A DNA stretch of 64,000 nt, from the NCBI GenBank assembly GCA_907165135.1, contig OU015567.1, forward strand, positions 7,316,001 to 7,380,000, in the 5' to 3' direction. Made by a program: the position numbers and the translations under genes. Origin of the DNA: Oikopleura dioica. Its lineage: Eukaryota > Animalia > Chordata. The notes below the pieces were generated by a model. That model did no database searches and was not told the origin of the DNA. It was given only the letters and a program-made list of their open reading frames with translations. Shown piece by piece: positions 1 through 64,000 of this stretch (within the stretch, counting starts at the first letter, position 1; each line of letters begins with the position of its first letter).

Positions 1-1764
1 TAATGAAAATTGACTTTTTCGAGTCGGAAAAAACCTAGATTTTCGAACTCATCTTTGTCCAATATTAAATATAATATTTAATAATTATATTAATATTTTT
101 TTTATAAAATTATTAAACCTTATATATTGAATTATAATTTATAATATATTAAATTATAAAAATTTTTATTCTTTTTTAAAATATAAATTAATAAATTTTT
201 ATATTTAATAAGTATAAATAAAAAATAAATATTTTTTGGCAAAATTAAGTTCTGTGAAAAAATAGACATAATTTCTGAAAGTGGTTATTTACAGTAACTG
301 AAATCGCTTAAGAAATCATGAGATTATTTTTGCACTTCTCTCGTGAAAGCAAAAACGCTCCTGCTTCTGATTGTACATTAAAACTGCAGCTGTATTTGGA
401 GTCACTTAGGTCGGTGGCCGCCCGCCCGGAGAGCAAGGACAATACCGGATCCTTCGAAAGTGAAATGATGCACCTGCAATCGCCTTTTTAGATTTTGCGT
501 CTTAGATCGCTCTTCTCCCCGCCGCGGACTAACTCTAATCGCGCGCAACATCGCCCCGATTTTTTAAGCTTATCCGATTTTTTGACTTACTCCGCCGGAT
601 TGATTATAAAAGAAAGAACTGATCTGTTACCCTTTATTGAGCGAATAGAAAAAAATACGAAAAAAATAAGTCTTTGATCGGGATTTGAACTCGCGACCCT
701 TTGAACTCGAGATTTTTTTTATAATTTTTGAGCGTCAAAATTTTTAATCCTAAAATTTAGAATCTGAATTTAGAGGAAAACAGACTAAAACTTGAAGGTT
801 TTTTAACTCTGAGTATCGTTAGCTAAAGTTAGTTTTGAAGGTTAAGGGCTATCGCCCAGATGTACGTAGTCTGGAGTCGCAGGTGCTGCTTATAGTATTT
901 ATTGACTTTCGCCATGGCCACGTCGTTGCAGTACGTAACTCCGGGCGGGGGTCGTTGGTCTTACTGCAGCTTGTTTAGAAACTGAGCGGAACGTGATTTG
1001 CATCCCTTAATCCCAACTATCGCCACGCATCATCCGCTTTCTCTGTCATTTAACTCCTCATTTAACAAGACAAGTTCTAAACGGATTGCCAAATCATTGT
1101 TTTGCCAGATTTGAATATTCAAATATCACGCCGCTGTTTTTTTTTTAAATTTTATCTCGAAACTAAGTTCAAGGCAAATTGCGGGGATACCCTAAATTTT
1201 TCTTTACAAATCTTCTCTCCAAAGTTTAAATAGACTCTAAGCTATCTATTAGTTACAAATAATTATTATAACGGAAAGCTAGAATAAGCAAAAATTCGTA
1301 ATAAAAAGACCTCTCACACTTCATTTTTGTCGAAAAAGCGATTAACTCGACTCTTTCTAAAGCTCCCTCTCTATGTAAAGATGTGCCTACTTTGTGTCGA
1401 TCTCTTTGTTATCCTCCGAGGTCAGCCAGCCCGTACATATGCTGCGAACGGGTTAATGCTCTCCCGTCTTAGCAATTATTGAAGGACACCGGTTGGGCCA
1501 GCGAGCAGCACCAAACAAACCCTTAGTGCCACTCGCTCAAATGTGCAAAATGATTGTTTTGGGAATAAACCCTTCCAACCGATTTAGAAAAAGACCATTC
1601 AAGTAGTACAGCGCACAATTTCATCATCAATTATTTTTTTCGAATATGCCGAAATTAACAAAAAGCAATTACCAATTTTACCATTCAAAGATTTTCATCA
1701 ATAGAAGCATCATTTTGGACTCCAATTTCTGATTATATTTTTCATAAATCACAATCCATTATTA

Positions 1765-2010
1765 GGGGCGCCCTGGGAAAGTCGCCGAATGTCGCCAAAT
1801 GTCGCCGAATGTCGCTGAATATCGCCAAACGTCGCCGAATGTCGCTGAATGTCGCCGAATAGCGCCACTTTTTCTTTAAATACAGGCATCCTGAAAGAAA
1901 ATTGTTTTCTGTTTTTAAAAAAGAGTGGCAACATTCGACGACATTCGATGACATTCGGCGACATTCAGCGACATTCGGCGAAATTTGGCGACTTTTCCCA
2001 GTGTCGCCCC
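1765..2010. mobile_element. Palindromic MITE-like element (~246 bp) built from 10-bp GTCGCCGAAT repeats in inverted arms
   Basis: Left arm ggggcgccctgggaaagtcgccgaat..., right arm ...ggcgacttttcccagtgtcgcccc; attatta directly flanks both ends (1758-1764, 2011-2017). Explains the spurious repetitive ORFs at 1742-1964. Confidence 0.75.
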
Positions 2011-2187
2011 ATTATTAATCAATTTCAAAGTAGAAAAGGGGTATTTAATCATCATTTTTGTAGACACACAAAAATGCACATTCATCATATTACCTCATCG
2101 AGTTTTAGAGCGCTTTTGCTCTCAATTGGAGATAATTTGCCAATTGAAAAACTGTCGATCAAGTTATTTTTTAGATCTCTTGCTGAA

Positions 2188-4619
2188 ATGTTTCGCTTCT
2201 TTGCGAAATTGGCGATATTGGCCCTCGCCCGGGCGCAAGAAGATGTGCAAGTCACGTGCGAACCGGAAGAAATGCGCATTCAAGTGACGAAAGCAGTAGT
2301 CGAAAGCAACGGCTTCCGGCAAGAAGACGTGCACCTCACCGTAAGTAAATTTTACAACTTGTGAAAAAGTTGTTTCAAGTTGCGAGTTCTTTTTCGTGTT
2401 TTCACTCTTGCAAGTGTTGTAACATGAGTTTTTTTTTTCTAAATTTGTGAATTTCAGGATTCCAGCTGCGTTTTCAACGAGGTCGACGAGGACAACCAAT
2501 ACTACGTGTATGTATTTATAGAAATGGGAAATAAGTGGGTTATGATAATTATGACCAATTTACGAATGCAAATTCGCTCGTATTTGGAGTGAAACTATCA
2601 GACGCTTGTTCAATTAATTGACCCCTTGGCCGCAGTGTTTCAATCACAACACTCGTCCAATACGTGGCGAACGGGGTATTTCATAAGACGAAAAATTAAG
2701 AGTCTATTTTAAATCGAATCATTTATTATAAAAAACCAAACGTTGCGCCCCTTTCCAATCGTCGAAATTTGATAAAAGACTTGAGTCTTTTATTGAAATA
2801 AAATCAGCTTTTTGGCTTTTAAAATTGCCTAAAATAGACGATGAAGGACTAGAATTTGGGGTAGATTTGAAGTAAACGAACGTGAAATCTGTATTTTCGG
2901 CTCGAAAAATACTTCAGCTGAGGATCTAAAATTTAATTTGTTTTTTAGGTACCGAGTTTCGCCGCTGTCAGCCTGTGGGACTGAAATTAAGGTGAGTTTT
3001 TACCCTCGCTGTTTTTATTGATGCACAAATTCATGAGGAGGGCTACTTGATTGAAATTGATGTTGCTTGAAAAATATCAGATTGAGATAAAAACACGTGT
3101 TCAGATCAATGGCACCCACGTTACCTACAACAACAAGCTCGCTGCTGGCAGCCCAGATGAGGAGCTCAGAAAGGGACAGGTCGTCATTGGAAGCAAAAAT
3201 AGCCAGGTACGTTTTTTCATTATATTTGTTTTGTGATTTGTTCGATAATTGATCGAGTTATAGTTTGATTATTTCAGTCGCGACAATCTTTGGCCGCCAA
3301 GCTCCGCTGCGTATTCCCCGTCGAGTTGATGGTGTCATCCGCTTTCCTGCCCAACATTTCCTTCATCAACATTCCGGAAAGGATCTATCTCGAGCCAGGA
3401 GCGCTCGTTTTTCTAAAAAGCTAGAGACGCAACTCGATACTTAGTCAAGTCGACTAGTCGCGCCCGCGCAGTACTTTCAAAGAATATCATTAAATCGCTA
3501 GAAATTGATCCGTTTGAAAAGCTTCCGGACTCTTTTGGCGTTGGTTCTTTCCAGGCGTCGATGGCTCTTTTCGAAAATGAACTTTACGAAGACCAATATC
3601 TCGAAAACCCGAAGATTTCAAATGAAGACCTTCTTTACGTCGGTATGGAAAAAAAAAGAAAATATAATTATTAGTCATCATTTTCCAGAGCTCGATTCGC
3701 TCAAGCTCGTAATCCCACCTGACGCTCCTCGATTACTCGGTTTATTTAGGCGTTCAACTTCTCGGAGAGATTCAATCGGACGTCTTCTTGAAAATGGATC
3801 GATGCTGGGCCACTCCGATCGCTGACGCTAAATCCGACAAACAATTCGAGCTTCTGACCGATTCCTGCCCAGACTCACTCGCCAAGGAGCAGGGAATGAA
3901 TGTCACCCAGAATGGAGTAGCTGTAAGTAGCAGAAGTGACAACCTCTTTCCGGAATGATTACGAGGCCGAGCTACCGCGAGTTGTATACAGAAATGCATC
4001 GACCGCGGCGGGGCATGACTAGCTGCGAATGAAAATGACGCTTTTGAGCTTCAAGAAACAAATCATTTCCGGCCGATAAATTGGCCAATCTTCTTTCCTT
4101 AACTTTTCTTTTCAAGACGACCGCCCGATTCCAGATGCCCGTCTTCAAGTTCGTCTCCTACTCCGCTGTCTGGCTTCACTGCGACCTCCAAATCTGCGTC
4201 AAAGAAACTTGCCAGCCAACTTGCGATGCGCGACGAAAACGTAGCTCTGGCTCTGAAGAATGGGATCAACGGTAACGTCAATTTTCATAAAATTTTCACA
4301 TTGAAAATTAAGGCACCTGATTTCCGTCGGTCCAATTCAGCTCAGCTCTGGCGAAGAATTGGCGATTGAAGAGACTGTCAAGTTCATCGAGGAAGAAATC
4401 GCCGAACAAAGCGACAAGATTGTTTTTACTCCCTTCCACGTCGCTGTTTTGGGCGCTCTCTTAGGATCGAGTTAAAACTAAACGGATGAAAATCGAAAGA
4501 ACTAAAATGTTAAAACACATTTATACCATTAAATATCACGTGATTAACTCGTTGGAGCCGTATCAGTGCTCTGCATCGCCCTGACCATCTTCCTTTGCCG
4601 AAAACCATCCAAGGCATAA
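2188..4619 (+). CDS. Zona pellucida (ZP) domain transmembrane protein, multi-exon
   Basis: Signal peptide MFRFFAKLAILALARA; ZP-N start VQVTCEPEEMRIQV; ZP-C motifs MDRCWATP and FKFVSYSAVWLHCDLQIC; furin site RRKR; C-terminal hydrophobic segment AVSVLCIALTIFLC then TAA at 4617-4619. Confidence 0.9.
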
Positions 4620-5598
4620 AAACTTTCTAAAGTCAAGTTGAACCGTTATCATAAATTGCCCAGCCCAATCGTTTCAAAAAAAATTTTTTTTATGTAAAAT
4701 TTCAAACAGCTTTTTTTCGAAAAAAAATCAGCAGCATCATCAAACTGAAAGAAGTTACTTTCAAAAAAATAGTCATTTTTTCAGAAAGAAGCTATTTTTC
4801 GTTTTACAAATTAAAATTAAAAGCATTTAAAAGCTTCTGAGAATTTTTAGCTTCTTGTTTCTTGTAAATATTTCACAAAATTAATCAGCGGTGATGAATT
4901 ATTTTGTCGACCATTACCAGCTTCGGGGCTTTTTTTCTAAAAAATGGAAATATTCGAATTTTCAAATTTTCGCGCAGGCGAAAGAAAATCTACAGATGTC
5001 GAGAAAACCAATCCTTCGTTGGAGAAAACAGAAGAACTAGCAATTGTATAAACGTCGTATTTTATTATTTTCTGTTTTCGACTGCGAATTTCAAAACACA
5101 CAAAAACACAAAACAACACGACTGTTCAAGTACTGTGCCAAATCATTTATTAATAAAAAAACGATCTGTACTATAATTTATAAACAAAAAAGCTTCGGTG
5201 GTTTTTAAACGTGTCATAGTTATGCATTTCTAGCGCCGTTTCTCGGGCAAATGTAAAAAACGCTAACCGCTGGTGGTATTAATAAGGACAGGTCTTGATC
5301 CGCGGAATGCGTCATCATAGCTTTCTCGCAGCTGGCCGCTCTTGCTCAAAGTACTCTCTAAAGTAAGCAACGTGACTCATCAAGCTTGAATTTAAGATAC
5401 GCAGCTTAACCCTGGCAGTTCGAAATATGCGTTGAAAACAACGAGGACTACCTCCACTTCAAAATAAGTGAATCGAAAATTTACGTATTTCTCCGTTTTC
5501 AAAGTATACGTACCTTCGAAATTACATAACTTTGGCTGTGCAAGAAGCGTGAAAATTGAAAATCGAAAATTGAAAATTTCATTTGTCGAAGTTTAAAA

Positions 5599-5883
5599 TC
5601 ACCGCCCGCAGAGAACAAACAGCGCCGCCACCTGACGAGCCCAGTCATCAAAAAACGCCGCACTTGGCGAGTCTGGAATTGGAATGTTGAAATTTTCTTG
5701 AGTACTTTGAACCGGCCAGATGTGTGGAGAACTCTGACGCGTTTTTTGCCAACTTTTTATTGGACATTTTTTCCATGCTGGCTGGGGGTGAGTACAACAA
5801 ATTCCCGGAATGGAGGTTGTTAAACACTTGACATCAAAAATAACACAAGCTAAGACAAAAAGACTGTCAAGCTGTCGACGCAT
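5599..5883 (-). CDS. Hypothetical small Cys-containing, possibly secreted protein (first exon only)
   Basis: ORF with hydrophobic N-terminus and CCTHPQPAWKKC motif; no recognisable family; downstream exons not resolved. Confidence 0.3.
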   Translation of the reverse strand: MRRQLDSLFVLACVIFDVKCLTTSIPGICCTHPQPAWKKCPIKSWQKTRQSSPHIWPVQSTQENFNIPIPDSPSAAFFDDWARQVAALFVLCGR

Positions 5884-6324
5884 GTTGTCAAAATCCGTCC
5901 CGTAAATTTTCCGCTTTTATCCTCAGAATAGCTTTTCAGAGATGGTAACCGAAGAAGAAGGAGAGCTCTCTGCAAAGCATATTTTTACACAACAGCTTGT
6001 TCTTGATGATTCTCCGATTTTTTATCGGCAAGAAGTTCAGGTGACTAAATCAATAAATTAAACGAATTAAAATGATATAAAACAGTGTCTGGGATGCAAT
6101 CGAATCGGCATTCTAAATCAAAAGATGGAAAAGTACTCTTGTTTCCTAAAGAAGAAGCTTTGAAAAGAATTTGGACGAGAAAAGTCTCCGGCAAATTGAG
6201 CTTTGCAAATCATGGTTTTTCAACGCTGAATCAACGTAACACTTACATGACAGTTGGCTCTATTTTTTGGATTGCGGTCATGATAATTGGTATCCTTTGC
6301 TTTAAAATTTTCTCTTTATTTTTC

Positions 6325-7701
6325 AGCGAATCTGTATTCTTTGGAAAAATCGCGCGGCGTCACTACTTTTCTTACTTCGACTTGCAATCGGAATTACAAG
6401 CAGTGCATTCGAAGCGCAACAATGGATTACTGTGGACATTTGATGAAGCAATGTTTTCAAACGAAGAATTTCATTGTTCCGGAAACAATTTCCGAAATCA
6501 AAGCGAAAGATTCAAAACCCTCTTTGTTCTCGGAAGAAGAGAACGAAGTGAATTTGCGCCGCTGCCAGAAGAAAAAGTTTTACGATCAAAATGTGTGCAG
6601 ACATCTTTGTTCGAAAACGCTTGTTTTGGAATCAACAAGGAGAAACCCAATCTCGCCTTGCGAGTCGATCTGTTTCGAGTTGAGCAGATCATTCGATTCC
6701 GCCGGGGCAGTTTGTCCCTTTCAAACATATTGTCCAAAGGGTTGTCCTTGCCCTTTTTACGAGTGTGAAAAGTTCGAGGCGCGTCAGAAGTTGATTCCTG
6801 TCTTTGATTTGCGCCAGAGTTCGGAAGATCGCAGTATGGAGGCGAATGAGGACTTCAAGCTCATAACGGGTCGTTGGGAGAATCGAAGAATCGGGAAGTT
6901 TAAATTTCCAATAATTCTTTCTGAATTTAATGGCAATGGGGAACAAAAGAATGCCTATGCATCGAGTTTATTGCTCCCTTACGGAAGTTTTTATTGATAA
7001 TCCAAAGATATTCGCCAAAAGTTTTGGCCCAAAACAAGTTTGAAATCAATAAAAACACTCAAGTCAATTGGCGCTACTTTTCTCAATGGCGAGCATTTTT
7101 TGGTCGATGCAATAGGAAATCTGCTGAAAGTCAAAGAAAACGGTGATTTCCCCACATTTGTTCCGAATCGAATAAATAGCAAAGGAATGTAGGTAATAAT
7201 GCCATAATTACTTTTTGACTTTTTCAATAGAGGATTCTTCGTTTTCCACTTTGGCTCCTCGATTGGACTTCATCAAATCGAAATTCGCAGAAAAGACAAA
7301 GCCAAAAAAGTCTTTCCGGTAGTCGTCATCTGAAAAAGGTCGAACTAAAATAAGAAAGTTACGTTTTTCCACCCGTTTTGACCTCAAAAAGCTCACCAAC
7401 TGGAAGGGCAGATAAATGCTTCTATTACGCGCCTGATTACAATTTGGACCGTTTCGAAGAAGCACAGGGTTTCATCGCAAGCAACCATTTCAATGCGAAA
7501 ACATCTTCTATCAGTTTCAAAGGGGTTTTTAATTTAATGAGTGTCAGGATGGGCGACTATTACATCAAGCTTTCTTCGACTGTTTCCTTGAACTCGATTA
7601 GAAAAGACGAAGAAATGGAAAAAGGATGGCGAAAAAACGAGATTCATTTGCCGGCAGAATTTAGAGATTTGGATCCTGTCCTTGTCATTCCTATGAAATG
7701 A
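6325..7701 (+). CDS. Lineage-specific Cys-rich protein with CPxGCPCPxYxC motif, possibly disrupted
   Basis: ORF 6287-6997 contains CPFQTYCPKGCPCPFYEC, a motif I recall from an expanded larvacean family. Frame is interrupted by TGA TAA at 6995-7000 and then stays open for 63 codons; further coding-like ORF at 7378-7701. Confidence 0.5.
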
Positions 7702-7733
7702 GTTAAACATTTTTTAAGGAAAATAAATAAAAT

Positions 7734-8603
7734 ATGTTTAACTCGGAAAAGATTGATTTGGAAAAGCTGCTTTTAATTCTGGTTTCAAGAAGTATTGAAC
7801 TCTCAAACACGCTGTACTCGCTGCTGTTCGAAGCGGAAGGGAAGTTTCTCACTCTCGGCAGCGAATGGATTGGCTCTCTGGTCAAATACGAAGAAAAATC
7901 TTTCTGCTTTTCAAAACTTTTTTCTTCAGATGATTATTGGTATACAGATCAAGGTGGAATCAACAACGACGAATGCGAATACTTCGGCATTGGAATCATC
8001 AACGACGAAAAAATCTTTCTTCAAAACTACGTTTTCGATATTTCGTTTGAAATTGTCATGAATTTCGAACAAATCGAGATCGAGTTCGTGCAGCAAAAGT
8101 CGTCGCGGAAAATGCACGTGACAAGCAATCCATTTTTCGCGTTTCACGACGACATCTTCCCCGCTTTTGCGAAAAATGCTGCTTCTCAGAGACAATTTCC
8201 TCAGCCCAGTCCCTTCTTGAAAACAATCATTCCGGACAACTCATTTTATTCGCTAGAGGAATTGAAGCATATTTCAACTTTGGAGATGAAACTCAATGGA
8301 ACAGAACATTTTGAGCTCGACATCGATTTTCGGCGAATTTATATTTTCCCAAGCGAGCTAAAAATTCTTGAATTTCAGCTTTTCGACGGAACAGCTCTTT
8401 TCAAACTCGGAAACACTGAAAAAGGCGCGCCTTGGATTGCATCCGACTATTCCAATGATCGCATTATTTTCGACGATCGTATTTTTTATTTAGAGAAACT
8501 AAGATTGAATTTCAGTTCAAACAATCAAAGCTGCTCATTTTTTATTGAAGTGAATAAGGAAAAGTTTGAATCCTTTGCACATTATATTATTTCAATCATT
8601 TAA
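7734..8603 (+). CDS. Hypothetical 289-aa protein, single long ORF
   Basis: ATG-initiated 870-nt ORF in AT-rich DNA, followed by aataaa signals; no recognisable domain. Confidence 0.55.
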   Translation: MFNSEKIDLEKLLLILVSRSIELSNTLYSLLFEAEGKFLTLGSEWIGSLVKYEEKSFCFSKLFSSDDYWYTDQGGINNDECEYFGIGIINDEKIFLQNYVFDISFEIVMNFEQIEIEFVQQKSSRKMHVTSNPFFAFHDDIFPAFAKNAASQRQFPQPSPFLKTIIPDNSFYSLEELKHISTLEMKLNGTEHFELDIDFRRIYIFPSELKILEFQLFDGTALFKLGNTEKGAPWIASDYSNDRIIFDDRIFYLEKLRLNFSSNNQSCSFFIEVNKEKFESFAHYIISII

Positions 8604-8675
8604 TAAAATAATCAAATAAATCAATAAATTAAACTCATAAAGAATGGAGAGCGCGAGATCAAAAGTATAATAAAA

Positions 8676-10831
8676 TTGAGTGGACTGGAAAGCATCGAAA
8701 ACAGAAAAGTTCGAATCTTCAAGTTTGATCGTTCAACGAGCATTCGGAACTTTATTTATTCTTCGGCAAAGTCAAGCCAGATAAATGTTATAAGACCGTG
8801 GCCGTGGTTAAACCCTGACTATCGACCTTACGCACTCCTGGCTGACGGGTCCATCAAAGAAAATGCCTTTTTCAATCCTCCTTTTGGCAGCAAAATGAGT
8901 ATTTGCGAATATGCGCAGGATTTCAAACACGCACTGGTAAAAAATCAACTTCACCTTTTTGGCGGCAGAAATAATAAAGTAAAACAAAAAATTGAAACCG
9001 GAGAATTATGTTCATTTTATAGATTGCGCGACTAGATGGATGCCAATTCACAGAGTTGTCTGCGCAGTTTTATTATTCGTATGCGGGATATGCTTCAGTT
9101 TTATCAATTTCAGGAGGCAGTGAAGGTAAAGTGCATGATTTTCTAAACTAAAAATATATTCTTAGCGATCATTTGTTTTGATGGAGACTCTGAAAGAAAA
9201 TGCGAGCTGTTCGATGGATTTAAAGTCAGAGTGACTTTTGCGACTACATCGCCTCATCAATCGGGTGAATTGGCCCTTTACAATGGTCGTCCGACTGCAA
9301 TCGGGGGAGGTTTACCTTACGGGTAGGAGAACCGGTGATTATTTCGACTTTTTTCTGGGCTTAGGTAGGGAAGAGTTTGATGCAGTTTTGGAAAGCCCAG
9401 ATCATGCGGATCATTTTGACTATTGACACCATGGGGTAATCTTTTATCCTTAGGGCATCAAGGGCCTTTTAAAGTCCCAAAATCGAAGTTTTTCCGGAAA
9501 TCCGGTAATTTGAAGGCTTGTCCGGAGGTTTTGTGGAAAACTGCTTATGCCAATTCAAAGAAGAGGCAATGAGGAGTCAGAAACCGTCGAAAAAAGTAGT
9601 AGGCTACGGGGTTCCTGAGGAGCTAGAGGCTCTAGAAGTTGAGGAAATCACCCGGAAACGAGTAAATTTTCTCTAAAAAGGGATGAAATTGTATACTTAT
9701 ATATCCGGATTGGCTTTTATTACGTTGTTCTAGGTTTTTGATGTCAACTATTAATTTTGGGGTCATCTGAGGTCACTTGGGGTCATCTTCAAAAAAGATT
9801 AGAAATCTTTGAATAAATCACCCCAAGTCACCTCAGATGATATAATAGACATAGTTTATATCATATAAAGCGTTTTCATCCCTTTTTAGAGAAAATTTAC
9901 TCGTTTCCGGGTGACTTCCTCAACTTCTAGAGCCTGTAGCTCCTCTGGAACCCCCCTAGCCTACTACTTTTTTCGACGGTTTCTGACTCCTCAAAGCCTC
10001 TTCTTTAAATTGGCATAAGTAGTTTTCCACCAAACCTCCGGACAAGCCTTCAAATTACTGGATTTCCGGAAAAACTTCGATTTTGGGACTTTAAAAGGCC
10101 CTTGATGCCCTAAGGATAAAAGATTACCCCATGGTGTCAATAGTCAAAATGATCCGCATGATCTGGGCTTTCCAAAACTGCATCAAACTCTCCCCTAACT
10201 AAGCCCAGAAAAGAGTCGAAATAATCACCGGTTCTCCTACTTACGGGGTAGCAAAAGCAGCAGTCGAGACATTGACCAACTCAGGCTGGGTTTTTCTGCA
10301 AAACCATCCAAGGTAAAAAAAAGAAAGAGAGAGATAAAAATAATTGAAGATGGATTTCTTTGTTTTCTGCGATTGGGCTTCCTTCAGGAAGTGTCCTGAC
10401 AGTTGGAGGACTTAATCAAAGAAATCCAACGGGGAGGAACGGCGAATTCGATGACATTTGGCGACTGAAAGAAAATCACTGGTCCTTGATCGGTTCTCTT
10501 GAAAAAGTAAAATTAGAGTACGTCTCGAGTATTTATTACTTCAGTCTGTTCTTGGCTCATCAGCTTTATTATTCGATAAATTCATCTACGTTTTTCCTGG
10601 CTCCTACGACAAAGCAGAAGGCGTTTTTGGTCCATCACCAATTATAAAAATAAGCTTAGGTCAAGGTTTCAATTTTTTAAGGAGTATTTGACAGCACTTA
10701 TTTATATTTTTAATTTGTTTTTGGAGCCTTGAAAAGACTCAGAAGAAAAGGTTTTGTCGACTGATGAAGTTGCAGTTCAAAAACATTCTGTTTACTTTCC
10801 TATTCTTTTTGTAACGCCTTCTGAATTTTAG
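8676..10831 (+). CDS. Kelch-like beta-propeller protein (lineage-expanded family), interrupted by a foldback transposon
   Basis: Blade-like motifs QLHLFGG, PTAIGGG, VLTVGG, WSLIGSL, IYVFPG across short exons; frame is continuous across the insertion once the element plus one TSD is removed (GGGLPYG|VAKAAVETL). Start uncertain. Confidence 0.65.
9324..10239. mobile_element. Foldback/hAT-like non-autonomous transposon, 916 bp, ~360-bp inverted arms
   Basis: Termini TAGGAGAACCGGTGATTATTTCGAC / GTCGAAATAATCACCGGTTCTCCTA; perfect 8-bp TSD CTTACGGG at 9316-9323 and 10240-10247. Confidence 0.95.
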
Positions 10832-12651
10832 AAAAAAAAATCTATGTACAAAATATTATTAAGACTTGATGTGATAAAAGTCCCGTAAGTTTTATCATAT
10901 GATTGTTAAACTATCAGAGCAACAGATAGGGCCATCGATTACTAGCTGTTTGAAGTCCGTATTTTCAAAATTTATTGATCATAAAGTAAGCTCCTTTCGA
11001 TATTACAGGCTGTTATTAGTATAGTATAAATTTTATAGCTTTGATCTGTGTACTGTTCGCAATAAAACTGTCATGGAATTTGACCTTTTTGTAGCTTTTA
11101 ATTCGTACTTTTAAAGAAAACAAGTGTTTTTGAAGCTCGTTGCTAGAAAGCTGCATGCAATTACAAACTTCGGGGCAGTTATTGTTATTGAGAAGTCTAG
11201 CCGAAGAAGTCGCCAAACATCTTGAAATCGTTGAGAATATTATCTAGCCTTGAAAATTGCAGCATCCAATTTTTTATTGGCTTTATTCGTTTTCAAACCT
11301 TTTGCAGAGAATCGGAAGAAAGTGCGAGTGCATGTTTCGATGTGTCAATGAACCAAGCTTGTCGTGTTGGCCACAGAAGCCTCGGTTCTTACAGTAAAGT
11401 CTTCGAACTGTAATTAGAAATGGGCAAAAGATCTAACCTGTTTTGCGTTACGCGCATGCAAGTAGAGCAGTTTCCCGAAACGAGAGAACTGAGCAAAAGT
11501 GAAAGAAGTAAAAAAACCTTCATTTCGTTTTCTCTTTTAGAGTGAATCCAAAAGGGAGACTTGATCTTTTGAACTGAGACTGTCGATTTTCCAATTTACC
11601 CATTTCAATTATCATTATTGATTAGTAATTTATCAGGTCTTTTTTGATGATCTTTGACAGGATAACCGATTCAGTCTAGTTTTTATCTTATCTGAGCAGA
11701 ATATCTTATTCAGAAGTAAATTTTTGGGGACAGGTGAGTCCATAAGTTGAACCCTTCTCATTTTTGCTGTAAGGTACAGCAATTTGAATTTATCCGTGGA
11801 TAAAATTCAGCCGGCAATTCTTATAACACTTTTACAAAACACACGAGTCGTGTGAGTACGGCACTTTTAAATTAGGAGTGGTGTGAATTTAATTGCCTCA
11901 ACTTATTTTCCATGTTAAATTGTCCATGCAGTTCCACCAATCTTTCCATACATACTTACCCCATAAAACCATATATTTTCTGAATCCTAACGAAAAGATC
12001 TAGTGCTTTGCTTCCGTATTAATAATGCGCCCGATTTTCAATTTTCGGTAAATCGGATTTTTGTCAAATTTTGAATAAAATGAAAGAAAAGTGCTATTTT
12101 AGGCGATGAACAGCAAAGTTGAGGTACTATAATGAGTTTCGACTTGGCTCAGTTGCACCGGACACCGTCAATCAAGTAAAGAATTATTAAAAATAAGGAG
12201 TTTTTGCAAAGAAAAGAAACGCAAAAAAGCTTTTGTTTTTCGATTTTATTCAAAATTATTGGCAGTGGGATCCTCCGTCAATGGCCCATTGAAAATGGCC
12301 TACTCGAGAAGTTCAATCGGCAGGTTCTATGGCGTCCTCTACTTGTTGGCAGTCCGAAATTCCGCTACTAGTAGTAGTGAAAATGTCACAAATTTCCAGA
12401 AAGTGATCGATTTCGTGACATTTGTGACATTTCGAGTGCTGTCGGTTATATCACACAACGTTGATTGACACCCATTTCGAAAGTCCCGGCAGCGCACTAA
12501 GACCTGTTGTTGAGGATGATAAACTCTTTTGCGCTAAAGATAGAGCTCTTGAGCGTACTAATTGGTGCACGTTAACATAATATAAACTGAGGGTAACAGT
12601 GCTGTTAGCAACGGCAGAAAATCCCTCAAAAAAAGATCAAATAAAAAAGCG

Positions 12652-13140
12652 ATGAAAACCATCTTCGCCATGACAATCTTCGCTTCCGCCTCGGCCGAGT
12701 ACTTTGGCAAAATCCGAATGCCTCGGTTCGAGAAGCTGGTTGGTTCCGAGGTCGATTTAACCGGCCCCATTGCGGTTGCATCGAAGGACGACTGCGTAAG
12801 TCTCTGCCGAGCTGCTTCCATTTTCATCAGCCCGACAAGGCAGTACGATTCTCTCTGCGACTCGCCAAGTGCTTACCGCCACGGACAATGCTTTCTTTCT
12901 GGAATTCCAACCTTGCAAAAATTCAATCTTGACAAAACTGGCTCTCGCGCTTTGTCTTGCACCTTTCTCTGCTCTTACATGTCTGACTGCATGTTGGTAC
13001 AGACGGAGACGCGATATACAAGCAGACGAACCTACAAGACCTGCTCGTTTTTCAATGGATACGTCCAAATCGAGCCAACACGTCTCTCCGTCGAAGTTGA
13101 GATGAAAGAAGAAATCTTCGATGAATATTCTCGCATGTAA
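12652..13140 (+). CDS. Small secreted Cys-rich protein with two PAN/apple-like repeats
   Basis: Signal peptide MKTIFAMTIFASASA; C-x3-C spacings (CVSLC, CTFLC) each followed by a later Cys-Phe/Ser; polyA signal near 13256. Domain call is by pattern only. Confidence 0.55.
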   Translation: MKTIFAMTIFASASAEYFGKIRMPRFEKLVGSEVDLTGPIAVASKDDCVSLCRAASIFISPTRQYDSLCDSPSAYRHGQCFLSGIPTLQKFNLDKTGSRALSCTFLCSYMSDCMLVQTETRYTSRRTYKTCSFFNGYVQIEPTRLSVEVEMKEEIFDEYSRM

Positions 13141-13563
13141 CTGTTATTCCTGCTCCACCATCAGTACTTCTTTATCTATTATTTCTTTATATGCTGTAAT
13201 CATACTAGACAATAATTCCGTTTGTTGTTATTAACTACATGAGACAATCAAATTCAATAAAATGCATTCAAAATAATATTGACGCGGAGAAGATCTGATT
13301 CAATTTTGAATAAAGAACTTACAGTGGTACCTTAAACTGGGACCCCCTTTAGATCAACTCAATTGGCATTCCCTCTGAATGCGTTTTTCTTTGCTCTTAG
13401 TTTTGAATTTTTTGAGCTCCTGTGGCTAGACAAGAGCCAAAACCCATGGGCCATGGTCTAAGTGGTTCGAACATACTGATTAGTTGATAAAAGGTAAAGC
13501 GGGCCGAATTCGCTTCGCTTTTGAGTAAATTCGCTTTAGGGAATTCAGACCTCTTGTCATAAT

Positions 13564-14378
13564 CAGGGCTCTAAATCTGAGGCAAAAATCAAAAGTCCGG
13601 TCTGTCCAGGTCCGGGCACTTGGCCTAAATTTCGAAGTCTGGTCTGTCCAAGTCCGAATTGAAAACCCGGACTTTTAGTCTGGTCTAGTCCGGGAAAAGT
13701 CCGAAAAAGTCCGAAAAAGTCTGGTCCGAGAAAAAAGCCGAAAAATCCGGTCTGGTCTAGTCTAGTCCGAAAAAATCCGAAAATTTTCGAATAAAATACA
13801 ACAAAAAATCGATTTTTTTTCGAAAATTTTTCGACTTGAATCAAGAAAAACTATTATGACATAATAATTATGTTCAAAATATATTTGAATAAGACAAATC
13901 GAAACTTGCTCATCAGTAAGTACACATCGAAGATTTGAGCGCTGCTAGGACCCATCATCTTTTTTTTTATCTTGGAATCAAAAAATAATTTCCTAAGCTA
14001 TATTTTCTATGAAAAACTTACTGGGACACCAATCATGACAAAAAACCATATCATATGGCCCATATGGCTATTGTCAATAGCCTATTGAGACTTTTCGGAC
14101 TTTTTCGGACTAAATTTGTCTAAAAATAAGTCTGTTAGTAGTCTCAAATCGGTCCAGACTTCTCGGACTATCTCGGACTTTTCGGACTAAAACATAAGTC
14201 TTGAAGTAGTCCACCTTTTCGGACTTTTCGGACTTAGTCCGGCGACAAAGCCAAGTCTGGTCTGGTCTAGTCCAAAAATTTTCTCAGCCAAAAATCAGAA
14301 GTCTGGTCCGTCCGGCCGGACTAGACCGGACGGACTTCGGACTTAGTCCTAGCCCGGACTAGTCCATTTAGAGCCCTG
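13564..14378. mobile_element. hAT-like MITE, 815 bp, with AGTCCG/CGGACT subterminal repeats
   Basis: 13-bp perfect TIR CAGGGCTCTAAAT / ATTTAGAGCCCTG; 8-bp flanks GTCATAAT / GTCATAAA (7/8 match). Intergenic. Confidence 0.9.
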
Positions 14379-15069
14379 GTCATAAAAATACGGTATTATT
14401 AATACTTCTGGTATATTATTTGACCCTGACCGATTGGGTTCGTAAACAAACCGGGTTCGACGGTGAAGCACTCTGAAGCACTTAAGAAATAACAGTAGTC
14501 ATGGATGATCCATGATGGATCAGTGATCAAAGGTACCAATTTTAAATAACATAAAGGATGCTCCATCAAGCCTTGATGATCAAGGTTCACTCAAGATGTT
14601 GATTTTGACAATCAAAATATCTTATTTTATTTGATTGACATGACTGATTGATCTGTACATGAGTACACGAGGTGCTTCCCCGAGATAACTATACAGGCGT
14701 AACGCCTGGGAAGAGTATTCAATTAGTTTATCTCTTGATTATCAGTAACAGATGAAGTGAATGTTAATTCAAAGCAATAGGGTAGATCGGAACATTTCTC
14801 CACAAACAGCATTCTGATATGATATCGCGAGAATCGCCCGTAATGTACTAGAGGGTTTCTTATGGTTCCCCTGGTGATAAAAATTATACTATAATCTTGG
14901 GATTTATCGGGTAGTTCCAAGCTATTTACTTACGATAAAGAAGGACTCATTGAGATCTTGATTTTGTCAATTATCAAAATTTATATTATCAAGATTTATT
15001 GAAGCAGGGAAAATTTTGACGCATAAAAATAAGAGGTAAAGCGTGCAGAGAGGTACCAGATTGAGTGTG

Positions 15070-15947
15070 CTAGTGACGAGGACTTCTATTTCTACGGGAT
15101 TGAAAGCTCTTCAATGTCTAAAAAAATAAATTAGAAATGCTTGTTTATAAAAAAAATGAAACCTTCAAGACGTCCATGTTGCAAACAGACATGGCATAAT
15201 CAATCGCAGTTCTTCCTTTGTTATCTTTCTGCTTCAAGTCGGCACCATTTCGCAAAAGCATGTAACAAAGCTCCTCTGTCTCTGGCTCAAAAGCTCTTCC
15301 TGCTACATCCATCAGCACAGTAGTGCCAAGCGGGCTTTTTGACTCGATGTTCGCGCCATTTTGTAGTAATAGTTTTATAACATCGTATCGAGGGGTAAGT
15401 GCACTCCCGGCAAGTAGGATTGGTGTTAGACCAGATACGGTTGATACATTTATTGAGGCCCCCTTTTGAACGAGCATCTCGACTACTTCTGTTTGCGCAT
15501 GCTGAAAATAACAATGATTACTGCCGGCTGCAATTTAAAATTTATAAATATCATTAACGCACGACTAATCTAATTTTAATAGCTAATTAAAATAGCTTCT
15601 TTTGTAAGATTTAATGACTTTTAATTTGATGATGGGACAACTAAAATAAATATATTATTGTAGTGAGTTTATAATTCTCAACTCACCAAGCAAGCATGAT
15701 GAATAGCTCTCCATCCACGATTATCAGCAGCATCAACTGGCAACTGTCCGACGCGAAGATAAAAATCCACCAACTTGACATTTCCGACCGAAGCCGCGAC
15801 GAACATATCCACTAGAATCGTCTTCGAACTCAGCAACGACTTCGTATGCAAATCTCGAACATAGTAACTATGCCTCGCAAGCTGTCTCTGAAATCCAGGA
15901 CCATTTGTTGGTGCCAACGCTTCTCGTGATTCCGATCGTGCTTTCAT
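15070..15947 (-). CDS. Ankyrin-repeat protein
   Basis: Ankyrin motifs DNRGWRAIHHAC, GLTPILLA, LLQNGANIESK..GTTVLM, GADLKQKDNKGRTAIDYA; three exons, stop TAG at 15070-15072. Confidence 0.85.
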
Positions 15948-16644
15948 TTTCGAGCTCTGAAAAAAAGTTGGAAAAGCTCAAGTTGTTGTTTTTCCACCTT
16001 TTGCGGGTAGTTTTCTTTGTCGAGTTTTTCCAAGGATTTCGAGAAGGTCTTTTTCTCTAAATCAAAGTTATGGATGCGCACGTATCTCCCGCTCTTGGCA
16101 TGAGATTCACTCTCGTTAAGTTTCTTCCGGATCATCTGAGGAGTGTAAAAAAGCTTCATTATCGTAAAATTATGTTAAATTATCTTGCGCTTTGTCGAGT
16201 TTTCTCTCGCTGGGATAAATGTTGTGCGCAAATCGTTCGCTTTTGTACTTTTGAGCACTTGAGACTACTTCAAGGCACGCTTCGCAGATTTCAAGAAAAA
16301 AAAAACTATAATAGTCGGAATCGATTTCTCAAAAATAGAAAAACAGAAGCGGAACAGAAAGCCGTCTCAAAGAGGACGCAAAAGGTCGTCCGAACCCGTG
16401 GGGGGCTCATTCTTCCCATCGGGGCGTCCGGATGGGATTAATTTCTTTATGTTACCTATTGTAAATCTCCGCGAACGGCGGCGGAAGCTCTTTAGTTGCG
16501 TCCGATACTTTTTCATTTTCCCCAAGATTGTATATTATTTATGGACAGAACTGGCCAAAGATTGTCGATTAAGCTTCAGATTGGCTTCTCAAAATAGACG
16601 ATTTCTATTTGAAATGCGTTGTGTAATTGAACTTTGACTGAACT

Positions 16645-17470
16645 TCAATTACACAAGGTGTTTAAAATAGAAATTTTCAATCTTGAGACGCGATTTTGAA
16701 GGTTTATCGACAATTTTTGCCCAGTTCTGTCAAGTTTTAATATTGAGGACTTAACCAATTTATGGAAGGGCATTTTTGAATTACCAATAAGATTGATGTA
16801 TTTGGCCCACCGGCCAATCAAAACCCCGATCCATAAAATCACTTCCATAAATTGGTTTAACCCAATATCGATGACTAGTAAAACTTAGAGGAGGTTCTCT
16901 GGTTATTCAAAAAGTATCAGTACCGGTCACATTTCCTTGCGCAAAAAGCTCTTGAAAGAACTCATCTTTTCTTCCAAAAATCAAAAATACTCTCTCTCTG
17001 AAAAAACAACGAGTTAAATGCCTCTAAGCACCGCTTGGTATTCCTTATCACAGATCACCGTCAGAATCGATTAATTTCATCATTTCTCACCGTCGAAGAA
17101 AGAACTTACCTAAACTGTTCTTGGGAAGTTTAAAAAAGTCTCCATTCTCTCCAATAGTTTGTCTCAGCTTTTTCTTCTCTTTTTGTTGCGTTTGATTTGA
17201 AATTGCCTGGCTTTGGCCGGACGCTTTGTGGGAGATTTCAAACACTCTATTCATGATCTTCCCCATTTTTGGAAAAAATGAAACAAGAAATCAAAAAAAT
17301 TGAGTCGCTTTCTCGATGTCAGAAACCTTTGGGTTCCGCTCTGATGGTTTCAAATTGATTTTGATCTCTGGCCAAGCCGAAAATCTGGGCCAATTCAGAG
17401 AAAAAATATGGGCCAATCCGGCAAACAAAATCGAGCAGCTGCTCCTGTTTTTCAACAGAAAATCTACGAA
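16645..17470 (-). CDS. Hypothetical multi-exon protein immediately downstream of NCKIPSD
   Basis: Coding-like stretches (SVEKQEQLLDFVCRIGPYFF..., MGKIMNRVFEISHKASG...) ending at a GTAAG donor near 17110; model unresolved. Confidence 0.3.
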
Positions 17471-17502
17471 GAAGCTCGTAAGAATGATTTTATTAAATAT
17501 TA

Positions 17503-19808
17503 TCAGTTGAAAAAGTGATTGAACTCTTCGAGAATTGCTTTTGAAATCTTCATGTTCTTCGACGAGACCGAGTTTGAATCCAGTATTTCTTCAGTAGCAA
17601 AGACATTCAGCGTCGATTTGATTTGTGAGCTCTGAAAGACCGTCAGCATCCGGCGATTTGAGATTTGTTACCTTGTGTTTGTTTTCTTGCCAGCAGGAGT
17701 TTTTGATCATGGACTTGAGGATGAGTAAAAAGTCGGTTCTTTTTGGATCGTCGGGTGTCAGGTCGAGGAGATTTCGGAGGATGATTTCAATGAGGATGTT
17801 CAGATCTGTTGTGTAGAACAAGTCGGCAGTTTGTTTACTATTTTCGATTTAAAAAAGAAGGCGAATGATGAATTTTCTACCTTGAGAAGATATCCGTCAA
17901 GATCTTGAGAACCGAGTGTTTTTCGATTTGGCTTCTTTGGAAAGAAGTGATTTCTTCGTATTCGGAGTTGAGGAGAGGATCGTGTCCGCGATTCATGACC
18001 AGCATGAGCAATTCGGAGAAATTGGTCCAGGAAGGGTTCTTGGAAAGCGCTGCAAGGACCGGATTGTGCTCTGGGAGCGAGAAGTGCAGGTTGAAAGCAA
18101 GGAAGAGTTTCAGGAGAGAGGAGTTCGTTTTTTCAAGCTACAAGGAAAATCATCAAGGAAAAAATTGATCTGAGTTAGTAACCTTTTTGACAGAATTGTT
18201 CTCGATAAAATTTAGCACCGAATAAGCCCAATCTTCAGTCAGATGCTCCAGCGTATGGACGGTAAGGGGCTCTACCGCTGACAACAACAATGAAAAGGCC
18301 TCGAAGAGGAGAAGTAAATATTCTTGGCTCTTAGGTTTTTGCACGTGATCACGAATGTCTCTTGCCAGTTCGACTGGGAATACTGTAGGAGTGAGTTGTC
18401 TTGCGATGTTTTCAGAAATTCCTAAAAAAAGGTGAAGATTCACCAGAACTGCGAATCTACCTAGTAAGCAGTGAAGAATACTCAAGACGCTCATTCTGAT
18501 TTCCCATCTCGGCTCGATCGAATAATAATTGACAAGTGTCATTAACGGACCAAAGTTATCTGTCTCAATGACCGCCAGAATCGTGTCTGGATGAGTATTT
18601 TGCAGTTTCTTGACGCAATAGGAGCAGAGATTTCGAATCTTGTCGAAGTCATCTTGAATCGGGTTCGTGATCTGCTGCATATCATCTTTGAGATGCTCCA
18701 ACTGCTCGAAAATCTCCACTAGCTCCTTTTCGTCGTCCTGGTCTCTCGCGAATTTCACATCTGCTAAGAACTCTGTCATGATTTTGTCCATCAATCGATC
18801 CAGCTCTGGTACGTTCTCGCCCAAATGACACAAGACCGATCTGAGAAGCTTCCTCGATTTCTCTGAAGAAAGGCCCGACTCTGATTTGACAAGTCGAACC
18901 AAGCTCGTTCCGAAGTTCTCCGGCACTGAAACGTTATCTAGCGCTGCGGAAACATCCGGTTGGCTTTGAATAGAGACATAGGATTGCTGGCGAAGCTGGC
19001 GCTCTTGTTCAACGTCGGTGCTGTTATCTGAAGTGTCATCTATCGAGCTTACTTCAGACTGTGTCACGTTGCTTGTGTCCCCGTCAGAATAAACTGGAGG
19101 TGCAGGGGCCTTTTCTTTTTTCGGTGCTTGTAAGCCATTTGGACCGACTGTTTGTCGGATGACAGAAATCGCGGAGCTCGCCGAAGACTGGGAGCTTTCC
19201 GTTCTCATCGGTGGCGGAGGAGCTTTGTTTTTCTTGACAGGAAGAGTTTGGCTTCTTTTTGGCTTGGCACAAAGCTGCGATTCGACTTCTTGCGCGTCTG
19301 TGTCCGACATGCTTGAGTTCAAGTCCCAGTTTTCCACTGCTTCACGGAGATTCTTGAGCTTCGTCATCAGGGCCCGGTTTTCTGCTGTAGGCCGATTTGC
19401 CATCTCGTGAAAAAGAACTGCGATGGCCTTTTCTAGAAATCTCTTCGTAAATGTCGCGTTTCTACCAAGGTGCTCGGGGAGATACGATCCTGTTTTATGA
19501 TTCCCAACATAGTACTTTTGATTCTTATAAGAATGTATTATAAGAATATGTATATACAGTGAGATCGATTGATGGGAATCAATAGGAACCATGCCTGGAA
19601 CGTAACCAACTTGACCCTTCTCATTTGCAGCTAGCCACCAGTCAGACGTAGTCGTTTCAATAATACAGTAAACCCGGCCTGGCTCCAGATTGATCGTATT
19701 CGATTCTGTTCCATTATATTTATACGTCGCCCTGAAATATCTGGCAAATGTTTCTCCTATAAATATTTACCGATGAATAGCACCAACAGTTTTCGTATTG
19801 CTGGACAT
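17503..19808 (-). CDS. NCKIPSD: NCK-interacting protein with SH3 domain (SPIN90/WISH/DIP)
   Basis: N-terminal SH3 (YFRATYKY...DWWLAANEKGQVGYVP), Pro-rich middle, C-terminal armadillo-like region with PVELARD and FYTTDLNILIEIILRNLLDL, matching my recollection of SPIN90. Confidence 0.85.
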
Positions 19809-20224
19809 TCTCTAATTCTAGCAATTCTGCGTCTTATTTACAGAAGAGCAATTAAACCATGTTTCATTGAATGACAGTCACAGCGGCGGTAGGATATATT
19901 TTCTCTGGGGAATAAGCGCTTGCGGGCGTAGTATTTACTCGCCGAATTCCCAAATTCCAAAGAAGCGTATTTTATACAGAGAGAAGCTCTTTTTAGTAAT
20001 CCTAACACAAGTGCATCTTTCGTGGGCCGAAAATCTCCCCGTGGCCCAATCAACTGGCGTTCAAACAGATCATAGATTATTCAAAACTCTCTTTTCAAAA
20101 ATAGAACATCAACTACCAAAATAATTCTTCAGTCAAAAGAAAAACCATCAAATGTCTTTTGAAACTCAGTCAGCCTGACTGAGTCAGGAGTAGCGTTGGC
20201 CAAAAAAATCGAAGGTCGTGCGCC

Positions 20225-21898
20225 CAGGCATATAAATTCGCTTGGCGATTTTCGCCGAAAGCGAAAGCGAAGCGAAAGCGAATCGAAAATTTCGCTTTCG
20301 CCCCCCGAAAATGACACTCCTGATGTTCGCTTCGCTTTCGCTTTTTGTCCCCGATTTTCGCCAAAAATTCGCTTTCGCCGAGGCCTCGCTTTCGCCAAAT
20401 TTTCGCTTCTGGCGAATCTTCGCCAAAATTTCGCCGTCGCCAAGGCCTCGCTTTCGCCAGGAGTTTGCTTTCGCCAAAATTTCGCCAAATTCTCGCTTTC
20501 GCCAAGAGTTCGCTTTCGCCAATATTTGGCCGAATCTTACTTTTTTGTCTTTCAAAGCGGTAGCTTAGTAGAATTTAATACAGTTTTAGAACACCTAGAA
20601 GCTGGGGATCATTTGGCTACTGATAGGTGGGGGTGATCTGAGGGCATTTAGGTACCTCCGAAGGTGGGGTCGGCAAGCCACCAATGTTTGGTCACCAACC
20701 GTTGGTGGAGGTGGGTGGGTTGACAAGAAAATCAAATTTTCACTGGTGGTGGTGGGTGTTGGTGGGTTCTTTAAGGTAGTGGTGGTGGGTGAATGATGGG
20801 TGGGTGGTGGATTTTTTCGTAAACGTTTTTCTGACCCCAAAATTTATAGAATAGGAGTTGATTACACCGATTTTTCGGTCATTTTTAACCAACAGGAGGA
20901 AAACGAAGTAGAGGTAAAGTCATTTTAAATAGAGAACTGATATTTTTGAAAGATTTCGCCAAAAAAGTTTTACCGAAAAATCTTTCCCACCACTTCCCAC
21001 CAGGGATGTGCCTTTTGCTTTTTTTGGCTCCTGAAGTCGGAGAACTCGGCAAAAATTGAGCACCTTTTCCAAAAAGTCTTTTTGTCGATTTTAATTCATT
21101 TAAAAATGTTGAAGTTGTCATTTGGGGTCATCTGAGGTCAAGTCGGGTCACTTATCAGAGTTTTCTGAATTTTCAATTATTCTTGACCTAGAGTGACCTC
21201 AGTTGACCCCAAGCGACATCTTAAACACTTATGAATGAATAAACGTCGATTAAGAGAATTCAAATCGTGTACTTTTTGGGAAAAAGTACTCAATTTTCCT
21301 AACTTGAAGAGCCCCTAGCTCCCCAGATACCCCACCCCCGCCCTACTTTTCTAGAGCTCAAAATGACTGCCAGAGCCTGGGCCTTCAAAAATTCTGAGCT
21401 TTCATTTGGACGGGTATCCCATATCAAGGGGTCAAGGCATTCATGGGACCGGAAGTTCTGAAATCGGAACTAGATCTCTTCAATCGAATTTTTGACTAGC
21501 GGGAAACGGCTCAAATGAAAGCTCAGCTTCTCGGTGTTCCAAAACTGTGTCATAATTATTATACTAAATTAGAAATATGGGTCGAAGTTTCATCTTATTA
21601 GATCGCGTTTTATTCAAATTTCTTTCAATTTCGGCGAATTTTCGCTTTTGGCGAATATTCGCTTTTGGCGAATTTTCGCTTTTGGCGAATTTTCACTCTT
21701 GGCGAATTTTCACTCTTGGCGAATTTTCGCTTTTGGCGAATTTTTCGCTTTTGGCGAATTTTTCGCTTGGCGAATTCGCTTTCGCTTCGCTGTGAAAGAT
21801 AGGCGTTCGCTTCGCTTTCGCTTCGCTTTTTGGCTGGAAAAATTTTTCGCTTTCGCTTCGCGTTCGCTTTGGGTTTTCGAACGAAATTTATATGCCTG
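20225..21898. mobile_element. hAT-like non-autonomous transposon, 1674 bp, with TTCGC/GGCGAA subterminal repeat arrays
   Basis: 14-bp TIR CAGGCATATAAATT / AATTTATATGCCTG; perfect 8-bp TSD CGTGCGCC at 20217-20224 and 21899-21906. Explains many repetitive R/K/F ORFs. Confidence 0.92.
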
Positions 21899-21965
21899 CG
21901 TGCGCCTGACACAGTTCACCCCTGTTTCGAAGCGCCTTCTCGAGAGGGTCATTTTGAGCTATTAA

Positions 21966-22301
21966 GGACCCCCCCCCCCGTCAGCTTTTTTCGAAAAATC
22001 AAATTTCGGAATTTTAAAATTTTGACCCCGGAAATGGATTCTACGGGTCGAAAAACGATTTTGAGGCTTCATTTTTGAGGGTCTATCTTGACTCTAACAC
22101 CCTCAAAATCGCGTTTGAAAATTGGACTTTTCGCCAAAAATTGACGAATTAGCCCTAATTTTGGCAAAAATATTGATTTTCTTGGTCCAAAATTCCTCTC
22201 ATCATGTTTTTAAGCAAGTTTAACCAGAGGACGCATTATAGACCAAAGATATGGTGTTTTTAAAAATTTCCATTTTTGAAGGAAAGAGCTGACGGGGGTC
22301 C
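21966..22301. mobile_element. TTAA-flanked MITE (piggyBac-like target), 336 bp
   Basis: GGACCC(n)GTCAGCT / AGCTGACGGGGGTCC inverted termini; TTAA at 21962-21965 and 22302-22305. Confidence 0.8.
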
Positions 22302-22756
22302 TTAACGAAAATAGCAGGAAGGCATCGAAAAAAATAATTTTCTGAAAATTTCGTGATGATAAGGTTTTAGAAATAATGTCAATTGAGTTCCACTTCGTTT
22401 GTCAAGGAAATATGCTTAGTCGATTCCTGATATGATATCAGTGATATAATATTAATGATATGCGTGTCCACGAAAAGATCAGTAGAGAATGCACCTAATT
22501 GGAATTGCGTCAAATCTGCTGAGCATTCAAAGTCAAAGACGCGGTTATAAATGCTTTGAAAGGTTAATTAAAAGTCCTTCCGGGAGCCACTGTCACTCAT
22601 GTGTCCGCGTGCCTGTTTCTCAATGCGGGACCAATCGGTTTTGGCTTCTAAAAAGTGACTTACAATCCGGAAAATTAAATGCCACTGGCAATTAGAGCTG
22701 CGAGTTCTAATGCGCTTCGAACTTTGTGCATAATATATAATATAATATATCATATA

Positions 22757-24284
22757 ACGTACCCCCTAGCTCGCTCACATTTTGTGAACATTTTTCCCTT
22801 TTTCGCTTAGTTAAACTCCAACAAGACCCCCATTGGTCGCTCGCTTTTTGTTACCAAGATCCGTTGGTCGCTTTCCTTCTTTTGCATTCTACGACCCCTT
22901 GTTCGCCCTCCTTGGTTTCGACGGCGCACCTTTGCTCGCCCGCCTTTCTCCGTCATTTATCTCTTGTTCGCTCCTGAAGCCCCGCGAGAACGCTTTATAA
23001 CGCGTAGCTCATTTTCTTTTTCACTTTTAAAAGGCTTTTTAACTCGTAGAATGGTCTCAAAATTCGATTTTCATGATTTTTTCCAAGCAAACATATTTTT
23101 TTATGCTCGTTCACGTCCATTTTGTCAAATTTTCATATCTTCTTAATAAGAAGAAATTTGGACACTCCATTTTAAGTAAACATAAGTACTCGAAATACAT
23201 GGATTGAAACTTTGAGACTGTTTTTATAAAAAATCAAATGCCATTTTCCTCGAGAGTTGCAAATTTTGATTAATTTTTCCGAGCTGAGCTGAGCTGACCT
23301 GCGAAAAAATTTCTCTGAGCTGAGCTGAGCTGAGCTGGCCTACTTCGGAGGTTTCTGAGCTGAGCTGGCCTTTTCAGAGGTCATTGAGCTGAGCTGAGCT
23401 GAGCAGACCTTTTGTTTAAGAGAGTTGAGCTGAGCTGAGCGGACCCTAATTAGAGCTGAGCTGAGCTGTTTTTTACTGTTCTTTGGTAGTAAAATTGTAT
23501 TCAAATCATTGAGCTGAGCTGAGCTTAGCTAAGTGATAATCGTCTGAGCTGAGCTGAGCTGAGCAGAACAGATCATGTTCGAAAATAATGGAGCTGAGCT
23601 GAGCTGAGCTGAGTGAAAATTGTCTGAGCTGAGCTGAGCAGATTAGATCATTTTCCAAAATCACTGAGCTGAGCGACTGCTCAGCTCACTCAGCTCAGCA
23701 AATTTGCAACTCTGGAACCAGTGTCAACATGAAGATTCGACTATTTTGAGTATAAATGTACATATAAAGTCAAACTATCAAGTTTACGGCATAACACAGC
23801 GTTGCTACAAGATATAAAAATTTAACTGGCAAATGAGGCAAATGTATGAGGGTACTATATTTAATATAATTATCTTTTTCAGGTTTAAAAAGAGGAAATG
23901 AAGTTTAGTTACTGTCAAAATATTCATGAAAATGAAAATATAGTTCCCTATGAAAAAAGAGGGTTTAAAAAGAGGAAATGAAGTTTAGTTACTGTCAAAA
24001 TATTCATGAAAATGAAAATATAGTTCCCTATGAAAAGCTTGAGTCGAAAGTACAGTAAGAGCTGTAAGAGCGACCCAAGCCGAGCTAGGCTTTGGCGGTC
24101 TCGCGGCGAACAAGGGATAAATGGGTGAGGAGGAGCGAACAAGGGCGCGCGAGGTAAAAGAAGGATGGCGACTAATGGAGCGCGCTGAAACAAGAATGAG
24201 AGCGAGCAAGGGGACTTTGATAAAATTTAACTAAGCGAGCAAGGGAAAAATGCTCACAAAATGTGAGCGAGCTAGGGGGTACGT
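22757..24284. mobile_element. TA-flanked (Tc1/mariner-like) non-autonomous element, 1528 bp, with ~60-70 bp TIRs
   Basis: ACGTACCCCCTAGCTCGCTCACATTTTGTGA... at the left end, its reverse complement at the right; TA on both sides. Contains an 80-bp tandem duplication (23882-24036) and a nested element. Confidence 0.85.
23252..23714. mobile_element. Nested MITE with GAGCT pentamer arrays
   Basis: Termini (G)AGAGTTGCAAATTT / AAATTTGCAACTCTG; interior is (GAGCT)n; no clear TSD. Confidence 0.7.
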
Positions 24285-25316
24285 TATGATGTACGACCAC
24301 CCGGCAGTATTCCAGTAGAAACGCGTGAGGTTGTATTTGCTAAGGCCATCACGAGGCTCACAATTTTCTTATTCAGTATTATTTCCTGTCATATCCACAC
24401 GATCTATGCTAAAAAATATTCATAAGAAGCCTCTCTTTCATTTTCTCTCCGTTTGCCCAACTTGGAGAAACGGCGACTTGGGCAAATGACGATATGAATT
24501 AATTTAAATTGATTGATCATATGACTAAATTTTATAAGCTTCTCCACAGTCCATCCCCGCTTCACTTGATTCAATCCCGGCTTCAACAACTTCGATACTA
24601 GCTTTTCAGACGTCAATCTTGGTGGCTCAAACGTCAATCCTGGCATCTCCAGCGTCAATCCTGTCGTCTTTAATGCCAATCCTGTCGCCACTTACACTTC
24701 AATCCTAGCATTCTCAATTTTTTACAGAAAAATAAATAACTGGTCGATTCGCCCTTGTTTTCAAAATTTTTGGATTTTGGTCAAAATACTCGTAATTCTG
24801 GCACTCGTAATTCTCGCAGTCGACTGTATACGTTATGTTTCTAGAACAAGTTGTTTGATATACCACTGTTCAAACAAAATCACTGAACGTTGTTATAAAT
24901 ACCCACATAACCGCTTACAACCTTCTATAAGGATGATTTTTATGCCACACAATCATAAATGACTCCTATTTTTAATCATAAAAAACGTTAATCTACAGAG
25001 TTGCTCTTCCAGGATTTTCGATGTAGCATCTTGGGATTCAGGAATTTTTTTTTTTATTATTCTTCCAATTTTTCTGAAATCTTTTTCTTCGGCCTTGTTA
25101 CCGCCTTTTTTATTTGAACGAATATATTCACTATAAAAAAGTAAAAACTATGAGAAAAAGGATGAATTAATTTTTTTTATCGCGAAGATTCTTGTGGCGC
25201 ACTTAGCCTCCAAAAGGATCAAGAGCGCCATTGGTCGCTCTGTATAAAACAGCGCATTAAGATATTTACCGTATCAATTTTTGAGTAAAAAAGGAAAGCC
25301 CGGTTTTCTCAAAAAG

Positions 25317-28300
25317 ATGAAATTATTTAAGTTTTTTGCGGGTAATTATCAAGAGATAATATTTATTTGAACGTTAAAAAATAAATTTATAATATAATTT
25401 CAGAAGCTTGCAATATAGAATTGTTATCTTTCTATCATGATATACCTCATACCACACAATCATAAATGACTCCTTCATTCATCATAAAAAACGTTATTCT
25501 TAACAGTTTCTTTTACAGGATTTTCGATGAAGCATTTTGGAATTAAGGAAAAAAATAATTTCAGATTAAATATGAACTTTAAATTCGATAACAAGTGAAG
25601 TGAACCAGGGGGTTAAAAATTTTCAAAATTTTGGGAAAAATTGTTGTTATAGTTTTATTCTTAAAGGATAACCTATATTTAATCAATTACAATTTTTTTG
25701 TTTTTAAGTCTCCTCGGCTGTCGGTGCCACCGAACGACCAGAAACTGATGATGTGTTTATGAACCAATGTCAAGCAGCATACTTGGAAAGCAAAGGTATT
25801 AAGATCGATCAGGAGATGATCATTGAAGACGACTGCGACAAGGAAGGCGAAGAAAATCGTGCTGCCGTCGGGACCGTCACGAGATGGACTAATCTGTGGG
25901 ACCCAGCTGAGAACAAGTTTATCGTTCCATATTACTTCGCAGAGGGTTATGAAGACCTCGTGTTCGGCAAACACACTGGGGCAAGGTCAATGGAGGTAAT
26001 CAACGAAAATGTCGCTCATTTTGAGCGACTTACATGCATCAAGATGAAACTTATCACCGAAGTAGAAAAAGACGACTACACTTCGGTCATAAGGGTCTAT
26101 GGGGATGATCCAAATAAAGAATGCTCATCTGGCATTGGTCGCTCCTTTGGCGATAGTTTTGTCCATATGCGAGCTGATTGCTACACCTGGAACGAGGGCA
26201 CAACGATCAATCACGAGTTCATGCATCGACTCGGATTTCTCCACGAGCATTCACGCGCTGATCGTGATGAACACGTGACTATTCACGCAAATAAGGTTAA
26301 CGATTGGAACTACCGAAAATTGACCTACGGTCCATCGGACATCGGCCAATGGGAGGATCTTAACAGTCCATACGATTTCAACTCGATAATGCACTACTAC
26401 TCTGGGACGCAGCCAGATGGACTTCCAACCATAAGCGTTGCCGGAAATCTGGCAGTCCGCGCTCCTGTTGATCGAACATGGCCAATGTCGGACCAGGATG
26501 CATTCCAACTTAATGCTTACCAAGGCTGTGAAATGAACAACAAGTGTGCTGATGCTGGGCCAAATCGATGCGGAGCACCGTTCCACGTTTGCTTGAACCA
26601 ACCGATCGGTTACGAATGCGTCTGTGTCGTCGGCTTTGAAAGAGTTATTGACGCCGATGGAGTTCAAACTTGTATTCGCAGCCCTGATCCAACATCGGAA
26701 CCAACACCTCCGCCAGCAAAACTCGTACAGGACATGGTGGTGATGATTGATGGAAGTGGCTCATACAGCGGATATAGGGAGGCCACATGCGACGGTCTCA
26801 AGACACTCATCAGAAGAGGAATTGATATAGAAGAAAAACGAAACGAAAAATTCCGTTTCGGTTTTACCCTTTACTCGGATAGAACCTTCATGACAGAAGA
26901 GTTTACAAGAACCTCTAGCAGAGTCTACGATTTAGCAATGCCATTGGTTGACGTTTCGACTTTCGTTAAAGATGATGGAAAGACGATAGATGAAGGAAAA
27001 CTCGACGATGTTAAACAAAGCTGCATAACTCGTCTTGGGAGCATGTACGGCGGAGGTAAGATAGAAATTATCCTTTTGATACCTTATAATACTTTTCAGG
27101 TGATTGGGAAGAGGATGTTCTTTCCGGTGCAATATGGACAAGATCAGCTGATGCGATGAATTGGTCGGAAGATTCTGCGAAATCCATCATTGTAGCAACT
27201 GATGTTCATTATTGGACTCAAGAAAGGGGTCTCACGTGATCAATTGAACATTTTGAATCATACATTATCTGAAAATCGAATCATCTGTAACCCTCTATTA
27301 GAAACGAAAATGCGTGGCATAGTGACACCACCAACCTCCTTATTGCCAGGCCAAGTTCTTAACGATCTCTACATCTTCGGCAACGATCCAAATCAAGAGG
27401 GTGGTCAGTACACTTACTATCCGATGGATCCAGCTGTCGAGTTTCTCTTCTGCTCCGAGTTCCGTCTGGACAAGATATTTATTTCTGTCAAGAGCAGCTG
27501 GCCTGAAGTTTTCGCGGCCTACGATCAACTGAAAATCAATGCTAAGAATCAATGCGAGCGTGGAGAGAGTCTCGAAATCCATCCAGTAACTGGGAGCGTT
27601 GCAACTCAATTCTTGACACTCGCTGAACAGCTTGAGGAGTTCGCAGCGTCCGCTGCTACAGCTGCTGGATCGACGGCAATTAATGAATGCAATCTTGGAA
27701 CTCATGATTGCCATGCCAAGGCGACCTGTACCGACAATTCATCAGGCTATTCTTGTGCATGTAATGATGGCTTCCACGGCGATGGCTTTGTCTGCACGGC
27801 CGTCGATCCATGTGAAACACTCACCTGCGACGGAGCTCACGAATTTTGCCGTAACGGTGCGTGTACTTGCAACGATGGATACGAGATGGTCGATGGAAGC
27901 TGTGTCGATGCTGACGAATGTGCTATCATTGCCTCTTCCAGTACTCTGACTTCACTTGGAGACACTCTTCTCGTCCCGTGCGCCGAGGAGCTACTTGCAA
28001 TAATATCGAAGGATCATACGAGTGTATTTGCGACGGTAAAGGGTGGGAAGAAATCGATGGTGTCTGTGTCAACAAGGACGCTTGGAAACAAATCCAGACT
28101 CAGTACACGATCCGAATGAATAAAGTCAACGGACATCTCGCTGTAAGTAATTCTATTTGTTTCAGAAATGAGTTAGATTTTAATTCAAATTGTCATTTAT
28201 TTAAAGAGATTAATCGACAACCTTGAAAAGACAAGATTTACACGAAATTACATCCGAAAAATGACAAAGAGGATTCAAGTACTCGATGACCATACCAATG

Positions 28301-28560
28301 AAGATAAACTCCGCTGCGACGGCTCTGACGCTCCTGATGATGATGATGAAGAAGCTGAAGATCTCCGAGTTTTTGACGGAACCACAAATTGCAAGCTCGC
28401 CTCTCAAATCAACAGTGCGCTCGTTTCAGCATCCCGAAAATGGGCCTGCACGCGATCCGGCTTCAATAACTCAGCTGCTGACAGACTCGTCCGACATTTT
28501 AACAAACTTCACCGTCAATTCAAAAAACGAATGTGCTCAGACGAGCTACTTGTCTCTTGA
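25317..28560 (+). CDS. Secreted astacin metalloprotease with EGF, VWA and EGF/cbEGF domains; two apparent frameshifts
   Basis: Exon 1 MKLFKFFA (25317-25341) splices to 25709. Zinc motif HEFMHRLGFLHEHSRADRD, Met-turn SIMHY, EGF, VWA (DMVVMIDGSGS...GGGDWEED...IIVATD), cbEGF (INECNLGTHDC). Frame jumps near 27222 and 27987. Confidence 0.88.
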
Positions 28561-29279
28561 GGGTCTATTTTATCGCGCTCTTCCGCTTTTTAACTAGCAT
28601 TCTTGTAAATGCGTCAAGAATCTGCCGAGTTATGATTTTCTCGTTATTTTTTTTTCCTTGATAAAAGTTTTTTTTTACTGTCGACGTCTATTATTCAATA
28701 AAAAGCGTGATGTCATGAAAAAATTAATATGAACAGTAAAAATTTCTCATTTCGATGATTTCCCTCTTTCAGGTTTCCAAATGTAGCAGTCAAACAATGA
28801 AGCAATTACTTTATTTCGATGTAGCACATGAAATATGAAACAGCATACAAAAAAAGAGCTCCTCTTTTCTCGTAAGATTATCTCTAGAATGTCATATTGT
28901 TTTCCATTAATTGTTTAATTGTTAAGTTTTAATTGGTACATTTTATGCAGCTCATGTAGCAGCGTTCAAATATTTATGACAGTGTATATTTATATACAGT
29001 TCAACCTCAAATAACTTCTCTTTTTGTTTAAAAATGATAGGCTTAGAGAAAATAAAAAGAAGGAGACGATTTTCTGTTTTTATATCTAAAATGAACTGAA
29101 TTCTGAGAAATGGCTTGTTTCGTTGTAGTTGTATGAAATCAAGGATGACAAACATTATTGTTTCAGTTTTTTTTTTTTGTATTAATTTTGAGAAAGGAAC
29201 GAAAAACGTAAATTCATGGGAATTCTAACAAAGAAGGATTGATTGAGCTAGCTGGTAATCCGTAGCAAAGATGCAAGGA

Positions 29280-29453
29280 TTAGAAGCTGTTCAAAAATCG
29301 ACGAAGTTTTTTGATGTTGTGGCGCATCGCCTTCTCGCTCTGCCGGTAGCGGATGAATTTGGTCATTGCAGGTGTAACCTTGTAGCGATTGAAGAAGCGA
29401 AACTCCATCGCGAAGGCCGAAGAAAAGATGGAGAAGAGGATAAAGATGTTCAT
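29280..29453 (-). CDS. 57-aa secreted cationic peptide precursor
   Basis: MNIFILFSIFSSAFA + MEFRFFNRYKVTPAMTKFIRYRQSEKAMRHNIKKLRRFLNSF*; clean ATG-to-TAA; below the ORF-track length cutoff. Confidence 0.7.
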   Translation of the reverse strand: MNIFILFSIFSSAFAMEFRFFNRYKVTPAMTKFIRYRQSEKAMRHNIKKLRRFLNSF

Positions 29454-30499
29454 CAGAGAAGAAGAAGCTGTTGTTGTAAGTTTGTGTTCTTGGGAGGAGT
29501 CGATTGATGTGGTTCCATTGAGTTTTTCCGATTATATATTATTTTTTGAGGGCGCTATTTACGCATTGATCTGGTTAGAGCATCACACTTCGGGGCATGT
29601 GAAGAAAATTCTCAAATAAGGAAGCAATACATATTCTTTAAAATCTTACTCCACCATGATATGATTTTCCTTTGCTCGATTTTTTCGGCTAATAACTACT
29701 ATAATAACCAATTTTTTCATGATAAAATTCTACATCAATTTATTCTACTACTCATAAGACTGTCCTTCTCCACGGAATTCTCTAGTAATTCTCTAGCTCT
29801 GGTCTCTCTTCAAAACGCATGATTCTTTCGCCTTTTTCTAGAGAATTCCGTGGAAAGGGACACTCTTACGAGTATTTCGATATATTCTAGGTCATAATTT
29901 CCACAAACAAAGCGTGCTAAGTCCAAAAGTTTCCGGCGCAGGGTATCTTTTTTTTGTCGCTGCTTATCATCTCTGTCTCCACAGGAGATCAGCCTCTGCC
30001 GCGCATACCCGTAGTAGATGTGTTTGATGCTAAATAGTGCTAATAGCACGCGCAAAGAAAATAAAGCCACTCGCCCCGGGGAGCATCACACATCAGATCA
30101 GAGCTTTCTACCCATCTAGGCGAAGCACAAGCGGTGGTTTTGTTGCGGCAAAATTTACCGAAAGCGAACCAAGGTAAAATTGAAAATTGCCAATTTTTGG
30201 AAAGCCGAATTTCCAACGATATAATAACGTCCTTTTCGCCAAATTTGACTCATTTTCAATATAAAAAATAATAAATTTACGAAATTTCGGATTCAAATAA
30301 GCCGTTTTTCACATCAATTATCGATGGAAACTAAAAATTGAAAAAAAAAATTAATAATTTCAGAAGCTGTGCGCGTCAAAACGTAATGGTCGCAAAAGAC
30401 TCCGGTAAAAAGTAAGAAAAGTGTCTCCGTTTATCCATTCCTAAACATGCTTAAAAAAGAGGGAATACGAATCCAATTAATTCGTGGCTTTTGCGCGCG

Positions 30500-32306
30500 A
30501 TGGGGCTGTGTCAGTCGAAGAAGAGGAGTTTGGAGGAAAAGTTAACCGCGAAGAGGTAACAACGTGCATCCATCTTTGAGCGCGATAAATTTTTGAGATT
30601 CACGACTGGCAGGATTGACAAATTTATGGGGTCCTTTCCGCGCCCCATTTTTAGTCTAAAGGGTTGAAACTTTGTTCTAGTGAGCATCTTGACGAGCGAG
30701 AGCTTGTTGAAAGTTGGCTGGATACGCTTCAAAGAGCGCAAAGCGACGATGAGAAATTTATCCTTTACAAAATCCTCGTCGGCTTCTTTGAGAACCGTGG
30801 TCATTTCTGGAACATGGCCGGCTACGCGCAGAAACAATTCGACCTGGTGCGCAACTCAGTGAACAAGGAGCATTTGTTGTGTGGAAGTCTAAACCTCGCG
30901 CGTGCAAAGCTCTTTTTGGGCGATCACTCAGAAGCTGCCAAAATGGCCAACTACGTCAGTACCAGAACACGTTTTTGCCACATTAGCAACTCTATTTTCA
31001 GAGTCTCAGCATGTTGGAAAACATCGACTTGAATGCGGTAAATTATCGGTTCAAGGAAAGAGTTTTTTAATTAATAATAAGACTCATCAGAAAAACCTTC
31101 TCAGAATTTCAAAAATGACCTCTGCGCTGGAACTGGTTAAAATTAAAAAAGCTCTTTTGTTAGGTCGATGCACTACTTACTGCTGGAGGAGCAAATATCG
31201 GATGCTCACGGTACATTCACTCGTCTTACTCATCTATGTATTTTATAGATATTCCATAGCTTTGGGACATCTTGATGCAGCGTTGAGGCTTAGCCATATG
31301 TACTCCGACAAAGTGACTGAAGCTTTAACATGTTGCCTTCTTTCTCAGCTCTATTTCCAGCTGCGGGACGACGGGAAGGGAACATTCTACCCCATGAAGG
31401 TAAAATTCGAAGTTCAAAGCCAAGTTTCAGAGACCAATTTTCAAGGCTGACTCGCTCCTGGCCCGCTTTGGCGAGCAATGGGACGAAAAGTCCAAATGCA
31501 CAATCATGCTGTCGATGGCGTATGCTGAGCGAAAGGTAGGTAAAAAATATCGAGGCGAGGAGAGGGATGAAAAGGCATCTGAAATGATTCTAGAGCAAAA
31601 AGCTTGATTCTGCAATGGCTCGATGCGAGGAAGCGATGGCAATTGCACATGAATCGAATGATAGAGCTACTCAAGCACATACGATTCTCTGCTTTGCGGA
31701 TATTCATCGACAGCGTATGGATAATGATGCTGCTATTCCAAGGTGGAGGAAGTCGTTTTAGCTTGCTTTCAAAAAGTCCTCTAGGTACAAAGCGGCGCTG
31801 AAGATGTTCCAAGACAACGGAGATTCTATGGGAAAACTAAGAGCTCAAATTGGGCTTGCAAAATGCCTTGTCTTCAAAAAAGACCAACGAGAAGCTTCCC
31901 ACTTTTATCAACTCGCTGTTGCTACCTGCCATCAAACTGAAAATAAGGTACCATGAATACAAGACCATTTAATGATCATATCTCCAAGAGCTACGCAATC
32001 AAAATTTACGAAGATCTGATCATCATCGAGACTCACAACAATCTCGTGTCCAATATCGAGCGGTACACATCTTTGCTTCGCCAGGCGTTGAAGGAGATGA
32101 AAGTCAAGTGTGGGGCATGTCTGGGTCTGGAAAAAAGACCAGACTTAATTGAGTAATCATTCCTTTTAGAATACATTGGCGACGAGTCGACTCAATTAGA
32201 GGCACTGAACTGTACTCATTTCTTCCACACGGATTGCGTCCAAGGAGGAATTTCCGTCTGCAGATGTTGCCAGCAGAACGTCCACGATCTAAGGCCCATC
32301 AACTAA
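30500..32306 (+). CDS. RAPSN: Rapsyn-like (43-kDa acetylcholine receptor-associated) protein
   Basis: N-myristoylation start MGLCQSK, TPR repeats (SLNLARA, WRSKYR) and C-terminal RING-H2 (CGAC...LEALNCTHFFHTDC...CRCC). Confidence 0.8.
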
Positions 32307-32649
32307 AAAGCTATTTTCCATGTTCAAATCAAATTTTTACCGCGCATTCGACTGAGCACTGCTTTACAACTTTAAATTCAATAAATTGATAAATCTTTCA
32401 TTGTCCGAGAATTTTCTGTTACAAGCGATAATTCATTATAAAACTCATTATTACTCCAATCGCTGTCAGAAAGTCGGGTTCCAGCCAAAAAGTTATGATG
32501 AGTTCTAAAACGTGGCCAGCGAAGGAGCCGAACCGCGATCGGACAAGTGCGCATCTCATTAGGTCCGGAAGCAGACGTCTCTCTTACTTCATTCTTTGAG
32601 AAGCCATTTTTTATATTCCAATCTATCTTTTTATACGTATTTTTTCACC

Positions 32650-33852
32650 ATGAAAGTCGTGAGTTTCTGGCTCGCCGCGCTCTTGGAAGCGCAGAAAGTA
32701 GATAAAGGACCAACAAGAGGACCTCGCGGAAGAGGGCGAAAACTTCAAGAGCTTCAAGCACTGTATCAATCGCAGCTGAAACAGAATCAATCGAGAATTT
32801 TGGAAAGAGCTTCAGAACTCGAGGAAGACAGCGAGTTATCCAGAGCGCTTTCATTTTCCTTCCTTGAGCAATTTTCCAAGGTAGCCATTTTTCAACCCTT
32901 TTTGGTTCTTATTCCTTCAGTACAAAGCCTGGCGTGAATCAGCCCGAGACTCGAACAACGATTTGTTCATTTCGTTCGATGACAACCGTGATATGATCAT
33001 CCAACAACTCGACCATCACCTGGCAGCTTCTCAAGATTCCCCTTACGACAAGCTTCCGAACTACGACCAGCTCCTGGAGTACGGCTGCTATTGCAACTTG
33101 CTCGATCAAAAGATAACTCAAGGACAAGGAGACCCAGTTGATGAGATTGACGAGGCTTGCCGCGCTTGGAGAAGATGCTCTTATTGTTGAGTTCATAAAA
33201 CATTTTCCGCTTTATAGCAATATTTTAAAACTAGAATGCTGAACTCTAAAAGCACTAGAATCGATGATGTCGACTGCGAGCCACTGCACACTCCCTATCA
33301 GCTTTTCTTTGATTACGAAGCGAACATGTATAACTGCGATAAGAATATTGACAATCCTTGCGCTAGGAAAGGGTCCGGAAAATCTCCAGCTTCATATATA
33401 AATTCATCAATTTTTACCCTGAAATAGAAACGCCTGTTCATGTGATGGAGAGCTGGCCCTGCGGTTAGCAGAGCTCGCGCCTATGTTCGACGAGAGAGTA
33501 TTAACGATCATTACGAAAAATTCTCATAATTCCATTTTCAGTTCAGTAAATCAGGCGGATTCGACAGGAAGCAGTGTCAGTGGAAACTGAGAACAGGACC
33601 AAATCCTCCAGATGAATGCTGTGGAAGCTATCCAAATAGGTAAGAGATCTAAGAAATGCGTGGAGGAAATGCGTAAATGGATCTTGTGTGGGGAAACAAT
33701 TGAATCAATTAATTCTAATTATGCTAAATGATTCGTTAAGATTTCCTTACAACACCAATTTCGGTGACCAGAGATGCTGTAAGAACGATGTATACAGACC
33801 AAATGAGGGACAATGCTGCGTGAAGGGCCGCGTAACGACTTGCTCATTTTGA
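32650..33852 (+). CDS. Secreted phospholipase A2-like protein, probably catalytically inactive
   Basis: Signal peptide; YGCYC Ca-loop-like motif, GQGDPVDEIDEACRAWRRC (W-R in place of catalytic H-D), C-terminal ECCGSYPNR...RCC...QCC. Confidence 0.8.
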
Positions 33853-34047
33853 GCCTTTTTGAGACCTTTTTATACCTTTTTATACACGAAAAATAAAACG
33901 CTTGTGATTTTCATTGATGGAATATTTATTAATTATTGCACAGCAGTGAAAGTTTAAGATGATGAATCTGACGATTGGTAAGGTAAGTTGAGAAGTTAGA
34001 AATCAAGGTAAGTACGCGTCGGGATATAAACATAAAAAGGCTCAATC

Positions 34048-37000
34048 TTATGTAAAGAGCCGTTGGAGGTTATTGGCCTTGTAGTCGGTTCTGAGCTTGA
34101 CGAAATTGTGAAGCACATTCTTGTCCAGATTTGCGAGCTGATCTCCAGTGCAGACTTGTCTGAGATTCTCTGGAACAGCAATCAACAGGTTGCACAAAGC
34201 ATGGAGGGTGTCGAACTTGGAATCAACGAGAACAGAGTTGAGCGATTTTGCGGCAGTTCTGTATTCTTTTATGTCGCAGATGGCCAGCATTCCACCCATG
34301 GAGGAAAATTGGAAAGCTAAAGGAAAATATATGACTTGCAAACTTTTCGAAATAAACCTTGAAGATGGTCATAAATGAGCGTGTAGAATTTTCCACCTAA
34401 GGCAGTTAGGATCATATCAATATTTTCGCCATCAAGATGCTTTTTCATAGAAGAAATGACCTTGTGGAGGTATTCGACTGCTTTTCGACACGCTGGGGTG
34501 GCTTGAGAGGCGAGCTCGTCAGACAGGAAGTCATTCCGTTTTTGCTCAGATTTTAGGATGTTCTTAGCGAAGCCGATTGCCGACGTAATCGTCTTCTCCA
34601 GAGCATTATCCATAGTACTCTCCATCGCGTCTTTCATGGCTTTCCTAGCCTGGACGGCTTCTGCGTGAATAGGACTCTGCGCAGTCAAGGGCAAAAGATC
34701 ATCGTTGAATTGCTTTTCAAACAAGTGCCACACTGTATTTGCTTCTTGGACGAGCAGAAACATGGACATATCTGGCTCTGCCTTTGGCTCAGCAGCTGGC
34801 GCCTGGCTCAGGCCAAGATCAATCGCGTACTGGACCTGGGCTCGGCAAACTGTGCTGTGTAAAAACCTGTCACAGGTCCTGTTTCCTGTTTTTGGGGAAC
34901 CTGTCTGAGTACCTGTGTAAAATCGGGTAATAATTTGGGCCTGTCCTGTGTACCTGTGTAAAATTGGGGGATAAATTTTTCTTTTGCTGTCCCTGTTCCT
35001 GTTTCTGTCTTAAACAGGCCTGTGTTTCCCGCTCAGGTCCTGACCATAGACAGGTTCCTGTGTAACCAGGTCAGGAACTGCATAAGTCAGGGAAAATGTA
35101 TAAAGAAATCAATAGCGAAAGACGAGAAAAAGAGTACAATAATCAAAATTACCGATAAATTCGCGTCTTTTTGTTTCTTTGTAATATTTTTTCTCAGAAA
35201 TTTCCTGTTTTTTTGTCCTGTCACAGGGCCTGTTTCCTGTTTTCTGGCCCGCTCAGACCTGTTCAGGCAGGCCCTGACCTGTGTAACCTGTTTGATAAGC
35301 TGTGTGAAAAAACCTGTCTGAGTACCTGTCTAAAATCAGGATATTTTTGCTTCCTGACCTGTGTACCTGTGTAAAATATGGGACAGAATTTTTTTTTCCT
35401 GTTCCTGTGTCTGTTCCTGACACAGTTTGCCGAGCCCAGGTACTGGACATGTTGCTTGATCAAAAACTCCAAAAGTATGTTGAAAATCTTCAACCCATTC
35501 TCAGCAATCGAATTGGTTGGAGAAAGCATTCCGCAACGTCTAAATGCCGAGTGGGTCTCTTGCAAGACGGAAGCAGCAAGCTCCTCGGAAATTAGAATTT
35601 CAACCTTGCGGTTGTCAGAGCCGAATATTGACCCGACTTTTGATGCCATTTCGGAGCCCAAGCCGCGTTTCTCGTGACCTTGGCGTTCGTAATAACGATC
35701 AAGGAGCTCTTTTGACCTCTTTTTGAGGAACATTTCTTCATCAGAAAGATAACTGTAAATAGAATGCGGACTGTAGAAGATGAGTAATCGTTAGCTAAAC
35801 ACTCAGATACACAAATCCAGCATAGAATGGACATAAAATCACTGAATGGCGTCTCTGAATGTCTGACTAAAGAATTCTCAAGGGTTTCAAACTTTCTCTA
35901 CGGTATGCAAAAATTTGCAATAAAACTAGTCTCATCGGATGAAATCGAATTTGTGATGAGCGAATTCGTCGGCCGCAAATTATGTCCTGCGCGGTGTATT
36001 GCTCCGGGGGACAAAATAAAAATTTATCTTGTCGCATACGCAGCTGAATTATGCCACTTTCCGATTTCCGCTTCAATTTGGCGGTGAGCGACAAAGAGTG
36101 TGATGGATATCGGGGCGCCTTCAGGTGGGCCCCCTTCGATGTTCCATATGAGTTGAGACATGTGTGGTGATAAGAATAACATGGCAATAAATAGAAAACA
36201 GCGCATCCTTTCCTAGAGATAAAGTCGTCGAAGACGGATCGTTGAAGCTTCTTCGTGAATGTCGAATCTTTGTAAGAGTTTTATAGTGTTAGCTGATGAT
36301 ATTTTGTATGAAAATAATAAACTCTTTCCTGATCCAGGTCGGTGTTTACTCAGAGCTGCAGAGAGCGTTGATGTCTTCTCGTACAACTTATGACATTCCG
36401 ATAGATAGAGCTCCAAGTTCTTTCTTTTCAGCGGGTCAAGTTTTCCATGAATGTACTCTCCCAATTGATTGTCGTAGCAGCTCTGGATCAGTTTCCCCAG
36501 CACTTGTTCTGGCGAGTTGAACACCTTCGAAATCTGCGGCGATTTTCCATCGATGAGCTGCGTTATTTGCTCAAAAATACTTTCATCCGCTTCGATTTGC
36601 TTCAGCGCTTCTTCCACATACGCATCCACGCAGAGCTGATAGTTCTGGTAGCGACTGAGTGCAGAGTTTGAAATGCTCGCAAATGCTCGCGAGCGAAAAG
36701 AGCGAGAGCAAAAATTTATCATTGCTCTGAGAGCAGGGGAGCGGGAGCATGAAAATGAGTTGGCTCGAGAGCCAAAAGAGCACGAGCACAAATTTGAACC
36801 CGCTCGCGAGCGCAGAGAGCACGAGCGCATATGTCAGAAATGCTCGGGAGCTAGACGAGCGGGAGCGGCTGCTCTCGTGCTCGCCATGGAATTGACTCAC
36901 GAGCGGCTCGCGAGCAAAATTAAAAGAGTAATTTTTTTGCATAATTATTCACTTTCATAAATAAATTTCTTTGAGGATCTATTTTTGGTGTTTTCGTATG

Positions 37001-39269
37001 TATATTCGTTATGTAAGCTTCATTAGGGCCGTAATCTCGGCAGCAGAATGCGAAAAGCCGAGAGTAAACAGATAAAACATGCCCACCGCGAGGTGCTAAC
37101 TCCTGTGACAGAGACTCATATGGAATTAGTCACGGGGCCGCCGAATCATTTTAGGCCCTTGAAAGCTGCTCGCGAGTCAGTTTTTTCAGCTCGAGAGCCG
37201 ATCGAGCGAGAGCACAATTCGACCAGTGCTCGAGAGCCAAGAGAGCGAGAGCGCGAAATGAAATGCGCTCGCGAGCGCAAAGAGCGCGAACTCTGAAATA
37301 AATGTGCTCGGGAGCACAAAGAGCATCATGCTCGTGCTCGCTCGCTCTCAAGTGAGCCGCTCGCGAGTCACGAAAATTTCAAACTCTGACTGAGTGTCTC
37401 GGCAGTGAGCTGCATTTGCTCGATGTCGTTGTTTTCTCCTGCAGAGCGGAATTTGTTGAGCAGTTCTTTTTCGACTTTTTTGTATTGGTTGAGGATCGAG
37501 AGTTTTACTTCTTGGAAGTTTGAGTCTAAAATTCATTGATGAAAAAAGCGTCTTATTGAAATCATTCGTGACAGATTTTATATTTACCAGGGAGCTCTTG
37601 GGCAATAAGATGCAGTTTTCTGACGACATCAGCGGTTTCGTTGATTCTGTGTGGATTCGTAAGAACATCTTGATCGAGGGAAACAAAATTAAACCTACCC
37701 AATGCTGTAATTATTCAGCACGAGACCAGAATTAACGCTAAATTATTGAAATGCATTCACCATATAGACAATCATATGATATGATTAATATCGTATCGTA
37801 TTTATCATATATAATATAATGTTGTGTGTTTTCGTCGTTTCCTGAATTTACATTTCCCGAAAGAAATTCAGAAAAATAGCCCATCAATCGCTGCGCATCC
37901 GCGGCATGCTCTCTCGGCGTGTTGACCCCTTCCAGCTGTTCACCAAGATGGACAACTCTCGCGGCAACGGCGGATATGCGCTCCTCCAGATCTTGGAAAC
38001 TCTGGAAAGCCTGCTGCTGATGACGCTGAAGTTCTTGAATCCTCTCAGCATGGCGTTTTCCACTGCTGCGCAAGTCGGCCTCCAGCTTTTGGGATTTTTT
38101 CTCCAGTTTTGAGTCCAAAAGTCGAAGTTCTAAAAAATGTCTCTAGAACATTGCTGAATATAGGGTTGTTTTTTAAAAAGTAAATCAGTTTTGAAAAGAT
38201 GCCCGGAGCGCCGGAAAAAGGAAAAGTATTCAATAAAATCTAGTTTTTTTCTACAAAAGAAAAAGATTTAAAGCTCGTATATTCGTAATAAAATCTGCGT
38301 AATTGAATATTCTAACGGAAGCCACGCCAAATATAGTGCACCAAAATGCCATCTGGCGAGAAACAATTCGAAAAGAAACAAGATGCCAAAAACTTTACAC
38401 TGATTATCACATAAATCCACATAAAAAGATTCACAATATTACAGGTAAACTCATCCTAACCACTACACAGTAATGATTCGAATTCAGGCAAGCCTAACTC
38501 GTTACACGATACCGCTGAGGGTGAAGAAGATCCTAATTTTTTGCATATTATGAGAGAAATCCGCGTCGAGCCAAGAAAAAAGTACGAGTTTCCCGTCACT
38601 GAGAGCCAAGAAATTGGCTGGGAGTCGCGGCCCCTTCTAGATGGCAACACTAACAGTAAGTTGAAATCCTTCATAACTAAAAACAAACGGTAACCTTAGA
38701 CTTTGCATGGAATGATGATCGACTTCGTTTCCCTGTGGCTAATACTGACATTTCAAAGTACAAAGACGCCGAGTGGAAGATCAAGGAACAAATGAAAATC
38801 AATCAAGGCTAGGACTTTTTTAATTGTTGCTCTCCGAAACTGTAAATAAAAACGATACTCCCTTATCAAGAAACAGTAAAGACTGAAATGTTCAACAAAG
38901 ACAATTCAGCCTTCATAATAACTTTACCTTGAATATGATTGGAAAACTCATCGAACAGAACTTGTGGATCGAAAGTAGTTTCCGAAGACGCGCCACTTCG
39001 CCAGGCCAGCCTTTCTTTTATGAGTTGACATTTCGACTGGCGAGAAAATAAAGATACAGCTTACATTAGCGTCATTTCTAACGCTTTCCATAAACTTTGT
39101 GGAACAAAGAGTAACTTCGTCAGAAAGGCTCAAGATCGACGACGGACCCGGTTAAACTTATAAAATGAGCTAAGAAAATCAATAATCAAATGACTGTAAC
39201 TTTTCCTATGTACTGATCAACATCAAACGGATTATTCTCCGACTCATCGAAAATCTCCACATTCGACAT
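34048..39269 (-). CDS. EXOC5: Exocyst complex component 5 (Sec10)
   Basis: N-term MSNVEIFD...[14 protein letters not shown]; [15 protein letters not shown]; [16 protein letters not shown]; C-term [14 protein letters not shown]...[11 protein letters not shown]...[16 protein letters not shown]. Two transposons sit in coding exons. Confidence 0.95.
34836..35439. mobile_element. 604-bp MITE with 9-bp TSD inside an EXOC5 coding exon
   Basis: 19-bp TIR CTGGGCTCGGCAAACTGTG / CACAGTTTGCCGAGCCCAG; TSD GTACTGGAC at 34827-34835 and 35440-35448; CCTGT/ACAGG internal repeats. Superfamily uncertain. Confidence 0.95.
36662..37388. mobile_element. 727-bp hAT-like MITE inside an EXOC5 coding exon
   Basis: 13-bp TIR CAGAGTTTGAAAT / ATTTCAAACTCTG; 8-bp TSD ACTGAGTG at 36654-36661 and 37389-37396; GAGC/GCTC internal repeats. 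Confidence 0.95.
38346..38812 (+). CDS. FAM183A: FAM183/CFAP144 ciliary microtubule protein, nested antisense in EXOC5 intron 2
   Basis: KPNSLHD...DPNFLHIM...[22 protein letters not shown]...[16 protein letters not shown] resembles FAM183 (KPMSWHD...KKYPEAQTENQEIGWD...SDITLYK). Confidence 0.8.
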
Positions 39270-39504
39270 GCTAAAAATCAATGTTTTCAACACATTCATC
39301 AGTCATAAGAAGAAATCGCTTTGGACTGACACTTTTTCCGGACACGAATGGTTTTAATTTTTATTTCGAATAGGGTGTTTTTGGTTTGGTAAGTTTTCCA
39401 AACAATAAATAAGGAATAATTTACTAGTTATTTTGAACATGGATTTTTCAAGTCTTCCGGAGCAGATTTTGTTTTTTCATAAATTTAAGTTTTCTTTTCA
39501 CTGT

Positions 39505-41293
39505 TTAGTAGTGCTGCTTGTTGCCGACTTCAAGGCCGAGACCAGACTTGAGGAAGTTTCGGGATCGCATTCGGTTGGCTCCAACGTCGAAGCCGTCGCA
39601 GGCACCGTACGCGGCCTGGACGAAATCAGCGTCGTACATGTACTTGTCGACAGCAGACTCGATGTCGGTCTTGCTGACACGGGCAATGTTGGAAGTGATA
39701 GTCTTCAAAGATTGCTAGAAAAAGGTATGAGGAGAAGTTTGAATTTCAAACTTTGAAAGGTGTTTTCATAGGGAGAAGGCCCTCTGAGACACTCTTCATA
39801 AATCTACAGCAAGCATTGACTTACTCCCTGAGCAACAAGATCAGCCTCAGTGGTTGGGTTGGAGTACTTCTGGTAGAGCTTGAGAATGGCCTTGTTCTTA
39901 GCAGCCTCGATCTCGTGTTCTCTGAATTCAATTATATCGCATGGAAATGATAAAATTTCTTACTTGAGTCCCTTCCACATTCGTTTCATTTCTCGCTGCA
40001 TCTGGTAGAGAACACCCATTCCTCGGGTGGCGATTTCGATGTAACCGTGAGCACCAGCGTAGGCCTTTGGCACATGAGCGTACATGCCGAAGAGACCGCA
40101 GTCAGAGTGGGTGGTAAGCTTACCCTTGAAGGAAACGATGTCTTCGGAGTTCAAGTGTCGGGTGTGGCCGCCCTAGAACAAATAGAATGGAAGATATGAG
40201 GGAAGATTTACCTCTTCGACTCGTCGGATAGGTCGCTCAGCAGAGTAGAACTTCATAAGTGGGTTGGAAGAGTGCTGAGCATGCTGGATGGCGTTGTTGT
40301 ACTCGCCAGCGACCTGGGCAAGGACCTGGAAGACAGCAGTCTCTCTAGAAAACGGTTCGGAAGAGAAAAATGGGAACTTGAATAACCGAGGTCGGTCAGA
40401 GCCGGGGACGTAGAAACCAAGTCGGAACCAGCAGTCTTCTTCGAAATCGTTACGGTCCTTGAGCTGGTTTCCGTGGAATTGGCAGGGCTCGTTGGGAGCA
40501 ACTCGGCCAGCCTAAAAACATGGAAATACTGTCTGGCAGATGGGGTTTCCCAGACAAGACGTAGATTGTGTTGAAATCAAATAGTCTTTATCATAAATTA
40601 TGAAGTCTGTTTCAGACATGGAATTTTTTTACTGTCTTGGAAAAGGATGGATGAACTTACATTGGTGGCGATTTGGCCAGCGATAGCGCAGAGTTCGTCG
40701 TGGTTGACGTCTCCGGTGCCGACGATGGTGAGGTTGGAGCCGGCAAGGGCTTCTCGTCGGAAGGAGAGGACCTCCTCGGCGGAGGTCTCGTTGATACCAG
40801 AGGTGGTTCCGTAGGGAGAGGCGGAGAGACCAGAGAGCTAGAGAAAATTAGATAGTGAAGGTTGAGATAGTAAAGAAATTACCATGAAGCCAGACATGTG
40901 AGCGTAGTCCTCGCAGACAACCTCTTTGTTAGCAGCAACGGCGTTGAGAGCAGAGAGAGCATGAGCTCGATCAGCATCAGTGACAGCGTCAGCGCCAATG
41001 GCAGAAACGAGCTGCTCAGCGAATGCAGCGGCGTTACCAGGGACGGTGGTGCCGAAGACGCCGGATCGCTCCCGCTCGAGGTAAGAGGAAACGTTGGTGT
41101 TGCCAGCCTCGAGGTTGTTGAGCGTGACCGATCGGTTGAGAGTGGTCTGGGAAGAGGCGGTCTCGTTGCGAGAGCCACAGCCAGAGACGGCACCGACGAC
41201 AGCGAGTGGCGAAGATGATGGGTTGGTGACCACGGTGACACCGTTGGAGAGGGTGCTCTTGGTCAAGTTTCGGATCGAGTTCAGTGCCCTCAT
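39505..41293 (-). CDS. UQCRC1: Cytochrome bc1 core protein 1-like (inactive M16 peptidase, MPP-beta family)
   Basis: TLSNGVTVV...GSRNET; DYAHMSGF...GTGDVNHDEL; QVLAQVAGEY...HSSNPL; SDCGLFGMY; VDKYMYD; no HxxEH motif. TTTCAG acceptor abuts the ATG. Confidence 0.72.
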
Positions 41294-41371
41294 CTGAAAT
41301 CAATGAAGAATGAGGAAGTGAAGAGGATTATCAGTTGAATAAATAAAATATCAGGATTGTAAGTAGTAGAA

Positions 41372-42091
41372 TTATTGCAGTATCTTTTTTGATGATTTGG
41401 CGAATGAAATTGATTTCCTATTGAAGAAATTTGTCGCGCGGATTGACGGGCTTCGGTGGTTCAACAGGAGGATTCTAAATGAAGAAATTAGATCAGTGCT
41501 TTTTTTCAGGAGAATAGTTAATAAAGAAATAGTTATTATTTCAAGGGCATCTGTACTCAACGGATGCTCATTTCGAATTTCACCGCTTATTTTCGTAAAT
41601 AGCCAAACAAAGATGTATTAGAAAATCACCGGAAATATGATTTTGTGGAAATTAAGATTGGATAAGCATTGAGCAAGAGGGGCGCGCGAATTCACGAAGA
41701 TCACGAAATTTTACGGTAAGATTCGCACAACTCGACCGAGAAAATCTATTCGAAGAATCTTCGAGAAAGTAGCATGATGTAAAAAATTTAGTTTTATCAA
41801 GGCTTTATCCTTGTTCTTTTGAATTACCTGTTGTGGAGGAGGTGGAGATGGATTCATGAACCAGCGCTGTATCAGAATAATTACAGTGACAGCCACAGCA
41901 GTAGACGCCATCGAATCGACATAATATTTATACTTTTGATAGAACGACTCTTTTGGAACTTCTGCAGCTGACTCTTCTTTCGGGATTTGATTCTTTCTAT
42001 TTTTTCGCGGCGGCGTTCGAATTGGCCGATTTCGTAAAACCGATGAAATCGAAACTCGCCGGAAGGAGTTGTTGATGATAGTTCTTGACAT
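41372..42091 (-). CDS. Hypothetical single-pass membrane protein with a mitochondrial presequence-like N-terminus
   Basis: MSRTIINNSFRRVSISSVLRNRPIR (Arg/Ser-rich, acid-free) followed by TM segment STAVAVTVIILI; 3' exons uncertain. Confidence 0.35.
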
Positions 42092-42685
42092 TCTTGAGCA
42101 GCTTTTATCGAAGGAATCGTCGCATTTGTATTCTCTACTACGCGCGTTTTCGTTCTCTCGGGCCAGATCTAAATAAGAAATTTGACCAATGAGCGCGCGC
42201 GGCCGCAAGTTGCAAGAATTTGCTTCGCTCCAAAGATTCTAGATTTTCTTGAGACGATTTGAGAGATTTCTATGACTCATGCTAGGCAAACAGAATTTTT
42301 GAATGCGTTTTAAATTGATAATTAACGATATCTATTTACAAAATTAGTGATCCCCAGCTGCGAGGATATACCGTAAATAATACGATATAATATGTTTTAT
42401 CTTACCAATGAGTCTTCAAAGATGACTTTGAAGAATTAAACTACGAATTAAACGATAAACTTGAGCTTTATTATTGGAGAATTCATTCTAGAACTTTCTG
42501 AAGTCTATCAGCATTGATGTCGCTTCATCATCATTTTTTCCTCCTAATAAATTGGCAGACCGGGCTGATCCGGCTCTGAAGTATCAGAAAAGCTGCAAGA
42601 ACTGGACCAGAAACAGTACACATCAATCATTGTCAAAGGCTACTTTATTTACTTTGAAGAACTTTCAATTTCCGAATAAAGATTT

Positions 42686-44145
42686 CTACACTCTGTGCGG
42701 TTTCTGCCAGTAGCTTTTCGACCCCCTCGCCACTCGTTGCGCCTTGTTGTACGTTGACGGAAACATCTTCTTCAATACCCGCCACGTTTGCATTTCCTGG
42801 AGATAGTCGAGTCCCTGGCGAATCTTCGGATCCGGCGAGTGATCGGAAAGGTTGTTTCGCCACTTGTTCAGGGCGCTTTTGTAAATTGGCTGTGAGATCT
42901 GATCTGTTGACGGCTCTAAAAAGGGTTGAAAAGCAAAAGCGGTTGGATTCATCTGAACCGTTGGGCGCGACTTTAATCTGGTCCATTCCAGAGGTATGAT
43001 CCAGCATCATCGGGTGGAAATCCTCGCCAATAAACTTCATCGTTTTCCTCATCACAGTTTCCGTCGACAGAACCAAGTCCTCGTACAGAACCATGATGCA
43101 GTTTCCCTTGCCCCTGTGCGCTCCATTTTCTCTCTTATTCGAAGGTCAACCTCGTCTCAACTAGAAATCGCAATCAAGGATGAACCCTTTCCCATTCGTT
43201 TCGTTGGCATTGAGAAAGCATGAATCTCATGTTTCTATTCCAGTTGGAAAAGATCGACTCCAAGCTGTCGTTGTCGACGCCTGAAATTGTGATGTTCCTA
43301 GTTCTCAGGCTGTTCGCAATCGCACGCGGGTCCCGGATCATCAAAACGTATTTTGAGTTTGGAAACATATTCGGCAATGACAGAAGATTCATTTGTCGGA
43401 GAACGAACGGATCTAGCAGCAAATACATTACAGAGCTGAAACAGCCAGATTTACCTTTGTTGCACATTTGCGGAGCGGCCCGATCGTGTTCCACGATGAC
43501 CTTGAGGACAAATTCGGCAACGAGCGCGTCATACATCGCGGTACTCAAGCCCGAATCGGCCATTCGCTGAAAGTATGATCAATTTGACCTTGACGTTCAA
43601 GCGTTGAACACGCGAAACTAATCTCTACCGGGCAATAAATCAAGTCTTTATTCTCCTTCACAAAGAAAGGCCTTTGCGAACTTTCTCTTCCATGATTTCA
43701 CTTTTTACCTTTGTGTTGCGCATTTGAGCCCATCTGGAGATAAATTGAGGAATCACGTGGGTCTCCGGGCTGATTGAGTATTTAGGGTATTTTCAAGAGC
43801 AAGGTCTCTTACCCACAGCGGATATTCTCATTGATCTCGATCAAAATTCGCATCAAAGTCGTTCCAGAGCGAGGAAATCCACCAACGAAAACGATCGGGT
43901 GATTCTTGTCGTATCGATAGCCATCTTTCTCTTATTCACGGTTCTACAGTATTTTCTCGCGAAACGATCAAGAATAATAAGACCGTTTCTATAATGAATT
44001 CTCTTCCAGCACATTCACAAGTACTATCACTATTCAACACCAACGACGAAGAGCTACTAGAACTGCTCTGCGAGTGGATACTGTTACTCGAGCTCTGGTC
44101 AGTAGCATGCGCTACTATTGCCAGAAAAATACTTTTCAAAATCAT
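42686..44145 (-). CDS. TPST1: Tyrosylprotein sulfotransferase-like protein
   Basis: 5'PSB motif PIVFVGGFPRSGTTLMR, IRCGPETHVIP, CNKDP, YVLMIRDPRA, VLYEDLVL, LEPSTDQISQPI. TPST1 versus TPST2 cannot be resolved. Confidence 0.85.
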
Positions 44146-44407
44146 AAAATCGCAAAATCTAGATTGTTCGAGGAAGGAATTTTTCAAGGGGCTTCAAGGA
44201 GCAAAAGGGACGATATTTATTTATTCGCCAAAGTTTGTATTTGCGCTCAAGTCTGGACACCCAAAGTTTTCCTCAAAAAGGAAGTCTGGCTTTGCGATTG
44301 ATTTGACGCTTTTTGAATGAAGAGTCGACGGATTCAAAAAGAGGAGAGTATGTATTTCAGTGAAGGCAAGTTTGTAGAAAAATGTGAAAATGTGAGCAGG
44401 AAAGTTG

Positions 44408-45347
44408 TCAGTCTTCATTCACGCGTCTTCGTTTTTTCGCGCTTTCTTCAAGTGCATTAGTGACATCTACTTGATTTCTATGTCTGCTGGTCCCTGGAAA
44501 CGCTCTTGAAATACGATTATAATTTAAAGGGATGTAAGAGGCTTACTTGGAACGGACGCACTTGACTCGGAACTTATGGAACTTGCTGTGAACCTCTTCA
44601 GAAAAAATATCCTCAGCTGTGTACATACTGACAGACTTGGTTTCTGGAGCGAATCCATCATCGTAGATATCTTCGTCGGTCTTTTCTGACTGCTGGAATT
44701 CATCTGATGTCGACAGTCGCTAAATTAATCATATAAAAGTGCTCTTAGAGGTGTGATGTTTACCATAGTCACGTAATATTTCTTCGGCATCCTTGGCATG
44801 GCTCTCATCTTGGCGGTCATAGATGTTAGCAACTTTGTAACTGCTTTTTTCAAATCAGTCTGTTCATTTTTATCAAATTTGATTGGCTCATTATCATCCT
44901 TCATCTGGAAGCAGAGGGAGCTATCCTTGACAATGAACTTGAACATCTCAAAAATAGTAGTTTCCGGCTTGCCCTTCTCTGAGTAAAATGCCAGTATGAT
45001 GGTATTGAGGAAGCCCTTTTCGATGTACTCGAAGATCTTCTTGAGCCAGATGCTCACTTGACGCGCGGTGCAACTGTCTTCTATTTCCGCAGCGTACGGG
45101 TTCAAAACCTAGAAAATCTATCTAGCTTGCCTGAGTCTTCAAACCTTACCTTGACAGTAATATCATCGCACCTTCGGTCAACGAACAGGTTCTCTTCCAA
45201 CCTGAGTCGATGCCTGCAAACATGCGAGAATCCAACAGCAACAAGCTTTTTTATTAGTCTGCGTGAAGCTGCGATCGTATCTGTTTTCTCTTTGAAGAGA
45301 AAATTTTGCTCTGTCGCGACTTCGTTTCGATATTTCTGACGCTGCAT
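44408..45347 (-). CDS. HORMAD1: Meiotic HORMA-domain protein (Hop1/HORMAD-like)
   Basis: IKKLVAVGFSHVCRHR...CDDITVK, WLKKIFEYIEKGFLNTIILAFY...FEMFKF, DLKKAVTKLL...YYVTM follow the HORMAD pattern; basic C-terminal tail KKRRR. Confidence 0.75.
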
Positions 45348-45774
45348 TGTTAAAAAAATTCTAAGGCAACTGAGGAGACATTGTTTTCCAGGCTTTTTTC
45401 TATGATGATTCTAGAAACTGGTGCCCTGCTTTGACAAATAGATCGATTTCGGACGAGAAGGAAAGTGAGTCCTTGTTGATTTCAAAAACGATTTTCGCGA
45501 TTGTTTTGAACTATATTCTTGTTTCGTGTTTTTGTGATCAGTAAATATATATATTTTAACGAGTTTTTCATGTTTGTGATAAGAAAAATGGTTATGAAGG
45601 TAAGTTCAGTGTAAATTGAGGTATTTCAATGATGAGATTTTGTTACGCGCAAGAAGTTTTCAATGAGAGTTAGTTTGGGGTACCAGAAGAGTTTTGGGGT
45701 TGTGTCTACAGCGGTTTTGAGAAGGTGGAAGTAATAAATAGTATAGAAAGAAGTGTCTTTGGAGGATTGTCTGG

Positions 45775-48700
45775 CTAGGTTTGATGAGCCATGGCGGCGC
45801 CAGAGGCAGGATTCCGACTCAGCTGAAGACGCAGGCGATTTCCTGATTGTTGGATCGCGGCGAGCACGGCCTGGCTCTGCATCTCGTTACACCTACCAAT
45901 CGTCAGTAAAGACAGGAAATAAATTGATAGGCTAACCTTATGTTGTTGATTTGAAGTATGCGATCAAATGGCAGGACTCCAGCGCGCGCGGCAGGACCGT
46001 CCGGCTTGATCGAGTTAACAAAAACACCTTGTTCGTCTACGCCATCAGAAACTGAGAAACCAAAAGTTCCAAGTTCAAGATCCTTGAAGACGATCGCACG
46101 GAGGTTTTCTTTATATCCAGCGGTTGCTACAGAGCGTAAGTCCCTGATGACATCATCTAAAAACCCCTTATGAAACATATTATGTATTGATGGCAACGAT
46201 ACCTAAAAATTCACTAGTTTCACTTGGTGCGCGCTCGGGAAATTGCTTCGAATTCGTGTTGCCTTCCCAATTGCTCTCGTCGCTACTTCGGTCTTCTTCT
46301 TGATAAAGATGCGGTTGACGATGTTTGACATCTCTGACTCTATGGGCGGATCGCGCGCGGCTCATTTTACTCCTTGTCTCTTTCTCTTCCAAGTCAATAT
46401 TTCGAATTTCATTACGGCGCTCGCGACCTAATGCTCGATCACGGCTGCCATCTCTACTTCCAAATCTAAGAAAAAAGGATTGAAGGGTGAAATGATGGAG
46501 TAAATCTTTACCTGCTACTAGCTCTCATTCTGCGGCTATCCTGTGACCTAGAGCGCGGCAATCTCCTCGCTGAAATGTTGTCCATCGATTCGAAGTTTCT
46601 CTGGAAATCGAAATCAACGAAGAGAACAGTAATTTGTGATTTATTGGACAAATAATGTGAAATGACATGGATATGGCGTGTGACGATAAATGAATTACCT
46701 TGAGGATGGAGAATTCTAGTGGAACACTGTTATTAACGTTTGTGAGTGAAGACTTGGTTAGTAGGTTGAGTGAGGCGGAATGTGAGAGGCCGAGGCCCAT
46801 GGTGAGATTTTGTAGACTTGCCTGCGGGATGTGCCTGTCCGAGAGCGCGCGGTCCCGACCCGGCAGCCGCGCCAGGGAGCCGAATTCATTCGACCTTCGC
46901 TCTGATGCACGATGCCGAGGGTTGCCCAGTGTGTGACTGAAATATCTCGGTTGAATCTCTTTGAATCAAGTTTTCAGTAAAGGACCTTGAAAAGTTAGGA
47001 TTGCGGCTGTTAGGCTGCCTAGCTTTGCCATGATTCGATGACGAGTTCTGACTGAGTTCCGAATTGCCTGACTCCCAACTCTCCACGGCCGAGTCGTGGG
47101 ACTTGTTATTCCTGAAATGATAATTTCACGAATTAGCAACCACCACCAAAATAAGCTTGCAGCTTCAACCGCAGGACTTACGGAGTATGGTATCTCTGGA
47201 AGCGCGTTTGCTCATTATCAGATGCTTCCTCTGCTATTCTCTCGTCGAACAGCGCTCCTTGAGTTTAAAAGTTACGGATTTAGACTAGCGCACGCCTGTA
47301 CCTGTGGAAAGAGGTTGATTTGAACTTGATGGCTTCATCTCATCTTTTTCTATCTTTAATTTTAGTACATCACTTGATCTCATAAGCTAAAAAGAACGGT
47401 TATTATCTAAATAAAAGTCTTTTTTTATTAACCTCGATGCATTGTTGAAGCGTTTTCGTTTTACAAGAAGTTCCGTTGATAGATAAAATTTTGTCACCCT
47501 TTTGAATAGCTCGTGTTCTTTCGGCAATGCCGCCAGGAGTCAGGTTGGAAACATAAATCGGGTCAAATGGATCGTCCGAGCCCGTTATCGTAATACCTTC
47601 GATTTACGAGAAATGTCAGTAATTGATGACAATGATGGGTTTACCTAGCGGGCCGCCGTTACCCTTGAGCTCAACAGTAAAACATAATCCTGTTTCTTCT
47701 TCATCCTCTTTTCGTATTTTTAATCTGACCAGTTCTCCTGTGTTTTTCAAGAGCTGAATTGCATCTGATATCGTACAATGATCGAGTTTATGATTGTTGA
47801 TCGCTAAAAGCTTATCTCCCGCAGCCAAACTGCCTGTCCGATGAGCCACAGATCCAGGAATAATATTCGAAATCGCAAGAGGCTCGCCAAATATTCTATT
47901 TCGCGGCGCAGAAACTTCAATTCCAAGACTTTTCACAAGGATAACCTACAGTAACTAGGCCTATCAAAAGGCGACAGTTTCCTGGAGCCACTTTTTCGAA
48001 TAGTGGCGCCCTACCTTCTCGTTCAGAGCGATTACATGATCATAAAAGTGGACGCTAATTGGCGCGATTTCGTCGGTTACCCTTTTCCTTTGATGTGACT
48101 TCCTGTGCAACTTGAGCGTGAACTCGCCCGATGTCGGTACAACAGCGTCGGCAATGTCAAATTCGACCTCGATCTTGACCCGTCCTCGATCAGCGGAGTC
48201 CATGAGCATCTGATTTGCCTCGTCTGGGCCCATTTCCTCGAGAGGGACATCGTTCAGTCGTAAAATCCTGTCTCCGGCCTGGAACACTGCCGCCTCATCT
48301 GCCGCGCTACCTTCGTCAATCGACTCAATCAGCTTGGGCCCACCCATGAAGTCGCAAGTGGCGAAAACACCGGCAGAAATGTTGATTCCAAAGCTTGTCC
48401 GGGGCTCGCACTCGAGCGTACGGCAGAATGTTTCCTGGTGGTTCACTTTGACGAGTGCTCGAAAATATGGTACTAGCGGCCAGTCGGAAAATTTAATAAG
48501 ATCATCGACACAATTAATCTTGCAAATACGGTCTAGTAAAATCGTTTTACGTTTCCGACTACACACTTGAGCTTGTAAGGGGTCATTTAATACACTGAAC
48601 ATGAGTCAAGTTGTTTCTTGTTGAGCACTGGCCTTGATTTGGCTGCGCGTAGGGGTCGAATGACGCCACGGACATTTGCGAGAGGCCGGATTTCAACTTG

Positions 48701-50000
48701 CGCCCGCGCATTCTTGAGAAGGTGTTTGATTTCGAGCTCAGCATCGTTCCGGAGCGCGAGAAGGTGCCAGTGTTCAGATGACTGTAGCTAGTACCAGGGC
48801 CTATCGATGGTGTGTACCTGCCAGGATATCCGATACTTTTAGGACCTTCAATAGATAGTCGAACGTGACTAACTGGCAGAATTTCCAATTTGATTTGATC
48901 GCTAGGGGACGAGAGCAACCTTGTCGCATCATCAAGCGTGAGTTGTTCAACGTGATGACCATCAATTCGAATCACCTGATCACCAACATGTAATGCTCCG
49001 CAGCGATCGGCAATACTGGCCGCCACGATTTCAGAAATGACGATTACGTGTCTGTGGTTAATCACAGTTACGCTCAAATTGACTCCCAAATTGGATCCGG
49101 GCGGCTTTGCTACTTCAATAGACAGCGGCCCCTTGGCGTTTTGAACTTGATCGACTATTTGAGCCGAGTACTGGACGGTGAAAACCTCCTCGCGATCGAT
49201 AATGGCGAGGGCCTCGTCGAGGGTGCAACTGTCCAGCCGGTTGTTGCCCGCAGCGACCATTCTGTCGCCCACTTTGATTGGAGTATTCGCATCGCAAAGG
49301 GACCCAGGGCGAATGAACGAGACAACAAGAGGGCGGGTCTTCATCGGATCTTCTTTATTCACGCCGCCTCTTAGAACGATGCCACGGCCAGAGCCTGGGA
49401 CGTCGTCGCGTGGCAAATTGACAGTGACAATCTTTTGGACTTGATGGGGCGAAGGTGGAAATGTAGGAGGCAGCTCATAGTCGATGCCCAGGTTGAGTAC
49501 GTTGCCCACGTTTTTCAACAAGTTAATAATGTCGTCATGCTTCAGTCGGCTTGTATTGATCCCATTCACCGAAGAGATGATGTCGCCGACTTGGAGCAAG
49601 TCGCAGCGCGAGGCCAACCCGCCAGCGCGCAAGTGCTCCACTCGCGCCATCGACAGCTTATCGAGCCCGCCAGCGATTGTCAACCCCAGTGGCTCATCTG
49701 AGTCCTTCACAAGCCTAAAGCCAACTTTCAGTATCTTTTCAACGGGTTTAGCATTGATGTACAAAAAAATTAATTGACCCAAATGGTGATTATTCTTTCA
49801 GCAAAAATCTTACTAGAATTATTTTCGACCAAGTAAATTTTCAAAAAATCGCCTTACCTAACAGTTGTGCTGCCTTTAATTTCTTCTGGAAGAAGACTCT
49901 CCAGAGGCACCAATTGCTGCTCATAATTAGGAAGCGGACTTTGACTGCGCTTGGATCGGTGATTCTTGGAGCCAAGACAATAAAAATTCTTCAGAGGCAT
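45775..50000 (-). CDS. GRIP1: Glutamate receptor-interacting protein (multi-PDZ scaffold)
   Basis: [13 protein letters not shown]...[11 protein letters not shown]...[12 protein letters not shown]...DYELPP; further PDZs ([46 protein letters not shown]). GRIP1 versus GRIP2 not resolvable. Confidence 0.92.
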
Positions 50001-51565
50001 TTCTTTGAGCCACTCGTCAAGTGATCGGCAACATTCTAAAGAATTCTCTTTCTCAAATTGAAAAGAAAGAAAGTAAAAAAGACGGGGAGTAAAAATTACG
50101 GTGGATTAAGCGTGCGTGCTCCAGATGTAGCTTGGTGATTTGAGAAAATTATGGGGGTTGAACGAAACGATGAACAAAATCAAACGGCGGATCATTATGA
50201 GATTAACGATGAATTATGCGTTGTAATGAGTATAGCGCTCGTGAAAAACCGTAAAATGAGCTTTTGTTGGCATTTTGAAAAAGTACGCTTGAATAACGAA
50301 ATTCAAAGGATCTTTCGAATGAATTTTTTCTATAATTAAAAATTTGAAAGAATTTAACTTTTGAACTTGTCAAAGTACTCAATAAACGCTCTTTTATTTA
50401 CGATCGATTCAAGAGCTAAGTTAATTTTTGATGATGACAAATTAGACACAGAAACATTGATACAAGGTACTTCTGATTATTACCTTCTGATTCCTCTTTT
50501 CTTTAAAAAAATCTCTTTATTCTTCGGTACAAGGCTCTCTAGTAAGTGAGTGTATATTTCTTTTTCTGAATCCTAGTCTAGCTGCAAGATTTTTCTGACA
50601 CCTCAGCTCAGGGTTTTCAAGGTGAGCGTACTGTTTGTGAGATTTTGAAAAAAAATTTCAACGCTCGTGCTCACTCGAAAATAAACGGCAACCTGGGGGA
50701 AACAATGCCCCGGCGCCAGAGTTAAAATTACTCAAGCCAAGAGATGCGTGTCGCCCCCATCTGGACGTCATGATCAAGAGAGAAAAGGTAAACCCGCGGA
50801 AATTTCAATTTCCTCAAAATGGTCCTTGATCAAAAGACTCAAGTACCGTTTGGAGAAGCTCCTTTGATAGAAAACTAGACCAAGGGCCAAAATGTTATTC
50901 AAAACAAAAATACGATTCCCATGAAATTCGAAAAGAACTTGATGAGAATTTATTCGAAATCAAGGAAGAATTCCTTAGAATAAAAACTATTCCAAAAACT
51001 CCACGCTTTATTAGTAAACGTAAAAACAATTCAAGAAATGAGTAAGTTAATTATGCTTAGGTATGCGTTCAAAAGACCACAAGCGAAAATCGCTTCCTCC
51101 TTGGTTGTTACTTTCGTTTTTTTTCTTTACCTCTCATTAAATCTCCCGTTTCAGAACCACTGTTTCCTTCCTCTCATGTAAAAAGCTCGTCAGACATAAA
51201 ATAATATAAATCTATTCAGGTGACTTTGAAAAGTAAGATTTTTGAAGGTCGTCAAAAATGTGGCGTCGTTGTCGAGCTACTACATTTTATTACTATTGAC
51301 GATATTTATTATCACATTTGAAGATGTGATCTCATTTTCTGGTAGTTTTGCTTTAATCCCACGCGGATTTCCCCTTCTAGATCAATTACAATCTCCGGAA
51401 ACGAGCTGAAAGAATAGCTCCTTTCTTTCAAAGTGTCCTTTTTACAGTAGAATCGCTTGAAAAGGACAATAGAAATTCCTTTGGCAACTAGTTTTTCTCT
51501 TTTTATTTTTTAACATTAGTTATAGCAAAATAAGGAGAGTGAAGATTAATTTTACAGTAGTTGAA

Positions 51566-54500
51566 CTACTGGCCGTTTTGGCCGAAACGAACGGGAGCAC
51601 CAGTTGAGCCGGTCGAGTTTTGAAGCTTTTGGTAAAACGACGAGCGCCAGATTCCATCGCGAATGCGCGGTTGGAACTCTCCTTTGGGCACACCCGTGTA
51701 GAGGGGCCACTGGTTCGTGTCTTCCCGCTCTGGAGGGAGGTTCTTGTCGGGGAGAACTCCCAGAAGCGTTTTCGACCATTTCCACCTAAGAAAATAGATT
51801 TTAAATTCAGCTAGATGAGATCAAGGAGGAATGTGAGCACCCTAGAGCTAAAGAATTTCTCGAGAGATTACCATGGTCTCGATTTTCCTTTTGTGTCCGA
51901 TTCATTAAAGAGGCTTTGTTGTTGATATAGTACTGTTGCCATTCGCGTTGCGGGAAATAGTATTTCTCGAGCGCCTTGCGCGCCGCAAACTTCTCCGCCA
52001 GCTGGATCGACGGCCCGTGACCTTGAATAAAGAAAAGTAAGTTGAAACGACGTCAGATGTGCTCATAATACTAACGATCATAAATTATCAACGCTATTTT
52101 CGTAAATCATTTAATCGCCGAGTTTTACTTATTTCATTTGATCTCGTAAATCAAACGGATATTCATCAAAACCGAGCTTTTTCTTGTGGCTGCCTAAAGA
52201 AGATCGATATTTTTATATTTGTCTGGCTAGAACTTTTAATTTTTCGACCAGCTGTTAATATCAAGACATCACAAGAATTTTAACTAGATAGACAAACTCT
52301 TGAAAGTCAATCAATCTCACGAGACTACTCAATTTTGATCAACATCCTTTTGATTTACGAGATCAAATAAAATTGGCGAAACTCGGCGATGAACAAAATG
52401 ATTTACGAATAAAGATTGTTTCCGTCAAAACTTATTATTCAATAAACGGTACCTTCTCCGATTCTCTCGCCTCTGAAGTAGACTTCCACTCTGTAACGCA
52501 TCTTTGACGAGCTTGTAGAGCTAGAATTGTGTCTGTATTCTGGCAAGTCGGGAGATCCTTCCTCAGGGCGCAATGTGAGGCAACACTGTTGAAGACAGGA
52601 TTTAGGATCGTTCCAAACTTGGCTCATAATAAAGTGCTTCAATCGGGGATAGAAGCAGACTTTCATGAAAACGTCCACGGCAATTATTCCTTGATCTAAT
52701 CGAGTATTAATAAAGTCATTATGAATATAAATTTACCGATGAATAAAGCGCCAATGAAGGATTCCATCAAATCTGCGAGAATTTTTTGTTTCCAGCCCAT
52801 TTTATCTTGGTTTAGTGATTGGCGCGAAATGACAAACTTTTAAAAGTTTTCAAAAGAGTGTTAAATTAAGCATTTTTTTTCTGTCAAAATTTTATTGAAA
52901 CTAGCCTTATCGAGTCCAATTTGCTGGGCAACAAGCGCTTGGGTCGGTGCACCAACCATCGTACATCTCAATAATGTCAGATGCCCCTCATGGTGAAGTG
53001 GAAAGTGCTTGAATAGATATTCCGCGGCAAGAAAGTTGCAGATCGCGTCACCTAAAAACTCAAGCCGCTGATTGTGACCCTTTGTGATGTCATTATATTT
53101 GACGTTCTTGAGGGTGAGTGCTTTGGCGAGGAGGCGAATGTTCTTGAACTTGAGGCCGAGGAGATTCTCCAATTCTGCGCAGCGCTTGAGCACTTTTGAA
53201 GATTCAATCTTGGCTCGGTCGCCGTCCGGGAATTCTTGCTGAAGAGGATGAGCTGGGAAATTGAGCCAGATTCGTTGGAGACTTTCGTCGTCGAATAAAA
53301 CACGGGCGAGGAGGTGGCGAACGGGCTCGAGTCCGCCGTCCATGTAAATAGCACCGAGGACAGCTTCGAAGCAGTTGGCGAGGGCGTTGTTTAGATCCTC
53401 TCGTTTGGCAAGATCCTGGAGAGAATAAGGTTGGGATTTTTCGGAAGTAACAAACCTGGGAGTGGATGTAGACGAAGTAATCTTCTAGCGTCAATTTTTG
53501 CGCTAGAGCCGCGAGATGAACATTACAAACAAGGGCACATCTCAGCATTGAAAGCGCTCCTTCCCCGAGATGCGGAAACAGATGAAAGATGGAGACGGAA
53601 ACGATGAATCCTAACACAGCATCGCCGAGGAACTCCGGTCGCTCCAAATAGTTAATTGGACTTTCCTTCGGCTCGCTAGTTCCGAGCAATGCCATGACTT
53701 TTATCAACGTAACAATGCCCCTTTTCCGCTCGTACGGACGAGATGGTCCATCCTCGCCGTATTGCGGTTTCCTGATGCCGCAGTTTGTCGTGGAGTTACG
53801 CACGTGATCCGGGTTTTCGCCGTAATTGTAAACTGCTGATGGATGGGTCATCGCTCGCGTGAGCCAGGAGAGATTCTTGAATCGATAACCAAGGATTGTT
53901 TGAAGCGAGTCCAATGAGTGGATGTATCGGAAAATTGGGATAAAAACTTGATCAAAGAATTTGGAAAAAATATTTCAATTTGGAATCAAGGAAGAGAATT
54001 TGGATCCCTGCCTGATATGATGAGTTACGACGGGCAATAAAAATGCATGAGCCGCCATGTCCGGGAAAATACCGGTAAGTCGAAAGTTTTCGCAGGAGAT
54101 TTCGTTTGTAACTTCGCGCTGCATGTCGGCCATTCGGCGCATCTTCTGAAGAAGAACTTCCAAATCACGGATTTTTGACCAATGCTGTTCTTGAATACGC
54201 GGCTTGTTCGTAATTAAATGTCGGTATTTCTGATAGGTCCTGTACACTTTCTGATAAACAGGGTCGCCAGCGTAGCTCAAGTTCGCCGGACGCACGCCAA
54301 AGTGCACAATTATGGGCCAACGGTGTTCTTTGTTCGCAGCCCCGGTCATGGTTTTCTCCCGGTCGAGTTGGTCAAGGCGAATAGTAGAAGGCTTCTTGCC
54401 AGGGTTCGTGACAAGCTGACCTCGGAAGGTTTTGACAGGGTGGCTATTTTGGATTTGGGGGTTAGTTGGAATTGGATTGGATCCAATCCATTAAGGTTTG

Positions 54501-57500
54501 GATGGAATTTGGATGGCCTGGGTACCGGATTTTGTTGGGGAAAATTGGGCAATTGGGGGAAATTGGGGAATTGGATCCAATAAAAAATATCTCGCTAAAC
54601 TATGCAAAGCAGGGTCATTTTCATGATAAAAATGAACAATTTCGGATAAATAATCATTGTTTTGGCCATGTTGATCTTCTTTTCGGATTAAAACTTACTG
54701 TTTCCGTTCTTCTCAAAGTACTAAAAGCCTTGGAAAAATTGGAAATCCAATTGGATCTAATTGGAATTGGGGATTTTTGGGGAATTGGCTAATAATTGGA
54801 TTGGGTTGGATTTTGGATGGATAGTTACGACTCAAAATTTATTGGATGGAAATTGGATGGCCAGACCCCAAAATTTTGTCCAAAATAGCCACCCTGGGTT
54901 TTGATATAGTTTTCCCAGGTATTGAAATCCGATTCTTGAGAGAATTTTGAAAGATGTTATCCTTATCATTACGGACTATGTCTATAGAAATTTCTTATAA
55001 ATCAAATTTTGATACCAACAGGGTCTAATGTTCAGAATTATGATCGGCATTTGATGCGTGTTTTTTAATTCAGGTAACCCCGTAGGGTTAATCATCAGTA
55101 TGTGCCAGCCCTGAGACATAATCTCCCATTCGTTCTTGGCACGTAGTTTTTAGGTCAGTTCCATATCCGCAAGATAAATCTTCACCCAGATAGCGTCAAG
55201 TGTCCCTATCTATAATTTCATCATTCCTGACCCTATCAGGACTAAGGGAAGACGGAGTTTTCCTCCATTAGGAAATCTTATGGTCTTTCAAAACTCTTCC
55301 TAACAATCTAACGAGGTCATTTGGCTCAATCAGCGGCTTGTTACTGTCGATAAAATACTGCATAATCTGGTCCATTCCCAGCAATTCCAACTGATTGTCA
55401 AGTCCGCGTGATTCGAATCGGGGCAGGAAATAGAAAAATTTTTGGCTAAAAGATGATCCCGGCTCGATTTTGACACTAGGGTCGTTCGAGGGAGTGAGGC
55501 CTTCAATCCAATCGTAGAGTTCTAGTGTGTCTTTGAAGAAAAAGTCCGAGAATAGTTCCAGGTCGGCAAGGCAAAATGAGGTGGGGGCAGGTTCGGGAAG
55601 CAGGGTGATAGCGTGCTCATTGTGGTATCTAAAGATTGACACGGTAAGAATCAGAGGGGATGGTTTTATTCGACCTGGTGACTGGTATTGTTGGCACTTT
55701 TGACAAGTCCCGATGGGAGAAAATTGAATACCCGGCAAATCGGAATGTCTTGTTGTTGTAGCTGATTTTAGTAGTGATATGATCCTTGAAGGCAAAATTC
55801 TTGAGAGGACTGACAGTGATTCTATAGTGGAACAGCTTATCGAGGTTGTTGCTTTTGGCAGGGAGAGCGGGAGGCTGGATTTCTTGTGGATAGACGCCGT
55901 GGTTGATTCCGTGTTGCTGGTCCATTTCGCATTTGCACAAAGGGCCGTCGTTGGCCATTTTGGGCTCATTGTACCAGAGCTCGGCACACATGCGGTCCGG
56001 GTGATTCTTGATTGTTCTGATGTACTTGATCAGTTCGCCAGCTTTGTTGAGGATTTTCTTCGTGTCTCCTTGGAGCAGCGACTTTCTCTTCTTCTTTTCT
56101 GACTTGCCGAAGACGCCGGCTTTTTCCAAGTCCTTTCTGAACTCTTTGATAACTTGATAGCCTATCGTGTCTTCTTGGCCATCGGCAGCTTCTTCTAGCG
56201 CATCGTTGAGGGTATCTCCGTCGACCGTTTGGCTTTCAGTGGCAGTTTCTTCTTCTGTAGCAGCTTCAGTCTCTTCATTTCCATTTTCCTCGTTTGTTTC
56301 TAGGTCATCTTCGCATATGAGTAAATTAGTACCGTTGTCATCATCGGAATCGACATCTGAGAATTCATCTTGCTCGTTTTCAGGAGTTCCGGAGAGGATG
56401 GCCGCTCTTTTTCGTCGCAAAACCTGAAGAGAGAAAGTTCAGGGGGAAAACTAAAGCTGCATACCTTCGGAGCTTGCCAGGTTGAATCAGATTGGGCAGT
56501 GTGTCTTTGTGAAAGAGCTTGAAACTCTTCGCGGACAGGCTCAAGTGACGGCAAGCTCTCGCGCTTTTCAGTGAAATTCAGCAAGGGAGAATAGTTGTCC
56601 GTTGGTGCGGAGATAACTTTTTTATTCGCAACAGGTGCAGGAGGCGGTTTGGGAACACTTCCATGGAGGAGTTTTTTCTCGTAGTTTTCGCGATTCCTTT
56701 CTCTGTTTTCAGGTCTTGGAGAAGGGCTCTTGTTGGCACTTTCAATCTTTAAAATAAATAAAACGGAGCCCATTCCTTCGGGAACTTCCAGTTCTAGTGT
56801 CCCGATCTCTGTTCCTCGATCTACTCCTATCTCTAGTAGCATCTCCATTCATCATTCCATTGCGAGATCCAGATCTGGAATCTCTATCTCTTGAATTAGA
56901 GAAATCTCTCGAGCGTTTTCGGCTATCACTTCTCGGCTCTGGGAAGCCTAGTAAGCGTGAAACAAAGGAAAAGAAAAGTGATCAACGTACCATCGTCGAT
57001 TCGCTCGAGTTTGACTCTCACAGGAGCTCCTGAAAGTTGAGGCTCTTCTCCTGGTTCTGTTTTGACCCTAGCGGTTGGGTCGAAAGGGATGAAAGAAGAT
57101 CGGTCTTGCCACTCTTGGTCAGTGATGCGCTCGATTTTCACCCGCCCGTTAGTGCTACTTCTGCCTCTATTTTCCTGCTGGTCGAACGTTTCCTCTCGTG
57201 AGTGACCCCACTGTGGCAACTCTCGCGGTTCTCTAAATCTATCCACGCGAGCGTTGCCACTGTACTCATCACGGGAGGAGCTATTTCGCGAAGTTCTAGC
57301 GCAATTCTGAGGCTCAGAAGGGAAGCCTGGCTCTTCGAATTCGCGCTTGAGAATCGGTTTTTTAGAATTGGAATTTGTCGTGTTGGAACTGTTCGGGGGC
57401 GCTTGGAGCAGCTTGAGCGGTGGGGAGGGACTGTTGCTAGAAGAATCAGTGTTGGACACTTGAAGATTGTTGGAGGCGATGACGCAGGTGGCAATTTTTT

Positions 57501-57719
57501 TCATTGGCATATCGTGACGGCTTTTAGCAGTATAACGAACGGAAGCGTTTAGCGTGGGCAGTATTTGATTCTCACAGACTGACTGAAGAATAGTGTTGCT
57601 TTTCAAAAGAAAAAAGGAGAGCAAACCTTGGTGAAGAAAATGGTGCCATCAATGAATCCAAAATCGGCATCGAGGGCAGTGACGATCCCGACAAAAATAT
57701 CGCCACTGTCATTAGTCAT
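51566..57719 (-). CDS. DROSHA: Drosha ribonuclease III, apparently with an extra N-terminal S1-like domain
   Basis: ELWYNEP...NDGPLCKC, LFHYRITVSP, PIIVHFGVRPANLSYAGDP, two RNase III domains (ERPEFLGDAVL; NQRLEFLGDA), dsRBD (YRVEVYFRGERIGEG...GPSIQLAE). The 3' end is approximate. Confidence 0.95.
54436..54896. mobile_element. 461-bp hAT-like MITE inside a DROSHA coding exon
   Basis: 18-bp TIR CAGGGTGGCTATTTTGGA / TCCAAAATAGCCACCCTG; perfect 8-bp TSD GGTTTTGA at 54428-54435 and 54897-54904; ATTGG internal repeats. Confidence 0.95.
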
Positions 57720-58414
57720 TTCGCATTGATCTGAACTTGAGTTTTTTTTAAGAAAACAGAATACGAGGACTTGCATAAAGGAGTAGTTTATTTTGTCGTT
57801 TAAAAATTGAACCCTTTCAATATTTCAATATTTAGTAGTCATGAAACGATGGCGCGTTTTTTCTTTGGAACCAAGTTTAATTAGAAACTTTTTTAAAAAC
57901 GCTCAAAAGGCCCAAATTCTGCCCTGATTTTTGTATTTCAAACATGTTTTCGTCTTTGAAGAAGCAAAAAATGAGTTCTGTTGTAAGGAAAGTTATTTCA
58001 GGTAAATTCAAGTTCATTAGGTTTTTTATGAATAAAGACTTGCTCGTTCGGCAGTTGTTTTTTTTCTTAATTTGGGGCAGAATGAAAATAATAATGGATC
58101 ATTTTGGTCATGGCCTTTTTTCCAGTTAATTCTAGTGGAGAAGCATTGGAGACTCGTAATGGAAAAATATGATAACGGGTGGAAAATTGACGAAAACGGG
58201 AAGTAAAAAGGGTAAATTTTTGAAAACGCGGTTTTGAAATTGCCAATCGGCAAGTTACAGTAAGAAAAAACTTGTACAGTCGAGAAATAAAGCAAAAGAC
58301 TAGTACTGTAACACTTGTACTCCTACAATTGAGACGGTAGGTATGGAGTACCGAAAATAAACAGGCTGAGAAAACGCTCAATAGAACTATTTATGGGGCT
58401 AAATATGAGGGTTT

Positions 58415-59413
58415 TCAAAGCCTGCCGTTGATTCGGTTTCGTTGAAGTACACTTCTCACATCTTTTGTAAACCTCAGTGCATCTAACATGGGCAATAAAT
58501 TAAGTAAACATGTATCGTGCGGATCCTGAAAACGAAAATTAAGATCATTTATTGGAAAAACGAAGGACTTACGGAGAACCACGATTTGATGGGGACGGCA
58601 TTTTCGACATAGTGGCGATATGCGCCGGGACTATTGTCAAGGATGAAGACGGAAGATAGATCGCTATTTACTGTAGCCAGATCCTGAAGAAGATTTTTAA
58701 CTTTAGGTCTACCCGACGTTTTCGTACCTTTGTGTAGGAATGATACTCCATCCGGCAATCTTGTCGATAATATCGCCGTCTGAGTATCGTTTTGTGCGGA
58801 TCAAGCTTGTCGCAAACAGCTGAAAAAGGTTACAAATAATCATCATTAGCAAGTGAACCTGATCCATAAACTTCCATAGATGCGGTGAAGACAACCAGGT
58901 CATACCATTGAGAGACAGTTTGAAGAAAATAGTCGACATGTGGACGCTTGTAAACATAAAACGAAACGGGATGTGAGTCAATCACAACGTTCAAAATGAA
59001 GTCTGATGTTTTTGCTACAGAATATATTTTCACTTGGTTTTCAAAAATCCTCCTACTTGATCTAGCTGGACCTCCACGGCCAAGGCCATCGTGCTGCGAG
59101 TGGATGAGTGTCTCGTCAAGATCCAGCACTAGCGTTTTCCGCTTGACACCAGTTACGCTTAAGTTTCACATTAAGCAAAGCGAGAGGGGACAAGAACGTA
59201 CCGTTGAATTTCCGCAGGTTCTAGCGGTGCAAATCGATTGGGATATCTCAGCGTCGTAAACTGCTGAAACCATCTGATATTCCTGCTTGCCGTGGTGTAC
59301 AAGTACTTGATGACACCGACTATAAACATAATGGATCTGATACTGTAGACGAGTACTGTACTCATTAGTTGCAGCATCACCGTACTCCAGGACTTTAGCG
59401 ACGGGTCACCCAT
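58415..59413 (-). CDS. CTDNEP1: CTD nuclear envelope phosphatase 1 (Dullard)
   Basis: HAD motif [77 protein letters not shown]. Confidence 0.95.
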
Positions 59414-59610
59414 GGAAAACAAGAAATAACAATTAGAAAAAAACGCGATGAGCACCTCACTGGCGCTGCATTTTTTCTCTCTTTTTTAACCTTTTTTCTT
59501 TCGATAAACCTCTAAAAAGATGAATGCTCAAGAAAAATGTGAAGAAAACTTGGTTGTTTTTGAAGAAGAGGAATGTCAGAATAATTGGCTACCAGAAGTC
59601 TAAAAGGTGT

Positions 59611-60580
59611 CTAATCCTCCTTTATGGAAGAAGTGGAAGTTCCCAAGGAAAAAATTGTCGCTGTCCACAAAGGAAGAGCAATAGAAAGAACAAGTTGAAA
59701 GTTTGAATTTTCATTTTGAGTATACAACTCGATTTCGTCGAGTAAATCAAACGACGCGCCTGGGTAGAGAAATTCGTGTTTGGAAAATACTGCAATCGCG
59801 ATAATTAAAAGTGGGTGACTCAGAATCGTTAGAATCGCCGGAATTTTCTTGTTGTAAATTGGTAGAGACAGGAAACAAGCAGATAGGAGGAAAATCAGGC
59901 CTTGGCCGATACAGAGCAAGCATAAAATAGCAGAGAATGTTGCGTAAGCGAAGAGAGGGATAGAGGATTCGGCGGAGAGGGATTTCTTGCGACTGGAGAA
60001 CAAAGGGCCGATAGAAGCGAGGAGTACAATTGATAGCTGGGCGGTAATCGTTTTGTGGGGAAAAGAAGCGTATTTGACCAAAATCTCCATGAGGAAAAAT
60101 GATGATACTCCGCAAACTGCAACCCTTGATAAATGTGACAGGTCGAAATCACCAGCCTATGATTGTTTCAAAAGCGGATAATAATTTGAAAATGTACCTG
60201 ATTGCCAGTGTTCCAAGACTTGAGAACAGCCACTGCGGGAACGAGAAAAAGAAGTCCAGCGGCAGGCATGTAATATGAAATCGAGGAATAATTATTCACT
60301 GAGGAGTAAATGTAAAACCAGATCGAAGCGTGAAGTCTCTCCAGTAGATTATTCTCTGCCCGCAACAGGTGCTCAACAAGCCGTCCAAAATGCTCGTCCC
60401 CGTATAGTTTCTTACCCCCTTTTTGCTTATCCTAAACAGTAACAAATCTGTCAGCATATGATGTAAAATAGGGTCGGCCAAAAAAATTTTTTGATCTCCG
60501 ATTCTTTTGAAACCAGTTTCAGTGGATTCGCGGTGCTCAAAACCTCTATAAACCAAAAATTGCAGAGATCCGATGTTCCG
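59611..60580 (-). CDS. GPAA1: GPI transamidase subunit GPAA1, 3' portion only
   Basis: GRLVEHLLRAENNLLERLHASIWFY...SISYYMPAAGLL matches the Gaa1 NNLLERLHQSFF..SIG.YMP motif, followed by multiple TM segments; N-terminal half not found in the window. Confidence 0.8.
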
Positions 60581-61089
60581 GTCTCATTCAAGGGCATTTT
60601 TTCCAAAAATTGGGACTTGAATTTGACACACTTGCTAAAAAATTAAATTCACTATATATTCAAGGCAAATGAAATATTTGATGACAGAATATCATAGAGA
60701 AGGGTTCAAATTATACAGGTAGTGAACAGAAAAGAGATAGAAAACTCATGTACCATTTTTATGGAAGGGTGTTTTGTGCCAATTACCCTTATATATGGTT
60801 AACTCAGGTATTCATTCATTCATAAATCAATAAAAAAGATGTTTCAATCCCAAATTTTTGCTCGTAAGTTAGATTAAACACTAAGGAATAACTTTTCCCT
60901 TTCAGAATGCTTATATGAGTTGGGGAATTTTTTTAAATAATTTTTAAATAAAACTACTGGATATTTACGAGAACTTAAAAATGAAGAAAAAAGTCTTTTA
61001 AGAGGACAAAAAAGGTTCAAATTCTTATCTATATGCTTGAACGTTGATTAGAAATTATTAACTAGGTATTGTGTGGATATCACCAGTGA

Positions 61090-61780
61090 TATTCATGAGA
61101 GTCTATTAACAGAGGATCTGTTGGTGTCTATCTGTATCATTAAGAGGTCTTGAATGACCGTCAGCACTATAAATGTAGTTTCTAGTCCTTAAAATTACAC
61201 AAAATGTCTTTTTGAATTATGCTGACATCATCAGAAGTCCTGATACTGATACCTATGATCTGTAAGGTAATGTCTGTATTAGAAACGCTTAGTCAATGAC
61301 TCTGAAAATCGCATACATTCATAAACAGGGCTAAAAATGCCCAAAATGTCTTTTTGGATAATCCTCAAAGTATCAGAAGTCGTCAAACTGATACCTATCA
61401 TCTGTAAGTCAGTGTCTGTATTATAAAGGCTCAGTAAATGACTTCCAAAATTGCATACAGTCATTAACAGGGATTAAGATGCACAAGATGTCTTTGATAA
61501 TAATTCTCAAAGTATCAGAAGTCCTCAAACTGATACCTATCATCTGTAAGTCAGTGTCTGTATTATAAAGGCTCAGTCAATGACTTCCAAAATTGCATAC
61601 AGTCATTAACAGGGATAAAGATGCACAAGATGTCTCTGAGAATAATCATTTAAGTATCAGAAGTCCTCAAACTGATACCTATCATCTGTAAGTCAGTGTC
61701 TGTATAAGAAAGGCTTAGTCAATAACTCCGAAAATTGCATACAGTCATAAACAGGGTTTAAAATGCCAAAAATGTCTTTA
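61090..61780. repeat. 142-bp tandem repeat, ~5 copies with a degenerate left edge
   Basis: (T)ATCAGAAGTC anchor recurs at 61229, 61371, 61513 and 61655. Confidence 0.9.
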
Positions 61781-63480
61781 ATAATAATCCAACCCAGCTC
61801 CGTTTCTGCAATTCAGTCTAAGATGGAGCAAAGCCGACCCGAAGGGGAGGCTAACTCCATTCATGCATTCACGTCTGAGACGGGGCCAAGCCGACCTCAA
61901 GGGCAACCTAGCTCCGTTTATGCAATTCAGTCTGAGACGGGGCCAAAAAATATTGTTAAAATGAAATTTCAAGCTAACGCCCAGTTACCATAGTACGGAG
62001 GCTTACTTTTAACGCAAGATAATTAAGCCCGGTTTCTCGGATTCAGTAAGGAACAGGGCAAAGCCTATTTTAAGGGGAGAATAACCTCATCTGTTGAATT
62101 GAGTAAAGTAAGGCGCAAAACGACCCGAAGGGGAGGCCAGCCCCCTTTCTTGGATTCAGTTAGGTAGGGGGCCAAGTCGACTCGAAGGGGAGGCAAGCCT
62201 TATCTCTTGAATTAAGTCAGGTAAGGGCGAAGCCGACCCGAGAGATAAGCCAGCTCGTCTTAAATTCAGTCAGGTAAGGGACCAAGCCGACCTGTACCTA
62301 ACTGAATCCAAGAAACTGGGCTCGCCTCCCCTCCCGGTCGGCTTAGCCCCTTACCTAACTGAATCCAAGAAATGGGGCCAATAATCCGAAGTTATTAGCG
62401 CGCGCTTTGCGGGAATCGTGGGCAAACAAGCCAAAAAAAAATGTCTCAAAAGCGCAAACGCCCGCTGCGGAACTGATCCTAACGCCCAGTTGCGATAGTA
62501 CGGACTCCGGAGGCTTACTTACGGAGGCCAGCACCGTTTCTTGGATTCAATAAGGTTCGAGGCCAAGCCGACTCGAAGGAAAGGCCAGCCTTATCTCTTG
62601 AGTTCGGTTAAGCAAGGCGCAATAACGACCGGAAGGAGAGGCAAGCCCCGTCTCTTGAATTCAGTCGAGTAAGGGGCGGAGCCGACCCGAAGGATAAGGA
62701 AGCCCCGTCTCTTACATTCAGTCAGGTAAGGGGCGAAGCCGACCCGAAGGGGAGGCCAGCCCCGTCGTTCAAATTCAGTCAGGTAAGGGACAAACAACCC
62801 GTACCTAAATAAGTCCAAGAAACGGGGCTGGCCTCCCATTCGGGTCGGCTTGGCCCCTTACCTAACTGAATCCAAGAAAAGGCTGGCCTTCCCTCCGGGT
62901 CGGCTTGGCCCCTTACCTTACTGAATCCAAGGAACGGGGCTGGCCTTCCCTCCGGGTCGGCTTGGCCCCTTACCTAACTGAATCCAAGAAACGGGGCTGG
63001 CCTTCCCTCCGGGTCGGCTTGGCCCCTTACCTTACTGAATCCAAGAAACGGGGCTGGCCTTCCCTCCGGGTCGGCTTGGCCCCGTACCTAACTGAATCCA
63101 AGAAACGGGGCTGGCCTTCCCTCCGGGTCGGCTTGGCCCCGTACCTAACTGAATCCAAGAAACGGGGCTGGCCTCCCTTCGGGTCGGCTTGGCCTCTTAC
63201 CTAACTGAATCCAAGGAACGGGGCTGGCCTCCCCTTCGGGTCGCCTTGGCGCCTTACCTAACTGAATCCAAGAAAAGGGGCTGGCCTTCCCTCCGGGTCG
63301 GCTTGGCCCCTTACCTAACTGAATCCAAGAAACGGGGCTGGCCTCCCCTTCGGGTCGGCTTAGCCCCTTACCTAACTGAATCCAAGAAACAGGGCTGGCC
63401 TCCCCTCCGGGTCGGCTTGGCCCCTTACCTGACTTAAATCAAGAGACGGGGCTTGCCTCCCCGTCGGGTCGTTTTGCGCC
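61780..63480. repeat. GC-rich 57-bp minisatellite arranged in inverted blocks
   Basis: Unit GGGCTGGCCTTCCCTCCGGGTCGGCTTGGCCCCTTACCTAACTGAATCCAAGAAACG, ~12 direct copies at about 62790-63470; reverse-complement copies at about 61780-62280 and 62520-62780. Confidence 0.9.
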
Positions 63481-64000
63481 TAAAATTTAGGAACGGTTCC
63501 TAAGAAAAAGTTTTCTCCGAGCCCCCAAGTAAGGCTATTTATATATTTTTTTTTAATATTAGTCTTCAATCAGTTGGTCTTCTAGTAAGGGGGTCCTCCG
63601 GGGGGTCCTCCGGCAGGGAGTGGCCGAAATTGGTCGAATGTGGCAGTATGTGGCCATCCAAAGCTATTTATGTTTTTTTCTATTATTGGTCCTCCAGCAG
63701 TTTGTCTTCCAGTAAGGGGTCCTCCGGAAGGTCCTCCGGCAATAAGTGGCCAAACTTGACCGAAGTCGGCAATCACTTGCCAATGAAGGCTTGATATTTT
63801 GCGTAGCCAAAATTTCGATATTTAGAAACGTCCACGATTCAAGTTTTTGGTGACAAAATCGCGATTTTCAAAAAATTCTAAAAAAATTTCCCCAACTCGC
63901 ACAGACAAATGGTTGAAACCATTCGAATCGTCTCGTTCTCCTCTTTCTAATGAGGTATAATTCGTAATTGAAACACGAGATCAATTTTTTTTTTGGCCGA

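Follow-up and report, generated by a model that had tools for sequence, protein, structure and literature searches.

Does a transposon that interrupts a coding exon in a reference genome mark a broken gene copy, or an intron at the moment of its birth? This question arises at the gene for Drosha, the enzyme with which microRNA production begins, in a stretch of 64,000 nucleotides of Oikopleura dioica DNA (henceforth termed the window), where an exon of the central domain is split by a short element with inverted ends. Oikopleura is renowned for fast intron gain and non-canonical splicing, and an earlier note on this sequence proposed that the element is a hAT MITE that can be spliced out of the Drosha message in frame. 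As a whole, that interpretation is partly supported by the evidence set out here.

The interrupted Drosha exon and its element

The minus-strand region 54427-53978 matches structures of human Drosha (E 7e-41) from the RG/KG of KGMIVTNPG onward. Two PF00636 domains and one PF00035 domain lie downstream of this central-domain exon, and PF26050 (Helical_CED_Drosha) is present in the open reading frames (ORFs) of relatives; an exact-protein look-up of the window's own 124-aa ORF returned no record. The insertion point falls between the codons for T and F (...WENYIKT/FRGQLVTNPGKK; a slash marks a junction here and in Table 1). With the element removed, the reading becomes SDFNTWENYIKT/FRGQLVTNPGKK, which is gapless against human Drosha and seven wild Oikopleura contigs, and the unbroken ORF of a relative (...EAEWEKYIDRFRGQLVTNPGKK) aligns without gaps to human ...ELEWQKYAEECKGMIVTNPGTK, so that the empty site had been read correctly. 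Equally sound was the expectation that an unspliced allele is truncated before both RNase III domains: translation entering the element meets a stop after 23 codons.

Table 1. Features of the Drosha locus in coordinates of the window.
Feature	Position	Strand	Basis or remark
Drosha gene: central domain, RNase IIIa, RNase IIIb, dsRBD	approx. 52442..57700	-	
Upstream intron, 365 nt, GA-AG	54935..55299	-	joint 54934>55300 in X4 mRNA contig
Interrupted exon, 5' piece, 38 nt, ..SDFNTWENYIKT	54897..54934	-	X4 mRNA contig joins 55300 upstream and 54427 downstream
TSD copy, identical to the copy at 54428..54435	54897..54904	.	
TIR, high-coordinate arm, identical 18 nt on the minus strand	54879..54896	-	
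Proposed GT donor in TIR, AGG/GTGGCT	54891..54892	-	arithmetic; use not observed in X4 contig
hAT-like MITE, 461 bp, non-autonomous	54436..54896	.	perfect TIRs; no protein family in ORFs; multi-copy depth
TIR, low-coordinate arm, CAGGGTGGCTATTTTGGA	54436..54453	+	18 nt
TSD copy, GGTTTTGA on +, tcaaaacc on gene strand	54428..54435	.	
Interrupted exon, 3' piece, 416 nt, FRGQLVTNPGKK...VVTHHI	54012..54427	-	human Drosha match; X4 contig, 0 differences
Proposed AG acceptor in downstream exon, CCTTCCGAG/G	54421..54422	-	arithmetic; use not observed in X4 contig
Downstream intron, 84 nt, GC..CG (or GG..CC)	53928..54011	-	joint 53927>54012 in X4 contig, 1-nt ambiguity

An 8-bp target-site duplication (TSD), short CAG-type terminal inverted repeats (TIRs), small size, lack of transposase coding and multiple copies together support, on sequence grounds, the placement of the element as a hAT-like MITE, the class assigned to it by the earlier note. 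The TIRs of hAT elements are short (about 10-25 nt) and begin with CAG or YARNG; here the two 18-nt arms are 100% complementary and start with CAGGG, and the TIR 18-mer occurs at two sites in the window, both of them element ends, against 0.03 expected from shuffles. The hAT target consensus nTnnnnAn is a weak preference, and the TSD (GGTTTTGA / TCAAAACC) departs from it, a departure from a mere preference that does not exclude membership in hAT.

The element is non-coding with a GC content of 38%, and none of its ORFs gives a significant match in Pfam. An Rfam search over 53900-55400 likewise gave no significant match to it, a MIR5291-like match (E 0.71) being rejected, and BLAST of the element against the window found no further copy. 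The window contains no autonomous hAT partner that encodes a transposase. Judged by word depth, about 50-150 times the flank value in contigs of two DNA data sets near-identical to the window (X2 and X3), the element is a member of a high-copy family. The present copy differs from every other family copy compared at 54491, 54519 and 54789. JGI metagenome contigs carrying the TIR 18-mer were dismissed as chance: the 19 matches were single, their likeness ended at the seed, and 0 family copies were recovered. The predicted RNA fold of the element pairs both TIRs as a terminal stem (-106.7 kcal/mol, z -4.2).

The site in DNA of other animals

In X2, one contig carries ACCTCGGAA immediately before 54897, which is an empty junction. 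Approached from the opposite side, contigs of X2 and X3 match the window up to 54435 and then continue with 13 letters unlike the element. In the bin 54344-54430, total depth equals that of a single empty-type contig in each of the two data sets; no filled-junction contig was found there in either, and the depth leaves no room for one. The site is also empty in wild contigs that are about 94% identical (L001, L002, L031) or about 77% identical (L028-L030), P0004 has a continuous ORF across it, and the TSD octamer stands only once at the empty site of X2 and the three closer wild contigs. The earlier note had suggested looking for the element in other isolates; X2, X3 and seven wild contigs all lack it, and the filled junction appears in no second data set. 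The insertion has not reached fixation, the exon being unbroken in other animals that belong to this stock and lineage.

We consider it probable (about 0.62) that the window records a young, polymorphic insertion allele, which reached the reference through the assembly of one heterozygous male. A cut-and-paste hAT-type MITE would recently have entered one Drosha haplotype, duplicating 8 bp of exon between two codons, and assembly of a single, highly heterozygous male with one haplotype kept per locus would then have carried the insertion allele into the reference. The perfect 18-nt TIRs and perfect 8-bp TSD, the anatomy of a fresh insertion, support this explanation. If the window belongs to the Okinawa Oikopleura assembly, its source was one male with a heterozygosity of 3.6%, whose haplotypes were merged into a reference and allelic sets; the same study sequenced another individual as well, together with 50 males pooled for Hi-C (PMC8008620). 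What the earlier note had itself set against its proposal, an assembled allele carried heterozygously, is what fits best: the allele is not fixed, X2 and X3 are empty, and the sequenced male was probably heterozygous at the site.

Taken alone, the insertion allele most likely acts recessively, its function lost or weakened, because reading hits the stop 23 codons into the element; we infer loss of function, for which cryptic splice sites might provide partial rescue at best. Two points sit uneasily with a young insertion allele. Where a gene is essential, its null alleles should be rare, and the three copy-specific positions of the element are harder to reconcile with an origin only a few generations ago, even if rare variants are lost from contigs.

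The mRNA across the site and the introns of the gene

The transcript was followed in X4, a run from the same study as X1, the DNA run of the sequenced male. Its mRNA contig of 4195 nt joins 54897 directly to 54427 and thereby has the exact empty-site sequence. At the site it omits exactly 469 nt, corresponding to the element plus one TSD, with an 8-nt ambiguity that is the TSD itself; three ordinary introns and the 84-nt intron are omitted as well. The possibility that X4 is DNA with a retrocopy was rejected, as the amount of sequence in the run is small and its contig skips five segments, GT-AG introns among them. The run is read as RNA also because, if the window is from the Okinawa assembly, the study behind it filed three RNA-seq libraries. 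That study took its RNA from pools of cultured animals and not from the male whose genome was assembled (PMC8008620), and the visible normal Drosha mRNA would most simply stem from uninterrupted alleles. The RNA run X24 (oligo-dT library, 2026) gave 3 matching reads with 90-95% likeness; it is uninformative here and probably represents another lineage.

The verified intron ends of this Drosha gene are weak or non-canonical (GTCGAA, GA-AG, GC-CG, GTTTGT). The 84-nt intron downstream of the interrupted exon has no AG acceptor, and its excision restores the frame ..HHI-R-YIHSLDSLQ. It is contained in the DNA of X2, X3, L001, L002 and L031, shows no similarity to the element, and has no second copy in the window by BLAST. 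The 365-nt intron upstream carries a conserved box C/D snoRNA candidate at 55151-55230.

Such ends speak for a permissive splicing machinery, and with it for a nascent intron: carriers would splice the element out through GT54892/AG54421 or GG54894/AG54444, make near-normal Drosha and tolerate the allele. The arithmetic of both exits is right, the first giving T-Q-G with a net loss of 1 aa and the second a gain of 6 aa (HHPVKT), and both products are in frame. Precedents are at hand, since splice hints used for gene prediction in Oikopleura accept GA-AG, GC-AG, GG-AG, GT-CG and GT-AA (10.1101/2023.05.09.539028), about 11% of introns in the Okinawa assembly are non-canonical (PMC8008620), and Fritillaria, a related larvacean, splices MITE-derived non-canonical introns (PMC11282704). 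We nevertheless regard splicing of this kind as unlikely. X4, the only mRNA contig across the site, has neither junction and no branch, its RNA being that of pooled animals and not of known carriers, and the allele is missing from the contigs of X2 and X3. The in-frame exits pointed out by the earlier note are no signal in themselves, for such pairs occur at the chance rate of 1/3: near the element ends, the frame is kept by 14 of 42 GN-AG pairs and by 2 of 6 GT-AG pairs. In addition, the form shortened by 1 aa would replace the basic residue (R/K) whose conservation ahead of G-x-[IL]-V-T-N-P-G extends from Oikopleura to human.

The junction in X4 could also be thought to arise from the filled allele by a scar-free route, in which TIR pairing aligns the TSD copies and the element plus one TSD is cut from the pre-mRNA without GT-AG ends, much like euglenid non-conventional introns or the introns that derive from MITEs in Fritillaria. 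The haplotypes are what recommends this idea. Over about 1.6 kb of exon, X4 shows 0 differences from the reference haplotype and agrees with it at each exonic SNP that sets the known empty DNA haplotypes apart: that of X2 departs from the reference at 53807, 53861, 54311 and 54341, and that of X3 at nine or more exonic positions. Exonic SNPs that distinguish the haplotypes include those at 54128, 54176, 54311, 54341, 54398 and 54404. Among the empty DNA copies seen, none had exactly the reference haplotype. The identity of X4 with the reference is the one hint left without explanation, and it counts against the young insertion allele that we prefer. The predicted terminal stem and the excision of the neighbouring 84-nt intron without an AG acceptor can be cited on the same side. 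Still, we find scar-free removal highly improbable. The DNA of X2 and X3 has the very same junction, which makes an empty allele a sufficient and simpler source; the RNA was pooled from culture animals; and contigs retain the majority path only, so that the shared haplotype counts as weak evidence. None of the nine ways to place the junction (CA..CC, CC..AC, CC..AA, AC..AA, AA..AA, AA..CA, AA..TC, CA..GT and TC..TG) has G[T/A/C/G]..AG ends or ends of any class known for Oikopleura, and the 84-nt intron has no TSD-like end repeat, its ambiguity being 1 nt. The broader claim that Okinawan Oikopleura removes TIR-paired MITEs together with one TSD from pre-mRNA, which would render fresh exonic insertions silent on landing, essential genes such as Drosha included, is likewise highly improbable.

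That the element sits at this locus in no animal, as an artefact of assembly or amplification, is scarcely conceivable: the filled junction does appear in no second data set, but a perfect 8-bp target duplication is the mark of real transposition and not of misassembly, 84% of the stretch's sampled words are present in X1, the highest share among the DNA runs, and both long and short reads of the same animal had been used to polish the assembly before publication (PMC8008620).

Implications and known systems

As it stands, the young segregating insertion allele would be a further case of a transposon that disrupts one copy of a gene or, in the best case, weakens it. It cautions that this reference genome includes private, probably deleterious insertion alleles, and that gene models treating such insertions as introns are unproven. 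The locus would gain far greater importance if carriers made normal Drosha mRNA. Because it is a polymorphic MITE in an exon of an essential gene, the insertion offers an ideal natural test of immediate transposon-to-intron conversion, and the segregation of the alleles in laboratory culture makes such a test feasible.

A close likeness is to segregating MITE or DNA-transposon alleles in coding exons, classical insertional mutations such as those caused by Ac/Ds-type hAT elements. They share with the Drosha MITE a short non-autonomous element, an 8-bp TSD and CAG TIRs, as well as a broken ORF, polymorphism among individuals and an empty site that can be exactly restored. Unlike these classical insertions, the Drosha MITE lies in a gene for microRNA processing that is presumably essential, within the extremely compact genome of an animal, and it entered the reference assembly of a single heterozygous individual.

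Introners, too, are MITE-like DNA transposons with TIRs and a TSD in coding exons, and as in the Drosha MITE the element itself contains one candidate splice site, with its partner inside or close to the exon sequence that is duplicated or flanks the insertion. As reviewed in PMC11282704, many introner copies of Micromonas, Aureococcus and others (Huff et al. 2016, Gozashti et al. 2022) are demonstrably spliced, with splice sites formed by element and TSD and the ORF thereby restored. The Drosha MITE differs in that its allele is neither fixed nor common at the position, being absent from X2, X3 and the seven wild contigs. Its exact removal would proceed without usable splice dinucleotides at any of the nine placements; the donor and acceptor pairs proposed earlier were not observed in use, and splicing of the filled allele is only a candidate.

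The MITE introns of Fritillaria borealis come from another larvacean, derive from elements with TIRs and TSDs, and are handled by a spliceosome tolerant of non-GT/AG ends. According to Henriet et al. 2019, as described in PMC11282704 and PMC13326754, they are fixed introns of demonstrated splicing, most of them with AG-AC or AG-AT ends; the Drosha MITE, unlike them, has other ends, is polymorphic, and is at most a putative intron. Non-conventional introns of euglenids resemble it in their pairing inverted repeats, TSD-like junction repeats and non-canonical ends. They belong to a different kingdom and machinery, and the likeness bears solely on the low-probability scar-free removal, which, if true, would be a chordate counterpart of the euglenid introns and a direct path to intron birth.

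Insertion of a hAT-like element into the Drosha exon

The interrupted exon belongs to Drosha. Human Drosha structures align to an open reading frame (ORF) piece at 54427-53978 on the minus strand (E 7e-41), starting at residue 2 of the piece, where RG lies opposite KG of KGMIVTNPGTKPSSVRIDQLDRE; further downstream lie two RNase III domains and a dsRBD. P0004, an ORF of an Oikopleura relative sampled in an ocean metagenome, is unbroken over the site (...EAEWEKYIDRFRGQLVTNPGKK) and aligns without gaps to human ...ELEWQKYAEECKGMIVTNPGTK; the human motif cited in an earlier note, written from the sequence alone, is correct. The window itself reads ...SDFNTWENYIKT / element / FRGQLVTNPGKK, which together with the gapless relative places the element at a codon boundary within an exon that is conserved and otherwise collinear. 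As the note had stated for an unspliced transcript, read-through would truncate the protein 5' of both catalytic domains, at a stop 23 codons inside the element. In another relative (ENA contig P0003, ~79% identical in protein), the ORF starts ...IIFFQ/LDREQ, which suggests a lineage-specific intron lying ~16 codons 3' of the insertion and, with it, that intron positions along this stretch of the gene have a high turnover.

On the minus strand, ...aactatatcaaaacc runs directly into the element start, CAGGGTGGCTATTTTGGA; 461 bp on, the same 18 nt recur as the reverse complement at the element's end, after which the sequence continues tcaaaacc ttccgaggtcag... A repeat finder reports the two 18-nt arms of this terminal inverted repeat (TIR) as 100% complementary, and the 18-mer has only two matches in 64 kb with up to 3 mismatches allowed (0.03 expected). 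hAT transposons are recognised by an 8-bp target-site duplication (TSD) together with a TIR that begins CAG. Both features are present, confirming the note's placement of a MITE within the Drosha exon, and on their basis the element is best described as a hAT-like MITE. The element is AT-rich, contains many short subterminal repeats of the CCAATT / GGATCCAAT type and has no protein-family match. There is no second copy within the 64-kb window, and the 18-nt TIR is absent from 34827-35448 and 36654-37396. In contigs of DNA runs, the word depth of the element is ~50-150x that of its flanks, and element-bearing contigs of the RNA run have other flanks, which points to a high-copy family with copies transcribed inside the RNAs of other genes.

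Features of the interrupted Drosha region (positions in the window; skipped segments are those of the RNA contig of run X4)
Feature	Position	Strand	Description
Skipped segment 1	53415-53454	minus	40 nt; GT-AG if the cut is moved one place on
Skipped segment 2	53928-54011	minus	84 nt; ends GC..CG or GG..CC
Skipped segment 3	54428-54896	minus	469 nt; element plus one TSD copy
Skipped segment 4	54935-55299	minus	365 nt; GA-AG
Skipped segment 5	55629-55674	minus	46 nt; GT-AG
Element	54436-54896		461 bp
TIR arms	54436-54453 / 54879-54896		18 nt each
TSD copies	54428-54435 / 54897-54904		8 bp, identical
Box C/D snoRNA candidate	55151-55230	minus	inside skipped segment 4

Empty sites in DNA and mRNA

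Public runs were searched by sampled words, which gave DNA runs containing 0.56-0.84 of the words and a few RNA runs under the same species label. We compared window 53300-55900 with X2 (other label, 2025), with X3 and the RNA run X4 (both from the study of the best-matching DNA run, X1) and with X24 (raw RNA reads, 2026), which placed just 3 reads on the region and was uninformative. X2 and X3 are DNA, because both run through introns, and of the same lineage as the window, because they differ by only 0.5-1.4%. One X2 contig carries ACCTCGGAA (window 54419-54427) immediately before 54897, i.e., the joined form as DNA. From the opposite side, the match of X2 and X3 contigs ends at 54435 and is followed by 13 extra letters incompatible with the element. 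In X2, the two overhangs (9 and 13 letters) and the 8-bp TSD sum to 30 letters, which is the overlap between adjacent k = 31 contigs, so these contigs are adjoining pieces of a single empty allele. Depth summed over bin 54344-54430 is that of the single empty-type contig (66.5 in X2, 58.6 in X3), and neither data set has a filled-junction contig there. The wild Oikopleura contigs L001, L002 and L031 (~94% identical to the window) read ...AACTACATCAAATCA/TTCCGAGGGCAA with the element absent, and L028-L030, from a lineage ~77% identical, are uninterrupted (...GACTACATCAAGACT/TTCCGTGGTCAG). The presence/absence check that the note had proposed for other isolates thus returned absence in X2, X3 and all of these wild contigs.

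The X4 mRNA is represented by one 4195-nt contig that is unbranched at the insertion site, matches the window without a difference in all its pieces, skips five segments and keeps consistent frames across the joints (...LVRLL-E-SDFNTWENYIKT-FRGQ...VVTHHI-R-YIHSLDSLQ...). Since the 8-nt ambiguity of the 469-nt skip equals the TSD, the mRNA has the exact empty-site sequence. The insertion is most likely a young, non-fixed and probably heterozygous allele.

For the Okinawa Oikopleura genome, one male with 3.6% heterozygosity was sequenced and the 99-Mb primary assembly collapsed to reference and allelic haplotypes; the study also covered another individual as well as 50 males pooled for Hi-C, and its RNA came from pooled embryos and adults of a running culture (PMC8008620). 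Introns of 40-46 nt, GA-AG splicing, relatives in marine metagenomes and a best-matching study that combines DNA with RNA runs are consistent with the window belonging to this assembly. If it does, the joined form as DNA and the pooled-culture RNA lead us to expect that the RNA donors carried an empty allele, which is enough to explain the mRNA. Over ~1.6 kb of exonic sequence, the mRNA contig shows no difference from the filled reference haplotype; the empty haplotype of X2 differs from it at 53807, 53861, 54311 and 54341, and that of X3 at 9 or more sites. This leaves two readings: the same haplotype is common in the culture in an empty form, so that the insertion would be very recent, or the exact mRNA is a product of the filled allele. 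Three private differences of this element copy from every other compared family copy (54491, 54519, 54789) count slightly against an insertion dating back just a few generations. Both the haplotype identity and the private differences are weak points, because contigs follow majority paths and lose rare variants. Scar-free removal at the RNA level would account for the haplotype identity and fits a predicted RNA fold in which the TIRs pair as a terminal stem, as well as the removal of the neighbouring 84-nt intron with no AG at its ends, but we assign it a low probability given that the joined form exists as DNA and an empty allele is a sufficient source.

Proposed splice exits and known systems

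The note had suggested two in-frame splice exits, T-Q-G (-1 aa; GT54892/AG54421) and a +6 aa product (GG54894/AG54444), which translates as +HHPVKT. Their arithmetic holds, yet neither product occurs in the X4 contig with its exact empty-site junction; the observation is confirmed and its interpretation supported in part. Near the element ends lie 14 GN donors and 3 AG acceptors, and the in-frame share (14 of 42 pairs; 2 of 6 GT-AG pairs) is the one in three expected by chance. In the -1 aa product, the basic residue before G-x-[IL]-V-T-N-P-G, conserved in all relatives and human, would be replaced. Another in-frame option joins the upstream GA donor to AG 54421, skipping the 38-nt piece (net -45 nt). 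The verified splice sites of the gene are weak (GTCGAA, GA-AG, GC-CG, GTTTGT), making putative cryptic splicing in carriers plausible.

A segregating DNA-transposon insertion within an exon is of a kind already known. Relatives of interest are introners and, in the larvacean Fritillaria, non-canonical introns derived from MITEs (PMC11282704, PMC13326754). Both are defined by proven splicing of the gene that carries the element, by boundaries that the element or TSD supplies, and by fixation. The Drosha element shows neither such boundaries nor fixation, and the mRNA that lacks it exactly has a DNA counterpart in X2 and X3. With one gene per 3.7 kb (PMC8008620), the Okinawa genome is so compact that chance young insertions are bound to strike exons often.

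Neighbouring introns

The 84-nt intron, non-canonical at both ends with a 1-nt ambiguity and no AG acceptor, is present in DNA of X2, X3, L001, L002 and L031 and missing in a more distant lineage with a continuous ORF (P0002); GT-CG is among the listed Oikopleura splice-site hints (10.1101/2023.05.09.539028). Upstream of the interrupted exon, the mRNA contig defines a 365-nt GA-AG intron (TTAG/GAAGAG...CTCAAG/AA), and P0004, a more distant relative, has no intron at this position. Inside the 365-nt intron lies the snoRNA candidate (C box AUGAUGA, D box CUGA), which matches Rfam RF00530 snoMe28S-Cm2645 at 31.6 bits (under the gathering score; E 3.8e-4). The candidate is near-invariant in three Oikopleura lineages within an intron that is not alignable around it, so that Drosha seems to be the host gene of a conserved snoRNA encoded in this intron.

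Follow-up and report, generated by a model that had tools for sequence, protein, structure and literature searches.

Results

Gene structure of the locus

The window, by which we mean the whole 64,000-nt stretch of DNA analysed here, contains on its minus strand what is very probably a single Oikopleura dioica Drosha gene, with an mRNA that carries the spliced leader 11 nt before the ATG at 57719 and encodes an S1-like domain, a linker, an RS region and the Drosha core (Table 1). Drosha is the enzyme that starts microRNA production. The predicted protein would begin with a CCAR1/CCAR2-type S1-like domain of ~55 residues and continue through a low-complexity linker of ~170 residues with three psi-K-x-E motifs (VKIE, VKTE and VKLE, in the S/N/P-rich part of exon 2). 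RS/RD-rich, basic/proline-rich and acidic stretches would follow in this order, and the canonical Drosha core, composed of the central domain, RNase IIIa, RNase IIIb and the dsRBD, would complete the protein. Exon 3 is called RS-rich by composition only (17 R, 12 S and 8 D in 56 residues).

Table 1. Features of the Drosha gene, with positions in the window.
Feature	Position	Strand	Evidence
Spliced-leader acceptor and 11-nt 5'UTR	57720..57733	-	CAG 57733-57731; 5'UTR 57730-57720; RNA loose ends
Exon 1: start codon and first half of S1-like domain, residues 1-31	57627..57719	-	Pfam PF14444
Intron 1, 44 nt, GT-AG	57583..57626	-	Joint 57582/57627 in RNA
Exon 2: second half of S1-like domain (to ~residue 60) and S/N/P-rich linker	56991..57582	-	PF14444, PDB 8ez6, dN/dS
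Intron 2, 43 nt, GT-AG, phase 1	56948..56990	-	Sequence only
Exon 3: RS/RD-rich, residues ~229-286	56776..56947	-	Composition; X1 contig record 1 covers exon
Intron 3, 61 nt, non-canonical GA-AG, TGA 56744-56742 inside	56715..56775	-	X1 contig record 1
Exon 4: basic/Pro-rich linker (PENRERNRENYEKKLLHGSVP..WQAPK)	56465..56714	-	Open frame, no ATG
Intron 4, 41 nt, GT-AG	56424..56464	-	Sequence; GT-AG intron at equivalent place in L002 and L012
Exon 5: acidic stretch, then Drosha central domain from ~residue 499	55675..56423	-	Human Drosha match
Intron before exon 6, 46 nt, GT-AG	55629..55674	-	Sequence
Exon 6: Drosha central domain, approximate 3' end	55290..55628	-	tblastn with fish Drosha P0017, E=8e-14
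Rest of Drosha core: MITE-interrupted central-domain exon, RNase IIIa, RNase IIIb, dsRBD; approximate stop codon, exon ends partly modelled	51808..54960	-	Pfam, PDB

The core was identified by profile and structure-database searches. Pfam Ribonuclease_3 (PF00636) was found twice (E=7.8e-14 and 9.2e-14), and both RNase III open reading frames contain EFLGD signature motifs. The RNase III region matched human Drosha in the PDB at E=5.5e-69, compared to 2e-16 for Dicer, and the exon 5 reading frame matched the human Drosha chains 6lxd, 6v5b and 9asm (E=4e-27). The dsRBD was recognised as dsrm (PF00035; E=1.6e-5, 25.8 bits against a cut-off of 23), and the orthologous locus L005 carries Helical_CED_Drosha (PF26050). 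The sequence hallmarks of Drosha are all present: tandem RNase III domains with a central domain upstream of them, a dsRBD at the C-terminus and, ahead of the core, an RS-rich region. This core is predicted to cleave pri-miRNA together with DGCR8/Pasha. A DGCR8 gene is absent from the 64,000-nt window.

An S1-like domain at the N-terminus

The initial annotation had recognised a CCAR1/DBC1-type S1-like domain starting at the ATG at 57719 and had proposed a search with the Pfam profile PF14444. This search confirmed it. Exon 1 alone matched PF14444 with E=1.5e-4, and the joined exons 1 and 2 reached E=3e-8 and 34.0 bits over profile positions 3-54 of 58, above the curated gathering cut-off of 25.2 bits. 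Among 177,635 PDB sequences the sole match was the S1-like domain of human CCAR2 (8ez6_A, E=0.0036). As judged by these matches, the first 60 residues are a CCAR-type S1-like domain. No other Pfam match was found in exons 1-5.

Conservation in other larvaceans

The domain is under strong purifying selection: dN/dS was 0.07 for S1-like residues 1-66, compared to 0.37 for the linker and 0.23 for the RS-rich exon 3. Exon 1 encodes the same protein in lineages B and C (100% identity), although ~8 synonymous changes have accumulated. The comparison with other larvaceans that had been suggested together with the gene model also supported it. On L012, from a 16.4-kb contig of lineage C, the NIF-phosphatase gene that lies upstream is followed colinearly by the S1-like exons, then by the RS region and finally by the Drosha core. 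In a larvacean species that is ~44% identical (L007 and L008), S1-like exons precede the Drosha exon by ~1 kb (tblastn, 1e-9). The architecture is conserved in this more distant larvacean as well as in three lineages of O. dioica. The contigs L005, L006, L010, L013 and L014, from other larvaceans, end short of the S1-like exon region and were left out of this count; on L010 (P0010), exon-4-like sequence and the start of the central domain are found in one uninterrupted reading frame. A library-wide protein search with exon 2 retrieved exon-level reading frames of another lineage only, and no full-length transcript or annotated protein.

The 5' end and splicing of the transcript

Loose ends of 45-47 nt with leader-like sequence were detected at 57733 in the raw RNA runs X9 (5 reads) and X10 (4 reads). 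Their reverse complement is ..CCATTTTTGAGTCCGATTTCGATTGTCTAA, which we take to be the O. dioica spliced leader. The leader is attached to an AG acceptor that precedes the start codon, and the ATG at 57719 is the first codon of the trans-spliced mRNA. The 5'UTR reads ATCAATGCGAA, with no change in L001 or L012.

Both GT-AG introns of the initial annotation were retained. Splicing of the 44-nt intron 1 was observed in RNA from two studies (joint 57582/57627; 7 reads in X9, 2 in X11 and one X1 contig). The 43-nt intron 2 keeps the frame into the RS-rich exon, as judged from the sequence, and both L002 and L012 have a phase-1 GT-AG intron after the corresponding GAT/GAC G codon. The runs X9-X11 stem from another lineage, their loose ends matching L012, and align in patches only; they yielded the spliced leader and intron 1, and nothing at introns 2-4. 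The loose-end consensus comprises 30 letters and ends 8 nt before the intron 3 junction.

For intron 3, the RNA support consists of a single contig (X1 contig record 1), which comes from a metatranscriptome, is near-identical to the window and contains 199 nt with 5 other letters. In it, 56776 is connected directly with 56714; the joint is flanked by 161 and 38 letters, at a depth of ~3. Removal of 56775-56715, an intron of the GA-AG type, keeps the frame, and the codon AG|A created at the joint encodes Arg286. The initial annotation had placed a 43-nt GG-AG intron here (donor 56789, acceptor 56747). This candidate was rejected because the contig reads straight across 56789-56776, through the proposed donor, and skips the 61-nt intron instead. 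The TGA at 56744-56742, proposed as a possible end of the RS exon, does exist, but it is located within the 61-nt intron; splicing removes it and joins the RS exon to the rest of the gene. In L002 and L012 the homologous introns are canonical GT-AG introns of 72 nt and 69 nt, respectively, located at the same CGA AG|A position and free of stop codons in frame.

The RNA-supported joints, those of introns 1 and 3, were found in separate reads and contigs, so that the linkage of the S1-like domain to RNase III is assembled from pieces and not from one spanning molecule. Several observations nevertheless argue for one gene rather than two genes of an operon, as the initial annotation had favoured. 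The spliced contig joins the RS exon in frame to the next exon, two other lineages have a GT-AG intron at the equivalent position, the whole arrangement is present on one contig of another lineage, and S1-like exons lie upstream of Drosha in the more distant larvacean. In addition, the stretch that leads from the S1-like domain to the Drosha core contains no conserved in-frame ATG: methionines before residue 514 occur only at residues 1, 56, 58, 260 and 261, and residues 260 and 261 are not methionine in lineages B and C.

Alternative explanations

If intron 3 were left unspliced, the frame would stop at the TGA and an S1-like/RS protein of 296 residues would result, with a downstream Drosha trans-spliced and translated separately. 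O. dioica uses operons and spliced-leader trans-splicing, and the raw reads gave no coverage at 56700-56800 that would speak directly against an internal spliced-leader site or a poly(A) site near 56742. We nevertheless consider two operon genes very improbable. The X1 contig takes the TGA out in frame, and in lineages B and C both intron 3 and the sequence behind it are free of stops, leaving the frame open whether the intron is spliced or not. Moreover, ~230 open and conserved codons downstream of intron 3 in the window are devoid of an ATG, and neither spliced-leader nor poly(A) loose ends were reported around 56742-56747, within the region lacking raw-read coverage. Alternatively, the Okinawa lineage might make both products, S1-like-Drosha by splicing of a weak GA-AG intron and a short S1-like/RS protein by its retention, as a dosage switch. 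This is unlikely, even though both the non-canonical GA donor and a stop brought in by retention are found only in the Okinawa lineage: in the other lineages a retained intron just lengthens the protein by 23-24 residues, which would make any switch a recent one, and no unspliced RNA contig was seen at intron 3, where coverage is too thin for ratios.

A further alternative accepts a single S1-like-Drosha gene for the species, but takes the copy in the assembly for a broken allele. In GCA_907165135.1, a MITE at ~54421-54904 splits the central-domain exon between ..WENYIK and TFRGQLVTNPG. It has perfect inverted ends and is flanked by an 8-bp target-site duplication (TCAAAACC), and the exon is uninterrupted in L012. 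The obvious GT..AG pair within the MITE leaves 20 extra bases by manual count and is out of frame. Because of this insertion, the allele of the Okinawa assembly may not give a full-length protein. That the MITE indeed blocks it is conceivable, though we are inclined to doubt it, as Drosha is normally essential and the obvious pair is one candidate besides other splice pairs, canonical or not. Least credible of all is a chance resemblance of a short N-terminal peptide to the S1-like profile. The domain is short, its L007 version stays under the Pfam cut-off (22.9 bits, E=8.7e-5), and the single-sequence AlphaFold model of the 72-residue N-terminus alone was unusable (pLDDT 47.6, too poor for a comparison with the 8ez6 beta-barrel). 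Against this stand the score of the O. dioica sequence in the window, the PDB match to CCAR2 and no other protein, and the low dN/dS together with the unchanged exon 1 protein across lineages.

Comparison with vertebrate Drosha and CCAR proteins

To our knowledge, the domain layout of Drosha is regarded as fixed across animals, with a disordered proline-rich and RS-rich N-terminus followed by the core. Of the whole enzyme, this N-terminal part is understood least. Vertebrate DROSHA (5b16, 6v5b, 6lxd, 9asm) and the Oikopleura protein share the order of central domain, RNase IIIa, RNase IIIb and dsRBD as well as an RS-rich stretch N-terminal to the core, which starts at a similar place (~residue 499 in Oikopleura and 466 in the 1337-residue chain 9asm_A). 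In contrast, the N-terminus is a proline-rich disordered region in vertebrate DROSHA, and in Oikopleura Drosha it consists of the S1-like domain and the S/N-rich linker with its psi-K-x-E motifs. The segment between the RS stretch and the core cannot be aligned between the two. Exon 4 showed no detectable similarity to fish Drosha by BLASTP, and we therefore make no claim of homology for it. The N-terminal 716 residues of fish Drosha P0017, the sole non-larvacean N-terminus compared, gave no S1-like match. A word search with a piece of the central domain, in a length window without full-length Drosha, returned larvacean exon reading frames and three partial fish Droshas, none with PF14444. Locus L015 resembles vertebrate Drosha, deviates at several residues from the human one, and was left out of the comparison.

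With CCAR1 and CCAR2 (DBC1), Oikopleura Drosha shares the S1-like family, both by profile and by the direct match to CCAR2. As in the CCAR proteins, the domain is N-terminal and followed by disordered charged sequence (PMC4287135). However, the SAP (in CCAR1), leucine zipper, coiled-coil, Nudix-like DBC1 and EF-hand parts of CCAR proteins were not found, and the domain is combined with an RNase III enzyme instead. By its predicted domain content, the Oikopleura protein is not a CCAR family member and shares only the S1-like module. Our literature search found no paper on an S1-like domain in Drosha or on Oikopleura Drosha with such an architecture.

Discussion

The Drosha of Oikopleura, a tiny marine chordate, has gained at its extreme N-terminus an S1-like domain otherwise typical of CCAR1/CCAR2, and this gain is real, conserved and under selection. 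The domain occupies what would be the place of the proline-rich region of vertebrate Drosha, and the RS stretch would retain its usual role in nuclear targeting. RNA binding by the domain is putative and predicted from the domain type. The tested role of the CCAR2 S1-like domain is binding of the Shieldin complex, i.e., protein binding (PMC9894118), whereas RNA binding by the CCAR domain is predicted only (PMC4287135). Function can therefore not simply be transferred to Drosha. The domain would add a contact surface to the Microprocessor, either for single-stranded RNA beside the pri-miRNA hairpin or for a nuclear protein partner, as in CCAR2.

We tentatively suggest that larvacean Drosha recruited a CCAR-type S1-like module that altered how the Microprocessor finds its substrates, a putative scenario about which we have considerable doubt. 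For example, such a module might act as a tether that holds the Microprocessor on nascent pre-mRNA or on splicing or trans-splicing complexes, which would suit a genome with ~50-nt introns, operons and a changed set of microRNAs. Some of the contacts of the proline-rich N-terminus or of DGCR8 might also be taken over by the module, which may have been captured by gene fusion from the 5' exons of a CCAR1-like gene. A putatively folded domain at this position, conserved in a whole chordate group, is a natural experiment on the role of the Drosha N-terminus. It also shows the CCAR S1-like domain, itself poorly understood, in a second protein, a rare case that may help to decide between RNA and protein binding.

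GA-AG introns occur frequently in O. dioica (PMC7072748), and non-canonical introns make up 11% in the Okinawa assembly (PMC8008620). Intron 3, with its 61 nt and its GA..AG ends, resembles other members of this class (PMC7072748, PMC8008620), but in contrast to them it can be dated. Since the intron is GT-AG in two sister lineages, the change from GT to GA is a recent one in the Okinawa lineage, and the locus offers a clean, datable donor change in an essential gene.

The gene begins with a CCAR-type S1-like domain

The initial annotation placed the start codon at 57719, followed by two GT-AG introns and an RS-rich exon, and this layout is borne out by the sequence. RS/RD residues strongly dominate exon 3, whose 56 residues include 17 R, 12 S and 8 D.

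Exons and introns of the 5' part of the gene, and the MITE in the Drosha core (window coordinates)
Feature	Position	Strand	Description
Exon 1	from 57719 (ATG) to 57627	minus	93 nt
Intron 1	57626-57583	minus	44 nt, GT-AG
Exon 2	57582-56991	minus	592 nt
Intron 2	56990-56948	minus	43 nt, GT-AG
Exon 3, RS/RD-rich	56947-56776	minus	172 nt
MITE	54421-54904	minus	within Drosha central-domain exon

A CCAR1/DBC1-type S1-like domain had been proposed for the N-terminus, and the profile search agreed. Exon 1 alone matched Pfam S1-like (PF14444) with E=1.5e-4, and the joined exons 1 and 2 did so with E=3e-8 and 34 bits (curated cut-off 25.2 bits) over profile positions 3-54 of 58. When all PDB sequences were searched with E up to 10, the sole match was 8ez6_A, a 72-residue human CCAR2 chain (E=0.0036). 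An AlphaFold model from single-sequence input was unusable (pLDDT 47.6). Since a Pfam search found none of the other CCAR domains, the S1-like module is common to this protein and the CCAR proteins, whereas the gene product itself lies outside the CCAR family.

Runs X9-X11 contain raw RNA reads of another O. dioica lineage, the majority of them less than 95% identical to the window; their loose ends match the lineage C contig L012 exactly or nearly so. At 57733, the reverse-complemented loose ends read ..CCATTTTTGAGTCCGATTTCGATTGTCTAA, which we take to be the O. dioica spliced leader, indicating that the mRNA begins at a CAG acceptor 11 nt upstream of the ATG. The intron 1 joint was present in 7 and 2 of the raw reads, and it is also supported by one of two spliced contigs in the metatranscriptome run X1, both near-identical to the window.

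Lineages B and C carry five additional nucleotides (CCACG) exactly at the exon 1 donor (L001:8211-8602, L012:1217-1277), so intron 1 would begin there with CC, not GT. Lineage C RNA reads nevertheless have an unchanged exon 1-exon 2 joint, with no letters added. The intron may be of an unusual non-canonical type, or else the insert is absent from the sequenced animals.

The linker contains three psi-K-x-E motifs (VKIE, VKTE and VKLE; residues 179-224, window 57185-57050), which in sequence look like putative SUMO-consensus sites. 'VKLER' repeats were also found in the same region of three larvacean contigs (L005, L007 and L010).

The RS exon is probably joined in frame to the Drosha core

The second X1 contig (199 nt, 5 other letters in total) runs from 56936 to 56776 and then from 56714 to 56677. 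It skips 61 nt (56775-56715), which read GA...AG on the minus strand. This intron 3 splits an AG|A codon (Arg286), so that the frame is kept from the RS exon into ..RR-PENRERNRENYEKK.. A 43-nt GG-AG intron (donor 56789) had been proposed for this junction; the contig runs across its donor uninterrupted, so this intron is not used. GA-AG introns are frequent in O. dioica (PMC7072748), and non-canonical introns amount to 11% in the Okinawa assembly (PMC8008620).

Lineage B has intron 3 at the same CGA AG|A position as a canonical GT-AG intron of 72 nt (L002:1205-1276), and lineage C as a GT-AG intron of 69 nt (L012:1987-2055). Both are stop-free in frame and divisible by three, so retention there would add only 23-24 residues. 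Retention in the Okinawa lineage is predicted to yield a 296-residue S1-like/RS protein, owing to the in-frame stop inside the intron, and a minor short isoform arising from this weak GA-AG intron is possible.

The core is identified as Drosha by its matches: the exon 5 ORF aligned with the central domain of human Drosha (E=4e-27), the RNase III region matched human Drosha with E=5.5e-69 versus 2e-16 for Dicer, and Pfam detected two Ribonuclease_3 domains and one dsRBD. In this assembly, the MITE splits the exon of the central domain: ..WENYIK lies on one side of it and TFRGQLVTNPG on the other. The inverted ends of the element are perfect (CAGGGTGGCTATTTTGG / CCAAAATAGCCACCCTG), and the duplicated target site (TCAAAACC) is 8 bp long. 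In lineage C the exon is uninterrupted, and the 710 nt at window 55145-54435 correspond to 103 nt in L012. Were the GT..AG pair within the inverted ends used for splicing, 20 extra bases would remain, which is out of frame.

One gene is favoured over two

It is very probable that one gene encodes the S1-like domain, the RS stretch and Drosha, as the initial annotation had proposed, and we strongly favour this over two genes. The fusion through the RS exon is supported by the in-frame X1 junction, the same intron position in lineages B and C, and the colinear lineage C locus. If there were two genes, the S1-like/RS protein would end at TGA 56744-56742 and Drosha would be separate. This stop codon lies inside intron 3 and is removed in the X1 contig. 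In addition, the spliced frame upstream of residue 514, which is already within the central domain, has Met only at residues 1, 56, 58, 260 and 261; since lineages B and C have other residues at 260/261, a stand-alone Drosha would have no conserved start codon. It would also lose its canonical RS stretch to the other gene's exon.

The one-gene reading is weakest in the RNA data: the splicing of intron 3 is seen in one short contig, no read in X1 or X9-X11 crosses intron 2, no single RNA molecule in these runs spans the whole gene, and these data leave a small probability of internal trans-splicing.

Conservation in other lineages and larvaceans

Exon 2 as a whole-library query retrieved one cluster only; its members are exon-level ORFs of another lineage, on metagenome and Logan contigs. 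Lineage B (L001-L004) differs from the window in exon 1 by about 8 synonymous changes, yet all 31 encoded residues are the same, and intron 2 is phase-1 and identically placed. A Nei-Gojobori comparison of the window with lineage B gave a dN/dS of 0.07 in the S1-like domain; the linker had 0.37 and the RS exon 0.23. The lineage C locus L012 belongs to a JGI contig of 16.4 kb. It carries in colinear order the NIF-phosphatase gene lying upstream, the exons of the S1-like domain, the RS exon, the GT-AG intron 3 and the entire Drosha core. Lineage B exon 2 bears a MITE-like insert, GGGATGTAAATTCAC..GTGAATTTACATCCC (L002:839-925; also L001, L003 and L004), and its frame is intact only when the insert is removed as a GG..AG intron.

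Two contigs of more distant larvaceans, from Tara and other marine metagenomes (L007 and L008), share about 44% identity with the window across the linker and central domain. Their S1-like exons (MDWIEGRISSTESDFGFIDGNVFFTQ..) have the same orientation as the Drosha exon and lie about 1 kb 5' of it (tblastn 1e-9), with KLER- and RS-rich ORFs in between. The Pfam S1-like match there (E=8.7e-5) is below the cut-off. In a further larvacean species, the exon 4 counterpart is continuous with the first part of the central domain of Drosha, both within a single uninterrupted ORF (P0010/L010). In a fish Drosha, the first 716 residues contained no S1-like match. A metagenome locus (L015), which entered only a single batch tblastn and a single motif scan, resembles a vertebrate Drosha gene; as several of its residues are unlike the human sequence, it was not taken as human.

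Possible role of the S1-like domain

These data establish the order of the domains, the 5' end of the gene and the conservation of the arrangement. The S1-like domain would take the position of the proline-rich region of vertebrate Drosha. The RS stretch is common to both and is carried here by exon 3. The S1-like domain probably provides Drosha with an extra surface for binding. Domains of this type are predicted to bind RNA (PMC4287135), but the only tested role of the CCAR2 domain is binding to the Shieldin complex (PMC9894118), so that a partner protein appears as likely as single-stranded RNA. No paper on this architecture came up in literature searches that paired Oikopleura with Drosha or combined S1-like, Drosha and CCAR1.

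Neighbouring genes

Downstream, at 51569-51820 (minus), conservation with L012 (82% identity) does not end at the likely stop codon of Drosha. It extends into an ORF (..WPLYTGVPKGEFQPRIRDGIW..) without Pfam match, which may, judging from sequence, be the next operon gene or a further exon. Upstream, at 58415-59129 (minus), the neighbouring gene is NIF/CTD-phosphatase-like (PF03031, E=3e-16) and syntenic in L012, and a Gaa1 gene lies farther upstream in L001 and L007.
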